The notes beneath the pieces are model-generated. The model worked only from the letters and a program-made list of their open reading frames with translations, was not told the origin of the DNA and made no database searches. The position numbers were made by a program, and so were the translations under genes. Positions 1 to 64,000 of a stretch of 64,000 nucleotides of DNA are shown piece after piece. Each line of letters opens with the position of its first letter. Position 1 is the stretch's first letter. This DNA comes from Obrimoposthia wandeli (lineage: Eukaryota), in the NCBI GenBank assembly GCA_977020255.1, contig CDROCS010000253.1, positions 1,612,001-1,676,000 on the forward strand, written 5' to 3'.

Positions 1-54
1 CAGCACTTTGACGGTCAAACCTTTCAAACAAGTACACCAAAGTAAGGGCTCGCT

Positions 55-1365
55 ATGAAGATGTCAGGCTTGTCATTTAACGCATTACCTCCTATTGATT
101 TACCTTTTCGTTTTTTCTTAAGTGCGCCTATCTTTATCATCGCTTGTGCGCTGTTAGTTTTATTCTCAGGGGAAACACTATGGTTAAGTCGCTGGCAACC
201 GAATATGTTGGCGCTAACACACGGTTTTACCTTAGGCTTTTTAACCATGGTGATGATGGGCGCATTATTGCAACTATTACCGGTAATTGGTGGCATTGGC
301 ATTGCCAAACCGAGACTCATTGCGAGCACTAGCCACGCTTTATATTGTGTTGGTGTCATTGCTTTAATGTTAAGTTTTGTTCTTACGACTAACTGGTTGA
401 CTCTAGTTGCGTTAGCGCTACTTAGTTTGGGGTTGGGGCTTTATATCGCTGCTATTATTTGGGTGTTAATAAAAAAAATAAGCCAAGGTGATTCCATTAA
501 TTGTTTTCGTTTAGCTATAACATCTTTGGTTATATTGTTATTACTAGGTATATTGCTGTTAGTGAATCGCTTGGGTATCACAGTGCCATTCATTACGCTT
601 GATAAGCATATTACCAATATTCACGCCCTTATGGGACTGGTTGGCTGGGCAGGCATATTAATTATTGCCGTGAGTTTTCAAGTATTACCCATGTTTCATG
701 TAGCGCCTAATATGCCAAAATACATAAGGCAGTATCTTGGCGTCAGTATTTTTATCTTACTGATAGTTTATATTTTTTATGCCGAGTTTGCCTTAGGGGT
801 AATTGTCATTAGTCACGGTGTGTTTGCCCTTACTTTGTTTTATGTAATCAATCGGCGAAAACGTAAAGTGCCTGACACAAGTATTAAGTACTGGCAATTG
901 GCCGCAGGAACATTACTGTTACTGAACATACTATACTTTTTACCCGATCGTTTTTATGGCTCCGCACAGACGCCTTTATTCATGTCATTACCTAATAAAG
1001 GAATGTTGCTAACGGCAATTTTCATCTATTTTTATTTGCTGTCCGTAGTCCAAGCTATGTTGCTCAAAATATTGCCGTTTTTGAGTTATACACACCTGCA
1101 ACAACACTGTTTGGTCGATTTCTCCGCAATGCAATATATTCCTCATATGCATGAGTTTTTAAATAAAAAACAAGGATTAGCACTTTACTACTTACATATT
1201 ATCAGTGGTCTATCACTGCTGGCGGTAATATTTGAATCCAGTTTATATATTGTTTTTGCTACTTTTTTGCTGATTGAATTTGTATGGCTATTCGCCTTGA
1301 TGCTCAAGTGCATGCGTTTATATTTTACCGTCAACAAGAAAATCAACTTGTCCAATACTCTGTAA
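55..1365 (+). CDS. Polytopic membrane protein of unknown function with repeated His-containing helices (NnrS/heme-copper oxidase subunit I-like feel)
   Basis: 436-aa ORF with about 11-12 hydrophobic segments; His motifs THGFTLGF, HALMGLVGW, YTHLQQ; family not pinned down. Confidence 0.55.
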   Translation: MKMSGLSFNALPPIDLPFRFFLSAPIFIIACALLVLFSGETLWLSRWQPNMLALTHGFTLGFLTMVMMGALLQLLPVIGGIGIAKPRLIASTSHALYCVGVIALMLSFVLTTNWLTLVALALLSLGLGLYIAAIIWVLIKKISQGDSINCFRLAITSLVILLLLGILLLVNRLGITVPFITLDKHITNIHALMGLVGWAGILIIAVSFQVLPMFHVAPNMPKYIRQYLGVSIFILLIVYIFYAEFALGVIVISHGVFALTLFYVINRRKRKVPDTSIKYWQLAAGTLLLLNILYFLPDRFYGSAQTPLFMSLPNKGMLLTAIFIYFYLLSVVQAMLLKILPFLSYTHLQQHCLVDFSAMQYIPHMHEFLNKKQGLALYYLHIISGLSLLAVIFESSLYIVFATFLLIEFVWLFALMLKCMRLYFTVNKKINLSNTL

Positions 1366-1415
1366 CTGATTAGTATGCTCGCTAATAAACCCTTACAGGC
1401 TAAATTGGTCCTTTT

Positions 1416-2069
1416 ATGAATACAGTCACCTTAGTTTCAGCTGAAAAATCAGCACAACAAATAACCCCATCAAAAGTTATTTGTATAGGTCGTAATTATG
1501 TCGACCATATCAAAGAGCTTGCCAATGAAATTCCTGATGAAATGGTGGTGTTTTTAAAGCCGAACTCAGCAATTAGTTCAACATTATTAGCAATACATAA
1601 TGATGATGCTTTACATTATGAAGCAGAGCTAAGTTTTCTTTATCAAGGTGGAAAATTCACCGCAGTGGCCCTCGGTCTAGATTTAACTAAACGCGAAGTA
1701 CAAGGAAAATTAAAAGCTAAAGGATTGCCTTGGGAGCGTGCTAAGGCATTTGATAACTCCGCTGTTTTTAGTGATTTTATCACTATTGAACAAGAGGAAG
1801 TTAAGCAGTTAAATTTATCACTTATCATTAATGATGTTCTTAAACAGCAGGGCGGCGTTAATTTAATGATGGCAAAACCGGATGATATATTAAAAGAATT
1901 ACAAACTTTTATTAGCCTTGAAGATGGCGATATTGTTATGACAGGTACACCTAAAGGAGTAGGTATTATTGGTAAAAATGAACACTTTATTGGTCAAATA
2001 TATTTGAGCCCAAAAGATCTGCTAACGGATAATAAAATATTACTTGATTGCCAGTGGCAAGCACAGTAA
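1416..2069 (+). CDS. Fumarylacetoacetate hydrolase family protein
   Basis: KVICIGRNYVDH, HYEAEL, WERAKAFD, GDIVMTGTPKGVG motifs. Confidence 0.92.
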   Translation: MNTVTLVSAEKSAQQITPSKVICIGRNYVDHIKELANEIPDEMVVFLKPNSAISSTLLAIHNDDALHYEAELSFLYQGGKFTAVALGLDLTKREVQGKLKAKGLPWERAKAFDNSAVFSDFITIEQEEVKQLNLSLIINDVLKQQGGVNLMMAKPDDILKELQTFISLEDGDIVMTGTPKGVGIIGKNEHFIGQIYLSPKDLLTDNKILLDCQWQAQ

Positions 2070-2241
2070 TTACCTTTGGAAAGGCAGCACAAAGATTTAC
2101 GTTTTTTTCTTAAAGGTAAATGAAAGCTGCAAAGCTTTGCTACACTTAGTTTATACCCGCTATCATTCAAAGTGCATTCTGAAATGAATCTTGATTGGCA
2201 ACGGATATAGGCCCTTTATACTGCCATTGATAGGAAAGGCT

Positions 2242-2640
2242 ATGGAATATGAATTTGTACACGACGCCATTACAGGCGAAGCCAGAGCGCTCTTTTCGTT
2301 AGAGCATGAGGTTATAGGTCCATGGATGGAAGTTGAACTCGGACATAATGTTACTAAGCTTACCGATCTACTAACTGCGGTAGATCATATTGAAACAGGT
2401 CAATCTCAAGAAATACTCATCACAGGTAGCGAATACTCTATTACGTTAAGTAACGAAGATGTCTCTATTCAAACTAACGTGAGTATGAACGGTTCATTAA
2501 ATGGCAGTGGTGAAGGTTTACCTGAAATGTTAACAGATGAGCATATTCACTTAGATCAAAATGAAATGGCTAGCTGTGGTTTAGACGACTTTAGAACACT
2601 GTTGCTCTCTTGGCGACAGTTTACCAACGGTTTACGCTAA
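2242..2640 (+). CDS. yacL: YacL/UPF0231 family protein
   Basis: MEYEF...FSLEHEVIGPW...E...CGLDDF pattern; ATG at 2242 after AGGAAAGG preferred to the upstream TTG of the ORF track. Confidence 0.75.
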   Translation: MEYEFVHDAITGEARALFSLEHEVIGPWMEVELGHNVTKLTDLLTAVDHIETGQSQEILITGSEYSITLSNEDVSIQTNVSMNGSLNGSGEGLPEMLTDEHIHLDQNEMASCGLDDFRTLLLSWRQFTNGLR

Positions 2641-2684
2641 ACATTAGTTATTTAACCTGAATTATATTTAAGAGATAGTTCAGG

Positions 2685-3524
2685 TTATTTACTGTCAGTA
2701 AACTCTGAAACTAAACGCTGTAAAATGTCTTCATCAATAGCCAGTAGCTTGCAGACATTCTCTTTTACGTAAGGCCAGTCTGCGGAGGGACAATCGGAAT
2801 GCTTGATTGAAACGAGTTGTTCACTCAACTTAAGTACGGCAAATAAATCTTGCTCTTGTGAGCCATTAAGTTCGCCAATAAATGCTCTATCGCGGTGCTG
2901 TAAAATAATTTGGCAAACGTCTTTGGGTAAACGCCATGAACTGGCAACATAATAACCAATCGTCGCATGATTCACGCCATAATGTTGCTCTTCTAGCTCG
3001 GTAAGCGCGGTCTCTGGTGTTGTTAATGCATTATCTAATAGTTGTTGATAATTATCATATTTCATTGCCATTACAGGTACACCGCAGGCATGAAATAATC
3101 CTAAACTAAAAAATCTATCATTAGCAATTTGAGGTTTATACCTTTGCCCAAGCAACATCGCAGTACTGGCAATGTCAGAAGTAAACTGCCAAAAATCTTC
3201 TAAATCGATACTGCAGTTTTTGGGATCAAAACTTTTTTTAAGTAAACTACCAGTGACCAACATCACAACACCAAAAATGCCAATGTAGTTCACTGACATT
3301 TTGATATCGGTGACTGTTCTACCCAGGCCGTATAGAGGGGAGTTAATGGTTTTTAAAATAGCGGCACTCACCGCTATGTCTTTACTAATGGCACGGCTAA
3401 TCGCGTTAATATTTGGGGTTGCTTCAGCCATGAGTTTCAGTAACTCTAACAATAACTTAGGTTGCGCGGGTACTGAAAAACCACGGCCAATATCATCTAA
3501 AACACTTTGATCAACAATTAACAT
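2685..3524 (-). CDS. Stand-alone HDOD domain protein
   Basis: ISKDIAVSAAILKTINSPLYGL, GLFHACG, HATIGYYVASSWRLP...IILQH. Confidence 0.9.
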   Translation of the reverse strand: MLIVDQSVLDDIGRGFSVPAQPKLLLELLKLMAEATPNINAISRAISKDIAVSAAILKTINSPLYGLGRTVTDIKMSVNYIGIFGVVMLVTGSLLKKSFDPKNCSIDLEDFWQFTSDIASTAMLLGQRYKPQIANDRFFSLGLFHACGVPVMAMKYDNYQQLLDNALTTPETALTELEEQHYGVNHATIGYYVASSWRLPKDVCQIILQHRDRAFIGELNGSQEQDLFAVLKLSEQLVSIKHSDCPSADWPYVKENVCKLLAIDEDILQRLVSEFTDSK

Positions 3525-4003
3525 AATACTAATAAAAGGCTATAAAAACATAGATTAAGTGTACGTGATAAAAAATGTTATTGCTTTGTTTATTATCAAG
3601 CTTACGATGTGAAATTTTGTTTATATTAGCTATTTATGAATGGGTTATGTAAATCATCATCACAAAAAATCCAATGAGGATAGTGTTGAAAACAAGAATA
3701 TAAGTAAAGCCTTTGATGCCTTGCTTAAGGCTGTAGTCATGTGCGTTAAGGTACCAAGTCCAAATGGCACACATAATTATGGGCATTAATAAGAAAAATT
3801 TTATCATAAAGTAACCTCAGCTCGGTTTAATAAATATTTCTATAGCGGTTATTTTTACTGACTTCATCGTTAAGTTTATTTGCAATAGGTTAACTATTGA
3901 CGCATAAAACTTGCCTTGAATTAAGCAAAACTACCTCACTATATAATAAAAATGTAAATCATTGTATTTCAATTAGCTAACCATTTCTAAAACCGAGTTG
4001 AGG

Positions 4004-5275
4004 TTAGCTTGCTCTCGAGTTAAGGGATGTTTCATTCCAAGGGGCAACTTTAAGTAGCATCAACATACCCGGAACAGCTAAAGCCGTACAAAGAAAATAG
4101 AAATTTGTCCAACCTATTTGTTCAACAATAACGCCTGTAGTGGCATTAGCAAAAGTGCGTGGCACTACAGCTAAGGCAGTAAATAAGGCAATTTGTGTTG
4201 CTGCAAAGGCTGGGTTAGTCGTTTTAGCAATAAAAGCAGTGAAAGCGGCTGTGCCTAAACCAACGCCTAAATACTCAAACCCCATGGCAATGGCTAAAGC
4301 ATAGGTGTTATGTCCTATTTCAGCGAGGGCAGCAAAGCCTAAAATACTTAAAATTTGTACAAAACCAAACAACCATAACGCTCGATTAATACTGAGCTTA
4401 ATCATCACTAAGCCGCCAACGACGATACCAATGGTCATTGCAATTAATGATGAGGTCTTAGCAACAACCCCTATTTCAGTTTTGCTAAAGCCCATATCAA
4501 TGAAGAATGGAGTTTGCAACGCTGTTGCCATATTGTCTCCTAATTTATAAAGCACAAGAAACAATAGCGTATATCCTGCAGATCTAAGCCCTTTACTCTG
4601 GATGAAGTCTTTAAATGGTAGGACAATAGCTTCTTTCAGGCTTTTAGGCGCAGAATGCTCTGACTCAAGCTCTTTAATGAATAATGTTAACAATACGCCT
4701 AATAACATAAAGGCTGCGACTATCACGAAGACGGATTGCCAACTCATATGATCGGCTAGAATGAATCCGAGTGATCCCGGTACCAGTCCTGAAAGTCGGT
4801 AAGCTTGTACATGAATTGAGTTACCTAAGCCAAGTTCGTTATCGGGTAATAACTCTCGTCGATAAGCATCAAGCACGATATCTTGACTAGCACTGAAAAA
4901 AGCTACTGCTGCTGCTAAATAGGCTACCGACCATATATCCATAATTGGGTTAACAAAGCCAAAACCAGCAATAGAGCCTAACAATAAAAGTTGCGTTACT
5001 AACATCCAACTTCGTCGTCGGCCAAGTATGCCGAGTGAGTAGCGGTCCATGAGTGGTGACCAAAGGAATTTCCAAACATAAGGGATGCCAATTAATGAGA
5101 ACAACCCAATCTCAGTGAGACTAACCCCTTCATCACGCAACCAACCGGGTACTAATTGATACAAAACAAACAACGGTAGACCTGAGCTAAAGCCGGTAAA
5201 AATACAAATAAGCATGCGCTTATTTAAAATCGCCTCTTTAAATGAACTGTTTTTTACTGGGCTAGCTGTGGGCAT
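4004..5275 (-). CDS. ampG: AmpG family muropeptide MFS transporter
   Basis: GFSSGLPL, WKFLWSPLMDRY, GRRRSW, SASQDIVLDAYRRE; neighbours a yajG-like gene as in other gammaproteobacteria. Confidence 0.9.
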   Translation of the reverse strand: MPTASPVKNSSFKEAILNKRMLICIFTGFSSGLPLFVLYQLVPGWLRDEGVSLTEIGLFSLIGIPYVWKFLWSPLMDRYSLGILGRRRSWMLVTQLLLLGSIAGFGFVNPIMDIWSVAYLAAAVAFFSASQDIVLDAYRRELLPDNELGLGNSIHVQAYRLSGLVPGSLGFILADHMSWQSVFVIVAAFMLLGVLLTLFIKELESEHSAPKSLKEAIVLPFKDFIQSKGLRSAGYTLLFLVLYKLGDNMATALQTPFFIDMGFSKTEIGVVAKTSSLIAMTIGIVVGGLVMIKLSINRALWLFGFVQILSILGFAALAEIGHNTYALAIAMGFEYLGVGLGTAAFTAFIAKTTNPAFAATQIALFTALAVVPRTFANATTGVIVEQIGWTNFYFLCTALAVPGMLMLLKVAPWNETSLNSRAS

Positions 5276-5387
5276 TAGCGAGTAACTTAAAATTAGGTTT
5301 TTATTTCTTCTAAGTTTATCAGAGGCTTGTTGTTTGCAGAAGAGGCATGCGATATTTGAGTGATAATTTAATTGTTAATCAGCTCAG

Positions 5388-5717
5388 TTAAGGGATCGGA
5401 CGCCAGCCAATACAATCAATAGGGTAGCTACCAGTACCGTTAAAAAAGTCCAGGCAGGTATTCATTTCACTTTTGAAAAATAGATCTTGGTTGAGTGCTT
5501 GGGCACCATGTAAGCTAACTTCATGCATCAAATGCCAAAATACCCGTTCTTTAGCGCTGTTTGGAGTTTCATCAATAACTTTTAATAATGTCCACTCAGA
5601 CATGGTATCTAGAATAAAGCGGTCTAGCTCAGTATAATGCAATTCTTGCGATATGACTGCGTTCACATAGGCATGTATCTGTAGTATTTTATGATCGATA
5701 AACTGCTCAATTATCAT
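5388..5717 (-). CDS. Hypothetical protein (109 aa)
   Basis: Clean ORF with ATG and AAGGAA ribosome-binding site, co-directional with its neighbours; no recognised domain. Confidence 0.65.
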   Translation of the reverse strand: MIIEQFIDHKILQIHAYVNAVISQELHYTELDRFILDTMSEWTLLKVIDETPNSAKERVFWHLMHEVSLHGAQALNQDLFFKSEMNTCLDFFNGTGSYPIDCIGWRPIP

Positions 5718-5972
5718 GAAATTTCCTTAAAACACTTACTATTTTATGCAGAAGATGACGGTGCTTAGCTGGAGAGTAAAATTTAACCGACAAAAAATTA
5801 GCGTCTTTATTATCAATTTACTTGTTTTTTATTCGTTAACTTACTTATCGGTGATAGTTTGCTTTTTGTCAAAAAAAACCATACAAAAGTCATAAAAAAT
5901 TCATGTGATGCTTATAAAATGTTCATGTTTGTTGTTTTTATAAGCTTCTGTTGTTGATGTTTATTGATAAAC

Positions 5973-6560
5973 CTAATCATTAGCGGGCAATAATGTTGCT
6001 TTAATTAACGTGACGGGTTTTACCGGTACGTCATTCCAAGCCATTGCTTCGTTGTAATCTGTAGGTACTTTTGCAATCGCTTCTAGTACCTCTTCCCCCT
6101 CTATGATAGCGCCAAAAACAGCATAGCCCCATTTCCTTCCTGGGTCTAAAGTGGAGTTATCTGCTAGATTAAAAAAGAATTGGCGATTGGCGGTATGTGG
6201 CCTATTTTCTTTCGCCATAGCGATAGTCCCAATTTCATTTTTTAGGCCATTTCCTGATTCATTGAAAATGCTTTTACCTAAATCCTTAGCGGAAAATTTA
6301 GCGTCGTAACCACCACCTTGCACAATGAAATCATCAATAATACGATGGAAAATAGTGTTGTTATACTCACCTTTGACTACATATTCTAGAAAATTATCCA
6401 CCGTAATAGGCGCTTTCACTCTATCGAGCTCAACAACAATTACTCCCATGGATGTTTCCAATTTTACTTTAGGGTATATATTAGTAGGGTCAACCGCATA
6501 ACTAAAAAAACTGATGATTAGTAAAGCGTTTATAATAATAAATTGGAAAGTACGGTTCAT
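5973..6560 (-). CDS. ppiA: Cyclophilin-type peptidyl-prolyl cis-trans isomerase, exported
   Basis: Signal peptide; APITVDNF, YNNTIFHRII...VQGGG, GTIAMA, QFFFN, GYAVFG. Confidence 0.88.
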   Translation of the reverse strand: MNRTFQFIIINALLIISFFSYAVDPTNIYPKVKLETSMGVIVVELDRVKAPITVDNFLEYVVKGEYNNTIFHRIIDDFIVQGGGYDAKFSAKDLGKSIFNESGNGLKNEIGTIAMAKENRPHTANRQFFFNLADNSTLDPGRKWGYAVFGAIIEGEEVLEAIAKVPTDYNEAMAWNDVPVKPVTLIKATLLPAND

Positions 6561-6605
6561 AATTACCTACTGTTCAGTGGAATAGAGTTAGTGATTTAGC
6601 TTATT

Positions 6606-7175
6606 TTATAAAAAGGTTTTAATATCTTTACTGGTTAATATTTGTTTTATCAAGGTACTTAAGTGCTGATTAAATTCACGTTCTAATACCGCTATATCAG
6701 CATTAAGAGCCCCCTCACTGTGCGCTCTATTTTTAAAGCTGCTAGTCAGTGTTTGTTTGGTATTATCAATAGAAACCTTGATGATAATTTCACTTTGAGT
6801 GCTGTAACTGACACTTTCCTGATCAACACTTATTACCGCTTTTTCTATGGTCACAGTTATTTTATTATTTGCTGAGTCAGTTAAAGATAAACCTTGCTGT
6901 TGCCACTGTTTCGCTAATATAGCTTGAATAATATCTTCAAGGCGCTGCTCAGACGAAAGGATGATTGCCGCTTCATCCTCTTCTAGTACCTGAATGATAT
7001 GGGTACTTGTACGCATATCAATAACGTTCAATTGTGCTTCTTTGCCAGATAACTGATTCGAAGGTGATAGATAAACTTGAGGCGACACAATTAAATGTGT
7101 AGGCGCTGTACTACACCCCGCAATGCTCGCAAGCAATAAGACTAAGGAGATTGACTTAAAGGTGTTGAAGTTCAT
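6606..7175 (-). CDS. yajG: YajG family lipoprotein
   Basis: Lipobox IAGC; length and position upstream of ampG. Confidence 0.75.
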   Translation of the reverse strand: MNFNTFKSISLVLLLASIAGCSTAPTHLIVSPQVYLSPSNQLSGKEAQLNVIDMRTSTHIIQVLEEDEAAIILSSEQRLEDIIQAILAKQWQQQGLSLTDSANNKITVTIEKAVISVDQESVSYSTQSEIIIKVSIDNTKQTLTSSFKNRAHSEGALNADIAVLEREFNQHLSTLIKQILTSKDIKTFL

Positions 7176-7191
7176 ATTTCTCTCTATTTAT

Positions 7192-8370
7192 TTAGCGTTT
7201 AATGGCTGATTGGGTGACAAACTTATCATTACTGGCTATTAATGTTTCATTACCAAAAAGGCGTTGTAATTTAATATGATAAGCTAATTTTTGGTTACCA
7301 ATAATGCGTAACTCACCACCTTTTTTTAATACTCGGTGACTATCTCTAAACATCTGCCAAGCGATGTGATCGGTTGTCGCGGTATTTTGATGAAAAGGTG
7401 GGTTACATAAAATTAAATCAACACTACCACCTTCTATATCAGTTAAAGAATCGTTGAGGGTAAACTCACATTGTTCAATCACTTCAGGCAGGTTTGTCAT
7501 GATATTTTGCTTCGCTGAGGCCATTGCCATGCTAGATTCATCAATAAAGTGAACGTGCGCTTCAGGTTGATTAGCTAAAACGGTAAGGCCGATAACACCA
7601 TTACCGCAACCTAAGTCTATTACTTTGCAGTTAGCGGCAACTTTAGGTAAATTTTCAATAAAGTATCTGGCGCCAATATCTAACTTTTCTCGCGCATAAA
7701 CATTAGCATGATTACTTATGGTCAACTCGCGAGACGGTGAGTCATTGGTAGATGTATGCGCTAAAGACCAAACAGTTGGGAAAGGCGATTGGTGTACTTG
7801 CTTGTTATCAAACTGACAAAAGACTAAACGTGCTTTCTTTACTGCTAAAGATGTTTTGGTGGTGCCTAAATATTTTTCAAACACTTTTAAGGTCGCGCTA
7901 TGAATTTCTTTAGCGCGATCAGCGGCAATAAAAATACAGTTATCACCCACTGATTTTTTGATTTGAATGAGTTGCTCTATCAGTAGTGATTTGCTTTTAG
8001 GGATCTTATATAAAATGACGTCAATATCATTTGGCAAAACATCAAGAGAATTTAGCTGCTTAAAATTACTATCATCTAAGCCATTTTGCTCAATGTTATA
8101 GCTTGCCCCTTCACTACTAATGTAAGAGTCATTAATAGAAAAAACTTCAGTATTTTCAGTAGCTGATTGGCAAAAATTAACAGCCAATGCACCAAAAGCA
8201 TCATTAAAAATAGCTACCTTTGTTTGCGGGTTAATTAAACCTTGTTCGTTAACATGGTTTAATAGGTATTCATCGGCTGAGTCCCATGCTTGTAAGCTAC
8301 GGTTTACTTGTGAAACAGGGAAACGGCTTAGGAATAAGTTCTTATCATTAACAATAAAAGGGCTGATCAT
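7192..8370 (-). CDS. rlmG: 23S rRNA m2G1835 methyltransferase
   Basis: LQAWDSADEYLL, NDAFGAL, DLGCGNG, CNPPFHQ motifs. Confidence 0.9.
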   Translation of the reverse strand: MISPFIVNDKNLFLSRFPVSQVNRSLQAWDSADEYLLNHVNEQGLINPQTKVAIFNDAFGALAVNFCQSATENTEVFSINDSYISSEGASYNIEQNGLDDSNFKQLNSLDVLPNDIDVILYKIPKSKSLLIEQLIQIKKSVGDNCIFIAADRAKEIHSATLKVFEKYLGTTKTSLAVKKARLVFCQFDNKQVHQSPFPTVWSLAHTSTNDSPSRELTISNHANVYAREKLDIGARYFIENLPKVAANCKVIDLGCGNGVIGLTVLANQPEAHVHFIDESSMAMASAKQNIMTNLPEVIEQCEFTLNDSLTDIEGGSVDLILCNPPFHQNTATTDHIAWQMFRDSHRVLKKGGELRIIGNQKLAYHIKLQRLFGNETLIASNDKFVTQSAIKR

Positions 8371-8508
8371 AAAAATTGGCTAAAGGTCAGTGAAAATTTG
8401 GCCGCTATTGTGTCATAATCGATAACATATTGTTGGTCTATCCACTTAAATCAGCTAAAATATTTACTACTTTTAATACTTCATATTTTTACACTCAGCG
8501 AGAGAATA

Positions 8509-8823
8509 ATGACTGTTGCCTCTGTAATTGAACAAAAACTGCTTGACGCTTTTAAACCTTCACACTTAGATGTGATTAATGAAAGTAATAACCATAATGT
8601 ACCGCCGGGTAGTGAGTCACACTTTAAAGTTGTTATTGTGGCTGAAGCTTTTGAAAATGAGCGTTTAATAAAACGTCATCGTTTAGTCAATAGCGTGCTT
8701 TCACAAGAGCTAGCTGAAAAAATTCATGCGCTAGCTATACATACTTATACAGAAAAAGAATGGCAAGAGCAGTATGCTGACAATACGCCAAGCTCACCAA
8801 ACTGTTTAGGTGGCGGGAAATAA
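8509..8823 (+). CDS. bolA: BolA family protein
   Basis: ESNNHNVPPGSESHFKVVIV, RHRLVN, IHALAIHTYT, SPNCLGGG. Confidence 0.95.
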   Translation: MTVASVIEQKLLDAFKPSHLDVINESNNHNVPPGSESHFKVVIVAEAFENERLIKRHRLVNSVLSQELAEKIHALAIHTYTEKEWQEQYADNTPSSPNCLGGGK

Positions 8824-8970
8824 CCATATCGAATCTGGTCGTACCTCTTTATGCTTAAGGCAGGGTACAATGTCATCAGATTATTGAAAGTCACTTTCAA
8901 ACCTTAGCAGTGTTTTACAAAAAGGTATGACCCTAGCTGAGTCACTAATATAAATAAAAAAGGTTTACTT

Positions 8971-10161
8971 ATGGTTATCAAGCCAAAAATTCGTGGTTTT
9001 ATCTGTACTAATGCTCACCCAGTAGGTTGTGAAGCACATGTGAATGAGCAAATTGCTTATGTAAAAGCACAAACATTAGCGACTTCGGGTCCTAAAAATG
9101 TTTTAGTTATCGGTGCCTCTACTGGTTACGGTTTAGCTTCACGTATCACAGCTACTTTTGGTCATGATGCAAAAACGTTAGGTATTTTCTTTGAAAAGCC
9201 ACCAACAGAAAAGAAAACTGGTTCTGCCGGTTGGTACAATACAGCAGCTTTCGTAAAAGCGGCTGATGAAGCAGGTATTTACGCTAAGAACATTAATGGC
9301 GATGCTTTTTCTCATGAAATAAAAGCAAAAGCTATTGAAGCAATTAAAGCTGATATGGGTAAAGTTGATTTAGTTGTTTATTCATTAGCATCTCCACGTA
9401 GAACTGATCCTGATACCGGTGAAGTATATTCATCTACGTTAAAGCCTATTGGTGAAAGCGTTACTACTAAAAATCTTAATACTTCAAAGCGTACTATCGA
9501 TGAAATATCTGTTGAAGCAGCAAATGATGCTGAAATTCAAGGTACCATCGATGTAATGGGTGGAGCTGATTGGGAATTATGGATGAACCAACTTGGCGAA
9601 GCTGGTGTCTTGGCTGAAGGTGTTAAAACCGTCGCTTATACTTACATTGGTAAAGAATTAACGTGGCCAATATACGGCAAAGCGACTATTGGTAAAGCTA
9701 AAGAAGATTTAGACAGAGCGGCAACAGCTATTAACGCAGCAACGGCTGATTTAAATGGTCAAGCACGCGTAACTTCTTTAAATGCCGTGGTAACACAAGC
9801 CAGTTCTGCTATTCCTATTATGCCTTTATACATCTCAGCTATGTTCAAAGTGATGAAAGCAGACGGTACTTATGAAGGTTGTATTGAGCAAATTTCTAAT
9901 TTATTCAAAGAGAACATTTATAGTGACTCGCCTCGTTTAGATGAGCAAGGCCGTTTCCGTCAAAACTATAAAGAACTAGAAGACAGTGTTCAGCAACGTG
10001 TTACTGATATTTGGAACAATGTTGATACAGATACTATTGATGAATTAACGGATTACGTTGCTTATCATCAAGAGTTCTTAAAACTGTTTGGTTTTGATAT
10101 TGCTGGTGTTGATTACGATGCCGACGTTAACCCAGAAGTTGCGATTAATAACTTAGTGTAA
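8971..10161 (+). CDS. fabV: Enoyl-ACP reductase FabV (trans-2-enoyl-CoA reductase family)
   Basis: [46 protein letters not shown]. Confidence 0.96.
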
Positions 10162-10223
10162 CCATTTAGTTTAATCATTTTTTAATCGCGATAATTGTCT
10201 AAAGGCACTTATCGTTAGACAGT

Positions 10224-10270
10224 AAAAAGCCGCACAATTTATTGCTAGTAATAAATTGTGCGGCTTTTTT
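10224..10270 (+). terminator. Rho-independent terminator after fabV
   Basis: AAAAAGCCGCACAATTTATT-GCTAGT-AATAAATTGTGCGGCTTTTTT: long perfect stem with T-tract. Confidence 0.9.
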
Positions 10271-10373
10271 GTGCTCTAAAAGTCGTCAAGATAATCTAAA
10301 ATTCAACTCAGATCTGTAATGATCACTCTGTGCGCTTTGACGTTAGTTACTGCTTGTTCTTTAAGTCAACTGC

Positions 10374-10418
10374 TAGCCAATGAACTAAACCGCTCCGCGG
10401 TATTGGAGTTCTTGGCTA
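10374..10418. repeat. Left-end hairpin of the IS91-like element
   Basis: TAGCCAA-t-GAACT-aa-ACCGC-tcc-GCGGT-attgg-AGTTC-TTGGCTA folds into a stem with a single bulged T. Confidence 0.7.
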
Positions 10419-10501
10419 ATCCTTTAAATCCTTTAACCTTTCATATTCTTTTCTACTCTTAGTATTGAGGCATTTCGCCTCAATTAACGAGGAGTTTTAA
10501 C

Positions 10502-11404
10502 ATGATTTTTTCTACTTATTTTGATCTTGAGCTGAGCCAACGTTTCACTGAAGACATGGTTATCCGTAACCTTACCGCTAAAACACAAATAGATTATGTC
10601 CGAGCACTAAATCGTTTATGTGAATATTTGAAACGCTCACCTGAAGACGTTACCCGTGACAATTTGCGCGAGTTCCAATTGTTTTTAGTTGAAGACGGCG
10701 CAACAGGAACAACGATTAATTGCATCCTTTCTGGTTTGAGGTTTTTATATAATGTTACGTTAGATAAACCGCAGTTACTCACCAAATTAATAACTGTTTC
10801 GGTTGCACGTAAGTTACCTATTATTTTGAGTCTAGAAGAGATAAAGCTGTTTCTTGGGGCAGCCGATCATCCTAAATACCATGCTGCATTTTCTGTTGCT
10901 TATGGTGCAGGGCTTCGCGTTAGCGAAGTCGTTTCTCTTAAAGTCTCAGATATAGACAGTGAGCGTATGGTACTTCGCGTTGAACAAGGTAAAGGAAGCC
11001 GAGACAGATACGCTATGTTATCTCCTGCGCTACTCGAGCATTTACGACAATGGTGGTTGTTTGCTAATAAACATGGGCAAATACATCGTGAAGGTTGGTT
11101 GTTTCCAGGGCTTAATCCGATTAATCATATGACGAGTCGTCAGCTTGCTAGAGTTTGTACAACAACGGCCAAGGACGCTGGTATTAATAAAAAGGTATCG
11201 ATGCATACCTTACGTCACAGTTTTGCTACACATTTACTTGAAGCGCATGTTGATATACGTATCATACAGGTATTGCTTGGGCATGCTAAATTAGGTACCA
11301 CGGCTTTATATGCTCAGGTCGCAACAAATTTATTACGAGAAGTTATCAGTCCACTTGATGCTTTAGAAAACAAGGATAAGACAAAAGATAAGGACAAGTC
11401 GTGA
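10502..11404 (+). CDS. Tyrosine recombinase/integrase (XerD-like, with N-terminal SAM-like domain)
   Basis: Catalytic residues present: GLRVSEVV, HTLRHSFATH, LLGH, TTALY. Confidence 0.93.
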   Translation: MIFSTYFDLELSQRFTEDMVIRNLTAKTQIDYVRALNRLCEYLKRSPEDVTRDNLREFQLFLVEDGATGTTINCILSGLRFLYNVTLDKPQLLTKLITVSVARKLPIILSLEEIKLFLGAADHPKYHAAFSVAYGAGLRVSEVVSLKVSDIDSERMVLRVEQGKGSRDRYAMLSPALLEHLRQWWLFANKHGQIHREGWLFPGLNPINHMTSRQLARVCTTTAKDAGINKKVSMHTLRHSFATHLLEAHVDIRIIQVLLGHAKLGTTALYAQVATNLLREVISPLDALENKDKTKDKDKS

Positions 11405-11413
11405 GTATTCATC

Positions 11414-12613
11414 ATGACTCGCCCTCAATTAGAAGTATCAGATATATTTCGACATTATGGTCAACAATGGCGTGAACGCAATCAAGGACATATTAATCTC
11501 AGTCAATTGAAAATCATGTCAGCCATTGAAAATTGTCGAACAGAGGTTTTAGGTGGCCATCAACTTTATTGTCAATCATGTCATAAGACGCATATCTCTT
11601 ATAACTCATGTCGTAATCGGCATTGTCCAAAATGCCAAGCAAGCTCAGCAAAAAGGTGGCTTGAAGCGAGACAAGCGCAACTGCTACCTGTCGATTATTA
11701 TCATTTGGTTTTTACCTTACCAAAAGAAATCGCAGAAATAGCCTACTACAACAAGTCGATAATGTATGGCTTATTACTGAAAACGGCGGCACAAACGCTG
11801 CTAACGATAGGCGCTGATGAAAAGCGACTCGGCGCTAAATTAGGGGTTACTTTTGTCCTTCATACATGGGGCTCTGCGATGACTCATCATCCGCATGTGC
11901 ATGGTATTGTACCAGGCGGGGGGTTATCTCTTGATGGGGAAAAGTGGGTATCGAGTAAATCAGGTTTCTTCCTACCTGTGCGTGTGTTATCTCGATTGTT
12001 TCGTCGCTTATATCTTGAGAAATTAGCTGAAGCTTATCAACAAAATCAACTGGTATTCTTTGGTGAAAGTAAATTCCTTGAAAAGGAGGTGTCGTTTACA
12101 AAATGGCTTACACCGTTACGAAAAAAAGAATGGGTAGTTTATGCTAAAAGACCTTTTGCAGGGCCTAAAGCTGTTTTCGCTTACCTTGCTCGTTATACAC
12201 ACCGCGTAGCGATATCCAATAGTCGCTTGATTAAAAGTGATGAAAAGGACGTCACGTTTCGTTGTAAAAACTATCGTGCTAAAGCGTCAAAGCGATACCG
12301 AACGATGACATTAAGCCATGGTGAATTTATACGACGCTTTTTATTGCATGCTTTACCTTCAGGGTTTCAACGTATCAGGCATTATGGCTTGATTGCCAAT
12401 ACTACTTGTAAGAAGAATTTAACTAAAATTAAGGGCCTACTCAATGTAAAAGTGCCTGAAGTAACAACAACGGAATTAGTTAAGGATAAATCAGTTCCAC
12501 CTGCAAAAAGTATTGTGTTTACATGCCCAGAATGTAGTGAGCCGATGATTATTAAAGGTATTCTGATTTGTCAGTTGAAACCTCGCGCACCACCAATCAA
12601 GCTTGTAAATTAG
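11414..12613 (+). CDS. IS91 family transposase (Y2 HUH with N-terminal Zn-binding domain)
   Basis: CQSC...SCRNRHCPKCQ zinc motif, HTWG...HPHVH HUH motif, YLARY two-tyrosine motif, RIRHYG. Confidence 0.93.
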   Translation: MTRPQLEVSDIFRHYGQQWRERNQGHINLSQLKIMSAIENCRTEVLGGHQLYCQSCHKTHISYNSCRNRHCPKCQASSAKRWLEARQAQLLPVDYYHLVFTLPKEIAEIAYYNKSIMYGLLLKTAAQTLLTIGADEKRLGAKLGVTFVLHTWGSAMTHHPHVHGIVPGGGLSLDGEKWVSSKSGFFLPVRVLSRLFRRLYLEKLAEAYQQNQLVFFGESKFLEKEVSFTKWLTPLRKKEWVVYAKRPFAGPKAVFAYLARYTHRVAISNSRLIKSDEKDVTFRCKNYRAKASKRYRTMTLSHGEFIRRFLLHALPSGFQRIRHYGLIANTTCKKNLTKIKGLLNVKVPEVTTTELVKDKSVPPAKSIVFTCPECSEPMIIKGILICQLKPRAPPIKLVN

Positions 12614-12850
12614 CAAATGGAAATAAGTGTCTCTATTATCGAATGTTGATAAGGGATCGCTTTGCCAAAAACACCACAATAGCGAATACGACGCTATACT
12701 TCATTGAGTTTCTACTCGTTAATAAGTCGTTTATGCCAACTAAAGTCAAACAACAACAAGCGCTAATTCAAAATTACCCAGTAAAACACCCTACCACGAT
12801 ATAGCATTCCCCATAGTAAGCACTTGGTTCACGCGGTTTCGTTCTCTGGA

Positions 12851-12916
12851 GTTTGTTAGACACCAGCCTGAGGAGTGAAGCTTGTTGTGTTTTGTCGCGA
12901 CTGGTATCTAACAAAC
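12851..12916. repeat. Right-end inverted repeat of the IS91-like element
   Basis: GTTTGTTAGACACCAG (12851-12866) and CTGGTATCTAACAAAC (12901-12916): 16-bp arms with one mismatch. Confidence 0.7.
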
Positions 12917-13213
12917 CTAAACATAAGCTGACATTAAGTTTTGAGAAACTATGTTCATATTCAGGGTAAGTTTAACTAAGGCCGATACTGTAGGGTATTC
13001 GGCCTTGGCATCTTAATATGGATCGTTATACTAATAAACCAGCTAATTCTTAATCGACTTACTAATGGTAACAGTAGATAAAATATAAGGATATGCTAGA
13101 CTTGAAGCAACTACACTCGTCTAACATACGTCATAAGTTATTGATTTTAGATGACATTATTTATTGACTCGTGGGTTAGACTGTATAGCGTATGTTGAAC
13201 CTATAATGGGGAG

Positions 13214-13882
13214 TTGGTTATTGCCAACAAAGAGAAAGATAAACGTGCCGAGGAGTTAGTCATTGCCAATCAAGAGAAAGATAAACGTGCCGAGGAGTTA
13301 GTCATTGCCAATCAAGAGCTTGCTTTTCAAAACAAAGAGAAAGATAAACGTGCCGATGAATTAGTCATCGCCAACGAAGAGAAAGATAAACGTGCTGATG
13401 AATTAGTCATTGCCAATCAAGAGCTTGCTTTTCAAAACAAAGAGAAAGATAAACGTGCCGATGAATTAGTCATCGCCAACGAAGAGAAAGATAAACGTGC
13501 AGATGAGCTAGTTATTGCCAATCAAGAGAAAGATAAACGTGCCGATGAATTAGTCATCGCCAATCAAGAGCTTGCTTTTCAAAACAAAGAGAAAGATAAA
13601 CGTGCCGATGAATTAGTCATCGCCAACGAAGAGAAAGATAAACGTGCTGATGAATTAGTCATTGCCAATCAAGAGCTTGCTTTTCAAAACAAAGAGAAAG
13701 ATAAACGTGCCGATGAATTAGTCATCGCCAACGAAGAGAAAGATAAACGTGCAGATGAGCTAGTTATTGCCAATCAAGAGAAAGATAAACGTGCCGATGA
13801 GCTAGTTATTGCCAACGAAGAGAAAGATAAACGTGCTGATGAATTAGTTATTGCCAATCAAGAGCTTGCTTTTCAAAACAAA
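13214..13882 (+). repeat. In-frame tandem repeat: 13 x 42 bp (EKDKRA[D/E]ELVIAN[Q/E]) with 5 interspersed 21-bp units (ELAFQNK)
   Basis: Counted from the translation; ELAFQNK units begin at 13316, 13421, 13568, 13673, 13862, giving a 252-bp higher-order period. Confidence 0.97.
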
Positions 13883-15595
13883 GAGACAAAAAATCGAGTA
13901 AATAAATTAGCCCTTGCTGCTAGTGTATTCACCCATGCTCATGAATGCATCGCCATCACCGATGCTACAGGCACTATCATTGATGTAAATGAGACATTCA
14001 CGACTACAACTGGTTATAGCCGTGAAGAAATTACAGGACAAACCCCCCGTATTCTTCAATCTGGACGGCACCCTCCCGAGTTCTACGTTGATATGTGGCA
14101 AGCCCTATTAAAAGAAGGCCATTGGTCTGGTGAGCTTTGGAACAGACGTAAAAATGGTGAGATTTATGCTGAAATGAAAACTATCAGTGCGGTATGTGAT
14201 AAACACGGTATCACTACCCATTATGTTGCATTAGGAAGCGACATCACCTCGATGAAATCGCATCAAGATCAACTAGAGCGCATAGCCCATTACGATGTAC
14301 TTACCAATTTACCCAATCGTGTATTACTTGCTGACCGTTTATCTCAAGCCATGATTCGGTGCCACCGTCACGAACAGTCACTCGCTGTCGTATTTATAGA
14401 TTTAGATCATTTTAAACACGTTAATGATACACATGGTCATGATGTAGGAGATGAATTGTTGATTGCACTCTCACTCCGCATGAAATTAACGTTACGTGAA
14501 GGTGACACTCTAGCCCGTATTGGTGGTGATGAGTTTGTTGCAGTATTAGCTGATTTAGTTAACGTTGAAGATTGCGATCCAGTATTAGAGCGGTTACTAC
14601 TGGCAGCGTCTGAGCCTATCACTATTGGTGGCATAGTATTGAATGTATCAGCCAGTATTGGCGTTACTCTCCACCCACAAGATAATGTGGATGCCGACCA
14701 TCTCATGCGTCATGCTGATCAAGCCATGTATGTGGCTAAAGAGTTGGGTAAAAACCGTTATCATTTATTTGATACGGTTCAAGATGACGCGGTTAAAGTG
14801 CAGCGGGAAAGTCTAGAGGCTATTCGCTGCGCATTAGATAATCAGGAATTTGTACTTCATTATCAGCCTAAGGTAAATATGAAAATAGGTACAGTGGTGG
14901 GTGTTGAGGCACTAATCCGTTGGCAACATCCAGAGCAAGGTTTATTAAATCCCATCGAGTTCTTACCTGTCATTGAAAACCACACCATGATGATTGAAAT
15001 AGGTGAATGGGTTATTGATACTGTATTGACACAAATCAGTCAATGGCAAGCAATGGGGCTTAATAGCCCTGTAAGTATTAGCGTAAATATTGCCGCTGTA
15101 CAATTACAACAATCTGACTTTACACAACGGCTAACAAGGCAACTAGCCGCCCATCCCGATGTTGATCCACGCTATTTAGAGTTAGAGGTACTGGAAACAA
15201 GTGCCTTAGATGATGTTCAACATGTGTCAACCATCATGACTGACTGTATGGCGCTGGGTGTAAGTTTTGCTCTAGATGATTTTGGTACAGGTTATTCGTC
15301 TCTGACTTACCTTAGGCGTTTACCTGCAAGCTTAATTAAAATAGATCAGAGTTTTGTGCGTGACATGTTGAGTGATGCTGATGATTTGGCTATTGTTGAA
15401 AGCGTGATAGCCTTAGCTAAGACATTCAAACGTGGCGTGATTGCTGAAGGTGTTGAAACGATTGAACACGGCAAGGCACTATTGCAACTGGGTTGTGAAT
15501 TGGCACAAGGTTATGGTATTGCCAGACCTATGCCTGCCTGTGATATTCCTGCGTGGATTGATGGGTGGGAGTCTGATGTTAATTGGAAAATCTGA
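13214..15595 (+). CDS. Coiled-coil repeat-PAS-GGDEF-EAL diguanylate cyclase/phosphodiesterase; start uncertain
   Basis: PAS (IIDVNETF...GYSREE...PRILQSG), GGDEF with REGD I-site, EAL (VEALIRW, DDFGTGYSSL) all intact. Confidence 0.92.
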   Translation: MVIANKEKDKRAEELVIANQEKDKRAEELVIANQELAFQNKEKDKRADELVIANEEKDKRADELVIANQELAFQNKEKDKRADELVIANEEKDKRADELVIANQEKDKRADELVIANQELAFQNKEKDKRADELVIANEEKDKRADELVIANQELAFQNKEKDKRADELVIANEEKDKRADELVIANQEKDKRADELVIANEEKDKRADELVIANQELAFQNKETKNRVNKLALAASVFTHAHECIAITDATGTIIDVNETFTTTTGYSREEITGQTPRILQSGRHPPEFYVDMWQALLKEGHWSGELWNRRKNGEIYAEMKTISAVCDKHGITTHYVALGSDITSMKSHQDQLERIAHYDVLTNLPNRVLLADRLSQAMIRCHRHEQSLAVVFIDLDHFKHVNDTHGHDVGDELLIALSLRMKLTLREGDTLARIGGDEFVAVLADLVNVEDCDPVLERLLLAASEPITIGGIVLNVSASIGVTLHPQDNVDADHLMRHADQAMYVAKELGKNRYHLFDTVQDDAVKVQRESLEAIRCALDNQEFVLHYQPKVNMKIGTVVGVEALIRWQHPEQGLLNPIEFLPVIENHTMMIEIGEWVIDTVLTQISQWQAMGLNSPVSISVNIAAVQLQQSDFTQRLTRQLAAHPDVDPRYLELEVLETSALDDVQHVSTIMTDCMALGVSFALDDFGTGYSSLTYLRRLPASLIKIDQSFVRDMLSDADDLAIVESVIALAKTFKRGVIAEGVETIEHGKALLQLGCELAQGYGIARPMPACDIPAWIDGWESDVNWKI

Positions 15596-15923
15596 ACACT
15601 CTAATTATAGGTTTATTCAGACTGAAAGGACTATATAGCTCACTTTAAAGTCATCCCAATATAACTTCGTGACTGGCGGCTATGGTGGCATTTTTGCCAG
15701 TCATGCTATCCGATTCATTGGCAATATTTATAGTCAAACAATGCATATTTATATCTGTGTGGTACGTCCGCTAACGTATCAAAGTGAACATAAACTTGCT
15801 TAATTATGAGGGCTAATTTAGGTCAGCAGTGGCAAAAGTGAGCATTTCAAATGCCGCCTCGTTTAATACCTGATAGTCCCAAAGTCACTTGATTAATATT
15901 GGTAGAATATTTTAGTTTAGTTA

Positions 15924-16583
15924 CTACACATACCAATAAATCATCAAAAAGTGACAAGTTGCGCCAGCTAAAACGAAAAGGTGCCAAATAGCATGCGTGT
16001 AAGGCACCGTTTTTTTAACATAGAAAAATACCCCAAGAGAATAAATTAGCCCCCCTAAGGCTAACAAACCAATGGCCTGTTCAGGAAGTTTTTCATATAA
16101 TTCGCCAAGAATGCCCAGCGAAATAAACCCCATACCTAAATAAGTGGCTAGAGATATTTTTTTATATTTATCACCAAACTTTATTTTGAAAAGAATACCT
16201 AAAAAAGCAAGTAGCCAAATAAAAACCAGCAGAGTATAGCCAAGAGTTCCTGCTAATGTGAGAGCAAATAGTGGCGTATAAGTACCTGCAATGAGTAAAT
16301 ATATTGCGCAGTGATCTAGCAGCTTAAATAACTTTTTAGCAGATTTGTTGGTTAAGCTATGATAAAGAGTTGATGTGAGAAAGAGCAAAATCCCGCTGGT
16401 TGCGAAAACACTAAAACTAACGATGCGGCTAAGTTCGCCATGGCTATTTTTTAATAATAAAAAGAGTGCTAAGCAACTTAATAGTAGGCCAAAGGCATGG
16501 CTGATAGCATTGAGGGCTTCTTCTCGTTGACTATAGGGGTTTACTTGGGCGTTGGCTGAAGAAAAAACTTTCTGATCAGTCAT
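15924..16583 (-). CDS. Hemolysin III / PAQR family membrane protein (TrhA/YqfA-like)
   Basis: EEALNAISH, STLYH, LDHCAIYLLIAGTYTP, HAIWHLFVLAG. Confidence 0.93.
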   Translation of the reverse strand: MTDQKVFSSANAQVNPYSQREEALNAISHAFGLLLSCLALFLLLKNSHGELSRIVSFSVFATSGILLFLTSTLYHSLTNKSAKKLFKLLDHCAIYLLIAGTYTPLFALTLAGTLGYTLLVFIWLLAFLGILFKIKFGDKYKKISLATYLGMGFISLGILGELYEKLPEQAIGLLALGGLIYSLGVFFYVKKTVPYTHAIWHLFVLAGATCHFLMIYWYV

Positions 16584-16716
16584 AATGAGCTACTTTAATA
16601 GATTCTGTGTGCGAGTCTACGCCGAGTGCCGATACAAAGAAAAATAAAGCAAAGAAAGAGTTCATCTAAGGCTAAAGCTGCTTTTAGCCTTGTTATTGGA
16701 GTTGAGCTGACTTTAG

Positions 16717-16935
16717 CTAAAGTGCTAACTCAATAACCATATCTTTTAGCTCATCTTTAGAGATAGAGTTGCTGTGATTTTTATCAAAACGGTTAAAAAT
16801 GGTTTCGCACATGCGAATACCTTTATCTTGTAATAAAACGTCAATTAGTTCAACAAATTCAGAACGACTTATTACACCGTCTTTATCTTCATCAAACACT
16901 TCAAATAACTCATCTACCCACTGATTTAAGTCCAT
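16717..16935 (-). CDS. Small two-EF-hand calcium-binding protein
   Basis: Two 12-residue loops DEDKDGVISRSE and DKNHSNSISKDE in a 72-aa acidic ORF. Confidence 0.85.
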   Translation of the reverse strand: MDLNQWVDELFEVFDEDKDGVISRSEFVELIDVLLQDKGIRMCETIFNRFDKNHSNSISKDELKDMVIELAL

Positions 16936-17048
16936 ATAAAATCCCCACTACTAATTAAAAAAGATATAACTAAACCATATCGCTTATTCAGGCATTTGTG
17001 AATGGCTATTTCAATTTTTTTAATTTTGTGATGGATAAAATAGCAATT

Positions 17049-17091
17049 TGTTTACTTATTGTTTACTTGCGGATTGTTTACAGGCTGTTTT
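17049..17091. promoter_or_regulatory. Candidate OmpR/PhoP-type direct-repeat boxes
   Basis: TGTTTA-N5-TGTTTA (17049-17065) and TGTTTA-N5-TGTTTT (17075-17091) in a divergent intergenic region. Confidence 0.4.
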
Positions 17092-17328
17092 TCTGAAGAG
17101 GAACGGGTATAGACTCTTTATCTTAGCTAAATTATCAATGACATCCGAACTTTTAGGTCGGATGGAGATACCATCAAACTTAATACCATTAATATAGCCG
17201 AATTTAAATTCTTCTATTTGACTAATAATAAAACGCTTAGGCTTTATCTTTGTTTTTATTTTATTTTTCTGTAATAAATTGATAAATGTTCAGACTAACT
17301 GTTCAACGCTTTATCAAGGAAATATAGT

Positions 17329-18771
17329 ATGAAAGTAACGTGGACAAAGCTTTTGACGGTAAGTTTGTTGTCAATAATGACAATAAGTTGGGCAAATGCT
17401 AATAACTTAACGTTAGAAAACTGCCATCTAGGCGAGATACGCTCACAAGTAAAATGTGGCAAGCTCGAAGTACCAGAGAATTACCAAAAACCTGACGGTG
17501 ATAAAATAGCGGTTAACTTTGCCGTATTGCCTGCTATTGATGATAGTGAATACAAAACACCGTTAATGTTTTTAGCCGGTGGACCAGGTCAGGCAGCCGT
17601 TGAATTAGCGACAGGGTTAAATAGAGTTTTTCGTGAAGTACGTAAAACACGTGACATTATTTTAGTGGATCAACGAGGTACTGGTAAAAGTAGTGCATTA
17701 TCGTGTGATTTTGAAGCAGTCGATAATGTTTATAGTTCTTTACCTGACGCACTAAACCCACAGGAAGTAATAGACTGTGTTGCTCAATTTAAGGGTGATG
17801 TGACTCAGTACAACTCTGAGAATGCTATCCGAGATTTTGATGCTGTACGTGCAGCATTAGGCCATGAAAAAATAAATATTTACGGTGGCTCTTACGGCAC
17901 ACGTGCAGGCTTAGTTTTCATGCGCATGTTTCCTCAATCTCTTGATAGTGTTGTATTAGATAGTGTAGGCCCCATCGAAGTACCTATTGGCATGTTTGGT
18001 CAAAGCGGCGCACGCTCATTTAACCTGTTGATTGAAAACTGTAAAATCAGTGACTCTTGCCATAAAGCTTTTCCTAACTTAGCCGAAGAATTTCAAGCGG
18101 TTAAAGCACGTTTAGCTATAGATCCGGTTAATGTCGAGATCTTACACCCACGTTTAGGAACACCGACAAAGCTAATCATAGATGAGACTAAATTTACTGG
18201 TAACTTACGTTTTCAACTTTATGGTATGGAAGGGCGCTCAATGGTGCCACTTGTTATTCACCAAGCTTTTATAGGTAATTATCAACCATTAGTCGGTTTG
18301 ATGGCTCGCACTGAGGGTGAACAACTTGTTTATACCGGCTTACTCTTTAACATTGTATGTAATGAAGATATGCCAAGGTTATCGATAGAAGATAAATCGA
18401 CTGATGCGAATAATAATTTTGATGGCAAAGACAGTCACCAAGCGTGGGATATGGTTTGTCCATTCTTTCCTAAGTACCGTCCAAGTGACGATTTTTACCA
18501 AAGTGTCACGGCAGATATTCCGACGTTAATTTTATCGGGCAATTTAGATCCGGTAACACCGCCCAGTAATGGCGAGTATTCAGCCAAGTCTTTACCTAAT
18601 AGCCATCATATTATTATTGAAAATGCATCGCATACTGTTGCGATGAGTACGTGTGCTAACGATATTATCAATGAGTTTTTAACCAGTAAAACGCCTAGAA
18701 AACTCGATGAATCTTGTTTAAAAGATATTCCTCAAGAAACCTTTATGACCAGTGTTAACGGTATTCAATAA
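17329..18771 (+). CDS. Exported alpha/beta hydrolase (tripeptidyl aminopeptidase/TAP-like)
   Basis: Signal peptide; LAGGPGQ, DQRGTG, GGSYG nucleophile elbow, LDPVTP, SH near the C-terminus. Confidence 0.88.
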   Translation: MKVTWTKLLTVSLLSIMTISWANANNLTLENCHLGEIRSQVKCGKLEVPENYQKPDGDKIAVNFAVLPAIDDSEYKTPLMFLAGGPGQAAVELATGLNRVFREVRKTRDIILVDQRGTGKSSALSCDFEAVDNVYSSLPDALNPQEVIDCVAQFKGDVTQYNSENAIRDFDAVRAALGHEKINIYGGSYGTRAGLVFMRMFPQSLDSVVLDSVGPIEVPIGMFGQSGARSFNLLIENCKISDSCHKAFPNLAEEFQAVKARLAIDPVNVEILHPRLGTPTKLIIDETKFTGNLRFQLYGMEGRSMVPLVIHQAFIGNYQPLVGLMARTEGEQLVYTGLLFNIVCNEDMPRLSIEDKSTDANNNFDGKDSHQAWDMVCPFFPKYRPSDDFYQSVTADIPTLILSGNLDPVTPPSNGEYSAKSLPNSHHIIIENASHTVAMSTCANDIINEFLTSKTPRKLDESCLKDIPQETFMTSVNGIQ

Positions 18772-18843
18772 AGCGCTAGAGATAGTCAATCTTTGCAACA
18801 AATTGCACGGAAAAGGAAATAACTATGTTTGAAGGAAAAAGAA

Positions 18844-19599
18844 ATGATAGAAGTAAATAACCTACATAAAAGCTTTATTGATAAAAAAGACAAAAAAAAT
18901 ACCGTCAAAGCGTTAGATGGACTTTCTTTCACTGCAAAAGATGGTGAAATTACTGGGATTTTAGGCCCAAACGGCGCCGGAAAAACAACCTGTTTACGCA
19001 CGCTTTATGGTTTGCTTTCAGCCGATGAGGGCTTTGTAACCATTGATGGCATTAGTGTCACTGAAAATCCACTCACTGCGCGTTCAAAATTAGGGATTTT
19101 CCCTGACAAATTCGGTCTGTATGAACGTCTTACAGCCTATGAACAAATTGATTACTTTGCCAGTCTTCATGGCATGTCAGGACAAACTAAAAAACAAGCG
19201 ATAGAACAAGTGATCCAAGACTTAGAGTTGGGAGATTTAGCACATCGTAAAACTGTTGGTTTTTCTCAAGGACAACGAATGAAAGTTACCTTAGCTCAAG
19301 CGCTAGTTCACCAACCACAAAACTTTGTGCTTGATGAACCAACCCGTGGTTTAGATGTAATGAGCACACGTATTTTACGTAATCATTTAGCTAAATTTAA
19401 AGCTAAGGGGCACTGTATTTTATTTTCATCACATGTAATGCAAGAAGTTGCTGCTTTATGTGATCGGGTGATCATTGTTGCCAATGGTAAACTAGCGGCA
19501 CAAGGCACACCGCAGGAGCTCTGTGATTTAGCGGGTGAAACGCACCTTGAAGAAGCGTTCGTTAAATTAATTGGCTCAGATGAAGGAGTCGCGGCGTGA
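18844..19599 (+). CDS. ABC exporter ATP-binding protein (NatA-like)
   Basis: Walker A GPNGAGKTT, FSQGQ signature, LDEPT, SSH; ATG at 18844 preferred. Confidence 0.92.
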   Translation: MIEVNNLHKSFIDKKDKKNTVKALDGLSFTAKDGEITGILGPNGAGKTTCLRTLYGLLSADEGFVTIDGISVTENPLTARSKLGIFPDKFGLYERLTAYEQIDYFASLHGMSGQTKKQAIEQVIQDLELGDLAHRKTVGFSQGQRMKVTLAQALVHQPQNFVLDEPTRGLDVMSTRILRNHLAKFKAKGHCILFSSHVMQEVAALCDRVIIVANGKLAAQGTPQELCDLAGETHLEEAFVKLIGSDEGVAA

Positions 19600-20786
19600 T
19601 TACTTCGAATTTTAATTTTCATCTAATTCAGTTAAAAGCACTTATTTTAAAAGAATATAAAGAAGCTTTTCGTGATAAACGCGCGTTAATGGTAGCGTTA
19701 ATGATGGCCTTTATGGCACCTATCATGATCATGGTAATGTCAAAAATATTGATTGAAAAACTAGTCGATGAACCGCCTGTTTACATCAAGTTTACCGGCG
19801 CTGAATTTGCCCCAAAATTAATAACACATTTTGCAGATAACAACTTATTCAATTTTTCGGATGTACCTGATGATGATAAAGCAGCCTGGGAACAGCGTAA
19901 TATCACTATTGAAATTCCAGAAAATTATGGAGTAGATATGGCAGAAGGAAAGCCGATTAAGTTGCATTTACAAGCTGACTTTACCGACAAAGCGGTTAAG
20001 CCACCGATAAGACGGATAAATAATGCCATAAGAGGCTTTTCTTTATCCATTGGTTATAAACGATTACTACTGCGTGGCGTCGATATTCGTTTATTAAATC
20101 CGGTTAAATTAGTAGAGCAAGACACCGCTGAACCTGATGCTACTTTTATCATGATTTCAATGATGTTGGGGATTTATTTAATGTTGGCAGCATTCATGTC
20201 TGGCTTATCCGTGGCTATTGATTCAAGCGCTGGTGAGCGTGAGCGTAATGTACTTGAGATGTTGCTTTGCCAACCGGTGAGTACCTTGAAAATAGTGTTA
20301 GCTAAATTGATAGGTGCTTCAACCATTGCCGTCATTGGTGTGATATTAGTGCTGGTACTTACTTCTCTTTCCGTAGGTTTTGTTGATTTAACTAAAATTG
20401 GTGCCACCTTTAGCTTAGATATATCGACCGCCGCGGTATTGTTGTTGCTACTATTACCTATTTGTTTCTTTGCTTCAGCCTGCCAGTTATTTGTAGCATT
20501 TCAAACAAAGAGCTTTAAAGAAGCGCAATCAACGGTAGGTATGCTGATTGGTATTCCTGCTTTCATTCCTTTTGTTGTTTCGATGATGGATGATCGCCCT
20601 GAGTGGCTAAATTGGCTGCCAATAGCAGGTCAATCGATGATAATTGAAAATATCTTTAAAGGTGTTGACGTTGATTGGTTAGCGGTATTCGCGACGAGTG
20701 CAGTAACTATTGCCATCACAGTTGTGTTAGTCCTAGCGTTAGCTAAAAAACTGAAATCAGAAAAAGTGGTTATGGCTTTAAGTTAA
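19596..20786 (+). CDS. ABC-2 exporter permease (NatB-like)
   Basis: KE..RDKRAL, AGERERNVLEMLLCQP, KSFKEAQS; GTGA overlap with the ATPase gene. Confidence 0.88.
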   Translation: MITSNFNFHLIQLKALILKEYKEAFRDKRALMVALMMAFMAPIMIMVMSKILIEKLVDEPPVYIKFTGAEFAPKLITHFADNNLFNFSDVPDDDKAAWEQRNITIEIPENYGVDMAEGKPIKLHLQADFTDKAVKPPIRRINNAIRGFSLSIGYKRLLLRGVDIRLLNPVKLVEQDTAEPDATFIMISMMLGIYLMLAAFMSGLSVAIDSSAGERERNVLEMLLCQPVSTLKIVLAKLIGASTIAVIGVILVLVLTSLSVGFVDLTKIGATFSLDISTAAVLLLLLLPICFFASACQLFVAFQTKSFKEAQSTVGMLIGIPAFIPFVVSMMDDRPEWLNWLPIAGQSMIIENIFKGVDVDWLAVFATSAVTIAITVVLVLALAKKLKSEKVVMALS

Positions 20787-20811
20787 GCTTGTACTGTTAA
20801 TGATGATGTAA

Positions 20812-21441
20812 GTGATTATAAATGATGATGCCACAGCAAATATTATGTTAAATTCGAGTGAATTAATCATATCAAAAGCAGAGCTCTCTTATGCCATTGT
20901 GCAGGGAGTTCATTGCCAGGAAAGCTCATTGGATCATCAAGTCGTATTCACTCAATGGATGACGGAGCATGAAAAGCTGCTGCGTCATATCATTACTGGC
21001 TTTGAAGCAAAAGTAGCTATTCAAGATGAACTCTTTCAAGAAATCGCGTTAAACATTTGGCGAGCCTTGCCTAAGTTTCGCCAAGACTCGGCGGTAAAAA
21101 CCTTTGTTGCGCGTATTGCTCACAATGTATTAGCGACACATGTTGCTAAAGCAGTTAAAACCATTAAAGCTGACCAAGACTTAAGTACCATTAGTATGGA
21201 GGCTGAAAAAGATGAATATCAACCCACGCCATATCAATCACTTAACCAGAGTCAGCGGCAACAAAAGCTAGCCGAAGCTATTCGTCAGTTAACACTTGAG
21301 CAACAACAAGTGATAACACTTGCATTAGAAGGCATGAGTTATCAAGAGATTGCAGAGGTTTTAGCCATTACAACAAATCTTGTAGGTGTACGATTACAGC
21401 GAGCTAAGCAAGCATTGGCTCAACTATTGGAGGCCGTATGA
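20812..21441 (+). CDS. ECF sigma-70 factor; true start probably downstream
   Basis: DELFQEIALNIWRAL, FVARIAHN, GMSYQEIAEVL...VGVRLQRAK. Confidence 0.9.
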   Translation: MIINDDATANIMLNSSELIISKAELSYAIVQGVHCQESSLDHQVVFTQWMTEHEKLLRHIITGFEAKVAIQDELFQEIALNIWRALPKFRQDSAVKTFVARIAHNVLATHVAKAVKTIKADQDLSTISMEAEKDEYQPTPYQSLNQSQRQQKLAEAIRQLTLEQQQVITLALEGMSYQEIAEVLAITTNLVGVRLQRAKQALAQLLEAV

Positions 21442-22034
21442 GTAACGAGAAATTGCCTGAAGCTAAGTCAGAAGATACAAATCGACTTGATGAGCAATGG
21501 TTAGCATTGAGTCAAGATTGGCAAAGTCAGCCTTATGAAAAAACAGATGTCCAAGCGCTATTAAAGCAAACTAAAAGGCGAACATTACAAGCTAAGTCAT
21601 TATTAGCTTTGGATATAATAGCTTCACTCGGCCTTATTATTGCGTTATTGATTGGTCTATATCAAGGCTATTGGGGCACTGCGACTATTGCTTATCTTGC
21701 CTTTGGAGCTATAGTCTCAGTCGTCTTTGTTTATTATGAAATGAAAATACGTTTACATCTGTGGCAACACAATTGTGATAGTCCTGATAAAGCGGTGGCT
21801 AATGCGATTACAGGAGTAGAGTCTTCAATTAAATATATCAAATTAATTAAACTATCATGTTGGTTATTTCTACCAGCAGCTAACTGGTACGTTTATGCCA
21901 TGATTGAAGGATCAGGAAAGTCATCTTGGCCGCCTTTCTTTGTTACCAATGTTTTTATTATAAGCCTATGGTTGATCTCCCACTGGTTTCATAAAAAGCG
22001 TACTAAAGAATTATCTCAGCTTAGTTTACGCTAA
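21438..22034 (+). CDS. Membrane protein, putative anti-sigma factor
   Basis: ATGA overlap with the ECF sigma gene; short soluble N-terminus then about four TM segments. Confidence 0.6.
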   Translation: MSNEKLPEAKSEDTNRLDEQWLALSQDWQSQPYEKTDVQALLKQTKRRTLQAKSLLALDIIASLGLIIALLIGLYQGYWGTATIAYLAFGAIVSVVFVYYEMKIRLHLWQHNCDSPDKAVANAITGVESSIKYIKLIKLSCWLFLPAANWYVYAMIEGSGKSSWPPFFVTNVFIISLWLISHWFHKKRTKELSQLSLR

Positions 22035-22626
22035 CAGTATTTTGTTTAGTAACGCATATAGCCATTACCAATCAATGTGAATATTTAAAAGCGTTAGAAC
22101 TCTATCTATTTAAGGTTAGCTATTGGGGTTGAAAGTAATAATGTTATTGGAAATTTAGACCACTTAAATAGCTCATTCAGTTAATTTTAGTAGTATAGGT
22201 CTTGTCGATAAATGAAATCATCATTAATTATAGTGAGGATGCGATTTCAGTATTGTAATAAAACAACGGACCCAATGAATAATTTGAACTTTACACGGTA
22301 TTGCTGTTTATTGTTCGGATAATAGTTTGATTTTCTGTTTTATATTCGTTGTAAGTTGCTTTTTTATTGGTTATAGTCTGTTTGCTTGCTTTAGTGAAAA
22401 CTTTTATTGCGCTGTTAAGTTTGATGGCTTAACAATTTACGCTATAGAACAGTGCTAAATGCACTAAGGCTAGCCCGTTTTGCCGTGTACATACAGGCAA
22501 AAATCAGGCAAAATACTGCCATTAATTTTGTGTGTCTAAGTTAATCGTACTAAGTAGTTAAGTTTACTCAGTAGATAACTAAGGCACAGTTTGCAGCCTT
22601 GGGCTGAAATACTTAAGGAATAAACT

Positions 22627-23886
22627 ATGTTTACTCGTGATATGAATATTGCTACTTTTGATCCAGAACTTTATGAAGCAATGAGCAATGAAGTTGTTCG
22701 TCAAGAAGAGCACATTGAATTAATTGCTTCTGAAAATTACTGTAGCCCGCGCGTTCTTGAAGCACAAGGCTCACAACTGACTAACAAATACGCTGAAGGT
22801 TACCCTGGCAAGCGTTACTACGGTGGTTGTGAATATGTTGATATCGCTGAGCAATTAGCTATTGACCGTGCTAAAGAATTATTTGGTGCTACTTACGCGA
22901 ATGTTCAGCCACATGCTGGTTCACAAGCTAACGCAGCCGTTTTTCAAGCTTTAGTTACACCAGGTGGTAAAGTATTAGGCATGAGCTTAGCTCATGGCGG
23001 TCACTTAACTCATGGTTCACATGTAAGCTTCTCTGGTAAGTCTTACGAAGCGTTCCAATATGGTCTTCACCCTGAAACAGGCGATATTGACTATGAAGAA
23101 TTAGAACGTTTAGCTGTAGAGCACAAACCAGAAATGATTATCGGTGGTTTCTCAGCATTCTCAGGTGTTGTTGACTGGGCACGTATGCGTACCATTGCTG
23201 ACAAAGTTGGCGCTTACTTCTTCGTAGATATGGCTCACGTTGCCGGTTTAATTGCTGCAGGTCTTTATCCTAACCCAGTTCCACATGCGCATGTTGTTAC
23301 TACCACTACGCATAAAACATTAGCTGGCCCACGTGGCGGTTTAATTATCTCTGGTTGTGATGACGAAGCTATTTACAAAAAGTTAAACAGCGCTGTTTTC
23401 CCTGGTGGTCAAGGTGGCCCATTAATGCACATTATTGCAGCGAAAGCCGTTGCATTTAAAGAAGCATTAGCGCCAGAATTTAAAGTTTACCAACAAAATG
23501 TTTTAGCTAACGCTTTAGCAATGGTAGATGTATTACAAGAACGCGGCTATAAAGTAGTATCTAACGGTACTCAAAACCACTTATTGTTACTTGATTTAAT
23601 TGATAAAGATATTACTGGTAAAGATGCTGATGCCGCCTTAGGTAAAGCACACATCACAGTGAACAAAAACTCAGTGCCAAACGATCCTCGTTCTCCGTTT
23701 GTTACATCAGGTCTACGTTTAGGTACTCCAGCGATTACGCGTCGTGGTTTTGGTATCGAAGAAACTAAGGCATTAACTGGTTGGATTTGTGACATTCTTG
23801 ATGATATTGAAAATGAAGACGTTAGCAAACGTGTTCAAGGTCAAGTTAAAGAGTTATGTGCTCGTTTCCCTGTTTACCAAAAGTAA
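22627..23886 (+). CDS. glyA: Serine hydroxymethyltransferase
   Basis: [38 protein letters not shown]. Confidence 0.99.
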
Positions 23887-23933
23887 AACAGTTGAATGAA
23901 AAACTAATTCACTAATATAAGTGAATTTATATT

Positions 23934-23964
23934 AAAATGGTCGCCTTGAGCGGCCATTTTTTTT
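23934..23964 (+). terminator. Rho-independent terminator after glyA
   Basis: AAAATGGTCGC-CTTGA-GCGGCCATTTTTTTT. Confidence 0.85.
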
Positions 23965-23999
23965 GTCCGTAAACTTAGTTTTATTACCGTAGGTAAACC

Positions 24000-24497
24000 A
24001 TGTATTGTCCATTTTGTTCAGCGAATGACACTAAAGTCATCGATTCACGTTTAGTTTCTGATGGCCATCAAGTACGACGACGTCGTGAATGTTTAGCTTG
24101 TCACGAACGATATACTACGTTTGAAAGTGCTGAATTGGTTATGCCAAGAATCATAAAGCGTGATGGCAGCAGAGAACCGTTTAATGAAGATAAAATGCTG
24201 AGTGGTTTAACCCGAGCATTAGAAAAACGTCCTGTTAGCATGGAACAAATAGAGCTGGCCGTAAATAAATTAAAATCTCAAATGCGCGCTACTGGCGAGC
24301 GAGAAATTAGCAGTGAAATGTTAGGTGACTTAATTATGGCGCAACTTAAAGAATTAGATAAAGTTGCTTATTTACGTTTTGCCTCTGTTTATTTGTCCTT
24401 TGAAGATATCAGTGAATTTGCCGATGAGATAACACGCTTAGGTAAAGAAAAAAACGGTAAAGCAAAAAAAGCTAAACCAGTAAAAATGGCTAAATAA
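24000..24497 (+). CDS. nrdR: Transcriptional repressor NrdR
   Basis: MYCPFC...TKVIDSR...[12 protein letters not shown]-cone, [12 protein letters not shown]. Confidence 0.98.
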
Positions 24498-24498
24498 T

Positions 24499-25752
24499 AT
24501 GAACACTAGTTCGCCTACCAACAAGAAGACTTTTATTGGGCAAGACTTTACTGACCAAGACCACCACTTTATGTCTAGGGCTATAGCGTTAGCTAAAAAA
24601 GGGCATTTTACTACTTCTCCTAACCCGAGAGTCGGTTGTGTGTTAGTGAGCTATAAAGAAGGACTCGGTAAAATTATTGGTGAAGGTTACCATCAAAAGG
24701 CAGGGCAGGGTCATGCAGAAGTCAATGCGTTAGCAGAGGCGAAAATAAATAATCTCGCTTTAATCAAAGGGGCTACAGCCTATGTTACTCTTGAGCCTTG
24801 CAGCCATTTTGGCCGTACGCCGCCATGTGCTAAAGCATTAATTGATGCCGGTGTAAGTCATGTTATTGCCGCTATGGTTGATCCCAACCCACAAGTTTCT
24901 GGTAATGGTTTATCTTTATTAGAAAAAGCGGGCATCACGGTGAAATCTGGTTTGCTAGAACAAAGCGCAAGGCAACTTAATGTCGGTTTTATTCATCAGA
25001 TGGTCAATAACCTTCCTTATGTACGCTGTAAATTAGCCGCAAGTCTTGATGGAAAAACAGCCATGGCCAGTGGCGAAAGTAAATGGATTACCGCAAGCGA
25101 AGCGCGACAAGATGTTCAACGCTTACGCGCCCAGAGTTGTGCGATTATCACTGGTGCAGATTCAGTTCTTTTCGATAATGCTAAAATGACGGTACGTTGG
25201 TCTGAGCTAGGTGAGTTGAAAAATAACTACCCAAAAGAAGCTCTTCGCCAGCCATTACGCATTGTAATAGATAGTCAAAATAGGTTGACGCCAAACCTCG
25301 CATTATTCGAACATCAGTCACCCATTTTAATTATTAATGGCATAGATCCTGGTTACGCTGAAAATAAAATTGAATCGCATCTTGAAAACTTACCAATATG
25401 GCCTCATTTCGTAGAACATGTACAATTACCTTTGGTGAGTATTACTCAAAGTAATAAGTCTCAGGGTAAATTGAAAATAAATTTAAAAGCTTTGTTAGAA
25501 TACCTAGCAAAGCGAGGGCTCAATGATATTTTAATTGAGTCAGGCGCACAATTAAGTGGTGCCTTTATTGAGCAAGATTTAGTGAATGAACTTATTCTTT
25601 ATCAAGCGCCTAAATTAATGGGTGGCGATGGTAAAAATTTAGTGGAGATGCCGTCAATATTAAGGCTAAATCAAGCCAAGGCATTAACTATTAGTGATAT
25701 TCGTATGGTCGGTGGAGATATTCGCATCACTAGTCAATTAATACCTAATTAA
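24499..25752 (+). CDS. ribD: Bifunctional deaminase/reductase RibD
   Basis: PNPRVGC, HAEVNAL, LEPCSH...PPC, KLAASLDGKTA. Confidence 0.97.
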   Translation: MNTSSPTNKKTFIGQDFTDQDHHFMSRAIALAKKGHFTTSPNPRVGCVLVSYKEGLGKIIGEGYHQKAGQGHAEVNALAEAKINNLALIKGATAYVTLEPCSHFGRTPPCAKALIDAGVSHVIAAMVDPNPQVSGNGLSLLEKAGITVKSGLLEQSARQLNVGFIHQMVNNLPYVRCKLAASLDGKTAMASGESKWITASEARQDVQRLRAQSCAIITGADSVLFDNAKMTVRWSELGELKNNYPKEALRQPLRIVIDSQNRLTPNLALFEHQSPILIINGIDPGYAENKIESHLENLPIWPHFVEHVQLPLVSITQSNKSQGKLKINLKALLEYLAKRGLNDILIESGAQLSGAFIEQDLVNELILYQAPKLMGGDGKNLVEMPSILRLNQAKALTISDIRMVGGDIRITSQLIPN

Positions 25753-25810
25753 TAGAAAACTAGTAACCATATTAAGACCAAACACACAAAAAAATTAAAT
25801 AGAGAACGCT

Positions 25811-26509
25811 ATGTTTACAGGAATTATCGAAGCAGTTGGTACTATTAAGGCCATCAATGTTAATGCCCAAGGTGCTCGTTTAGTTATTGCTACCAATAGC
25901 TTGGACATGAGTGATGTTAAACTGGGTGACTCTATCGCAACTAACGGTATTTGCCTTACTGTAGTTGATTTTGATAACGGTAAAAGTAATGGCAGTTATA
26001 GTGCAGATGTTTCTAATGAAACGTTACAGCGTACTGGTTTTGCAAGCTATCAGGTTGGTAGTAAAGTGAACCTAGAAAAAGCTATGTTGGCAAGCACACG
26101 TTTTGGTGGTCATATGGTTTCAGGCCATGTAGATGGTGTCAGTGAAATATTAGCTATCAATAACAATGGTAATAGTATTGAATACTGGTTAAGTATGCCA
26201 AGTGATTTAGCGCACTATATTGCCGAAAAAGGCTCTGTAACTATCGATGGTACGAGTTTAACGGTAAATGCGCTTGCTGAAGATGGCTCAAAAGGTCATT
26301 CACAAGGTAGTTTTCGATTAACGATAGTGCCACACACAGTAAAAGAAACCATCTTTGCTCAGTATCAAGTAGGTAGTAAGGTGAACATTGAAGTGGATTT
26401 AATTGCTCGTTACTTAGAGCGATTATTGACTAAAAGTGATGGAAATGTGCAAGCTCCTAGCTCAAATATTAGCGAATCAATGTTATTAAAAGCAGGTTTT
26501 ATTAAGTAG
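25811..26509 (+). CDS. ribE: Riboflavin synthase (alpha chain; E. coli ribC)
   Basis: MFTGIIE, GDSIATNGICLTV, GGHMVSGHVD, KGSVTIDGTSLTVN. Confidence 0.97.
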   Translation: MFTGIIEAVGTIKAINVNAQGARLVIATNSLDMSDVKLGDSIATNGICLTVVDFDNGKSNGSYSADVSNETLQRTGFASYQVGSKVNLEKAMLASTRFGGHMVSGHVDGVSEILAINNNGNSIEYWLSMPSDLAHYIAEKGSVTIDGTSLTVNALAEDGSKGHSQGSFRLTIVPHTVKETIFAQYQVGSKVNIEVDLIARYLERLLTKSDGNVQAPSSNISESMLLKAGFIK

Positions 26510-26600
26510 TTTGCTTTCGAACAAAAATAAATAAAAAACATATCAAATTAGAACAGTTAAAATAGGCTAACAACATAGCTAGCCATTTAAAGAGGCCGAA

Positions 26601-27710
26601 ATGAATTTAAATACCCCACAAGAAATCATCGCAGACATCGCATTAGGTAAGATGGTTATTTTAATGGATGATGAAGATAGAGAAAATGAAGGTGACTTCA
26701 TTATGGCCGCTGAAAAAGTGACTCCTGCTGCCATTAACTTTATGGCAACCCATGGTCGCGGTTTAATTTGTATGCCAATGAGCCGTGAAAAGTGTGAAAC
26801 ATTGAAGCTGCCCTTAATGGTAGATAAAAATGAGGCACAGTTTAGTACCAACTTTACTGTCTCAATTGAAGCTGCTACGGGTGTAACTACAGGTATATCT
26901 GCTGCTGATCGTGCCACAACTGTACTTGCTGCGGCAAATAAAGAAGCGACACATCTTAGTATCGTGCAACCCGGCCATATCTTTCCATTAATAGCTAAAG
27001 ATGGCGGTGTGTTAAATCGCGCAGGTCATACTGAAGCGAGTGTTGATTTAGCACGTATGGCGGGTTTTGAATCAGCCGCCGTTATTGTTGAAATTTTAAA
27101 TGAAGATGGCACCATGGCACGCCGTTCTGATTTAGAAATCATTGCAGAAAAACACGATATAAAAATGGGTACTATTGCCGATTTAATTGAATTTAGAAAT
27201 GCTACTGAAACAACAATCGAGCGAGTTTCTCAGTGTAAGCTTCCAACCGCTTTTGGTGAATTTGATTTAACCGTGTTTAAAGATACCATTGATGGTCAAG
27301 CACACTTTGCCTTAACAAAAGGTGAAATTAAAGCTGGTCAGCCTACTTTAGTACGTGTGCACTTAGAAAATACCTTTAGAGATTTATTATTCAGTCAGCG
27401 TGAAAGTATTTCGACTTGGCCAATGGCTAATGCGTTAGAAAAAATAGCCAAAGAAGGTGGTGTACTGGTATTACTCGGTAAACATGAGTCACCGAATGAA
27501 TTAATTAATTTGGTCGAAAAATATGCCAAGATTGACGCGGGTGAAACCGTAAAAGAAACTAATCGCCATATTGGCTCTCGCAATGTTGGGGTAGGCTCGC
27601 AAATACTGGCAAACTTAGGCGTAAGTAAAATGCGTTTATTAAGTTCGCAAACTAAATATCATTCGTTGTCAGGTTTTGGCTTAGAAGTGGTTGAGTACAT
27701 TGCAGACTAG
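26601..27710 (+). CDS. ribB: DHBP synthase fused to a degenerate GTP cyclohydrolase II-like domain (RibBX type)
   Basis: [25 protein letters not shown]; the C-terminal domain lacks the zinc-binding cysteines of RibA. Confidence 0.92.
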
Positions 27711-27750
27711 TGCTTTACTAATTAGCTCATAGCTTGCTAAATACGCTTCT

Positions 27751-27789
27751 AAATGGCGGTATATGTTGTAAACATATACCGCCATTTTT
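27751..27789. terminator. Bidirectional terminator between convergent genes
   Basis: AAATGGCGGTATATGTT-GTA-AACATATACCGCCATTT: perfect 17-bp stem. Confidence 0.85.
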
Positions 27790-27797
27790 GTTTTATT

Positions 27798-28931
27798 TTA
27801 AAACGTATAGTGCCCTGATAGCCCTAAAGAAAACTGCATTGCTTTCTCTATATCAATATCATCAATAGCAAGCGTAACAGCGCACCATGAGTTACTGTAT
27901 TGAATCTCAGGAGAAAAATGCTCTAAATCTAACATGACCCTGAGTGCGCTACTTTCAAACCCCAGTTCTACACCCGCATAATAAAAGTTAACGTCTCCTT
28001 GACGTTTATAACGCGCAAGATAACCTATCGCATAGTTTTCATTACTCAAGCTTTCTGTTTGGTAATGAGCCACTGCGTTCACTTGCTCTGGTAAGTCAAA
28101 TTGATACTCTTTAGAGCCTGCGACTCCTCTATATAGAGGTAAATAGGCTTTACCACCAAGACTATTGATAAAAGTACCTTCGGTATCTACGTTCCCTTGA
28201 CTATAGCCTAAGCTTTTCAGCTTAAAGTTTGAATATAAATCCTTAATATTAATATCTACTAGTAATTGCTCAGTGATTTTCCAAATCATTGCAATATCGA
28301 CAGTCACGCCATAACCATCGGTTTCCCAGTTTTTATTATTTGATTGCTTTAAAAAATTCTTATCGCTGTAATGCTCGGTAAGCTCAGCTGCACCAGTAAT
28401 ATTGTTATTTTCATCGCCAAATATTTTACCAGTAATTTGAGAATCTCTAGTGGCGCTAACATCCCAGTAGCCGATATTAACCTCAGTAGAAAAATTATCT
28501 AACTGCCATTGATAACCGATTCTAAAACCATTGCTGCGTTGGTGATGCAGCTTTAACGCAAGTTGATAACTATCTTGTGTAGTTAGTGGTTGATCAGTTC
28601 GTTCTAAATAAAAAGCTTGTGTGGTATCAGGGTTAGTAAATACAAAGTAATCAATACGATGTGCAATATTAAATGTGAAATTTCCGAAATAAGCCTTTAA
28701 ACCCAGCTCATTTTGAGTAAAACCAATACTTGAATCTGTTGCTGGAGCTTGGTGCCACTCGTCTTCAATAAGCTGTTTTATCGGTAAAATATTACTGAAT
28801 GACTCGCTCAGTATATAGGTAGAAACACTATTGTTTAGTTGTTCATTGGTATTGTTGGCATAACTTTTATTTGGATAAATAATGGCAAATAGAAAAGTTA
28901 AAGTAACAGTACATAGTAAGTTGGTATTCAC
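27798..28931 (-). CDS. Putative outer-membrane beta-barrel protein of unknown family
   Basis: GTG start, signal peptide ending SYA, alternating beta-strand pattern, C-terminal GHYTF. Confidence 0.65.
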   Translation of the reverse strand: MNTNLLCTVTLTFLFAIIYPNKSYANNTNEQLNNSVSTYILSESFSNILPIKQLIEDEWHQAPATDSSIGFTQNELGLKAYFGNFTFNIAHRIDYFVFTNPDTTQAFYLERTDQPLTTQDSYQLALKLHHQRSNGFRIGYQWQLDNFSTEVNIGYWDVSATRDSQITGKIFGDENNNITGAAELTEHYSDKNFLKQSNNKNWETDGYGVTVDIAMIWKITEQLLVDINIKDLYSNFKLKSLGYSQGNVDTEGTFINSLGGKAYLPLYRGVAGSKEYQFDLPEQVNAVAHYQTESLSNENYAIGYLARYKRQGDVNFYYAGVELGFESSALRVMLDLEHFSPEIQYSNSWCAVTLAIDDIDIEKAMQFSLGLSGHYTF

Positions 28932-28972
28932 TGATACTCCTTATCGGAAGAAAATAATCATTAGTAGGCAAT

Positions 28973-29004
28973 AAAAAATGCCAGACATCACTGACTGGCA
29001 TTTT
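28973..29004 (-). terminator. Terminator downstream of the large lipoprotein gene
   Basis: Minus strand AAAATGCCAG-N10-CTGGCATTTTTT. Confidence 0.75.
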
Positions 29005-29059
29005 AATCTAACCTAGATGACGGTTGTTTAGTAGTTAATAGTTAACCGCGAAGCAAAAG

Positions 29060-32000
29060 TTATAAACTTTCTTCGTCGTGAAGACCATCGCCATCAGTGT
29101 CACTATAAACAACCATAATCAAGCCATTTTTTCTCTTTTCAATCGTTGCAGCAACTATTGCTGTTGGACCGACAAGTATTTTTCCAATTACTTGAGGGTA
29201 TTTCGCATCATCATCTAATTCATTTAGTACTAATACTACACCATCAGCATTATTCGCCGTTAAGCGACCTTCTACTTCAGTATTATAATGTGCAGTAAAT
29301 GAACGTTGGGTGACTGCACCGGGTAAGCGGTAACTCATACCAAGGTCAAAAGCACCGCCTTCAAGCGCTGTTCTGTCGCCTGAAAGTTGTAACTTCACTT
29401 GGTAGTCACCTAAGATAGCTTCTAATGTTAGCGCAGCATTGATATCAAGGAAGGTATTTTCGTCTTCTAATAAGCGATCAGAGTCAGTCTCAGTGTTCAT
29501 TGCATCAAACATGGTGGTGCTGTTAGCAATAATTGAGTCTAAGTCTTCGTCATTTAAAGTAACTTCTAGTCTGCCAATACCATCAACCCAGACATAAGGT
29601 GAGTTAGACTCATTAGCGATGATATCTTTGAACAGGTTAAGAGCATTATCGGCAGTTAACGGATTAAAAGGTACGTCATTAGCAAAGTTTGGCTCGTTCC
29701 AATGCACTTCATCATAAGAATTAAATATTTCATAAATACTATTATCAAAAACAATAACTTCATTAGCTTCATCAACTAATTTACCATTAGCATTAAAATG
29801 ATTGCCGTATCCATGTCTAGCGATGAATTGATCAGCATCACCATCACCATCATTGTCCTGAGGAGTGATAATGATTTGGTGGCTGCCGCTGTTAGGGTCA
29901 GTAGGATGTGCTGTATGTGACTCGGTTATGTTTAGCCTAACTTCATCAACATTTAAGCCAATATCTGTAGTGCTAGATACAATTGTTTTAGTGGCTGTAT
30001 GATGCTCCTCACCTGCTTCTAAATCGGTTGTAGCTATTTCTGCGGTAAAGTTACCATTACCTACTCCAGAAAAAGTAAACTTACGCGAAAGGCCATTTTC
30101 GATTGAATAGCTTACAGTATTAGCATCTTCACTTACTTTAACCGTTAATACATCTTTGATTAATGGTTGCGTTAAATAAGCCGTAGGATTTAATTCAGTA
30201 AATTCACCAGCAGCAATGTCAGTTAACTCTTCTTCGTTGAAAAAGACGGTTACCGTGCCAAGATCATCAACATTTACTCTGTATTTGTTATCCATTCGGT
30301 TAGTTAAACTTTGGGCGAACAACTGTGCACTATTGCTAACCGTGAGTGGATTAGCGACTAAGTGATTAGAGTTATTTTTCATAAACTCATCAATGCTAGG
30401 GTATTCACCTAAATTACTGGCGTTATCCCAAGAGAGTATGTCACCCTCACTGGTTAGTAAATTACCATTAACGTCCATTATACTATCGAAGGTAGTGCCG
30501 TAGCTGGTGCCTTTTATATTATTTGAAAGGTACAGTCTTTGAATATTATAAGCATCAGTTGTACCATTAGCATCATGATGTACAGGAGTTATGCGTATCG
30601 ATTTTGCACCATAACTATTCTCTTCATTACCTATTATATAAGCGCGAGTGTAGAAAACACCTTTCTCACTCAAGTCTGAATCGAAACGTTTGGTGATTAT
30701 TTTTCGCTCGATACCGGTACCCCAATAATGCTTTTCAGGAACATTAGCAACAGTCGAGTTAGTGGCTGTCCATTCGCCTAGTTGAGTACCAGGGGTAAAG
30801 ATACGAGTTTCTACCACTTGTTCTTCATCAACAGTTTTATCTGCTTCTGTGAGTACTACCGTATTAAGATCATCAGAGAAGGTGATATTAAGCACATCAG
30901 CAACTTCTTTGCCTATGTATTTAAACTCAGGTGCTTGATATTCAGCTAAATCATTAATGCTTACTGTTAATGTTGCTTTAATTAAGTCACCTTCAAGTGA
31001 GCTAAAGGCACCACTTAGGCTTAACATTTCAGGCAAAACAACTGTTTCTAATTTATTGCGACCATAGCTAATAACACTTTGTTGCTGTTGTTGATCCCAA
31101 TCCCAACGTTCATCAAGTCTTCGCTCTTTAACTGGTAGTAGTTTGGTTTTTACCATGCCTTCAAAAGTGATTGGGTTTAGTACTGCATCCGTTGCTTTTT
31201 GTGCTAATGATAAAGCCAGTTCTAACTCACCAGAGACGGCTTTACCTTCATAAGTATTATTTTCTAATGTATCTCGAGAAGCGGGTGTATCCAGATTAAC
31301 TTTAGCAAAACTATCTTCATTTAACGTGAATTTAGCGCCAGCGGATTCAAGTAAGCCATCAAAGGCGAGCGTGATACTTTTTTTATCTTCTGAAAATTCA
31401 GCTGAAGCGTTTAATTTAACTTTTTCACTACCTGAGATGGCGTCTACTTTGAAAAGAACTCCGCCAGTGGCTGTTTCTTCTTCAAAAGTAATAGTGCCGG
31501 TAGCGCCGTCTATATAGGTTGCAATGTTAATGCCTGCAGCTGCAGCCGCTTTAGTGATTGTGCCAGCATCGTACTGCAAGCTTAAATCGGCGAAAGCATT
31601 GCTAAGTTGAGCAAGCAATTCAAAACTGTCGGTTTCAGCCTCAACCATAGTTCCTGCGGCCTCTAACAAGGCTACATATTTATCGCCCTGGCTTTTAATA
31701 CCTTTACCTTCATCGGTAGTATCATCAAATAGGTGAGTGAATAATCGTACATCGTCAACCATTGCTTTCGCTTTGGCTACCGCATCTCCATCTGTTAGGA
31801 CATCAACAACGATTGTTGCACGGCCATCATCACTGATATTAGCTTCTTGATAAGCTTGCTCGTTTGTTAGCTTTAGTTGTTCTTTTGATAAATCAATCGC
31901 TGCAGTTAAACCTTCATCTGCGGTAATAGCTTCATCAGCTTTTTTCGCTGCTTCTCCTGCACCTTCAAGTACTTCAGCTAAGGCTAATTCAAAACCATCA

Positions 32001-32812
32001 TCATCGTCTTGAGTAACTAATAAAGCACCATCATTTGCAACTAAGTCAGCAGCAATTTCAGCAAATTTACTTGATAAGACACCAGTACCATCAGTTTCAC
32101 CTGAAAATAATGCTGACATGATTCCTGCATTGATTAAACCATATCTTAATTCTGCTTCATTATCTTCTGCTGCAACGGCGTTAGCATCATCTGTTACTGT
32201 CGGCTCCAATAGCGTTATATCGCCTTTAATACCAAAGGTACTGGCAATGAGTGCTGAATTGGTTGCCACAGAATCAGCGGTAATGCCGGTATCGCTCGCT
32301 TCAATTAATTTAGCTGCTAAGTGCGTTAACGCCGATACGTTTACTTTCACTTCACCATTACTAGTGCTATCAACTATTGAAATAGCTTCTAATTTGAAGT
32401 CAGGATCAATAGCCGTTAAATCAATTTTTTTGCCGAAGGCTATAGCGCCACAACCCGCAGGAGCATCACAACTCATTGTAGTTGGCTTAGTAGGATCTTT
32501 ACTTGGTGATAGTTCAATTTTAATTGGGCCATCATAATTTAATACAGTAAAAGTATAAATCCCATCTCCGTTGGTGCTAATATCAGCGTCTTTTAGCTCG
32601 GTGTCTGATAAAGGGGTAGGGCTACCATCAACAAATTTGTATACCGTTACTACAGCATTAGTTAATACCCCTTTAATCGCTTTACCATTAATTTTGATTT
32701 CAGTTACAACAGGTTGTGTTTTAGGCGTTGGTATTACTGTATCAGAGCTATCTGAACAGGCGCCAAGAGCGGAGGCTAGTGCTAATGCAATTAGGTGTTT
32801 ATTAAGGTTCAC
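29060..32812 (-). CDS. Large acidic lipoprotein (1250 aa) of unknown function
   Basis: Lipobox LGAC followed by a Ser/Asp/Pro/Thr linker; DxDxDG motifs; internal domain duplication. Confidence 0.8.
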   Translation of the reverse strand: MNLNKHLIALALASALGACSDSSDTVIPTPKTQPVVTEIKINGKAIKGVLTNAVVTVYKFVDGSPTPLSDTELKDADISTNGDGIYTFTVLNYDGPIKIELSPSKDPTKPTTMSCDAPAGCGAIAFGKKIDLTAIDPDFKLEAISIVDSTSNGEVKVNVSALTHLAAKLIEASDTGITADSVATNSALIASTFGIKGDITLLEPTVTDDANAVAAEDNEAELRYGLINAGIMSALFSGETDGTGVLSSKFAEIAADLVANDGALLVTQDDDDGFELALAEVLEGAGEAAKKADEAITADEGLTAAIDLSKEQLKLTNEQAYQEANISDDGRATIVVDVLTDGDAVAKAKAMVDDVRLFTHLFDDTTDEGKGIKSQGDKYVALLEAAGTMVEAETDSFELLAQLSNAFADLSLQYDAGTITKAAAAAGINIATYIDGATGTITFEEETATGGVLFKVDAISGSEKVKLNASAEFSEDKKSITLAFDGLLESAGAKFTLNEDSFAKVNLDTPASRDTLENNTYEGKAVSGELELALSLAQKATDAVLNPITFEGMVKTKLLPVKERRLDERWDWDQQQQQSVISYGRNKLETVVLPEMLSLSGAFSSLEGDLIKATLTVSINDLAEYQAPEFKYIGKEVADVLNITFSDDLNTVVLTEADKTVDEEQVVETRIFTPGTQLGEWTATNSTVANVPEKHYWGTGIERKIITKRFDSDLSEKGVFYTRAYIIGNEENSYGAKSIRITPVHHDANGTTDAYNIQRLYLSNNIKGTSYGTTFDSIMDVNGNLLTSEGDILSWDNASNLGEYPSIDEFMKNNSNHLVANPLTVSNSAQLFAQSLTNRMDNKYRVNVDDLGTVTVFFNEEELTDIAAGEFTELNPTAYLTQPLIKDVLTVKVSEDANTVSYSIENGLSRKFTFSGVGNGNFTAEIATTDLEAGEEHHTATKTIVSSTTDIGLNVDEVRLNITESHTAHPTDPNSGSHQIIITPQDNDGDGDADQFIARHGYGNHFNANGKLVDEANEVIVFDNSIYEIFNSYDEVHWNEPNFANDVPFNPLTADNALNLFKDIIANESNSPYVWVDGIGRLEVTLNDEDLDSIIANSTTMFDAMNTETDSDRLLEDENTFLDINAALTLEAILGDYQVKLQLSGDRTALEGGAFDLGMSYRLPGAVTQRSFTAHYNTEVEGRLTANNADGVVLVLNELDDDAKYPQVIGKILVGPTAIVAATIEKRKNGLIMVVYSDTDGDGLHDEESL

Positions 32813-33110
32813 AGAATATCCTTATTTAGGTAAATAGTTCTAGATCCTAGAGAATGAACAGGAAAAAAACTAGGCTTGAGGTGTAGACAAATCGCTCACA
32901 TAGTAATCTGTTACATTTGTTAATGCAATTTAATTCCTTTGATTTTTGGTATGTTTTTCGTCCAATGTTTATGTTTAATGTACATACCTGCTGGTTGGTT
33001 ATTGTAATTCGAATTAATAATTATGTTTTTCAGTTTACTATAGAGCGTTTATTTAACTACAATCGATGACGTTTTATCCAATCACGTTTTATTATGAAAA
33101 TAGGAGTCTT

Positions 33111-34340
33111 ATGAGACTTTTGAAAACGATTTTAATCTCATTATTGACAGCTAGTTTAAGTCCTGCAGCGTTGGCGTCAGTTGATAGTAATTTAGTTTAT
33201 AGTTATAAAACTGAGTTAACCATTGAAGAGCTACGCGTAGAAAAAGCGCAGCAAGTAATGCCCATGTTAAAAAGCTATTTTGACTGGTCTACATTTAAAG
33301 GAACTTGGTCAAAGGTTAGCGACTTTGCAATTGCTCAACGTGCTATGAACCAACTAGGGGATGAACTTTGGCAATACAGCAAGCAACAAGCGCAATTAGG
33401 CAAAGTAGTAGATGATAGACCTTTGTACTGGACCAGACTAGAGATTCATTCTTTTGTTAAATCAACGAAGCTTAATTTTACTCCTCGTGAGCTGGAAAGT
33501 TTATTAGAAGTCTTTGAAAAAAGCTCTCGTGGTTATAGTGATATGGGCTATGTAAAAAAGACCGATAAACGTATATTTCTAACAGGTTTTGATCCCTTTT
33601 TGCTTGATCGAAATTTAAAACAGTCGAACCCATCGGGTTTAGCCGCGCTATTACTTGATGGCACTTTTATTGAATATCAGACAGTCATTGCGGGTGTTCA
33701 AAAAACGATTACGGCGGAAATTAATACGGCAATGGTGCCTGTGCGTTATGCTGATTTTGATCAAGGAGAAATTGAAAGTTTACTTGCGCCTTTTTATGCC
33801 CTTAATAGTGTTGACCTGATTGCGACTATCTCAATGGGCCGTAGTGATTTCGATTTAGAGCATTTTCCGGGTTTGAGGCGTAGCGCAACAGCACCGGATA
33901 ACGTTAATGTCTATACGGGCGCTAATAAAACGAATCCCTTAGTACCCAGCTTACTTGCAGCACCACTAATCGGAGATGAATTCGTCCTGTTTAGCTTACC
34001 TTATCAAGCGATGATGAAAGTCAAAGGTAGCTATAAAGTTAATGATAATCGAGGCGTAACAATACTGGTATCAGGAAAAGCTGCATCAAGTAAAGCTAAA
34101 GATATTACCGTCAATAGCTTATCTGAGCTTACGGATAAGGTATCAGTACAAGGTGGTGGCGGTGGTTATCTATCGAATGAAATTTCTTACCGTAGTATTG
34201 TTTTGCGTAATAGGCTTGGCTCCACCATACCTACTGGGCATATTCACACCCCACGTATTAGTGGTTTTGACACTGAAACAAACAGAGCGATTATTGCGCA
34301 AATTGAAGCCATGTTAGTACAAGCATTAGCAGAAATATAA
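33111..34340 (+). CDS. Exported pyroglutamyl peptidase I (C15)-like protein
   Basis: FLTGFDPF, SNPSGLAAL, GGGYLSNEISY, GHIHTP; signal peptide; ATG at 33111 after AGGAG. Confidence 0.78.
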   Translation: MRLLKTILISLLTASLSPAALASVDSNLVYSYKTELTIEELRVEKAQQVMPMLKSYFDWSTFKGTWSKVSDFAIAQRAMNQLGDELWQYSKQQAQLGKVVDDRPLYWTRLEIHSFVKSTKLNFTPRELESLLEVFEKSSRGYSDMGYVKKTDKRIFLTGFDPFLLDRNLKQSNPSGLAALLLDGTFIEYQTVIAGVQKTITAEINTAMVPVRYADFDQGEIESLLAPFYALNSVDLIATISMGRSDFDLEHFPGLRRSATAPDNVNVYTGANKTNPLVPSLLAAPLIGDEFVLFSLPYQAMMKVKGSYKVNDNRGVTILVSGKAASSKAKDITVNSLSELTDKVSVQGGGGGYLSNEISYRSIVLRNRLGSTIPTGHIHTPRISGFDTETNRAIIAQIEAMLVQALAEI

Positions 34341-34353
34341 AGGAACAGTAGTT

Positions 34354-35094
34354 GTGTCTTTACATAAAGCGAGTCGAAAATATCATAAATGGTTGATGCT
34401 CTTTGTTGGACTGCAACTACTAATCTGGTCTATTACCGGGACTTATATGGTGCTAATGGATATTGATTACATTCATGGTGATACCTTAGTAGCCAAAAAG
34501 CAGCAAAGACTAAGCCCTGAACAAGTTGAATACTCTTTTAACGAGTTGTTGGTAGCATATCCTCAGGCGACAACAATAGAGCTGGGCTTGATGTTAAAAC
34601 AAGCGGTTTACCGCTTTAATGTTGATAAAAAGAAAGTACTTATTTCAGCGCTTGATGGTCAGCAACTATCGCCAATCAACGAGCAGTTAGCGATTTCCAT
34701 CGCTAAAGAGCTGTATAACGACAAAAGGGTAACCCTAGCGAAAGTTCAGTTGCTTACAGATAATCCCCCGAGAGAGTTAAGTAGTCGACACTTACCTGTA
34801 TGGCGAATCGATTTTGATGATTTTGCCAGCCCTAGCTTCTATATTAGTGCTGAAACAGGTCAATTAGTGACTAAGCGACATAGCTACTGGCGACTGTTTG
34901 ATTGGATGTTCGCTTTTCATGTCATGGATTACATCGATGAAGAGGCTGACAATAAGTTACTACTATTTTTTATTGTTATCGCTTTTATCGCTAGTATATT
35001 TGGCTTGGTATTAACTTGTTTTCGCCTTATTCCTCAGAAAAAAAATAGAGTTACTAATAATAAACTCAATGGGGTTGTAGATGAAAATACATAA
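34354..35094 (+). CDS. PepSY-associated TM domain membrane protein
   Basis: HKWLMLFVGLQLLIWSITG, PVWRIDFDD, RLFDWMFAFHVMDY. Confidence 0.8.
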   Translation: MSLHKASRKYHKWLMLFVGLQLLIWSITGTYMVLMDIDYIHGDTLVAKKQQRLSPEQVEYSFNELLVAYPQATTIELGLMLKQAVYRFNVDKKKVLISALDGQQLSPINEQLAISIAKELYNDKRVTLAKVQLLTDNPPRELSSRHLPVWRIDFDDFASPSFYISAETGQLVTKRHSYWRLFDWMFAFHVMDYIDEEADNKLLLFFIVIAFIASIFGLVLTCFRLIPQKKNRVTNNKLNGVVDENT

Positions 35095-35866
35095 TAGTCA
35101 AAAAAAGTTTTTTGTTAAGTCACCAATAGTTAAGCTATCAACGATTAAGTTATTACATAAATGGCTATCGCTTTTAGTTTTTATACAGTTGTTCATTTGG
35201 CTGGGTACAGGTTTGTTTTTTAATTTGATGGACCATAATAAAGCGCGTGGCAATCAGAACAAGCAAGTAATCGTTGCTCAAAAAATTGATAATCAGCGTT
35301 TACTCAATGTTAGCTCAGTCATCGCGAATAATAGCAGACCAGTGCGTGAAGTTGTTTTGGTACAGCGTTTAGGTCAGCCTTACTACTTATTAACACATGA
35401 AAAAGGTTTATATCGTCACTTTAAAAGCAATTACAGTCTGGTTGGTGCTTATACTGGAATAATGCTAGTTATTGATGAGAGCACTGCAGGTAAGTTAGCA
35501 CAAGCAAGTTATAAAGGACGAGGTGATATAAGTGGCGTAATTAAAATTGAGCCACCTATTGCTGATATGCTCAAAGAAAAAAATACCGTGTGGCAAGTTA
35601 ACTTTTCAGATGACTTAGAGACGAGTGTTTATTTAGATGCTAATTCTGGACGTTTGGTAGGGCACAGTAATGAAGATAAACGTTTTGTTGATTTATTCTT
35701 TATGCTTCACTTTATGGATTACCCTTTTCTAGGTAAAGGTACTGTCGGTGGTTTTAATAACGGCCAAATAGTTTTCTTTGCCTTATTAACATTAGTATTT
35801 TGTATAACTGGTTTTATTTGGATAATTGAATTACTAAGGAAGGGGCGCTACAAGCTTAACTTATAG
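35081..35866 (+). CDS. PepSY-associated TM domain membrane protein (paralog of the upstream gene)
   Basis: HKWLSLLVFIQLFIWLGTG, VWQVNFSD, RFVDLFFMLHFMDY. Confidence 0.8.
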   Translation: MKIHNSQKKFFVKSPIVKLSTIKLLHKWLSLLVFIQLFIWLGTGLFFNLMDHNKARGNQNKQVIVAQKIDNQRLLNVSSVIANNSRPVREVVLVQRLGQPYYLLTHEKGLYRHFKSNYSLVGAYTGIMLVIDESTAGKLAQASYKGRGDISGVIKIEPPIADMLKEKNTVWQVNFSDDLETSVYLDANSGRLVGHSNEDKRFVDLFFMLHFMDYPFLGKGTVGGFNNGQIVFFALLTLVFCITGFIWIIELLRKGRYKLNL

Positions 35867-35946
35867 TGGAGTACTGTTAGTTGAATATTTATTGGTTCTT
35901 AGTATTTTGATATCTTAAGCTATTAATATTCTTAAACTGCAGATAC

Positions 35947-35987
35947 AAAAAAACGAAGAACGAGTTAAACTCATGCTTCGTTTTTTT
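35947..35987. terminator. Bidirectional terminator (csp / PepSY pair)
   Basis: AAAAAAACGAAG...CTTCGTTTTTTT. Confidence 0.75.
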
Positions 35988-36008
35988 AGCTTAGCTTATA
36001 AGTTAAAC

Positions 36009-36218
36009 TTATACAGCTAGTACGTTTTCTGCTTCAGGGCCTTTTTGACCTTGTTTAACAGTAAAAGTAACTGCTTGACCGTCAGCTAGAGTACGGAAAC
36101 CGTCTCCAGAGATAGCGCTGAAGTGAACAAACACGTCAGGACCATTTTCTTGCTCTATAAAACCGAAACCTTTAGTTTCGTTGAAAAATTTAACTTTACC
36201 AGTAACTGAATCAGACAT
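36009..36218 (-). CDS. Cold-shock domain protein (CspA family)
   Basis: [15 protein letters not shown] (RNP1), DVFVHFSAI (RNP2). Confidence 0.97.
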
Positions 36219-36631
36219 ACTAACATTTTCCTGTAATCATAAAATAATATTGTGGCTCTATCCCAAAATAGGTAGAAACCGTTTTCACCCGAGTAAGTGC
36301 CCTCTACCAAAAAGTACAGGAAGAGGAAGGGACAAACCATATTCGACACAATCATTGCTTCAAACAATAGTTTGCATTGTCTAAATCTGCCTGTGTAGAA
36401 TAATCAATACACTATGTGCATCAGATAGAAAACTACAACAAAAGTCAGTATAAACCTTCATCTGCAACGCAAGAACTCAACGCGGAAGTAGTCTACCATA
36501 GTTGTTTTTAATTTGCTTTATAAAAGATGATATTAGTTCAAGTTTTTTTTGTTTAAATGGGAGTGACTATCAAAGCCAGTGTTAATAATCGAGTTAGCGG
36601 GGTTTTGAGGAGAGGGTAGGTGGTCGGCAAT

Positions 36632-36667
36632 AAAAAATGACGGCTCTTTTGGTTAGCCGTCATTTTT
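36632..36667 (-). terminator. Terminator after valS
   Basis: AAAAAATGACGGCT-N8-AGCCGTCATTTTT. Confidence 0.8.
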
Positions 36668-36690
36668 GGTTTTTAGCTGATTTCTTTAGC

Positions 36691-39549
36691 TTAGAGCGCC
36701 GCTATTTGATCTTTTTGCTCTTGCATTTTAGTTAATGTAGATTCAGCTTCGGCTAATTTAGCTTTTTCTTTATCAATAACCGCTACTGGTGCTTTACCAA
36801 CAAAGTTGTCATTGCCAAGCTTGCCACGTGTTCTCGCTGCATCTTTTTCAAGCTTGTCCATCGCTTTATCTAAACGAGCCAGTTCAGCTTCTTTATCAAT
36901 TAAACCTGCCATTGGGATAAGTACAGATAAATCGCCCACTACAGCTGATGCTGACGCAGGACCTTGCTCATTTTCGGCTAACACGGTAATGCTTTCAAGT
37001 TTTGCTAGTGAACTTAAGAATTGTTCATTTTCAGTTAAACGACGTTGATCGTTTTCATTCACATTCTTAAGTAATACTGGCAATTCTCTACTTGGCGATA
37101 TATCCATTTCACCACGGATATTTCGAATGGCAATGATAAATTGTTTAACCCACTCTAAGTCGTCGATGGCTTGCTGGTCACAATTGTTTTCATTAAATTG
37201 TGGGAAGGCTTGCACCATAATCGAATCACCATTTTTACTAAAATCACTTAATGGCTGAACACGCTGCCAAATGGTTTCAGTAATAAACGGCATGATAGGG
37301 TGCATTAAGCGTAACAAACTTTCTAAAACGTTTACTAAGGTATGACGAGTGCCACGTTGTTGCGCTTCATTACCCTTGAATAAAACAGGTTTAGTTAATT
37401 CTAAATACCAATCACAGAACTGGTTCCAGGTAAATTCATACAAAGCTTGTGAGGCAAGATCGAAACGATAAGTATCAAAGGCTTCATGAACCGTTTTTAC
37501 CGTTTGTTCGAATTGACCTATAATCCAACGATCCGCAAGCGATAATTCCATTTCGCCTCCGTCCTGACCGCAATCAAATTCTTCGGTATTCATCATCACA
37601 TAACGGCTAGCATTCCATAATTTATTGGTAAAATTACGGTAACCTTCAAGACGTTTCATGTCCCAGCTAATATCGCGACCGGTTGTCGCAACAGACGTTA
37701 AGGTAAAGCGTAAAGCATCAGTACCGTGAGCTTCAATACCATTTGGGTATTCTTTTTTGGTAAGCTTTTCAATTTTAGCGGCCAGCTTCGGCTGCATCAT
37801 ATTACCGGTACGTTTTTTTAATAAATCTTCAAGAGAAATACCATCAATCATATCTAATGGATCAACAACATTACCTTTTGACTTACTCATCTTATCGCCA
37901 TTTTCATCGCGAATAAGGCCGGTCATGTAGATTTTTTTAAAGGGTATTTGCGCTTTACCCTTTTCATCTTTGTTGAAATGCATCGTCATCATGATCATGC
38001 GAGCAACCCAGAAGAAAATGATGTCAAACCCTGTTACTAATACATCAGTAGGGTGGAAGGTTTTTAAATCTTCAGTCTCTTTTGGCCAGCCTAAGGTAGA
38101 GAAAGTCCATAAAGCGGATGAGAACCAAGTATCAAGTACATCATCATCTTGACGCAGCTTCATGTCGACGCTAATAGGGTTATTTGCACGTACTTCTTCT
38201 TCGGTGCGACCCACATACACTTTACCATTTTCGTCATACCAAGCAGGGATTCGATGTCCCCACCATAGTTGGCGTGAAATACACCAATCTTGAATGTTGT
38301 TCATCCAAGAAAAATACATGTTTTCATATTGCTTAGGTACAAATTCAATTTGACCGTCTTTAACAGCGTCAACGGCAGGACCTACAAGTTTTTCAACACG
38401 TACATACCATTGATCTGTAAGAAGCGGCTCAATGATTACGCCAGATCTATCACCGTAGGGTGCCACTAAATCATGGTCTTTTACTTCAACTAATAAACCT
38501 AATTGGTCAAATTTAGCGACGATAGCTTTACGGGCAACAAAGCGGTCCATACCAGCGAATTCGCTTGGTAACTCAGCATCGTATGCGTTACAGGCTTCAC
38601 CTTTGGTATCATAAATTTCAGCCGTGGCTAAGACCGCAGCGTCTTTATCAAAAATGTTGATTTGTGGTAACTGATGACGCTTACCTACTTCATTATCATT
38701 AAAGTCATGGCCTGGCGTGATTTTTACACACCCCGTGCCTTTTTCCATATCGGCATGATCATCGCCAACAATGGGAATTAAACGATTAACTAAGGGTAAT
38801 AAAACCTGTTTACCAATCAAATCTTTATAACGCGGATCTTTAGGGTTTACTGCAATACCTGTGTCACCCAACATAGTTTCAGGTCGTGTTGTGGCAACCA
38901 CTAAATAATCAAGACCTTCCGCTGTTTTCACACCGTCAGCTAATGGGTAGCGTAAGTGCCACATATGGCCTTTTTTGTCTTTATTTTCTACTTCTAAATC
39001 AGAAATAGCGGTATGGAATTTAGGATCCCAGTTAACTAAGCGTTTACCGCGGTAAATAAGGTCATCTTCAAATAAGCGTACAAACACTTCTTGTACTGCT
39101 TCAGACATACCGTCATCCATAGTAAAGCGTTCACGAGTCCAATCGATAGAGTTACCTAAGCGGCGCATTTGTTTGCCAATAGTGCCGCCAGACTCTTCTT
39201 TCCATTCCCAAATTTTATCGATAAAACCTTCACGGCCATAGTCATGGCGAGTTTTACCTTCTTCGGCAGCTATTTTACGTTCAACTACCATCTGTGTTGC
39301 TATACCGGCATGATCGCAACCTGTTTGCCATAAGGTATTTTTACCTTGCATACGTTGGTAACGAATAAGCGTATCCATGATGGTTTGCTGAAAAGCATGA
39401 CCCATATGTAGGCTACCAGTAACATTCGGTGGCGGAATAGCAATACTGTAACTGTCACCTTCGCCTGTTGGGCTAAAGTAACCTTGCTCTTCCCAGCTAG
39501 TATAAAGGGACTGTTCAATGTCGGTAGGGTTAAAGGTTTTTTCCATCAT
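36691..39549 (-). CDS. valS: Valyl-tRNA synthetase
   Basis: [19 protein letters not shown]-terminal coiled coil. Confidence 0.99.
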
Positions 39550-39682
39550 TTTATCCGGTAATAGGTTTAATAGTTGTTTTGTTGCAGCACAGTAAAATGC
39601 ACCGTTTATTGAATTAGGTTTTTATTTCGCACTTTCTAATATTAGAATGTGTCTTTGTACTAGCTCTTACGTAAATAGGCCC

Positions 39683-40180
39683 TTAATTAGTGGCTTCTCC
39701 TGGTACAGAGGCAGACACGGTTACCGCTTGGTTATCAACTTGAAAGCCCCATTGACGGCAAGTTTTAAAGCGTTCTCTCGCTTGTTGTTTAAGTGTTTCA
39801 TCACTGGGTACAAAATCAACGATATATTGAAATTGATTGGCAAAGTTAGGCACTACACTGTTTAGATTAATAAGCACAGGACGACGTCCTTGAGGAGCTT
39901 GATAACCTATTTCGACCATAGCGCCTTGTTTTGGACCTTCACCAACGAGGTTATGTGGTACAAAACTATCGCTATCAAATGCCCAAAGCATTTCATCAAT
40001 TTGTTCAGCATGTTGCTGGTCTTGTGCATAAATATAAACACGCTGTTTTTGACGATAAAAATAGCTGGCTTGCAAACAAGCATGATAAATCGCAGAACGA
40101 GTATCTTCTTCTATCTCGTCTGTCCCTTCAACTTTAACCTCATCCTTAAGTAAATAAAACATTACTTGGGTTTGCATCAT
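39683..40180 (-). CDS. holC: DNA polymerase III chi subunit
   Basis: IDEMLW...SFVPH, ARERFK; lies between pepA and valS. Confidence 0.92.
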   Translation of the reverse strand: MMQTQVMFYLLKDEVKVEGTDEIEEDTRSAIYHACLQASYFYRQKQRVYIYAQDQQHAEQIDEMLWAFDSDSFVPHNLVGEGPKQGAMVEIGYQAPQGRRPVLINLNSVVPNFANQFQYIVDFVPSDETLKQQARERFKTCRQWGFQVDNQAVTVSASVPGEATN

Positions 40181-40214
40181 TTTTGCCTAATTAAGTTCGT
40201 CTAATTTAAGTATA

Positions 40215-40481
40215 TATACCCGCTCCACTTGAAGATGCTCGTTTCAGGAAATCTGAGCTAATCATAATCAAGGCACATTTTTTTGTTAAGGGTTATTCCC
40301 TTAAAAACAAATGTAACGACGAGTATGTTTTGCTCAGTTTTCCCCAAAGGGCTGGTTTATAAACGCTTTATGCTACGTTATTGATTTCGACAAGGGAACA
40401 ACCATTCTCTTCAATCAATGCCTTGCCTAAAGGCGTTTATAATTCCAGCTGAACCCTGCATCTTCAAGAGGAGCGGGTATA
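40215..40481. mobile_element. ERIC-like miniature inverted-repeat element (267 bp) with two nested hairpin modules
   Basis: 24-bp terminal inverted repeats TATACCCGCTCCACTTGAAGATGC / GCATCTTCAAGAGGAGCGGGTATA with one mismatch; no ORF. Confidence 0.8.
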
Positions 40482-40508
40482 AGCCCGAGTAGTTAACTAC
40501 TCGGGCTT
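40481..40508 (-). terminator. Perfect 28-bp palindrome, likely pepA terminator
   Basis: AAGCCCGAGTAGTTAACTACTCGGGCTT. Confidence 0.7.
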
Positions 40509-40539
40509 ATTCTTTGTTATATCTGTTTACTATGACTAC

Positions 40540-42045
40540 TTACTCGCCTTGTTCTTGACCAGCACGATTAAGTAAAAACTGCGTTAGCATGCTTACGGGA
40601 CGACCGGTTGCGCCTTTATTTTTACCACTGCGCCATGCTGTACCAGCAATATCTAAATGCGCCCAATTATATTTTTTGGTGAAACGTGATAAGAAACAAG
40701 CCGCGGTAATCGTGCCCGCTTCTTTGCCACCTAAATTGGTAAAGTCAGCAAAGGGACTTTCAAGTTGATCTTGATAGTCATCCCATAACGGCATACGCCA
40801 TGCTCTGTCACCACTTTGCTCTGAAGCGTTTAATAACTCATGGGCAAGTGGATTATGGCTACTTAATAGGCCTGTTGCATGTGCACCTAAAGCAACAACA
40901 CAGGCACCCGTTAAGGTGGCTACATCAATAACCGCATCAGGATTAAAGCGCTCAACATAAGTAAGCGCGTCACATAAAACTAAGCGGCCTTCAGCATCAG
41001 TATTAAGTACTTCAACCGTTTGGCCAGACATAGTCGTTAAGATATCACCAGGGCGATAAGCATTACTGCTTGGCATGTTTTCACAGCCGGCTAAAACACC
41101 AATAACATTAATGGGTAATTGCAGTTCAGCAAGTGCATGCATAGCACCTAATACACCGGCAGCACCACCCATGTCGTATTTCATTTCATCCATGCCTTGG
41201 CCTGGTTTTAATGAAATGCCACCACTGTCAAAAGTTAAACCTTTACCGACTAATACTAGTGGCTTTGAATCATCAGCTCCGCCGTCATATTTAATGATGC
41301 TCATTAATGATTCATTAACGGAACCACGACCAACTGCTAAGTATGAACCCATACCAAGCTCTTCCATTTCTTTTTCATCTACGATGGTTGTCGTCACATT
41401 ATCATAATCATTTTCAAGAATCTTAGCTTGCTCAGCAAGGTAAGCAGGATTACAAATGTTTGGCGGCATGTTAGCAACATTTTTACAGGTAGTAATACCT
41501 TCAGAAATGGCTAAAGCATGGGTAACGGCACGTTCACCAATAGGTAGCTCACGGCGAGTTGGTACATTAAAGACAACTTTACGTAAAGGACGGCGAGGCT
41601 CAGCTTTGCGGGTTTTTAAGCTGTCAAAGCTGTATAAGCCATCTTGTGCTGATTCAACGGCTTGGCGAACTTTCCAGTAAATATCACGACCTTTAACATG
41701 TAATTCAGATAAGAAGCATACCGCTTCCATAGAACCTGTTTCATTTAAGGTGTTAATTGTTTTGGTAATGATTTGACGATATTGACGTTCATCAAGTTCT
41801 CTTTCTTTACCGCAGCCAACTAATAAAACGCGCTCGCTTAAAATATTAGGCACGTGATGTAATAATAACATCTGCCCTGATTTACCTTCTAAATCGCCTT
41901 TGCGTAAAAGGTTGCTAATGTATCCTCCACTGATTTCATCAAGCTGCTCGGCTGTACCGCTAAGTCTGCGTGGTTCAAAAACACCAACAACAATACAAGC
42001 GCTACGTTGTTTTTCGGGACTGCCGCTTTTTACACTGAACTCCAT
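40540..42045 (-). CDS. pepA: Leucyl aminopeptidase PepA
   Basis: [39 protein letters not shown]. Confidence 0.98.
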
Positions 42046-42294
42046 GACTTTTCCTTTTACAATTTTATAAGGTATTTAATTAGAATATATAGCAATCTGT
42101 TTGCTATAACTTGCTAAAATAAGTAAAAAATAGCACTCTTGTCTATTCAATTGATATCGCTAAGGGCTATAATTATAGTCGCACTCATCAATAGTAGTTA
42201 GTCACTGACTATATAGTTTACTTATGAAAACGACAAGTTTACTCAATATTTGCCATTATGTCAGAAAAAAACTAAGTTTTTACGGGATCTTTTT

Positions 42295-43461
42295 GTGATC
42301 ATTTTTCGTTATTTATTAAAAGAAGTCGCTAAAACACAATTAGCAGTATTTTTTGTGTTAATGACTATTTTTATCAGTCAAAAATTTGTCCGTGTGCTAG
42401 GTGATGCTTCAGAAGGAAGCATACCAGGGCAATTAGTGATGACTTTTATCGCCTTAAAAATACCAGACCTTGCCGGGTTTATTCTACCGCTTAGCTTATT
42501 TTTAGGTGTTTTGCTTGCCTATGGCCGTATATATGCGGACAGTGAAATGACCGTGCTACACGCCTGTGGTGTTAGTGAGTGGTACGTTGTGCGAGTCACC
42601 TTAGTACTGGCGGTTATTACAGCAATATTTACCGGTATTTTCACTTTATACCTAGCGCCGTTAGCCTCAGAATATCAATATAAGGTTAAAGAAGAGCTTG
42701 CGGCCGATTCTGGCCTAAGCGCTTTAGTTTCTGGACGCTTCCAGCAAACGGGAAATCAAGACGCGGTGGTTTTTATTCATGATAAAGACCGAAAAACCAA
42801 TAGTTTTAATAAGGTATTTGTTGCCCAGTTACCTAAAGGTGACAATGTTGATGCCAGTATTATTAATTCAAGTTTAGTCTACGCAAAAACAGGTAAGGTT
42901 TTTGAAGATGAATCGGGCTCTCAGCAGTTAGTGCTTGGCGATGGTATTCGTTACCACAGAGATATTGAGAGTAAAGAATTCCAATCGGTGGCATTCGACA
43001 AGTATTATATTCAAATTAAAGATCAAGAAGTTGAACATCAACACCGTAAGCTAAGCGCATTAACTACGTTAGAGTTGTATAACAATATGCCTCCAGAGTT
43101 GGAGTCAGCCTACCGTGCCACTATTCAATGGCGAATCGCTTTTCCTTTGATTTGTATTATTATCATTTTTATTGCCGTGCCGTTAAGTGTGGTTAACCCA
43201 AGGCAGGGTAAGTTTGGCAAATTGTTGCCAGCCTTGATGCTGTTTTTAGGGTATTTTTTATTATTAACATCTATGCGTTCTGCGATTGAAAAAAATGCTA
43301 TACCAAGTATTGTTGGATTGTGGCCCATACATATTAGTGCCTTATTTATCGGGGTAATGTTGTTAATGAAAGAACGTAGTAGCGGGCGAATGATTAAAGC
43401 AAAGTTACCAAAATTTAAACGTAAATCGATTAAAAAAACGAATGAAGGAAAAGAAAGTTAA
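42295..43461 (+). CDS. lptF: LPS export ABC permease LptF
   Basis: GTG start giving MIIFRYL; RIYADSEMTVLHACG; VNPRQGKFGKLLPA; divergent from pepA. Confidence 0.93.
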   Translation: MIIFRYLLKEVAKTQLAVFFVLMTIFISQKFVRVLGDASEGSIPGQLVMTFIALKIPDLAGFILPLSLFLGVLLAYGRIYADSEMTVLHACGVSEWYVVRVTLVLAVITAIFTGIFTLYLAPLASEYQYKVKEELAADSGLSALVSGRFQQTGNQDAVVFIHDKDRKTNSFNKVFVAQLPKGDNVDASIINSSLVYAKTGKVFEDESGSQQLVLGDGIRYHRDIESKEFQSVAFDKYYIQIKDQEVEHQHRKLSALTTLELYNNMPPELESAYRATIQWRIAFPLICIIIIFIAVPLSVVNPRQGKFGKLLPALMLFLGYFLLLTSMRSAIEKNAIPSIVGLWPIHISALFIGVMLLMKERSSGRMIKAKLPKFKRKSIKKTNEGKES

Positions 43462-43595
43462 TGCGCATTCTTGATTTGACTATTGGTCGATTTACTCATA
43501 ATAGCGCTTCGACTACCTTTGTGACGTTAGCTATTTTTGTTAGTGCCTGTTTGAGCGGTGTTATTAGATTTATTGAACAAGTTAGGGGCAATTAA
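43461..43595 (+). CDS. 44-aa mini-ORF, diverged copy of the LptG N-terminus/TM1 (could instead be a pseudogene fragment)
   Basis: MRILDLTIGRFTHNSASTTFVTLAIFVSACLSGVIRFIEQVRGN*; ATG overlaps the lptF stop and its TAA overlaps the lptG ATG; first 18 nt identical to lptG. Confidence 0.6.
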   Translation: MRILDLTIGRFTHNSASTTFVTLAIFVSACLSGVIRFIEQVRGN

Positions 43596-44662
43596 TGCGC
43601 ATTCTTGATTTGTATATTGGTCGCGTCATCGCATCGACTACCTTTGTTACTTTGGCTGTGTTTGTTAGTATCAGTGGCATTATTAAATTTGTTGAACAAA
43701 TGCGTGCTATAGGACGAGGCAACTATGATCTTGCCCATGCTGCATTATATGTACTTTACGCGGTGCCACGTGATGTAGAGGTTTTCTTTCCTATGTCTGC
43801 ACTGATTGGCGGTTTAATTGGTATCGGCATGTTAGCGAGTAATAGTGAACTCATTGTGATGCAAGCCGCAGGTTTATCGCGCTTAGATATTATTAAGTCG
43901 GTGATGAAAACGGCGGTTTTATTGATTATTGTCAGTATGGCGGTTGGTGAATGGTTGGCGCCTAGCGGCGAAGCGAAAGCGCGTGAAATTCGTGCGCAAG
44001 CGATTTCGGGCGGTAGTTTAATTTCATCTAAGAATGGTGTCTGGGCTAAAGATGGAGATTATTTTGTTAATATTGGTGAGGTGTTGGATAAAGGCCAGTT
44101 GAAGAAAATACAAATTTATGGCTTTAACGACCAGTTGAAAATAGATAGTTGGCTTTCTGCAAAAAGTGCAATTTATCAAGACAAAAGTTGGTTACTCACC
44201 GATGTTGAGGAGTTTTTATTAACTGATGACGAAATAATCACTAAAAATCATGAGAATAAAGTTTGGAGTTCATCACTAACACCGAAAAAACTTGGCGTAG
44301 TAACCGTTACTCCCGAGTCACTTTCTCTGCGTGGATTGATTGATTACTTAGATTATTTAGAAGCCAATGAACAAGACCCTAGTCGTTATGAATTAGCTTT
44401 TTGGCGAAAAATCATGCAACCATTAACAGTGGCTGTGATGCTATTAGTTGCCTTATCGTTTATTTTTGGCCCCTTACGTTCAGTTTCTATGGGGGCTCGT
44501 ATTATGATGGGAGTATTTACAGGGATTTTATTTTTCATCTCCAACGAAGTGTTGGGCTCATTAAGCCTGGTTTATCAGCTACCTCCGGTACTCGGCGCAA
44601 TGATGCCAAGTCTGGTTTTTGTAAGTGTCGCTTGGTACATCATTGGCAAGAAAGGTGCGTAG
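43595..44662 (+). CDS. lptG: LPS export ABC permease LptG
   Basis: MRILDLYIGR, LASNSELIVMQAAG, FIFGPLRSVSMGAR. Confidence 0.95.
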   Translation: MRILDLYIGRVIASTTFVTLAVFVSISGIIKFVEQMRAIGRGNYDLAHAALYVLYAVPRDVEVFFPMSALIGGLIGIGMLASNSELIVMQAAGLSRLDIIKSVMKTAVLLIIVSMAVGEWLAPSGEAKAREIRAQAISGGSLISSKNGVWAKDGDYFVNIGEVLDKGQLKKIQIYGFNDQLKIDSWLSAKSAIYQDKSWLLTDVEEFLLTDDEIITKNHENKVWSSSLTPKKLGVVTVTPESLSLRGLIDYLDYLEANEQDPSRYELAFWRKIMQPLTVAVMLLVALSFIFGPLRSVSMGARIMMGVFTGILFFISNEVLGSLSLVYQLPPVLGAMMPSLVFVSVAWYIIGKKGA

Positions 44663-44719
44663 CAGTTTAGTCTCTGTCAATGAGGCAATGTAACTATATC
44701 CAACTAAATATATCCAAAT

Positions 44720-44752
44720 AAAAACGCTATCGATGAAATGAATAGCGTTTTT
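44720..44752. terminator. Bidirectional terminator (lptG / RDD gene)
   Basis: AAAAACGCTAT-N11-ATAGCGTTTTT. Confidence 0.7.
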
Positions 44753-44811
44753 AAAGTGGTTATTTAAATTGCCACTGAAATATTACACTTTCAAGAGTAA
44801 TGGGTATGGAC

Positions 44812-45324
44812 CTATAAACGGCCTCTATTGGCTTCTAGTGAAAGCACCACTACTTCAGTATTTGTTAGTCTGTCTTGTAGACTTAATTTGTTTTTTCTAT
44901 CGATAAGTACAAGTAGACTGCCCAAACCGAGTAAAGTGGGCACTAAGCGTTTAATGGCTGACGTTTTACTTATTAGAGAACCATCAATGTTTTGTACACG
45001 TAATCGCCACGCTCTCATACCCAATGTTTGGCCTTTTTTAGCCCAAAAATAAACGAAGAATATACAAACCCAGGCAACGCACCAGCTATTAAAAGCAACT
45101 TTGTAAGCAATATGCGAAGCATTCCAATCAATACCAAAACCACTGCGTGTGATCGCTATTAACCCTGCTGCATCTAAGGCGACAAAAAGCGCCACACAGA
45201 CATAACCCGAGAGCATAAAAATAGCGATAACAATAAGTAGATCATAAATCCATGAGCCAAAGCGACGTCTCAAACCAGCGCGAGGGAAACTGCTAGAGGT
45301 ATTGTTAGGGGTAGTATCAGTCAT
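44812..45324 (-). CDS. RDD family membrane protein
   Basis: RRRFGSWIYD, GQTLGMRAWRLRV, LQDRLTNT. Confidence 0.9.
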   Translation of the reverse strand: MTDTTPNNTSSSFPRAGLRRRFGSWIYDLLIVIAIFMLSGYVCVALFVALDAAGLIAITRSGFGIDWNASHIAYKVAFNSWCVAWVCIFFVYFWAKKGQTLGMRAWRLRVQNIDGSLISKTSAIKRLVPTLLGLGSLLVLIDRKNKLSLQDRLTNTEVVVLSLEANRGRL

Positions 45325-45472
45325 TTAATCTTCTTTATATTGAGTCTTTACACGTAAGAATGGCGTAAAATAATTGCAGCAGTTTAACAAAGTTTATCTT
45401 AATTGAGTATCCCTGTTAGTTGACGTAAAACAATGGATACAAATTGGATTGATGTTTTGCACGACAACACGT

Positions 45473-45513
45473 AAAAAAAGCCAATTTCCTAGTCATATAA
45501 AATTGGCTTTTTT
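45473..45513 (-). terminator. Terminator after the RND permease
   Basis: AAAAAAAGCCAATTT...AAATTGGCTTTTTT. Confidence 0.75.
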
Positions 45514-45560
45514 ATCAATACTGTCGAGAAAACTCGGTACTTTAAATAATTAAATAGTAG

Positions 45561-48500
45561 TTAGGCTAACTTAGCTTGGACTGAGCTGTTACGAGTATCA
45601 GTAATTTTATAAAAACCACAGTACAATGCTGGTACCACCGCTAAGGTTAAAATAGTGCCAATACCTAGACCAAAAGCAATAACGTTTGCCATACCGTAAA
45701 ACAGTGGATCCTTACCAATAATCAAGGGTAATAAGCCCATTACTGTGGTGATGGTGGTCATTGCTATCGGACGTAACCGCGTTAAGCACGCATCAACCAC
45801 CGCTTGATAGTCAGATTTACCTGACGCGGTTTCAATTTTAATTCTATCAATCAAGACAATGGCGTTATTAATTATAATGCCCGCTAAGCTATATAGCCCT
45901 AGGGTTACCATAAAACCAAAGGGAGCCTGCATCAAAAACAGCCCTAATACAGCACCGATAAAAGATAGTGGGATAGTTAAGGTGATCACCGCAGCTTGTC
46001 TAAAAGAATTAAATTGTGCCACCAGCAATATTAAGATCAAACCTAATACTATTGGCATACTGGCACCTAACGCTTTTTGAGCGGCACGAGACTCCTTAAT
46101 TACGCCATCATATTCAATACTATGATTCAACGGTAAATCAGCGGCTAAGGCTTGAATTTTTCCATCAATAATGTTCTTAAGATCTTCAGCTGCTACATCA
46201 GAATTCCTCGCTTGAATGCTAATAGTACGGAATAAATCTTCATGGTGAATAATCGAAAATTGATTGTACGGCGCTAAGTTGGCAACTTGAAACAAAGGCA
46301 CGGTTTGACCCGTTTTATTTGAATAAATATTGAGTGTTCTAAGCCTATCTAAGCTTTGACGCTCTGCTTGCTCTGCTCGTAGTACAACAGGGATAACATT
46401 ATCACCTTCTCGAAATTCAGTAATTTTCGAACCAGAAAAATAGGCCTCTAGTGCCTGCGCTATTTCTTCAGAAGTAAGACCTGAACGTTTGGCTCTGTGT
46501 TGGTCTATTTGTACGTCAATTTTAGTGATCAAGTTTTCCCAATCGGTACGTATATCAATGGTATTGGGCACATCGTGTAATACGGCCATGATCTGTTGGG
46601 CTTTTTTATAAATAACTTCTTTGTCTGGCCCTTTTACTTGAATTTTAATGGTACTTGAATCTGAAGGGCCTAAAAACATCTTTTTAACACGAGCTGATAC
46701 GTTGGGGAAATCATGCTCTATTTGCTCATCAAGTTTTAATACTGTTGCGCTGATATCAGTATCTTCTTTAACGTTTAATACCATGAAGCCTTTATTTTGT
46801 GCTGGGTCTTCAGGATTAAGCGACATGACAAATCTTGGGCCACTAAAGCCAACATAAGCGGAATAACTGTCAATAAAATTAAAGCGGCTATCATCTTCTA
46901 ACCAAGTGAAAATATCTTTCATCTGACGATTGGTTTCTGTGGCCGAAGTGCCATTTGGTAAATCGATATTGACCAGTATTTGCGTACGGTCAGAATCAGG
47001 AAAAAATTGTTTGGCAACATACTTCATTGATATTATTGAGCCAATGAATAGCGCTAACATCGCGGTCATAAAGAGAGTTTTATGTTTGAGTAACCAATGT
47101 AAAAAACTTTCATAGTAGCGGTAAAACTTAGCGGGCTTTTCACTAGTAGACTTTTTATTGTCAGATCCCTTGCCTTTAGCTTCTTTATTTTCAGGTAAGA
47201 CAATAAAGAAGTAACACAGTAGCGGGGTAACGCATAAAGCCAATATCCAACTGGTGAGTAAGGTAATCAGAATAACCAGTGAGATAGAGCGGGTATATTC
47301 TCCAGCAACATGTTCAGCCAACATAAGTGGTAAGAAAAACAAAACCGTCGTTACTGATGAACTCAGTAAAGGAACTGCTAACTCTTTGCTGCCTTGCAAC
47401 ATGGCGTTATAACGATCCACGCCATCTTCTAAACGACGCTTGAAGTCTTCAGCGATAACAATGCCATTGTCAACTAATAAACCGAGTGAAATAATAAGCG
47501 TAGCTAAGCTCATTCGCTCAAGTTTCATGTCACTAAATTGCATTATGCTTAACGTGGTTAGCATAACAAAAGGCACAATAGCACCAACAATCAGACCAGT
47601 ACGTAAACCTAAAAATAAAATGACAACCACGAGTACTATCGCTAGGGTTTGTAGCACATTAACAGAAACACCATTAATGGTTTTTGCCACTTGGTCAGCC
47701 TGATAAGTCGCTATTTCAAGGTTGTAACCAATAGGTAAACTTGATTCAATTTCATGGATTTTGTTTAATACTCGCGGGGCGTATTCTAAAAGATTGTTTT
47801 CTGGCAACATCGAAATAGCAAAAAATATCGCTGATTGACCATTTAAGTAGGCAGTTTTATCGGGTGGGTCGATAAAGTCACGGCGTAAAGTCACGACATC
47901 TTTTAGTGCGATAAAATCTTCAGTATTAGGAATGCTGATGTAGGTATCACCAATATCAGTCAAGCTATTGAAATTACCTGAGGGTTCAACAATAAAACTG
48001 ATTGCTCCAGTGTTAACTTCGCCGCCAGAGCGGACAATGTTTTGCTTTTGTAATTCATTGATAAGTGATTGGGGTGAAATACCTAACTGAGCAAGTTTTG
48101 CATTTGATGCTTCTAAAAATATACGTTCTTCTTGGCGGCCTAATATTTCAATTTTTTTAGTGCCCTCAACGCCATATAAGGTATCGCGAATATGTTGAGC
48201 AATATCATACATCTCACCCAAATCAAAACCATCAGCGGTTAGCGCTAGCGTAACAACGGAGACATCACCAAACTCATCGTTAACAAAAGGAGCATATGTA
48301 CCAGAGGGCATTTTATTATGCGCAGCGGCTACTTTATTACGTAGGTTTTGCCAAATATCATCAAGGTTAAAGTAACGGTCGTAAATTTTAACGTGAATAA
48401 TAGATATACCGGTGGCGGAGCTAGATTTTATCTCTTTTACTTGTGGTATCTTGCGTATTTCCTCTTCTAATTTTTTAGTGATTAACTGTTCTATTCTATC

Positions 48501-48686
48501 GGGTGCCATACCTGGGAAAGAGGTACTAACAATGGCTTCACGAATGGTAATGCTTGGATCTTCTTGGGCTGGTAAAGTGAAGTAGGCAAAAATGCCATTA
48601 ACAAGTAATACAGCAATAATAAAAAATACGCTTTTTCGATAAGTAAAAGCCAGTTGGGTAATGTTCATCAATTTTCCTAATACCAA
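45561..48686 (-). CDS. RND efflux permease (AcrB/AcrD/AcrF family); start may be ATG at 48668
   Basis: GLLVDNGIVIAE, GIIINNAIVLID, RLRPIAMTT; about 1040 aa. Confidence 0.93.
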   Translation of the reverse strand: MVLGKLMNITQLAFTYRKSVFFIIAVLLVNGIFAYFTLPAQEDPSITIREAIVSTSFPGMAPDRIEQLITKKLEEEIRKIPQVKEIKSSSATGISIIHVKIYDRYFNLDDIWQNLRNKVAAAHNKMPSGTYAPFVNDEFGDVSVVTLALTADGFDLGEMYDIAQHIRDTLYGVEGTKKIEILGRQEERIFLEASNAKLAQLGISPQSLINELQKQNIVRSGGEVNTGAISFIVEPSGNFNSLTDIGDTYISIPNTEDFIALKDVVTLRRDFIDPPDKTAYLNGQSAIFFAISMLPENNLLEYAPRVLNKIHEIESSLPIGYNLEIATYQADQVAKTINGVSVNVLQTLAIVLVVVILFLGLRTGLIVGAIVPFVMLTTLSIMQFSDMKLERMSLATLIISLGLLVDNGIVIAEDFKRRLEDGVDRYNAMLQGSKELAVPLLSSSVTTVLFFLPLMLAEHVAGEYTRSISLVILITLLTSWILALCVTPLLCYFFIVLPENKEAKGKGSDNKKSTSEKPAKFYRYYESFLHWLLKHKTLFMTAMLALFIGSIISMKYVAKQFFPDSDRTQILVNIDLPNGTSATETNRQMKDIFTWLEDDSRFNFIDSYSAYVGFSGPRFVMSLNPEDPAQNKGFMVLNVKEDTDISATVLKLDEQIEHDFPNVSARVKKMFLGPSDSSTIKIQVKGPDKEVIYKKAQQIMAVLHDVPNTIDIRTDWENLITKIDVQIDQHRAKRSGLTSEEIAQALEAYFSGSKITEFREGDNVIPVVLRAEQAERQSLDRLRTLNIYSNKTGQTVPLFQVANLAPYNQFSIIHHEDLFRTISIQARNSDVAAEDLKNIIDGKIQALAADLPLNHSIEYDGVIKESRAAQKALGASMPIVLGLILILLVAQFNSFRQAAVITLTIPLSFIGAVLGLFLMQAPFGFMVTLGLYSLAGIIINNAIVLIDRIKIETASGKSDYQAVVDACLTRLRPIAMTTITTVMGLLPLIIGKDPLFYGMANVIAFGLGIGTILTLAVVPALYCGFYKITDTRNSSVQAKLA

Positions 48687-48816
48687 TTCTATTAAATTTA
48701 TTCCCAGCTCAGAGTTATTATTAGCGAGCTTAGAACAAGTGAAATTGATTAAACATAGTTATTCTATATTTCACCAATTTTGTGATGTTATCAGTTTGCT
48801 AATAAGCTCCTGAAGG

Positions 48817-48914
48817 GCGAGTTTAAAAGGCTTATATGCTGCGTTATTAATTTTGATAAGGGAATAGCCATTCTCTTCAATCAAAGCCTTGCCTCTAAGC
48901 CTTTTAATTCTCGC
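48817..48914. repeat. Stand-alone copy of the hairpin module found inside the 40215-40481 element
   Basis: Arms GCGAGTTTAAAAGGCTTA / TAAGCCTTTTAATTCTCGC around the core AAGGGAATAGCCATTCTCTTCAATCAAAGCCTTGCCT. Confidence 0.75.
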
Positions 48915-48948
48915 TGAGCGGGAAATAACTTAATAGACTTGGTATCAC

Positions 48949-50049
48949 TTAGTTAAAAAGCTGAATGTTGTTATCTATCAAGCTGACTTGTTGGCCATCA
49001 CGCAAAAAGGCAACACCGGCGGTAGCAATAATATCACCCTGTTTTAAGCCAGATGAAATGAACACTTCATTTTTTAAAATATTTTCTGTTTGTACTTGGG
49101 TTTTAATCACTTGTTGGCTGTCAGGGTTATAAACAAAAACATAGGCCTTTTGTGCTAATCCTGCACTTAACGCGGTTGCAGGGATACGAAAAACATCACC
49201 TTTATGACCCGTTCTGCCAGTGCCGGCAAAAGAAAATTCGACCTCTGCCGTCATACCTGCACGTAGTAAGGGGTTATCACCTTGTAGCACCGCGGTGACG
49301 GGGAAGGCATTAGCAAATTCAGCACGAGTACCAATTTCGGTAATTTGACCCTGCATGGTTAATGCAGGTAATACCGGGAAATTAATAGGAAGAATAGCGT
49401 GTTGTTTTAATTCACGAATCAGCGTTTCTGGTACCATGACATGCACTTCAAGGCCATGTTTACCTTCAATTTCAAAGAGTGATTGTCCCGCGGATATTTG
49501 CTGAGAAGGCTCAAATAAACGTTTGGTAATAATGCCATCATAGGGTGCTAATAAAATACTGTCTTGCAAATTCTTACTGGCAATATCCAATTGTGCTTGG
49601 GCAACATCGGCAGCACTTTTACTGGCATCATAAGTCGCCTTGGTATTATCAAAGCCCGATTGTGACACTACGCCCTGCTTAAGTAATTGCTCGTAACGTT
49701 TATAGCTATTTCGGGCATCCACTAATGTTGCTTTGGCTTGTTGGTAGTGCGCTTGGGCAGACTGAAGTCCCAAGTTGAAGTTACGTTGTTTTAAGCGCGC
49801 TAACTCTTGCCCTTTAACAACTTCATTACCTAGGTTTACCTCAATGCTTTGAATTTTCCCTTGCACTTCAAAGCTCAGTTTTGTTGCTTCAACGGGAGCA
49901 ACAATACCAGACAGTGTGCGAATTTGTTCAAATGGAGATATTGCTACTTTGGTCCATATTATCGGACGAATGGATTTAGTAATTTCTTTAGCTGGTTCAT
50001 TACAGCCAACGAGTAACAGGGTAATAAATAAAAATGAGAGTGCGCGCAT
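48949..50049 (-). CDS. RND membrane fusion (periplasmic adaptor) lipoprotein
   Basis: Lipobox LVGC; LSFEVQGKI, alpha-hairpin, LLAPYDGII, LRAGMTAEV. Confidence 0.92.
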   Translation of the reverse strand: MRALSFLFITLLLVGCNEPAKEITKSIRPIIWTKVAISPFEQIRTLSGIVAPVEATKLSFEVQGKIQSIEVNLGNEVVKGQELARLKQRNFNLGLQSAQAHYQQAKATLVDARNSYKRYEQLLKQGVVSQSGFDNTKATYDASKSAADVAQAQLDIASKNLQDSILLAPYDGIITKRLFEPSQQISAGQSLFEIEGKHGLEVHVMVPETLIRELKQHAILPINFPVLPALTMQGQITEIGTRAEFANAFPVTAVLQGDNPLLRAGMTAEVEFSFAGTGRTGHKGDVFRIPATALSAGLAQKAYVFVYNPDSQQVIKTQVQTENILKNEVFISSGLKQGDIIATAGVAFLRDGQQVSLIDNNIQLFN

Positions 50050-50134
50050 ACGTGTTCCTTCAGGTTCTTTTGACTAGGCAAAAGTGCAGGGATGTCTCTG
50101 TGAGTAAAGTTAATTTTTGCTGATCTGTACAATT

Positions 50135-50178
50135 GGTACTAGTCAGTACCGTATATTTTGGTACTATGTAGTACCAAA
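50135..50178. promoter_or_regulatory. Two palindromic operators GGTACT-N4-AGTACC, probable TetR-family binding sites
   Basis: GGTACTAGTCAGTACC (50135-50150) and TTTGGTACTATGTAGTACCAAA (50157-50178) between the divergent adaptor and TetR genes. Confidence 0.75.
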
Positions 50179-50211
50179 GTCAACAATATAGTTACAATTA
50201 CGGACAATAGC

Positions 50212-50832
50212 ATGGTTAAAGACAGCACTGTAGACATAACAAAACTCAGCCAAAGGGGTCTATTGATTTTAGATGCAGCACAAAATCTTTTTTATAATCT
50301 AGGTTTTGATGAAACGTCTTTAGCAATGATCATTAATGAAGCTGGCGGCTCAAGACGTTCTATCTACAATGAGTTTGGAAATAAGCACGGCTTGTTGATG
50401 GCTGTTATTCAAAGGCAAGTAAAAACACAATCTGAAATTTTAACCTCAATAAATCGCGATCTTGAAGCAAAGGAAGCACTCAACCAAGTATGCTTTAAGT
50501 TTGTGGTAGGTATGTTGTCACCAGAGTTAATGTCACTATTTCGTTTAGTCGTTCAGCAAGTAGTAAAGTTTCCTGAATTGGGGGAAATGATATATAAGAA
50601 TGGACCAATGACTGGCATATTGCCTTTAGTTGATTATTTAACCTGGTTGACCGAGCAAAACATTTTAAAAATTGAAAATTGTCATTTTAGTGCGCAAATG
50701 TTAATGGAAATGGCGAAAGGACCGCTCCATACTCGCAGTTTATTATTACCAGATAAAAAAGCCAGCGATGAAGAAATCACTTACCAAGTGAATAAGGCTG
50801 TTGATATCTTTTTACATGCCCACAAAAAGTAA
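50212..50832 (+). CDS. TetR/AcrR family regulator
   Basis: ILDAAQNLFYNLGFDETSL...AGGSRRSIYNEFGNKHGL HTH; ATG at 50212 preferred because the upstream TTG lies within the operators. Confidence 0.9.
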   Translation: MVKDSTVDITKLSQRGLLILDAAQNLFYNLGFDETSLAMIINEAGGSRRSIYNEFGNKHGLLMAVIQRQVKTQSEILTSINRDLEAKEALNQVCFKFVVGMLSPELMSLFRLVVQQVVKFPELGEMIYKNGPMTGILPLVDYLTWLTEQNILKIENCHFSAQMLMEMAKGPLHTRSLLLPDKKASDEEITYQVNKAVDIFLHAHKK

Positions 50833-50892
50833 GAGGATTGCACAAATAAACGACACTTGATGCTTAAGTGTCGTTAACACATGAAAAACTTG

Positions 50893-50927
50893 TTGCTTAC
50901 TGCAATAAGTTTCGTATAATGCCACCC
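50893..50927 (+). promoter_or_regulatory. Sigma-70 promoter upstream of the tRNA
   Basis: TTGCTT-N16-TATAAT followed by the GC-rich GCCACCC discriminator. Confidence 0.55.
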
Positions 50928-51121
50928 TCTTTAGCTTATAGCTAAAGTTACTGTCTCACCGAAGTTGTGTACACAAAGAATTTTGAATCCTTTGCAAAGT
51001 ATACTGACGGTAATTAGTAATCGTTTAGTAAAATAGTTAGACAAAAATAGTTTACAAAGAAATCAGTTTTTAAAGTAAAAAGTGAATTCTTTGCAAATTG
51101 CAAAATATGCTACAGTCCTTT

Positions 51122-51206
51122 GCCGCAGTGGTGGAATTGGTAGACACGTCGGATTCAAAATCCGATTTCGAAAGAAGTGACGGTTCAAGTCCGTCTTGCG
51201 GTACCA
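51122..51206 (+). tRNA. tRNA-Leu (anticodon CAA)
   Basis: 85-nt cloverleaf: acceptor GCCGCAG/TTGCGGT, anticodon arm TCGGA-TTCAAAA-TCCGA, long variable arm, GACGG-TTCAAGT-CCGTC, encoded CCA. Confidence 0.97.
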
Positions 51207-51215
51207 TATAAAGAT

Positions 51216-51247
51216 AGCCCTGATTCGAAAGAGTCGGGGCTTTTTTA
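51216..51247 (+). terminator. Terminator after tRNA-Leu
   Basis: AGCCCTGATTC-GAAA-GAGTCGGGGCT followed by a T-tract. Confidence 0.85.
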
Positions 51248-51277
51248 TGTCCAAAAGATTATGATTAAAAGGTTTAC

Positions 51278-51556
51278 ATGGCCGCTACAGCGCACGCACT
51301 CCATATATTGGTTAAGCACAAAGAAATTGCAGAAGATATTATTAAGCAGCTAGGTAAAGGCGCTAAGTTTCAAACGTTAGCTAAAAAATATTCATCATGT
51401 CCCTCTGGTAAAAAGGGAGGTGATTTAGGTGAGTTTAAGCGAGGTCAAATGGTGCCTCAGTTTGATAAAATAGCCTTTAAGGGCGCAATATTAGAACCTC
51501 ACCTTGTTAAAACTAAATTTGGCTGGCATGTTATTAAAGTGCTTTACAGGACTTAA
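51278..51556 (+). CDS. ppiC: Parvulin-type peptidyl-prolyl isomerase
   Basis: [37 protein letters not shown]. Confidence 0.95.
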
Positions 51557-51585
51557 TTCTTAACTGGTATTTAATGCACGTTATT

Positions 51586-51638
51586 TTCAACATTCGGTTT
51601 AGAAAGAGGTGACGGTTCAATTCCTTCTTTCAGTACCC
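51586..51638 (+). pseudogene. Decayed copy of the tRNA-Leu 3' portion (anticodon loop to acceptor end)
   Basis: 43/53 nt identical to 51154-51206; stems disrupted; ends in CCC rather than CCA. Confidence 0.8.
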
Positions 51639-51665
51639 TTATATGAAAGCCCCCAGTCTTATTAG

Positions 51666-52935
51666 GCCACCCATAATAATTTGTGCATATTTCAATCACT
51701 AAACTAAGCTTAATTTACCTTTGTTAAGTTTGGTGATTGTTATGCCTAAGCCTCGTTCACAACAAATTAGTTTATTAGATACGCCGTATTATCACATTTG
51801 CAGCCGCACGGTACGAAAGGCATTTTTGTGTGGGGTAGATAGGGAGACAGGCGCCAGTTTTGAACATAGGCGTACATGGATTGAAAAGCGTATTTTTCAA
51901 TTAGCTCAGGTATTTTCTATCGATATTTGTGCCCATGCAGTAATGCATAATCACTTACATCTCGTATTACACGTAGATGTCGAGCAAGTCAAAAACTGGT
52001 CAACAGGCGAAGTGCTTACGCGTTGGCATCTATTATTCAAGGGCACACTACTGACTCAAAAATATCAAAATAACCAAGCGCTTGATAAGTTTCAATTGGC
52101 GATGGTTGAAAGTACGGCTGATGTGTATAAAAAGCGATTAATTGATATCAGTTGGTTTATGCGTTCGCTCAATGAGCCTATTGCCCGACAAGCAAACAAA
52201 GAAGACAACTGTACAGGGCACTTTTGGGAAGGGCGTTTTAAATCACAGGCATTACTTGATGAAGGGGCATTACTGTCGTGCATGGCTTATGTTGATTTAA
52301 ATCCCGTACGGGCAGGCATTGCCCGAACATCAGAGCAGTCTGACTTTACCAGTATTCAACTACGCATCAAAGCCGTGATTAAAGGTGAACAACCAAGCTC
52401 GTTATTACCTTTTACGGGTAACGAACACCAACACAAAACAACGGGAATTTGCTTTAGTTTACAAGACTACTTAACACTAGTTGATGAAACAGGGCGTATC
52501 TTGCGTGATGACAAACGTGGTGCTATCAATGATAAAACAGCAAGTATTCTAGCAAGGATTCATATCAGTGATGAAAGCTGGATAAAATTGACCACGAATT
52601 TTGAAAGTATCTTCACAGGTGCGGTAGGTACCGCGGAGCACTTAGGTGAATTTAGTGAACATGTTGGTTTACAACGCGCACACGGTATAGCCAATGCTCA
52701 AGCCTGTTTAAATAGCGCATAGTTCCTCTATTATCAGCAGAAAAATTACTGTTACCTTAAGGTGACGGGCTTAGCTAAATCAAAATTAAGTTAAATTATT
52801 AAATTCTCTCGAAAATATTATCGATAAAGGTTAGTTGGCACTTACTTATGTTCTTACGCATTTTACTTAACCAGAAAATACTCAATCGGCGTGTCATTAT
52901 CATTACTACTTATAGTTGTTCTTATCATGGGTGGC
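51666..52935 (+). mobile_element. Y1 HUH (RAYT/IS200-like) transposase element bounded by 14-bp inverted repeats
   Basis: GCCACCCATAATAA (51666-51679) and TTATCATGGGTGGC (52922-52935), one mismatch, enclosing the transposase. Confidence 0.6.
51742..52722 (+). CDS. Y1 HUH transposase (REP-associated tyrosine transposase/IS200-like)
   Basis: TPYYHICSRTVRKAFLCG, VMHNHLHLVL HUH motif, GHFWEGRFKSQ, MAYVDLNPVRAG catalytic Tyr; ATG at 51742. Confidence 0.88.
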   Translation: MPKPRSQQISLLDTPYYHICSRTVRKAFLCGVDRETGASFEHRRTWIEKRIFQLAQVFSIDICAHAVMHNHLHLVLHVDVEQVKNWSTGEVLTRWHLLFKGTLLTQKYQNNQALDKFQLAMVESTADVYKKRLIDISWFMRSLNEPIARQANKEDNCTGHFWEGRFKSQALLDEGALLSCMAYVDLNPVRAGIARTSEQSDFTSIQLRIKAVIKGEQPSSLLPFTGNEHQHKTTGICFSLQDYLTLVDETGRILRDDKRGAINDKTASILARIHISDESWIKLTTNFESIFTGAVGTAEHLGEFSEHVGLQRAHGIANAQACLNSA

Positions 52936-53768
52936 ATAGTTGTGCTGCATAGTTGTGCTGGTTAAATAGAAGTTTTATTTTATCTCGTCTCGCTTTAATT
53001 GAATAATGGCGTAATACGTTTGAATTAAATGCCCAATGAGACTGATAAACATATTAGTGATATAGAGCACTCACTTTAGAGGCGAATGTAGCTTTTTGGC
53101 GGTGAGAAGGTGCAGGAAGTACCTTATTAGATAGTGCAGGAGCCATTATTCTAAGTAATTTATTGAGCATATTTACTAGCATAAGTATTCACTTCAATCG
53201 ATGCCTTACCTTTAAGTCTTTTAATTTTTTGATGAGTGGAAAATAACTTAATAGACTTTATCATGCTTTATTTGTTGATAATATTTGGAGTGAAATTGTT
53301 GGCTATGACTTCAATCCTTACGTGCTTGCTGTGTTATTTAATTTACGATTACCTATCTTTTTGCTTATTTATTTGTTTTTATGGGCTATTTAAGCAAACG
53401 ATTGTGTTTATTAGTACGTGGGTACAATATTTTATATAACGGTTATTTACTGTAAACGGTGATAGCTTTTAATCATTTTAATAATTTTTTATCGCTGTAT
53501 ATATTCAAATAATCTGCATAGATATTCACAAAACGATTGACTCAGAACTGTTTTACGGGTAATTTTGCCGGCCGCAATTAATAATGACTTTCACAAGTGG
53601 CATATCGTCTCATTAAAGACTCAGTAGAAGTCTGGCGTTCGATGTTAAAGAAATTCTAAGTAATATTCTGATGGTTCAGCCGCGCACATTTTGAGCATTA
53701 AGAATATATGGCTTAATTAGCAAGCAAAAAAAGCTAATAGAAATAGTTTGATGAAATAGGAATAAGCA

Positions 53769-56700
53769 ATGAATAATATGAGCAAAAAATCCCAAGGCCT
53801 TTATCGCGCCGAGTTTGAACATGACAGTTGTGGTATTGGCTTTGTCGCCAACCTAAAGGGTAAAAAAACTCACGATATTATTGAGAATGCACTCACCATG
53901 TTGAGTTGTATGGAACATCGTGGTGGTACTGGTTTCGACGTCAAAAGTGGTGACGGTGCCGGTATTCTTATTCAAATCCCTCACGATTTTTTAAGCCAAG
54001 AAACCGAAAAATTAGGTTTTAGCTTGCCTGAAGCTGGAAACTACGGCGTTGGCATGATTTTCTTTCCGCGCGATAAAGCGCAAAGCGAAGCGTGCAGAGA
54101 CATTTTAAATCAAAATATTATTGAGCTGGGCTTAACCTTACTAGGTTACCGTGATGTCCCAGGTGATAACTCTATGTTAGGTGCCGCTTCATTTGATAGC
54201 GAACCTAATATCGAACAAGTATTTATTGCCAAACCAGCAGCATTAACTGCACAAGAGTTTGAACGTAAGTTATTTGTTCTGCGTAAATATACTTCGCATA
54301 AAATTAACGCTAGCGGTATCACAGAGCGTGATGAGTTTTATGTTACGTCAATGTCGTCAACTAAGGTTGTTTATAAAGGGCAGTTTACCACGCAGCAAGT
54401 TCGTCAATATTATCTTGATCTTCAAGACGAACGAACTATCTCTGGGATGGCGATGTTCCATTCTCGTTTCTCAACCAATACTTTCCCAGCTTGGCGTCGT
54501 GCCCAACCGTTCCGTTATATCGCTCATAATGGCGAAATCAACACGGTTCGCGGTAACATTAACTGGATGAATGCTCGTGAAGCATTATTTAGTTCAGTAA
54601 ATTTTAGCGATGCTGAATTGAAAATGTTAACGCCGATTTGTAATAACGATAACTCTGATTCTGCCAATCTTGATATGGCGATTGAATTATTGGTGCTAAG
54701 TGGACGTTCATTAGCCCAAGTTATGATGATGATGGTGCCAGAAGCATGGCAAACACAAACGGATATGGATCCAACTAAACACGCATTTTATGAGTATTAT
54801 GCTTGTATTATGGAACCGTGGGATGGTCCAGCTTCGTTATCGTTTAGTGATGGTAATGTTATCGGCGCGACCCTTGATCGTAACGGTTTACGTCCTTCAC
54901 GTTACTTGTTAACTGAAGACGGTACTTTGGTGATGGGCTCTGAAACAGGCACTTTATGTGTTGATCAGTCAACTGTTGTTGAAAAAGGCCGTTTGCAGCC
55001 AGGTAAAATATTTATTGCTGATTTAAAGCAAGGTCGCATCATTAGTGACGAAGAAGTAAAACAGCAAGTCAGCTCAGCTCAGCCTTACGGTAAGTGGTTA
55101 GCAGATAACAAAGTTGAATTAGATAAATTACCAGTTCCAATAGCGTCTATTGCCCAACCGCCACTGGCAGAACTGCGTAAAATGCAAAAAGCCTTTGGTT
55201 ATACTAGTGAAGATCTTAACTTAGTGCTTGCGGGCATGGTTGGTACATCAAAAGAGCCATTAGGCGCTATGGGTACAGATACGCCATTAGCCGTATTATC
55301 TAGTCGTCCGCAACAATTGTCTCATTACTTTAAGCAATTATTTGCTCAAGTAACTAACCCGCCAATAGACCCTATTCGTGAAGAGTTAGTTATGTCATTG
55401 CGTGGTTATATTGGTAAGTCGTTTAATTTACTAGATGAAACACCAGAGCATTGCCACAAAGTTGAAATTGAACAGCCGGTATTAACAATCGATCAATTAC
55501 GCAAGTTACAGTATATTGATAATAATCATCTGCAATCAAAAACCATTGCTATTACTTTTAAAGCTAGCGGTGAAGCTGGCGCACTTAAAAAGGCGCTTGA
55601 TCGCGTCTGTTTTAACGCAAAAAGTGCCGTTGAAGATGGTTATGAAATCCTAATTTTAAGTGATCGTGAAGTTGATAGTGACCATGTTGCTATTCCATCG
55701 GTATTAGCAACAGCAGCTGTACATCATTATTTGATTCGCGAAAAATTACGTTCTGGTGCTGATATTATTTTAGAATCAGGAGACATCCGTGAAACGCATC
55801 ATTTTGCTACCGTTATTGGTTATGGCGCAGCAGCGGTAAACCCTTACTTAGCGCTAGAAAGTATGTATGGCTTACGTGATGAAGGCGTACTTGACAGCAA
55901 GTTAACTGACGAAGAAATTGTTGCTAAGTACACAGCAGCAGTAGGTAGTGGTTTATTGAAAACCTTCTCTAAAATGGGTATTTCAACACTACAGTCTTAT
56001 TTAGGTGCGCAAGTTTTTGAAGCATTGGGTATTAACTCTGATGTTATCGATGAGTACTTTACGGGTACGGTTAGTCGAATCCAAGGTTTAAGCCTTGATC
56101 AAATCGCTCAAGAAGCACTTTTACGTCATCGTGAAGGTTTCCCTGACGCGAGTCGTATTGCGGTTGAAAATTTATTACCTACAGGTGGTGAATATTCGTG
56201 GCGTAATGATGGCGAACGTCATCTATTTAGCCCAACAGTTATTCGTTTATTGCAACATTCCACAGCAAGTAACAATACTAACCAGTTTAAGCAGTATGCA
56301 AAAACAGTTGATGATCAAAGTAAAGAAGCCTTTACCTTACGTGGCTTACTTGAACTGAGTAGCGATCGTCCTGCAATTGACATCAGTGAAGTTGAACCTA
56401 TTGAAAATATTTTCAAACGTTTTGCCTCAGGTGCTATGTCATTTGGTTCAATCTCGTGGGAAGCACATACCACGTTAGCTATTGCTATGAACCGTATTGG
56501 CGGTAAGAGCAACAGCGGTGAAGGTGGTGAAGATCCTATTCGTTTCACACCGTTAGAAAATGGCGATTCGATGAACTCGCGCATTAAGCAAGTTGCTTCT
56601 GGTCGTTTTGGTGTTACCAGTCATTACTTAGCTAATGCAGACGAATTACAAATTAAAATGGCGCAGGGCGCTAAACCGGGCGAGGGTGGTCAGTTACCTG

Positions 56701-58382
56701 GCGACAAAGTTGATGCTTGGATTGGTAAAACACGTGGTTCAACACCAGGAGTTGGTTTGATTTCACCACCGCCACATCATGATATTTATTCTATTGAAGA
56801 TTTATCACAGCTTATTTTTGATCTTAAAAATGCTAACCGTGAAGCACGTATTAACGTTAAATTAGTGTCAGAAGCCGGTGTAGGTACGATCGCATCAGGT
56901 GTTGCTAAAGCGTATGCTGATGTAGTACTGATTGCAGGTCACGATGGCGGCACAGGTGCTTCACCATTGAGCTCAATTAAGCATACGGGCTTACCGTGGG
57001 AACTTGGTTTGGCTGAAACCCATCAGACCTTGGTACGTAATCATTTACGTAGCCGTATTACCGTACAAACTGATGGTCAGCTTAAAACACCACGCGATTT
57101 AGCGATTGCCACATTACTTGGTGCAGAAGAATATGGTATGGCAACCACTGCGTTAGTGGTTGAAGGTTGTATCATGATGCGTAAGTGTCATTTAAATACG
57201 TGTCCAGTGGGTATCGCTACCCAAGATAAAGAGTTACGTGATCGCTTTACCGGTCGTGCTGATATTCTAGTTAACTTCTTTACCATGATGGCTGAAGGTT
57301 TACGTGAAATCATGGCTGAGCTAGGCTTTAGAAGCATTGAAGAAATGGTTGGTCAGACTCAGTGTCTTAAGCAACTTGAAAATGTTGATCATTGGAAATA
57401 CCAAGGACTTGATTTAACGCCGTTATTGCACAAAGAAGAATCTCACGAGAGTGAAACGCTTTATCAATCAATCAATCAGAAGCATTTAATTGACGATATT
57501 ATTGATCGCAAGATGATGGTAGATGCAAAAGCTGCGCTTGATTCGCAGCAAAGTGTTGAATTGGAATATGATGTTATCAATACTGATAGAACAGTTGGTG
57601 CCATGATTTCTAATGAAATCTCTAAGAAGTATCAAGCTGAAGGATTACCAGAAAACACTATCAAAGTTAAGTTTAACGGCTCTGCAGGTCAAAGTTTTGG
57701 TTGTTTCTCAGCTAAAGGTTTGCGTTTTGAACTTGAAGGCGATGCTAATGATTACTTTGGTAAAGGCTTATCGGGTGCAAACCTTGTGGTTTACCCAAGT
57801 AAACAAGCTAAGTTCTCAGCTAGCGAAAATATTCTGATTGGTAATGTTGCCTTCTTTGGTGGAACATCAGGAACTGCCTTTATACGTGGTATTGCTGGCG
57901 AACGTTTCTGTGTTCGTAACTCAGGTGTAACAGCCGTTGTTGAAGGTGTTGGTGATCACGGTTGTGAATACATGACGGGTGGTAAAGCCGTAATATTAGG
58001 CGCAACAGGACGAAACTTTGCTGCGGGTATGTCGGGCGGTGTTGCTTATGTACTTGATGACAACAATGACTTTGCTGCTAAATGCAACATGGAAATGGTT
58101 TCATTAGAAACGGTTGACACTGACACTGATGCTGAAAGCCTTGAATTAAAAGCGCTGATTACTGAGCATTTTGATGCAACAGGCTCAGATGTTGCCAGTG
58201 ACTTACTTAAGGATTGGGACAACAATGTTAAGCGCTTTGTTAAAGTTATGCCGGTTGATTACAAACGCATGCAAGGTTACATGAATGACGTGCGTAATAG
58301 CGGAGATTTCGAATCAGAATATGACATTGCGGTTAAAGCTTTCGATATCCATTTAAACAAACTAGCTAGCGCAAAAGCTTAA
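53769..58382 (+). CDS. gltB: Glutamate synthase large subunit
   Basis: [10 protein letters not shown]-terminal Cys, [37 protein letters not shown]. Confidence 0.99.
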
Positions 58383-58402
58383 GCTGCCAAGGAGAATATA
58401 TT

Positions 58403-59893
58403 ATGGGAAATCCAACTGGGTTTATCAACGTAGGTCGTGCCTTGCCAACTGAACGTAAAGCAGGTGAACGTTTATCTGACTGGCTTGAAGTCTATGAAGA
58501 AATACCATTAAAAGCGGTAGAGAAACAAGCTTCTCGCTGTATGGACTGTGGTGTACCATTTTGCCAATCGGCAAAATCAGAGTTTGCACCTGCTGTTGCT
58601 GGTTGTCCGGTTAACAATGTTATCCCTGAGTGGAATGACTTGATTTATCGAGGCCGCTGGAAAGATGCAATCGAGTTATTGCATAAAACCAATAACTTCC
58701 CTGAGTTTACGGGTCGTGTATGTCCAGCACCGTGTGAAGGCGCTTGTGTATTAGGTATCAATGCTGATCCTGTAGCGATTAAATTGCATGAAAAAGAAAT
58801 TATTGACCATGCCTTTAAAGAAGGTTGGGTAGTCGCTCAGCCACCATCAGCACGTACCGGTAAAAACGTTGCAGTTATTGGCTCAGGTCCTGCTGGCCTT
58901 GCTGCCGCAGCACAGCTTAATAAAGCAGGCCATATGGTTACTGTCTATGAACGTGCCGATCGTATCGGTGGTTTGTTAATGTACGGTATTCCAAATATGA
59001 AATTGCAAAAAGAATTAGTACAACGTCGCGTTGATATTTTAGCGGAAGAAGGCATTGTCTTTGTTACTAATACCGAAGTAGGTAAAGACGTTAGTGTTGA
59101 ACAACTTGAAACTGACTTTGATGCGGTAGTGTTATGTATTGGCGCAACGGTGCCACGTGATTTACCTGTTGAAGGCCGTGAACTTAACGGTGTTCATTTT
59201 GCTATGGATTTCTTGAAAGCGAATACTAAAAGTTTACTTGATAGTGAACACAAAGATGGCCAGTTCATTAATGCCCAAGGCAAAAATGTTGTGGTTATTG
59301 GTGGTGGTGATACCGGTACCGATTGTATTGGTACTTCATTACGTCATCAGTGTAGCAGAGCTATACAACTAGAAATCATGCCGCGTCCGCCAGAAAAACG
59401 TGAAGAGAGTAGTAACCCTTGGCCACAATGGCCAAAACGTTTGTTAGTTGATTACGGCCAAAAAGAAGCAATTGCGACTCAAGGGCAAGATCCTCGTCAA
59501 TACTTAGTGATGACTAAGAAAATTGAAAGTGATGGACAGGGCAATGTTAAAGCGGTTCATACTGTCGATATTACTTGGGAACGCAATGACAAAGGTCAAA
59601 TGTTCCCACAGGAAGTTGCTGGCAGTGAAAAAGCTATTCCAGCCGATATCGTACTCATCGCAATGGGCTTTATGGGCCCTGAAGGTGGCTTGGTTGAGCA
59701 GTTTGGTCTTGAGCAAGACAATCGCTCTAACATAGCTGCAGAATACGATAAGTTTGCTACCAGCAAGCAAGGCGTATTCGCTGCTGGTGATGGTCGCCGT
59801 GGTCAAAGCTTGATTGTTTGGGCAATTGATGAAGGTCGTCGTTGTGCGCGTGAAGTAGACAGTTACCTAATGGGTAAGAGCTACTTACCTTAA
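58403..59893 (+). CDS. gltD: Glutamate synthase small subunit
   Basis: [41 protein letters not shown]. Confidence 0.98.
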
Positions 59894-60067
59894 ACAATTA
59901 GTGACTACCGCTATATTTTTAAACTAGCATCCTATAAAAGTCCTATCGTGTGCATTACGGTGGGATTTTTTATAATGGACACATTAACAACTAGTATGAC
60001 GACTCATTGTATTTTATCAAAAGTGTCTATAATAGAAATAAATAATAAACTTCATTAAAGGAACCCT

Positions 60068-62053
60068 ATGAATTTACTTAATAACTTAGTGTTTAAACAA
60101 AAGTTAATATTACTTGTGTTAATACCACTTCTGGCCACATTGTATTTTAGCTTGAGTAATTTAAATACTCTGACATCAAAACAAGGGCAGCTTGAAGATA
60201 TTCAAGAATTGATTACGCTAACGGTTGCTAATAATGCACTTGTTCATGAGTTACAAAAAGAGCGTGGTGCCACTGCTGTTTATCTAGAAAGTAAAGGTGA
60301 AAAATTTTCTTACGAGTTAACTGAGCAACGAAAACTAACCAATAAAGCTCACACACACTTAAAGGTAAAATTAGCAGGTTTCTCTTCTGATAACGATAAA
60401 GTAAATAATATTGTCTTAACGATTAAAAGTGGCTTATTAAAATTAGAGGAAATTAGATCTAGCTCTGATAGACTCTCAATTTCACTCAGTGATGCTATTG
60501 GTTACTACACAACTCAAAACCATGAGATGCTTAGCTTAGCAGCGTTATTTTCAACGATCAGTCCAACAGAAACCGTCAGTAACGCCATTGCATATTATGT
60601 TCTTTTAGAAGCTAAAGAGCGGGCGGGTATAGAGCGGGCAGTTGCTAGCGGTGGTTTTTCAAAGGATAAGTTCACACAATCGGCCTTTCAAAAATTTACT
60701 AATCTAGTGGCTCTGCAAGATAGTTATTTAGAGCAATTCAGCGCTAAAGCATCATCGAAAATCATAAACGCTTATCAAAATAGCTTAAATAATAATGCTG
60801 TAGTTGAAGTCAATAGAATGAGAACAGTGGCATTATCTGTTGGTCAAGTTGGACCTTTCAATGTTGATGCGAGTGCATGGTTTAAAAGCGCGACAGGAAG
60901 AATTAATTTACTAAAAGATATTGAGAACCTAGTTGCTGATGAGTTCATTACTGACATAGATAAGCTGCTTCATGAAGCAAGTAGAGGAGTCAGTATTGAT
61001 TTGATTATTATTATTACAACTTTCATTATGACTATTTTTATTGTCTACGTTATTTTGACAAACTTAATTAAGCAATTGAATGAGATTTCAGTAACGATGG
61101 ATAAAGTAACTGAACATAATGATTTAACGGTACAGGCAAGTGTTTTTAGCACGGATGAGTTGGGTAGTATTGCCAAAGGCTTAAATAAAACACTTAGTAC
61201 CTTTTCTAATGCAATCACTGAAATAAAAAGTAGTAGCATTTCTCTTGCCGCTTCAGCACAACAATCATCTGTCATTGTGAATAATAACGTCGATAGTTTA
61301 CAACAGCAGCGTGATGAAACTGCTCAAGTGGCTACTGCAATAGAAGAAATGTCAGCCACGGTACAAGAAGTTTCTCGTAATGCCAATGAGGCTATGTCAT
61401 CAACGCATCAAGTAAATACTCAAGCAATAGAGAGCCAGACTGTGGTAGGGAACTCATTAGAAGCAATCAATAATTTAGCGACAGAAGTATCTGAAATAGG
61501 CACGCTGATATCAGGATTGCACTCTACAACGTCAAATATATCAAATGTTATTGATGTTATTAAAGGTATCGCTGACCAAACTAACTTACTTGCTCTGAAT
61601 GCAGCAATAGAAGCAGCAAGAGCAGGAGAGCAAGGACGAGGCTTTGCCGTAGTGGCAGATGAAGTTAGGACCTTAGCTCAACGTACTCAAGATTCCACTA
61701 TTGAAATTGAAGAAATTATCAATCAATTGCAAAGCGAAGCCAGCAATGCAAATACGATGGTGGCTGGTACCCAAAAACGTGCTGATGAAAGTATTGATGG
61801 TGCTCATCAAATTGAATTATCACTGACAAGTATCGTCACGGCAGTATCGGATATAAATCTGATGATCGAACAAATTGCTACTGCAGCAGAAGAACAAGTT
61901 AGCGTCACGGAAGATATCAATAAAAATGTTAATGATATAGATAAGAAGTCTTCTGAAATAACATCGGGAGCACAAGATGTATCTCTGGCAGCTAGTGAGC
62001 AAGTAGATATTGCTAATAATCTTGAAAAGTTGGCTGCTAAGTTTTTAGTATAG
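60068..62053 (+). CDS. Methyl-accepting chemotaxis protein with NIT (nitrate/nitrite-sensing) periplasmic domain
   Basis: TM1; [10 protein letters not shown] and [14 protein letters not shown] motifs; TM2-HAMP; [34 protein letters not shown]. Confidence 0.9.
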
Positions 62054-62062
62054 GTAGCAATT

Positions 62063-62099
62063 TAAGTTAACGGTTACTCATGACGTAACCGTTAACTTA
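62063..62099. terminator. 15-bp stem hairpin after the MCP gene
   Basis: TAAGTTAACGGTTAC-TCATGAC-GTAACCGTTAACTTA. Confidence 0.65.
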
Positions 62100-62127
62100 C
62101 TAAACCTTTATCCTCAGCATATTTTTC

Positions 62128-62204
62128 GAACAACCATTCTATTCAATCAATGTCTTGCTAAAATACGTTTCTAACTACAGCTGAAAACAGCATCTTCATG
62201 TGGT
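62128..62204 (+). repeat. Degenerate right-hand fragment of the ERIC-like element
   Basis: GAACAACCATTCTATTCAATCAATGTCTTG...CAGCTGAAAACAGCATCTTCA aligns with the right-hand part of the 40215-40481 element. Confidence 0.7.
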
Positions 62205-62325
62205 TTTAATTCCCACTTAAATCCTACACTTTGATTGGTAACGGGTATAAATATTAATCCGTAGGTGTAACAGGGAAGGTATTGCTGTAAATTAGTCATC
62301 TGCTTACTCTTTTATACGAATCATC

Positions 62326-63363
62326 ATGACACCAATTCGCTTGACCCAATACTCACACGGCGCAGGCTGTGGCTGTAAAATTTCGCCATCTGTACTTGAT
62401 GTGATGTTAAAATCATCACTTGCTTTACCTGAGAATAACGCACTTTTAGTGGGTAATAGCACTAAAGACGATGCGGCTGTTTTCGATATTGGTAATGATC
62501 AAGGCGTGATCTCAACTACTGATTTTTTTATGCCTATTGTCGATGACCCAACTGACTTTGGTAAAATTGCCGCCTGTAATGCTATTAGCGATATTTATGC
62601 TATGGGCGGAAAACCGATAATGGCGATAGCTATTTTAGGTTGGCCAGTTAATATTTTAGCTCCGGAAGTTGCTCAACAAGTACTTGATGGTGCTAGAGCT
62701 ATCTGTGCTGAGGCAGGGATCCCGTTAGCAGGTGGTCATTCAATTGATGCACCAGAGCCAATTTTTGGCTTAGCGGTTACTGGCCTGATTAATAACGCGC
62801 ATATTAAGCGAAATAATACCGCAGAGGTTGGTGATCTTTTATATTTAACTAAGCCGTTAGGTATTGGTATTTTAACTACGGCGGAAAAACAAGGGAAACT
62901 GTTACCTGAACACGCGAAAATAGCGCCACAAGTGATGAAAACCTTAAATACTATAGGGCAAAAATTTGCAGCATTGGAGTCGGTTACTGCCATGACCGAT
63001 GTGACTGGTTTTGCACTGTTAGGGCATCTTTTAGAAATGTGTCAAGGCAGTGATGTTGCGGCTGTTATCGATTTCAAAAAAGTACCGAGTCTTGATTTCG
63101 TCAATGATTATATCGACCAAGGCTGCGTACCTGGCGGCTGTGAGCGAAACTTTACCAGTTATGGCGAACACGTTGGGCCGTTAAGCCCCAAACAGAAAAT
63201 ACTTTTATGTGATCCTCAAACCAGTGGCGGTTTACTTGTAGCAGTGAAGCCACAAGGCAAAGAAGCTTTTGAAACACTATGCCAAGAGAATGGTCTTAAT
63301 CTACAGCCTATTGGTGAACTCGTGGCGGCAGTGGCAACCGCGCCAACTGTGAGTTTATTGTAA
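62326..63363 (+). CDS. selD: Selenide, water dikinase (Cys-type)
   Basis: [50 protein letters not shown]. Confidence 0.97.
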
Positions 63364-64000
63364 TGACAGTAACGAGCATAAGCACACCAGCAACAGAGCG
63401 AGCCGACAGTAGCGATTTTCGCACTATTATTCGTGATAAAACGCCTTTAATGGATGTACGTGCCCCGATTGAGTTTGAAAAGGGTGCTTTTAGTCAATCG
63501 ATTAATTACCCGCTAATGAATAACGATGAACGTGCGGAAGTGGGGCTTTGTTATAAAAATAAGGGACAAACGGCCGCCATCACTTTGGGTAATGCGCTAG
63601 TTTCAGGACAGAGTAAAGCAACCCGATTGGTACAATGGCAAGATTTTGCGCGAGAAAATCCACAAGGTTATTTATATTGTTTTCGTGGCGGTTTGCGTTC
63701 ACAAACGGTGCAGCGCTGGTTGAAAGAGTCAGGTATTAACTATCCACTGATTACAGGAGGCTATAAAGCACTTCGTCAATTTTTACTGAATGAGCTTGAG
63801 CAACTCGCGTTACATCCCTTAACTATTTTAGCCGGTAATACCGGTAGTGGCAAAACGCCTTTTCTGGCCCATTGTGTTAACAGTTTAGATTTAGAAGGTG
63901 CAGCAGGGCATCGAGGCTCAAGTTTTGGTGGCTTTGTTACACCGCAAGCCAATCAAATAAATTTCGAAAATAAGCTGGCTGAACAATATATCAGGGGTAA
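63363..64000 (+). CDS. mnmH: tRNA 2-selenouridine synthase, 5' part (runs off the window)
   Basis: TAATG overlap with selD; translates to rhodanese [18 protein letters not shown]-loop [22 protein letters not shown]; no stop before 64000. Confidence 0.93.

Follow-up and report, generated by a model that had tools for sequence, protein, structure and literature searches.

Introduction

LptB2FG is essential and is a target for antibiotics. Several small inner-membrane proteins are known to bind larger complexes, among them AcrZ (which binds AcrB), KdpF, CydX and MgtS; these are encoded in single copy and are not recent fragments of their partners. Pieces of LptG itself can be harmful to the cell: synthetic 14-residue fragments of LptG TM1 inhibit the growth of E. 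coli, with a peak at residue 21 (Savinov et al. 2022, PMC9245647). The inhibition by these 14-mers implies that a TM1 fragment can act on the LPS-export machine. By alignment, residue 21 of E. coli LptG corresponds to residue 18 of the Colwellia protein.

Here we describe a natural locus in which a diverged copy of the LptG head lies between lptF and lptG. Its closest described relative is the N-terminus of LptG with TM1 (PF03739 and TIGR04408; 6mhu, 6mi7 and 6mjp), of which the mini-ORF is a paralogous copy, covering LptG residues 1-35. Unlike LptG, it is 44 aa long, carries two in-frame insertions within TM1, ends in a foreign tail and matches no family model. A search of the full-text literature for repeated heads of a downstream gene in a coupled junction, or for a natural small ORF derived from LptG, found neither. 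To our knowledge, no such repeated heads have been described, and we know of no natural small-protein partner derived from LptG.

Results

An extra LptG head between lptF and lptG

The whole stretch of DNA that was analysed (64,000 nt; hereafter the window) contains lptF, a mini-ORF and lptG in close succession (Table 1). Both flanking genes were assigned at the level of equivalogs: LptF by TIGR04407 (377.6 bits, with PF03739 also matched) and LptG by TIGR04408 (457 bits), with the solved chains 6mjp_G and 6mhu_G as further matches. The longest lptF reading frame reaches a TTG at 42250, but the LptF models and the gene calls in relatives, which are 388 aa long, favour the GTG at 42295 (V-I-I-F-R-Y-L-L). 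A sigma-70-like site lies upstream of lptF at 42151-42179.

Table 1. Features of the lptF-lptG junction in the window
Feature	Position	Strand	Basis or remark
lptF (LPS export ABC permease LptF), 388 aa	42295..43461	+	GTG start by homology; stop TAA 43459-43461
TAATG stop/start overlap, lptF/mini-ORF	43459..43463	+	sequence
134-nt tandem repeat unit (duplicated lptF/lptG junction)	43458..43591	+	direct repeats, alignment
mini-ORF, 44 aa: copy of LptG N-terminus and TM1 (codons 1-40) with short tail (codons 41-44)	43461..43595	+	intact; ATG 43461, TAA 43593-43595
mini-ORF codons 11-15 (F-T-H-N-S), with mini-specific 9-nt in-frame insertion relative to lptG (V-I)	43491..43505	+	
mini-ORF codons 29-30 (A-C), 6-nt in-frame insertion within the TM1 copy	43545..43550	+	
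most hydrophobic 19-residue stretch of the mini peptide (residues 20-38), predicted single membrane helix	43518..43574	+	
AGGGG, SD-like, in mini-ORF codons 42-43, 6 nt 5' of the lptG ATG	43584..43588	+	sequence; putative function
TAATG stop/start overlap, mini-ORF/lptG	43593..43597	+	sequence
lptG (LPS export ABC permease LptG), 355 aa, parent of the duplicated head	43595..44662	+	

A repeat scan of the window detected the direct repeats at spacings of 134 and 125, with the next, parental unit beginning at 43592, and found no further gene-head duplication of this kind elsewhere in the window. Tandem Repeats Finder did not report the array, because the copies are too diverged. The window also contains a large in-frame tandem repeat at 13106-14008, with a spacing of 42/63 nt and 13 overlapping copies of 252 nt. 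Inside the unit, no sigma-70-like promoter or intrinsic terminator was found on the plus strand, and the predicted folding of RNA from 43440-43650 was no better than that of shuffled sequences (z = -1.37), giving no sign of a structured leader or of a hairpin sequestering the ribosome binding site.

The first-pass annotation, made from the sequence of the window, had described the mini-ORF as a diverged copy of the start of LptG, tied to both neighbors by TAATG overlaps. Both overlaps are present, and the homology is clear: the mini peptide is identical to LptG residues 1-38 at 28 of 43 positions (65%; BLASTP, E = 3e-14), and both proteins start with MRILDLYIGR. At the DNA level the two align with 79% column identity and, as had been claimed, are separated by one 9-nt and one 6-nt insertion that keep the frame. 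The number of codons that differ only synonymously had been put at eight or more; we count 7 or 8, which is close to the claim. The retained hydrophobic helix was also confirmed, since the mini peptide has one hydrophobic helix of membrane-spanning length, with a mean Kyte-Doolittle value of 2.16 for its best 19-mer, against 2.04 for LptG TM1. Finally, the AGGGG that had been proposed as the Shine-Dalgarno sequence of lptG does lie in the last codons of the mini-ORF, where it may serve this function.

The mini peptide has no match in Pfam (E up to 1) or NCBIfam, and its hits among PDB sequences are weak matches to LptG TM1 only (residues 3-38, E = 0.4). A full-length LptF/LptG permease has six helices, a periplasmic beta-jellyroll and a score above the family cut-off; at 44 aa the mini-ORF is not one. 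No identical protein was found in a database of 5.8 billion proteins, implying that the mini-ORF was not called as a gene in the record of the source genome.

Origin of the repeat unit

To judge from the direct repeats and their alignment, the unit is a duplicated lptF/lptG junction. It probably comprises the last ~14 nt of lptF, including the SD-like motif and TAATG, followed by lptG codons 1-35, and the last five codons of the mini-ORF (Q-V-R-G-N) probably come from the 3' tail of lptF instead of from the G-R-G-N of LptG. The unit tail matches the lptF tail CAAGGTAAGGGTAATTA at 17/17 nt in L013 and 16/17 in L015, and at 12-13/17 nt in L008 and L016. In L007, which has no array, lptF ends in Q-G-K-G-N and so resembles the unit tails, which read Q-(G/V)-(K/R)-G-N. 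The origin of the tail is clear in the deep-trench clade only: averaged over loci, tail identity is 10.0/17 to the lptF tail and 9.0/17 to the LptG G-R-G-N, and in the window itself, where the two candidate sources score 9/17 and 10/17, they are indistinguishable. A CAA at both inferred breakpoints, read from the L013 sequence, is a possible microhomology.

In our proposal, two processes change the array: unequal crossing-over, and gene conversion involving lptG. Conversion in the opposite sense, with the units serving as a silent cassette that diversifies LptG TM1, was considered and rejected: LptG residues 1-35 are almost invariant across the species compared.

A family of arrays in Colwellia

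LptG relatives were scanned in one genome per species, which gave 80 Colwelliaceae loci, or 81 with the window. Extra LptG-head units lie between lptF and lptG in 10 of these 81 loci; C. demingiae, C. marinimaniae and Colwellia sp. TT2012 have two units each, and several MAGs have one to three. Protein word searches among short proteins added about 45 clusters of 40-45-aa relatives, some of which carry the NCBI label 'hypothetical protein [Colwellia]', and a DNA-pattern scan of metagenomes contributed five loci. The collected set comprises 56 copies (40 distinct DNA sequences) from 35 loci in Colwellia isolates, MAGs and metagenome contigs. Confinement to this strain, and frameshifts or stops in relatives, had been named in the first-pass annotation as results that would speak against its proposal. 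Instead, the mini-ORF occurs in many Colwellia, and 55 of the 56 copies are open.

The arrays hold one to three units of 134, 128 or 125 nt, lengths that are always 3n+2, so that every unit ends on TAATG. A 134-nt unit encodes 44 aa and has both insertions; a 128-nt unit encodes 42 aa and has the 9-nt insertion only; a 125-nt unit encodes 41 aa and has the 6-nt insertion only. No insertion-free unit was found among the 56 copies. TAATG is kept at every unit junction in all 35 loci, nearly all unit tails contain A(A/G)GGG, and the one-codon deletions of P0008 and P0037 preserve the frame. The sole interrupted unit is in a deep-trench MAG (L012:2501-2628), where one T has been lost from a run of T, changing CGTTTTACT to CGTTTACT; the shifted frame (-1 nt) terminates 10 nt past the lptG ATG. 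Either a genuine frameshift is tolerated here or the consensus is in error.

Among psychrophilic and piezophilic Colwellia the array has a patchy distribution. It is present in all five members of the deep-trench clade and absent from the closest relatives of the window (L002, L003 and L049), and most Colwellia, C. piezophila included, are without it. On an lptG tree made without the repeat region, this distribution needs at least 4-5 gains or losses. Copy number also varies between close relatives: in one set of closely related contigs (L081-L088) it takes the values 1, 2 and 3. The units of these contigs are ~93% identical to the window unit, yet the lptF tails differ (QVEER vs EGKES).

Two further cases lie beside the main family. 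At L022:1005-1380 there are three 125-nt units that end in a differing tail (…NKLRHN*) and, compared with the main family, are locally shifted in frame (-1/+1), and P0035 is a 40-aa metagenome protein that resembles an LptG head free of insertions, again with a tail of its own (…QLMVRH). Both may represent independent junction duplications in other Colwellia lineages.

Open reading frames and proposed translational coupling

The units have been kept open to a degree that exceeds expectation. In the unbiased set found through lptG, no nonsense codon arose over 170 parsimony steps, where 3.9 would be expected (P = 0.02); the 40 distinct copies together, a set biased towards called genes, likewise showed none, where 7.8 would be expected (P = 0.0004). 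Indels are almost all multiples of three, also in segments that could not be converted without losing the insertions, and ATG, A(A/G)GGG and TAATG are conserved unit by unit. A decaying remnant would be expected to show frameshifts, stops and lost start signals, and the single interrupted copy is far from that picture. The mini-ORF has the stop/start overlap of coupled ORFs at both of its ends, and in the family at large the same TAATG overlap joins lptF and lptG, in 64 of 81 Colwelliaceae loci.

The reading that we prefer, and that we hold to be about evenly poised between right and wrong, is that a duplication array, acting as a relay into lptG, has been kept translatable. A junction duplication would have created an additional, start-competent LptG head, giving rise to what appears to be an old tandem array whose copy number ranges from 0 to 3. 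If lptG is translated by termination-reinitiation, through TAATG coupling to the ORF upstream, then units that are open and stop on the next ATG would preserve the supply of LptG, and interrupted ones would be selected against. Such coupling would lead selection to keep the frame, the absence of stops, the ATG and the A(A/G)GGG in each unit. The units would act as a translational relay from lptF into lptG, and the sequence of the peptide would be free to drift except where lptG overwrites it. The peptide, a short N-in membrane helix, would most likely be a tolerated by-product, and the in-frame insertions within TM1 of every surviving unit may make this fragment harmless, less recombinogenic or both. 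By analogy with E. coli, the activity of TM1 fragments could explain why every surviving unit has an insertion at this place.

A relay setting LptF:LptG stoichiometry had been offered in the first-pass annotation as an alternative to a functional peptide; the open frames and the 3n+2 period fit such a relay, which would depend on the putative coupling. Several points weigh against a relay. The SD-like motif at each junction might allow de novo initiation, which could make a relay unnecessary; the lack of nonsense codons reaches no more than P = 0.02 in the unbiased set; gene conversion by lptG could by itself repair frames and stops in the core; and at least one assembly, L012, tolerates a frameshift. 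Moreover, weak selection on a generic membrane peptide would predict the same pattern of retained helices and of omega below 1 everywhere except in the tail.

Evolution of the peptide sequence

If the peptide itself were the object of selection, its amino-acid sequence should be constrained. Pairwise omega (Nei-Gojobori) was 0.13-0.6 for the mini-ORF, against 0.035-0.05 for lptG in the same genome pairs, and the non-synonymous divergence of the mini-ORF was several-fold above that of lptG, at about ten times the rate. By maximum likelihood, omega over all codons of the mini-ORF was 0.275, significantly below 1. Per-region values were obtained in separate codon-model runs on a fixed tree with scaled branch lengths. 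Omega was 0.126 in the core homologous to LptG (codons 2-10 and 16-28; 2dlnL 130 against omega = 1) and 0.59 in the mini-specific codons (11-15 and 29-38; 2dlnL 5.3); it was 0.53 in codons 11-15, the segment of the 9-nt insertion, and 0.89 in tail codons 39-44, neither of these last two being significantly below 1. In 15 independent close pairs, pN/pS was 0.39 for the core, 0.87 for the mini-specific codons and 2.1 for the tail.

The low omega of the core stems at least partly from concerted evolution with lptG. In about half of the genomes, codons 16-28 match the lptG of their own genome far better than the lptG of other genomes (for example, 1-2 mismatches to their own against a median of 5-9 to others), and the first 30 nt of units are homogenised within arrays. 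Among the core differences that do not follow the lptG of the same genome, 59 are synonymous and 79 non-synonymous; this corresponds to an omega of ~0.5 and implies that the amino-acid sequence of the mini-ORF is at most weakly constrained. The helix shows similar latitude. Among the 40 distinct copies, the Kyte-Doolittle value is at least 1.9 in 30 and at most 1.6 in 7, so that the hydrophobic helix is weakened in about a quarter of them, and charged or helix-breaking substitutions occur within it (R27 and E34 in L016_m1, Q23 and G24 in L008_m1, and P in several copies).

These data bear on the proposal of a functional small membrane protein. In this view each unit specifies a diverged decoy of LptG TM1 that would bind LptB2FG in the inner membrane, for instance on the LptF TM5/LptC side of the lateral gate, and so tune or buffer LPS export, with copy number as dosage. 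We consider this unlikely, although there are points in its favour: the ORF is open in nearly all copies in many species, every copy brings its own start codon and SD-like motif, most retain the hydrophobic helix, omega over the whole ORF is significantly below 1, NCBI lists several units as hypothetical proteins of Colwellia genomes, and TM1 fragments of LptG inhibit growth in E. coli (PMC9245647). Against it, omega is low chiefly where conversion by lptG is visible and is 0.6-0.9 in the mini-specific segments; residues vary widely, including the charged and helix-breaking changes just described; and copy number ranges from 0 to 3 in close relatives, most Colwellia having no array. Both translation of the units and binding of their product are putative. 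Protein-level selection had been read from the pattern of divergence in the first-pass annotation, and dN/dS had been proposed there as a check. The overall value (0.27) does lie below 1, as that reading predicted. The reading itself finds little support, since the low values are confined to segments visibly converted with the genome's own lptG, and the mini-specific values, the variable copy number and the weakened helices speak against it. A stronger form of the decoy proposal, in which natural TM1-decoy microproteins dock at the lateral gate of LptB2FG and their 0-3 copies allow Colwellia of cold and high-pressure habitats to adjust the dosage rapidly, seems to us improbable.

It is also rather unlikely, in our judgement, that the array is a neutral relic of tandem duplication, renewed by unequal crossing-over and by conversion with the lptG head, with both the peptide and any relay being irrelevant. 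Several observations would suit such a relic: concerted evolution is directly visible, copy number is unstable, the patchy distribution entails repeated gains or losses, the mini-specific segments evolve in a near-neutral manner and one copy (L012) is frameshifted. What it does not predict is the state of the reading frames, namely the lack of nonsense codons where 3.9-7.8 were expected, the predominance of indels in multiples of three even in segments where conversion would remove the insertions, and the conserved ATG, A(A/G)GGG and TAATG in every unit. Time has not been too short for decay either, since dS between the 134-nt units of different species reaches ~0.7, making them old enough to have decayed.

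Independent assemblies

We give next to no credence to the idea that the mini-ORF arose as an artefact of assembly or collapse in the genome of the window. We found no direct support for it, though an N gap within the L102 array shows that such repeats break some assemblies. Independent assemblies refute it: the same arrangement is present at 35 or more loci from independent isolates, MAGs and metagenomes, and a 748-nt contig of a public run matches the window over 43167-43914 without a single difference. The mini-ORF and the lptG head differ at ~20% of positions plus two indels, a divergence that had already been taken in the first-pass annotation to argue against an assembly duplication, as is now borne out.

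The gap in L102, a metagenome scaffold, is a run of N at 1063-1160, inside the array after the third unit, and is unfilled. Public runs gave further contigs from this region. An 873-nt contig from run X2, another sample (record 11; window 42980-43852), covers the 3' end of lptF and the mini-ORF with 39 differences; all of the 23 of these 39 that are shown start at 43589 and run on through the lptG head, mostly at third codon positions, a pattern that looks like a recombination breakpoint at the mini-ORF/lptG junction. Run X1 (record 7; window 43547-43620), which contains the exact window sequence, has a second short contig. The part of this contig that does not fit the window resembles the first unit of C. 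demingiae (L005), implying that the sample has either a second Colwellia or a second variant of the array.

Discussion

On a conservative reading, this locus would be a natural example of a tolerated junction duplication in an essential, translationally coupled operon, in which the extra units stay open and in register and so may hand ribosomes on to the essential downstream gene. Closely related strains with 0, 1, 2 and 3 units form a natural series in which the number of coupling steps can be set against subunit stoichiometry, and the same series bears on whether the in-frame insertions neutralise TM1 fragments. If, on the other hand, the units did prove to be TM1 decoys, they would parallel in nature the synthetic LptG TM1 fragments reported as dominant-negative in E. 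coli. The architecture and its conservation are unusual, but the case for a functional peptide is a weak one.

How, then, do the arrays compare with systems that are already described? Like the synthetic LptG fragments (PMC9245647), the units would yield short peptides that cover LptG TM1. The synthetic fragments, however, are engineered, exact in sequence and expressed from plasmids, whereas the natural units are diverged, carry an insertion in TM1 and have no known activity.

With AcrZ, KdpF, CydX and MgtS the mini-ORF shares a length of 40-45 aa, a single predicted helix and a position in or near the operon of its putative partner. It differs from them in that its copy number varies, its sequence is weakly constrained and binding is putative. 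The likeness to remnants of tandem duplication is of another kind, and consists in a partial gene head beside its parent, an unstable copy number and a possible CAA microhomology. Unlike pseudogene remnants, the units of different species have stayed open, retain a competent start and lie in register with the start that follows.

A further parallel is with translationally coupled gene pairs, joined by overlaps such as TAATG or ATGA. Each unit likewise has a terminal TAATG, and 6-7 nt upstream the preceding ORF contains an SD-like motif. Unlike ordinary coupled pairs, in which the two partners adjoin, the Colwellia arrays place one to three repeated fragments of the downstream gene itself between them, and the coupling is here a prediction from sequence. 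Overall, the array may work like a chain of translationally coupled ORFs that was built by gene-fragment duplication.
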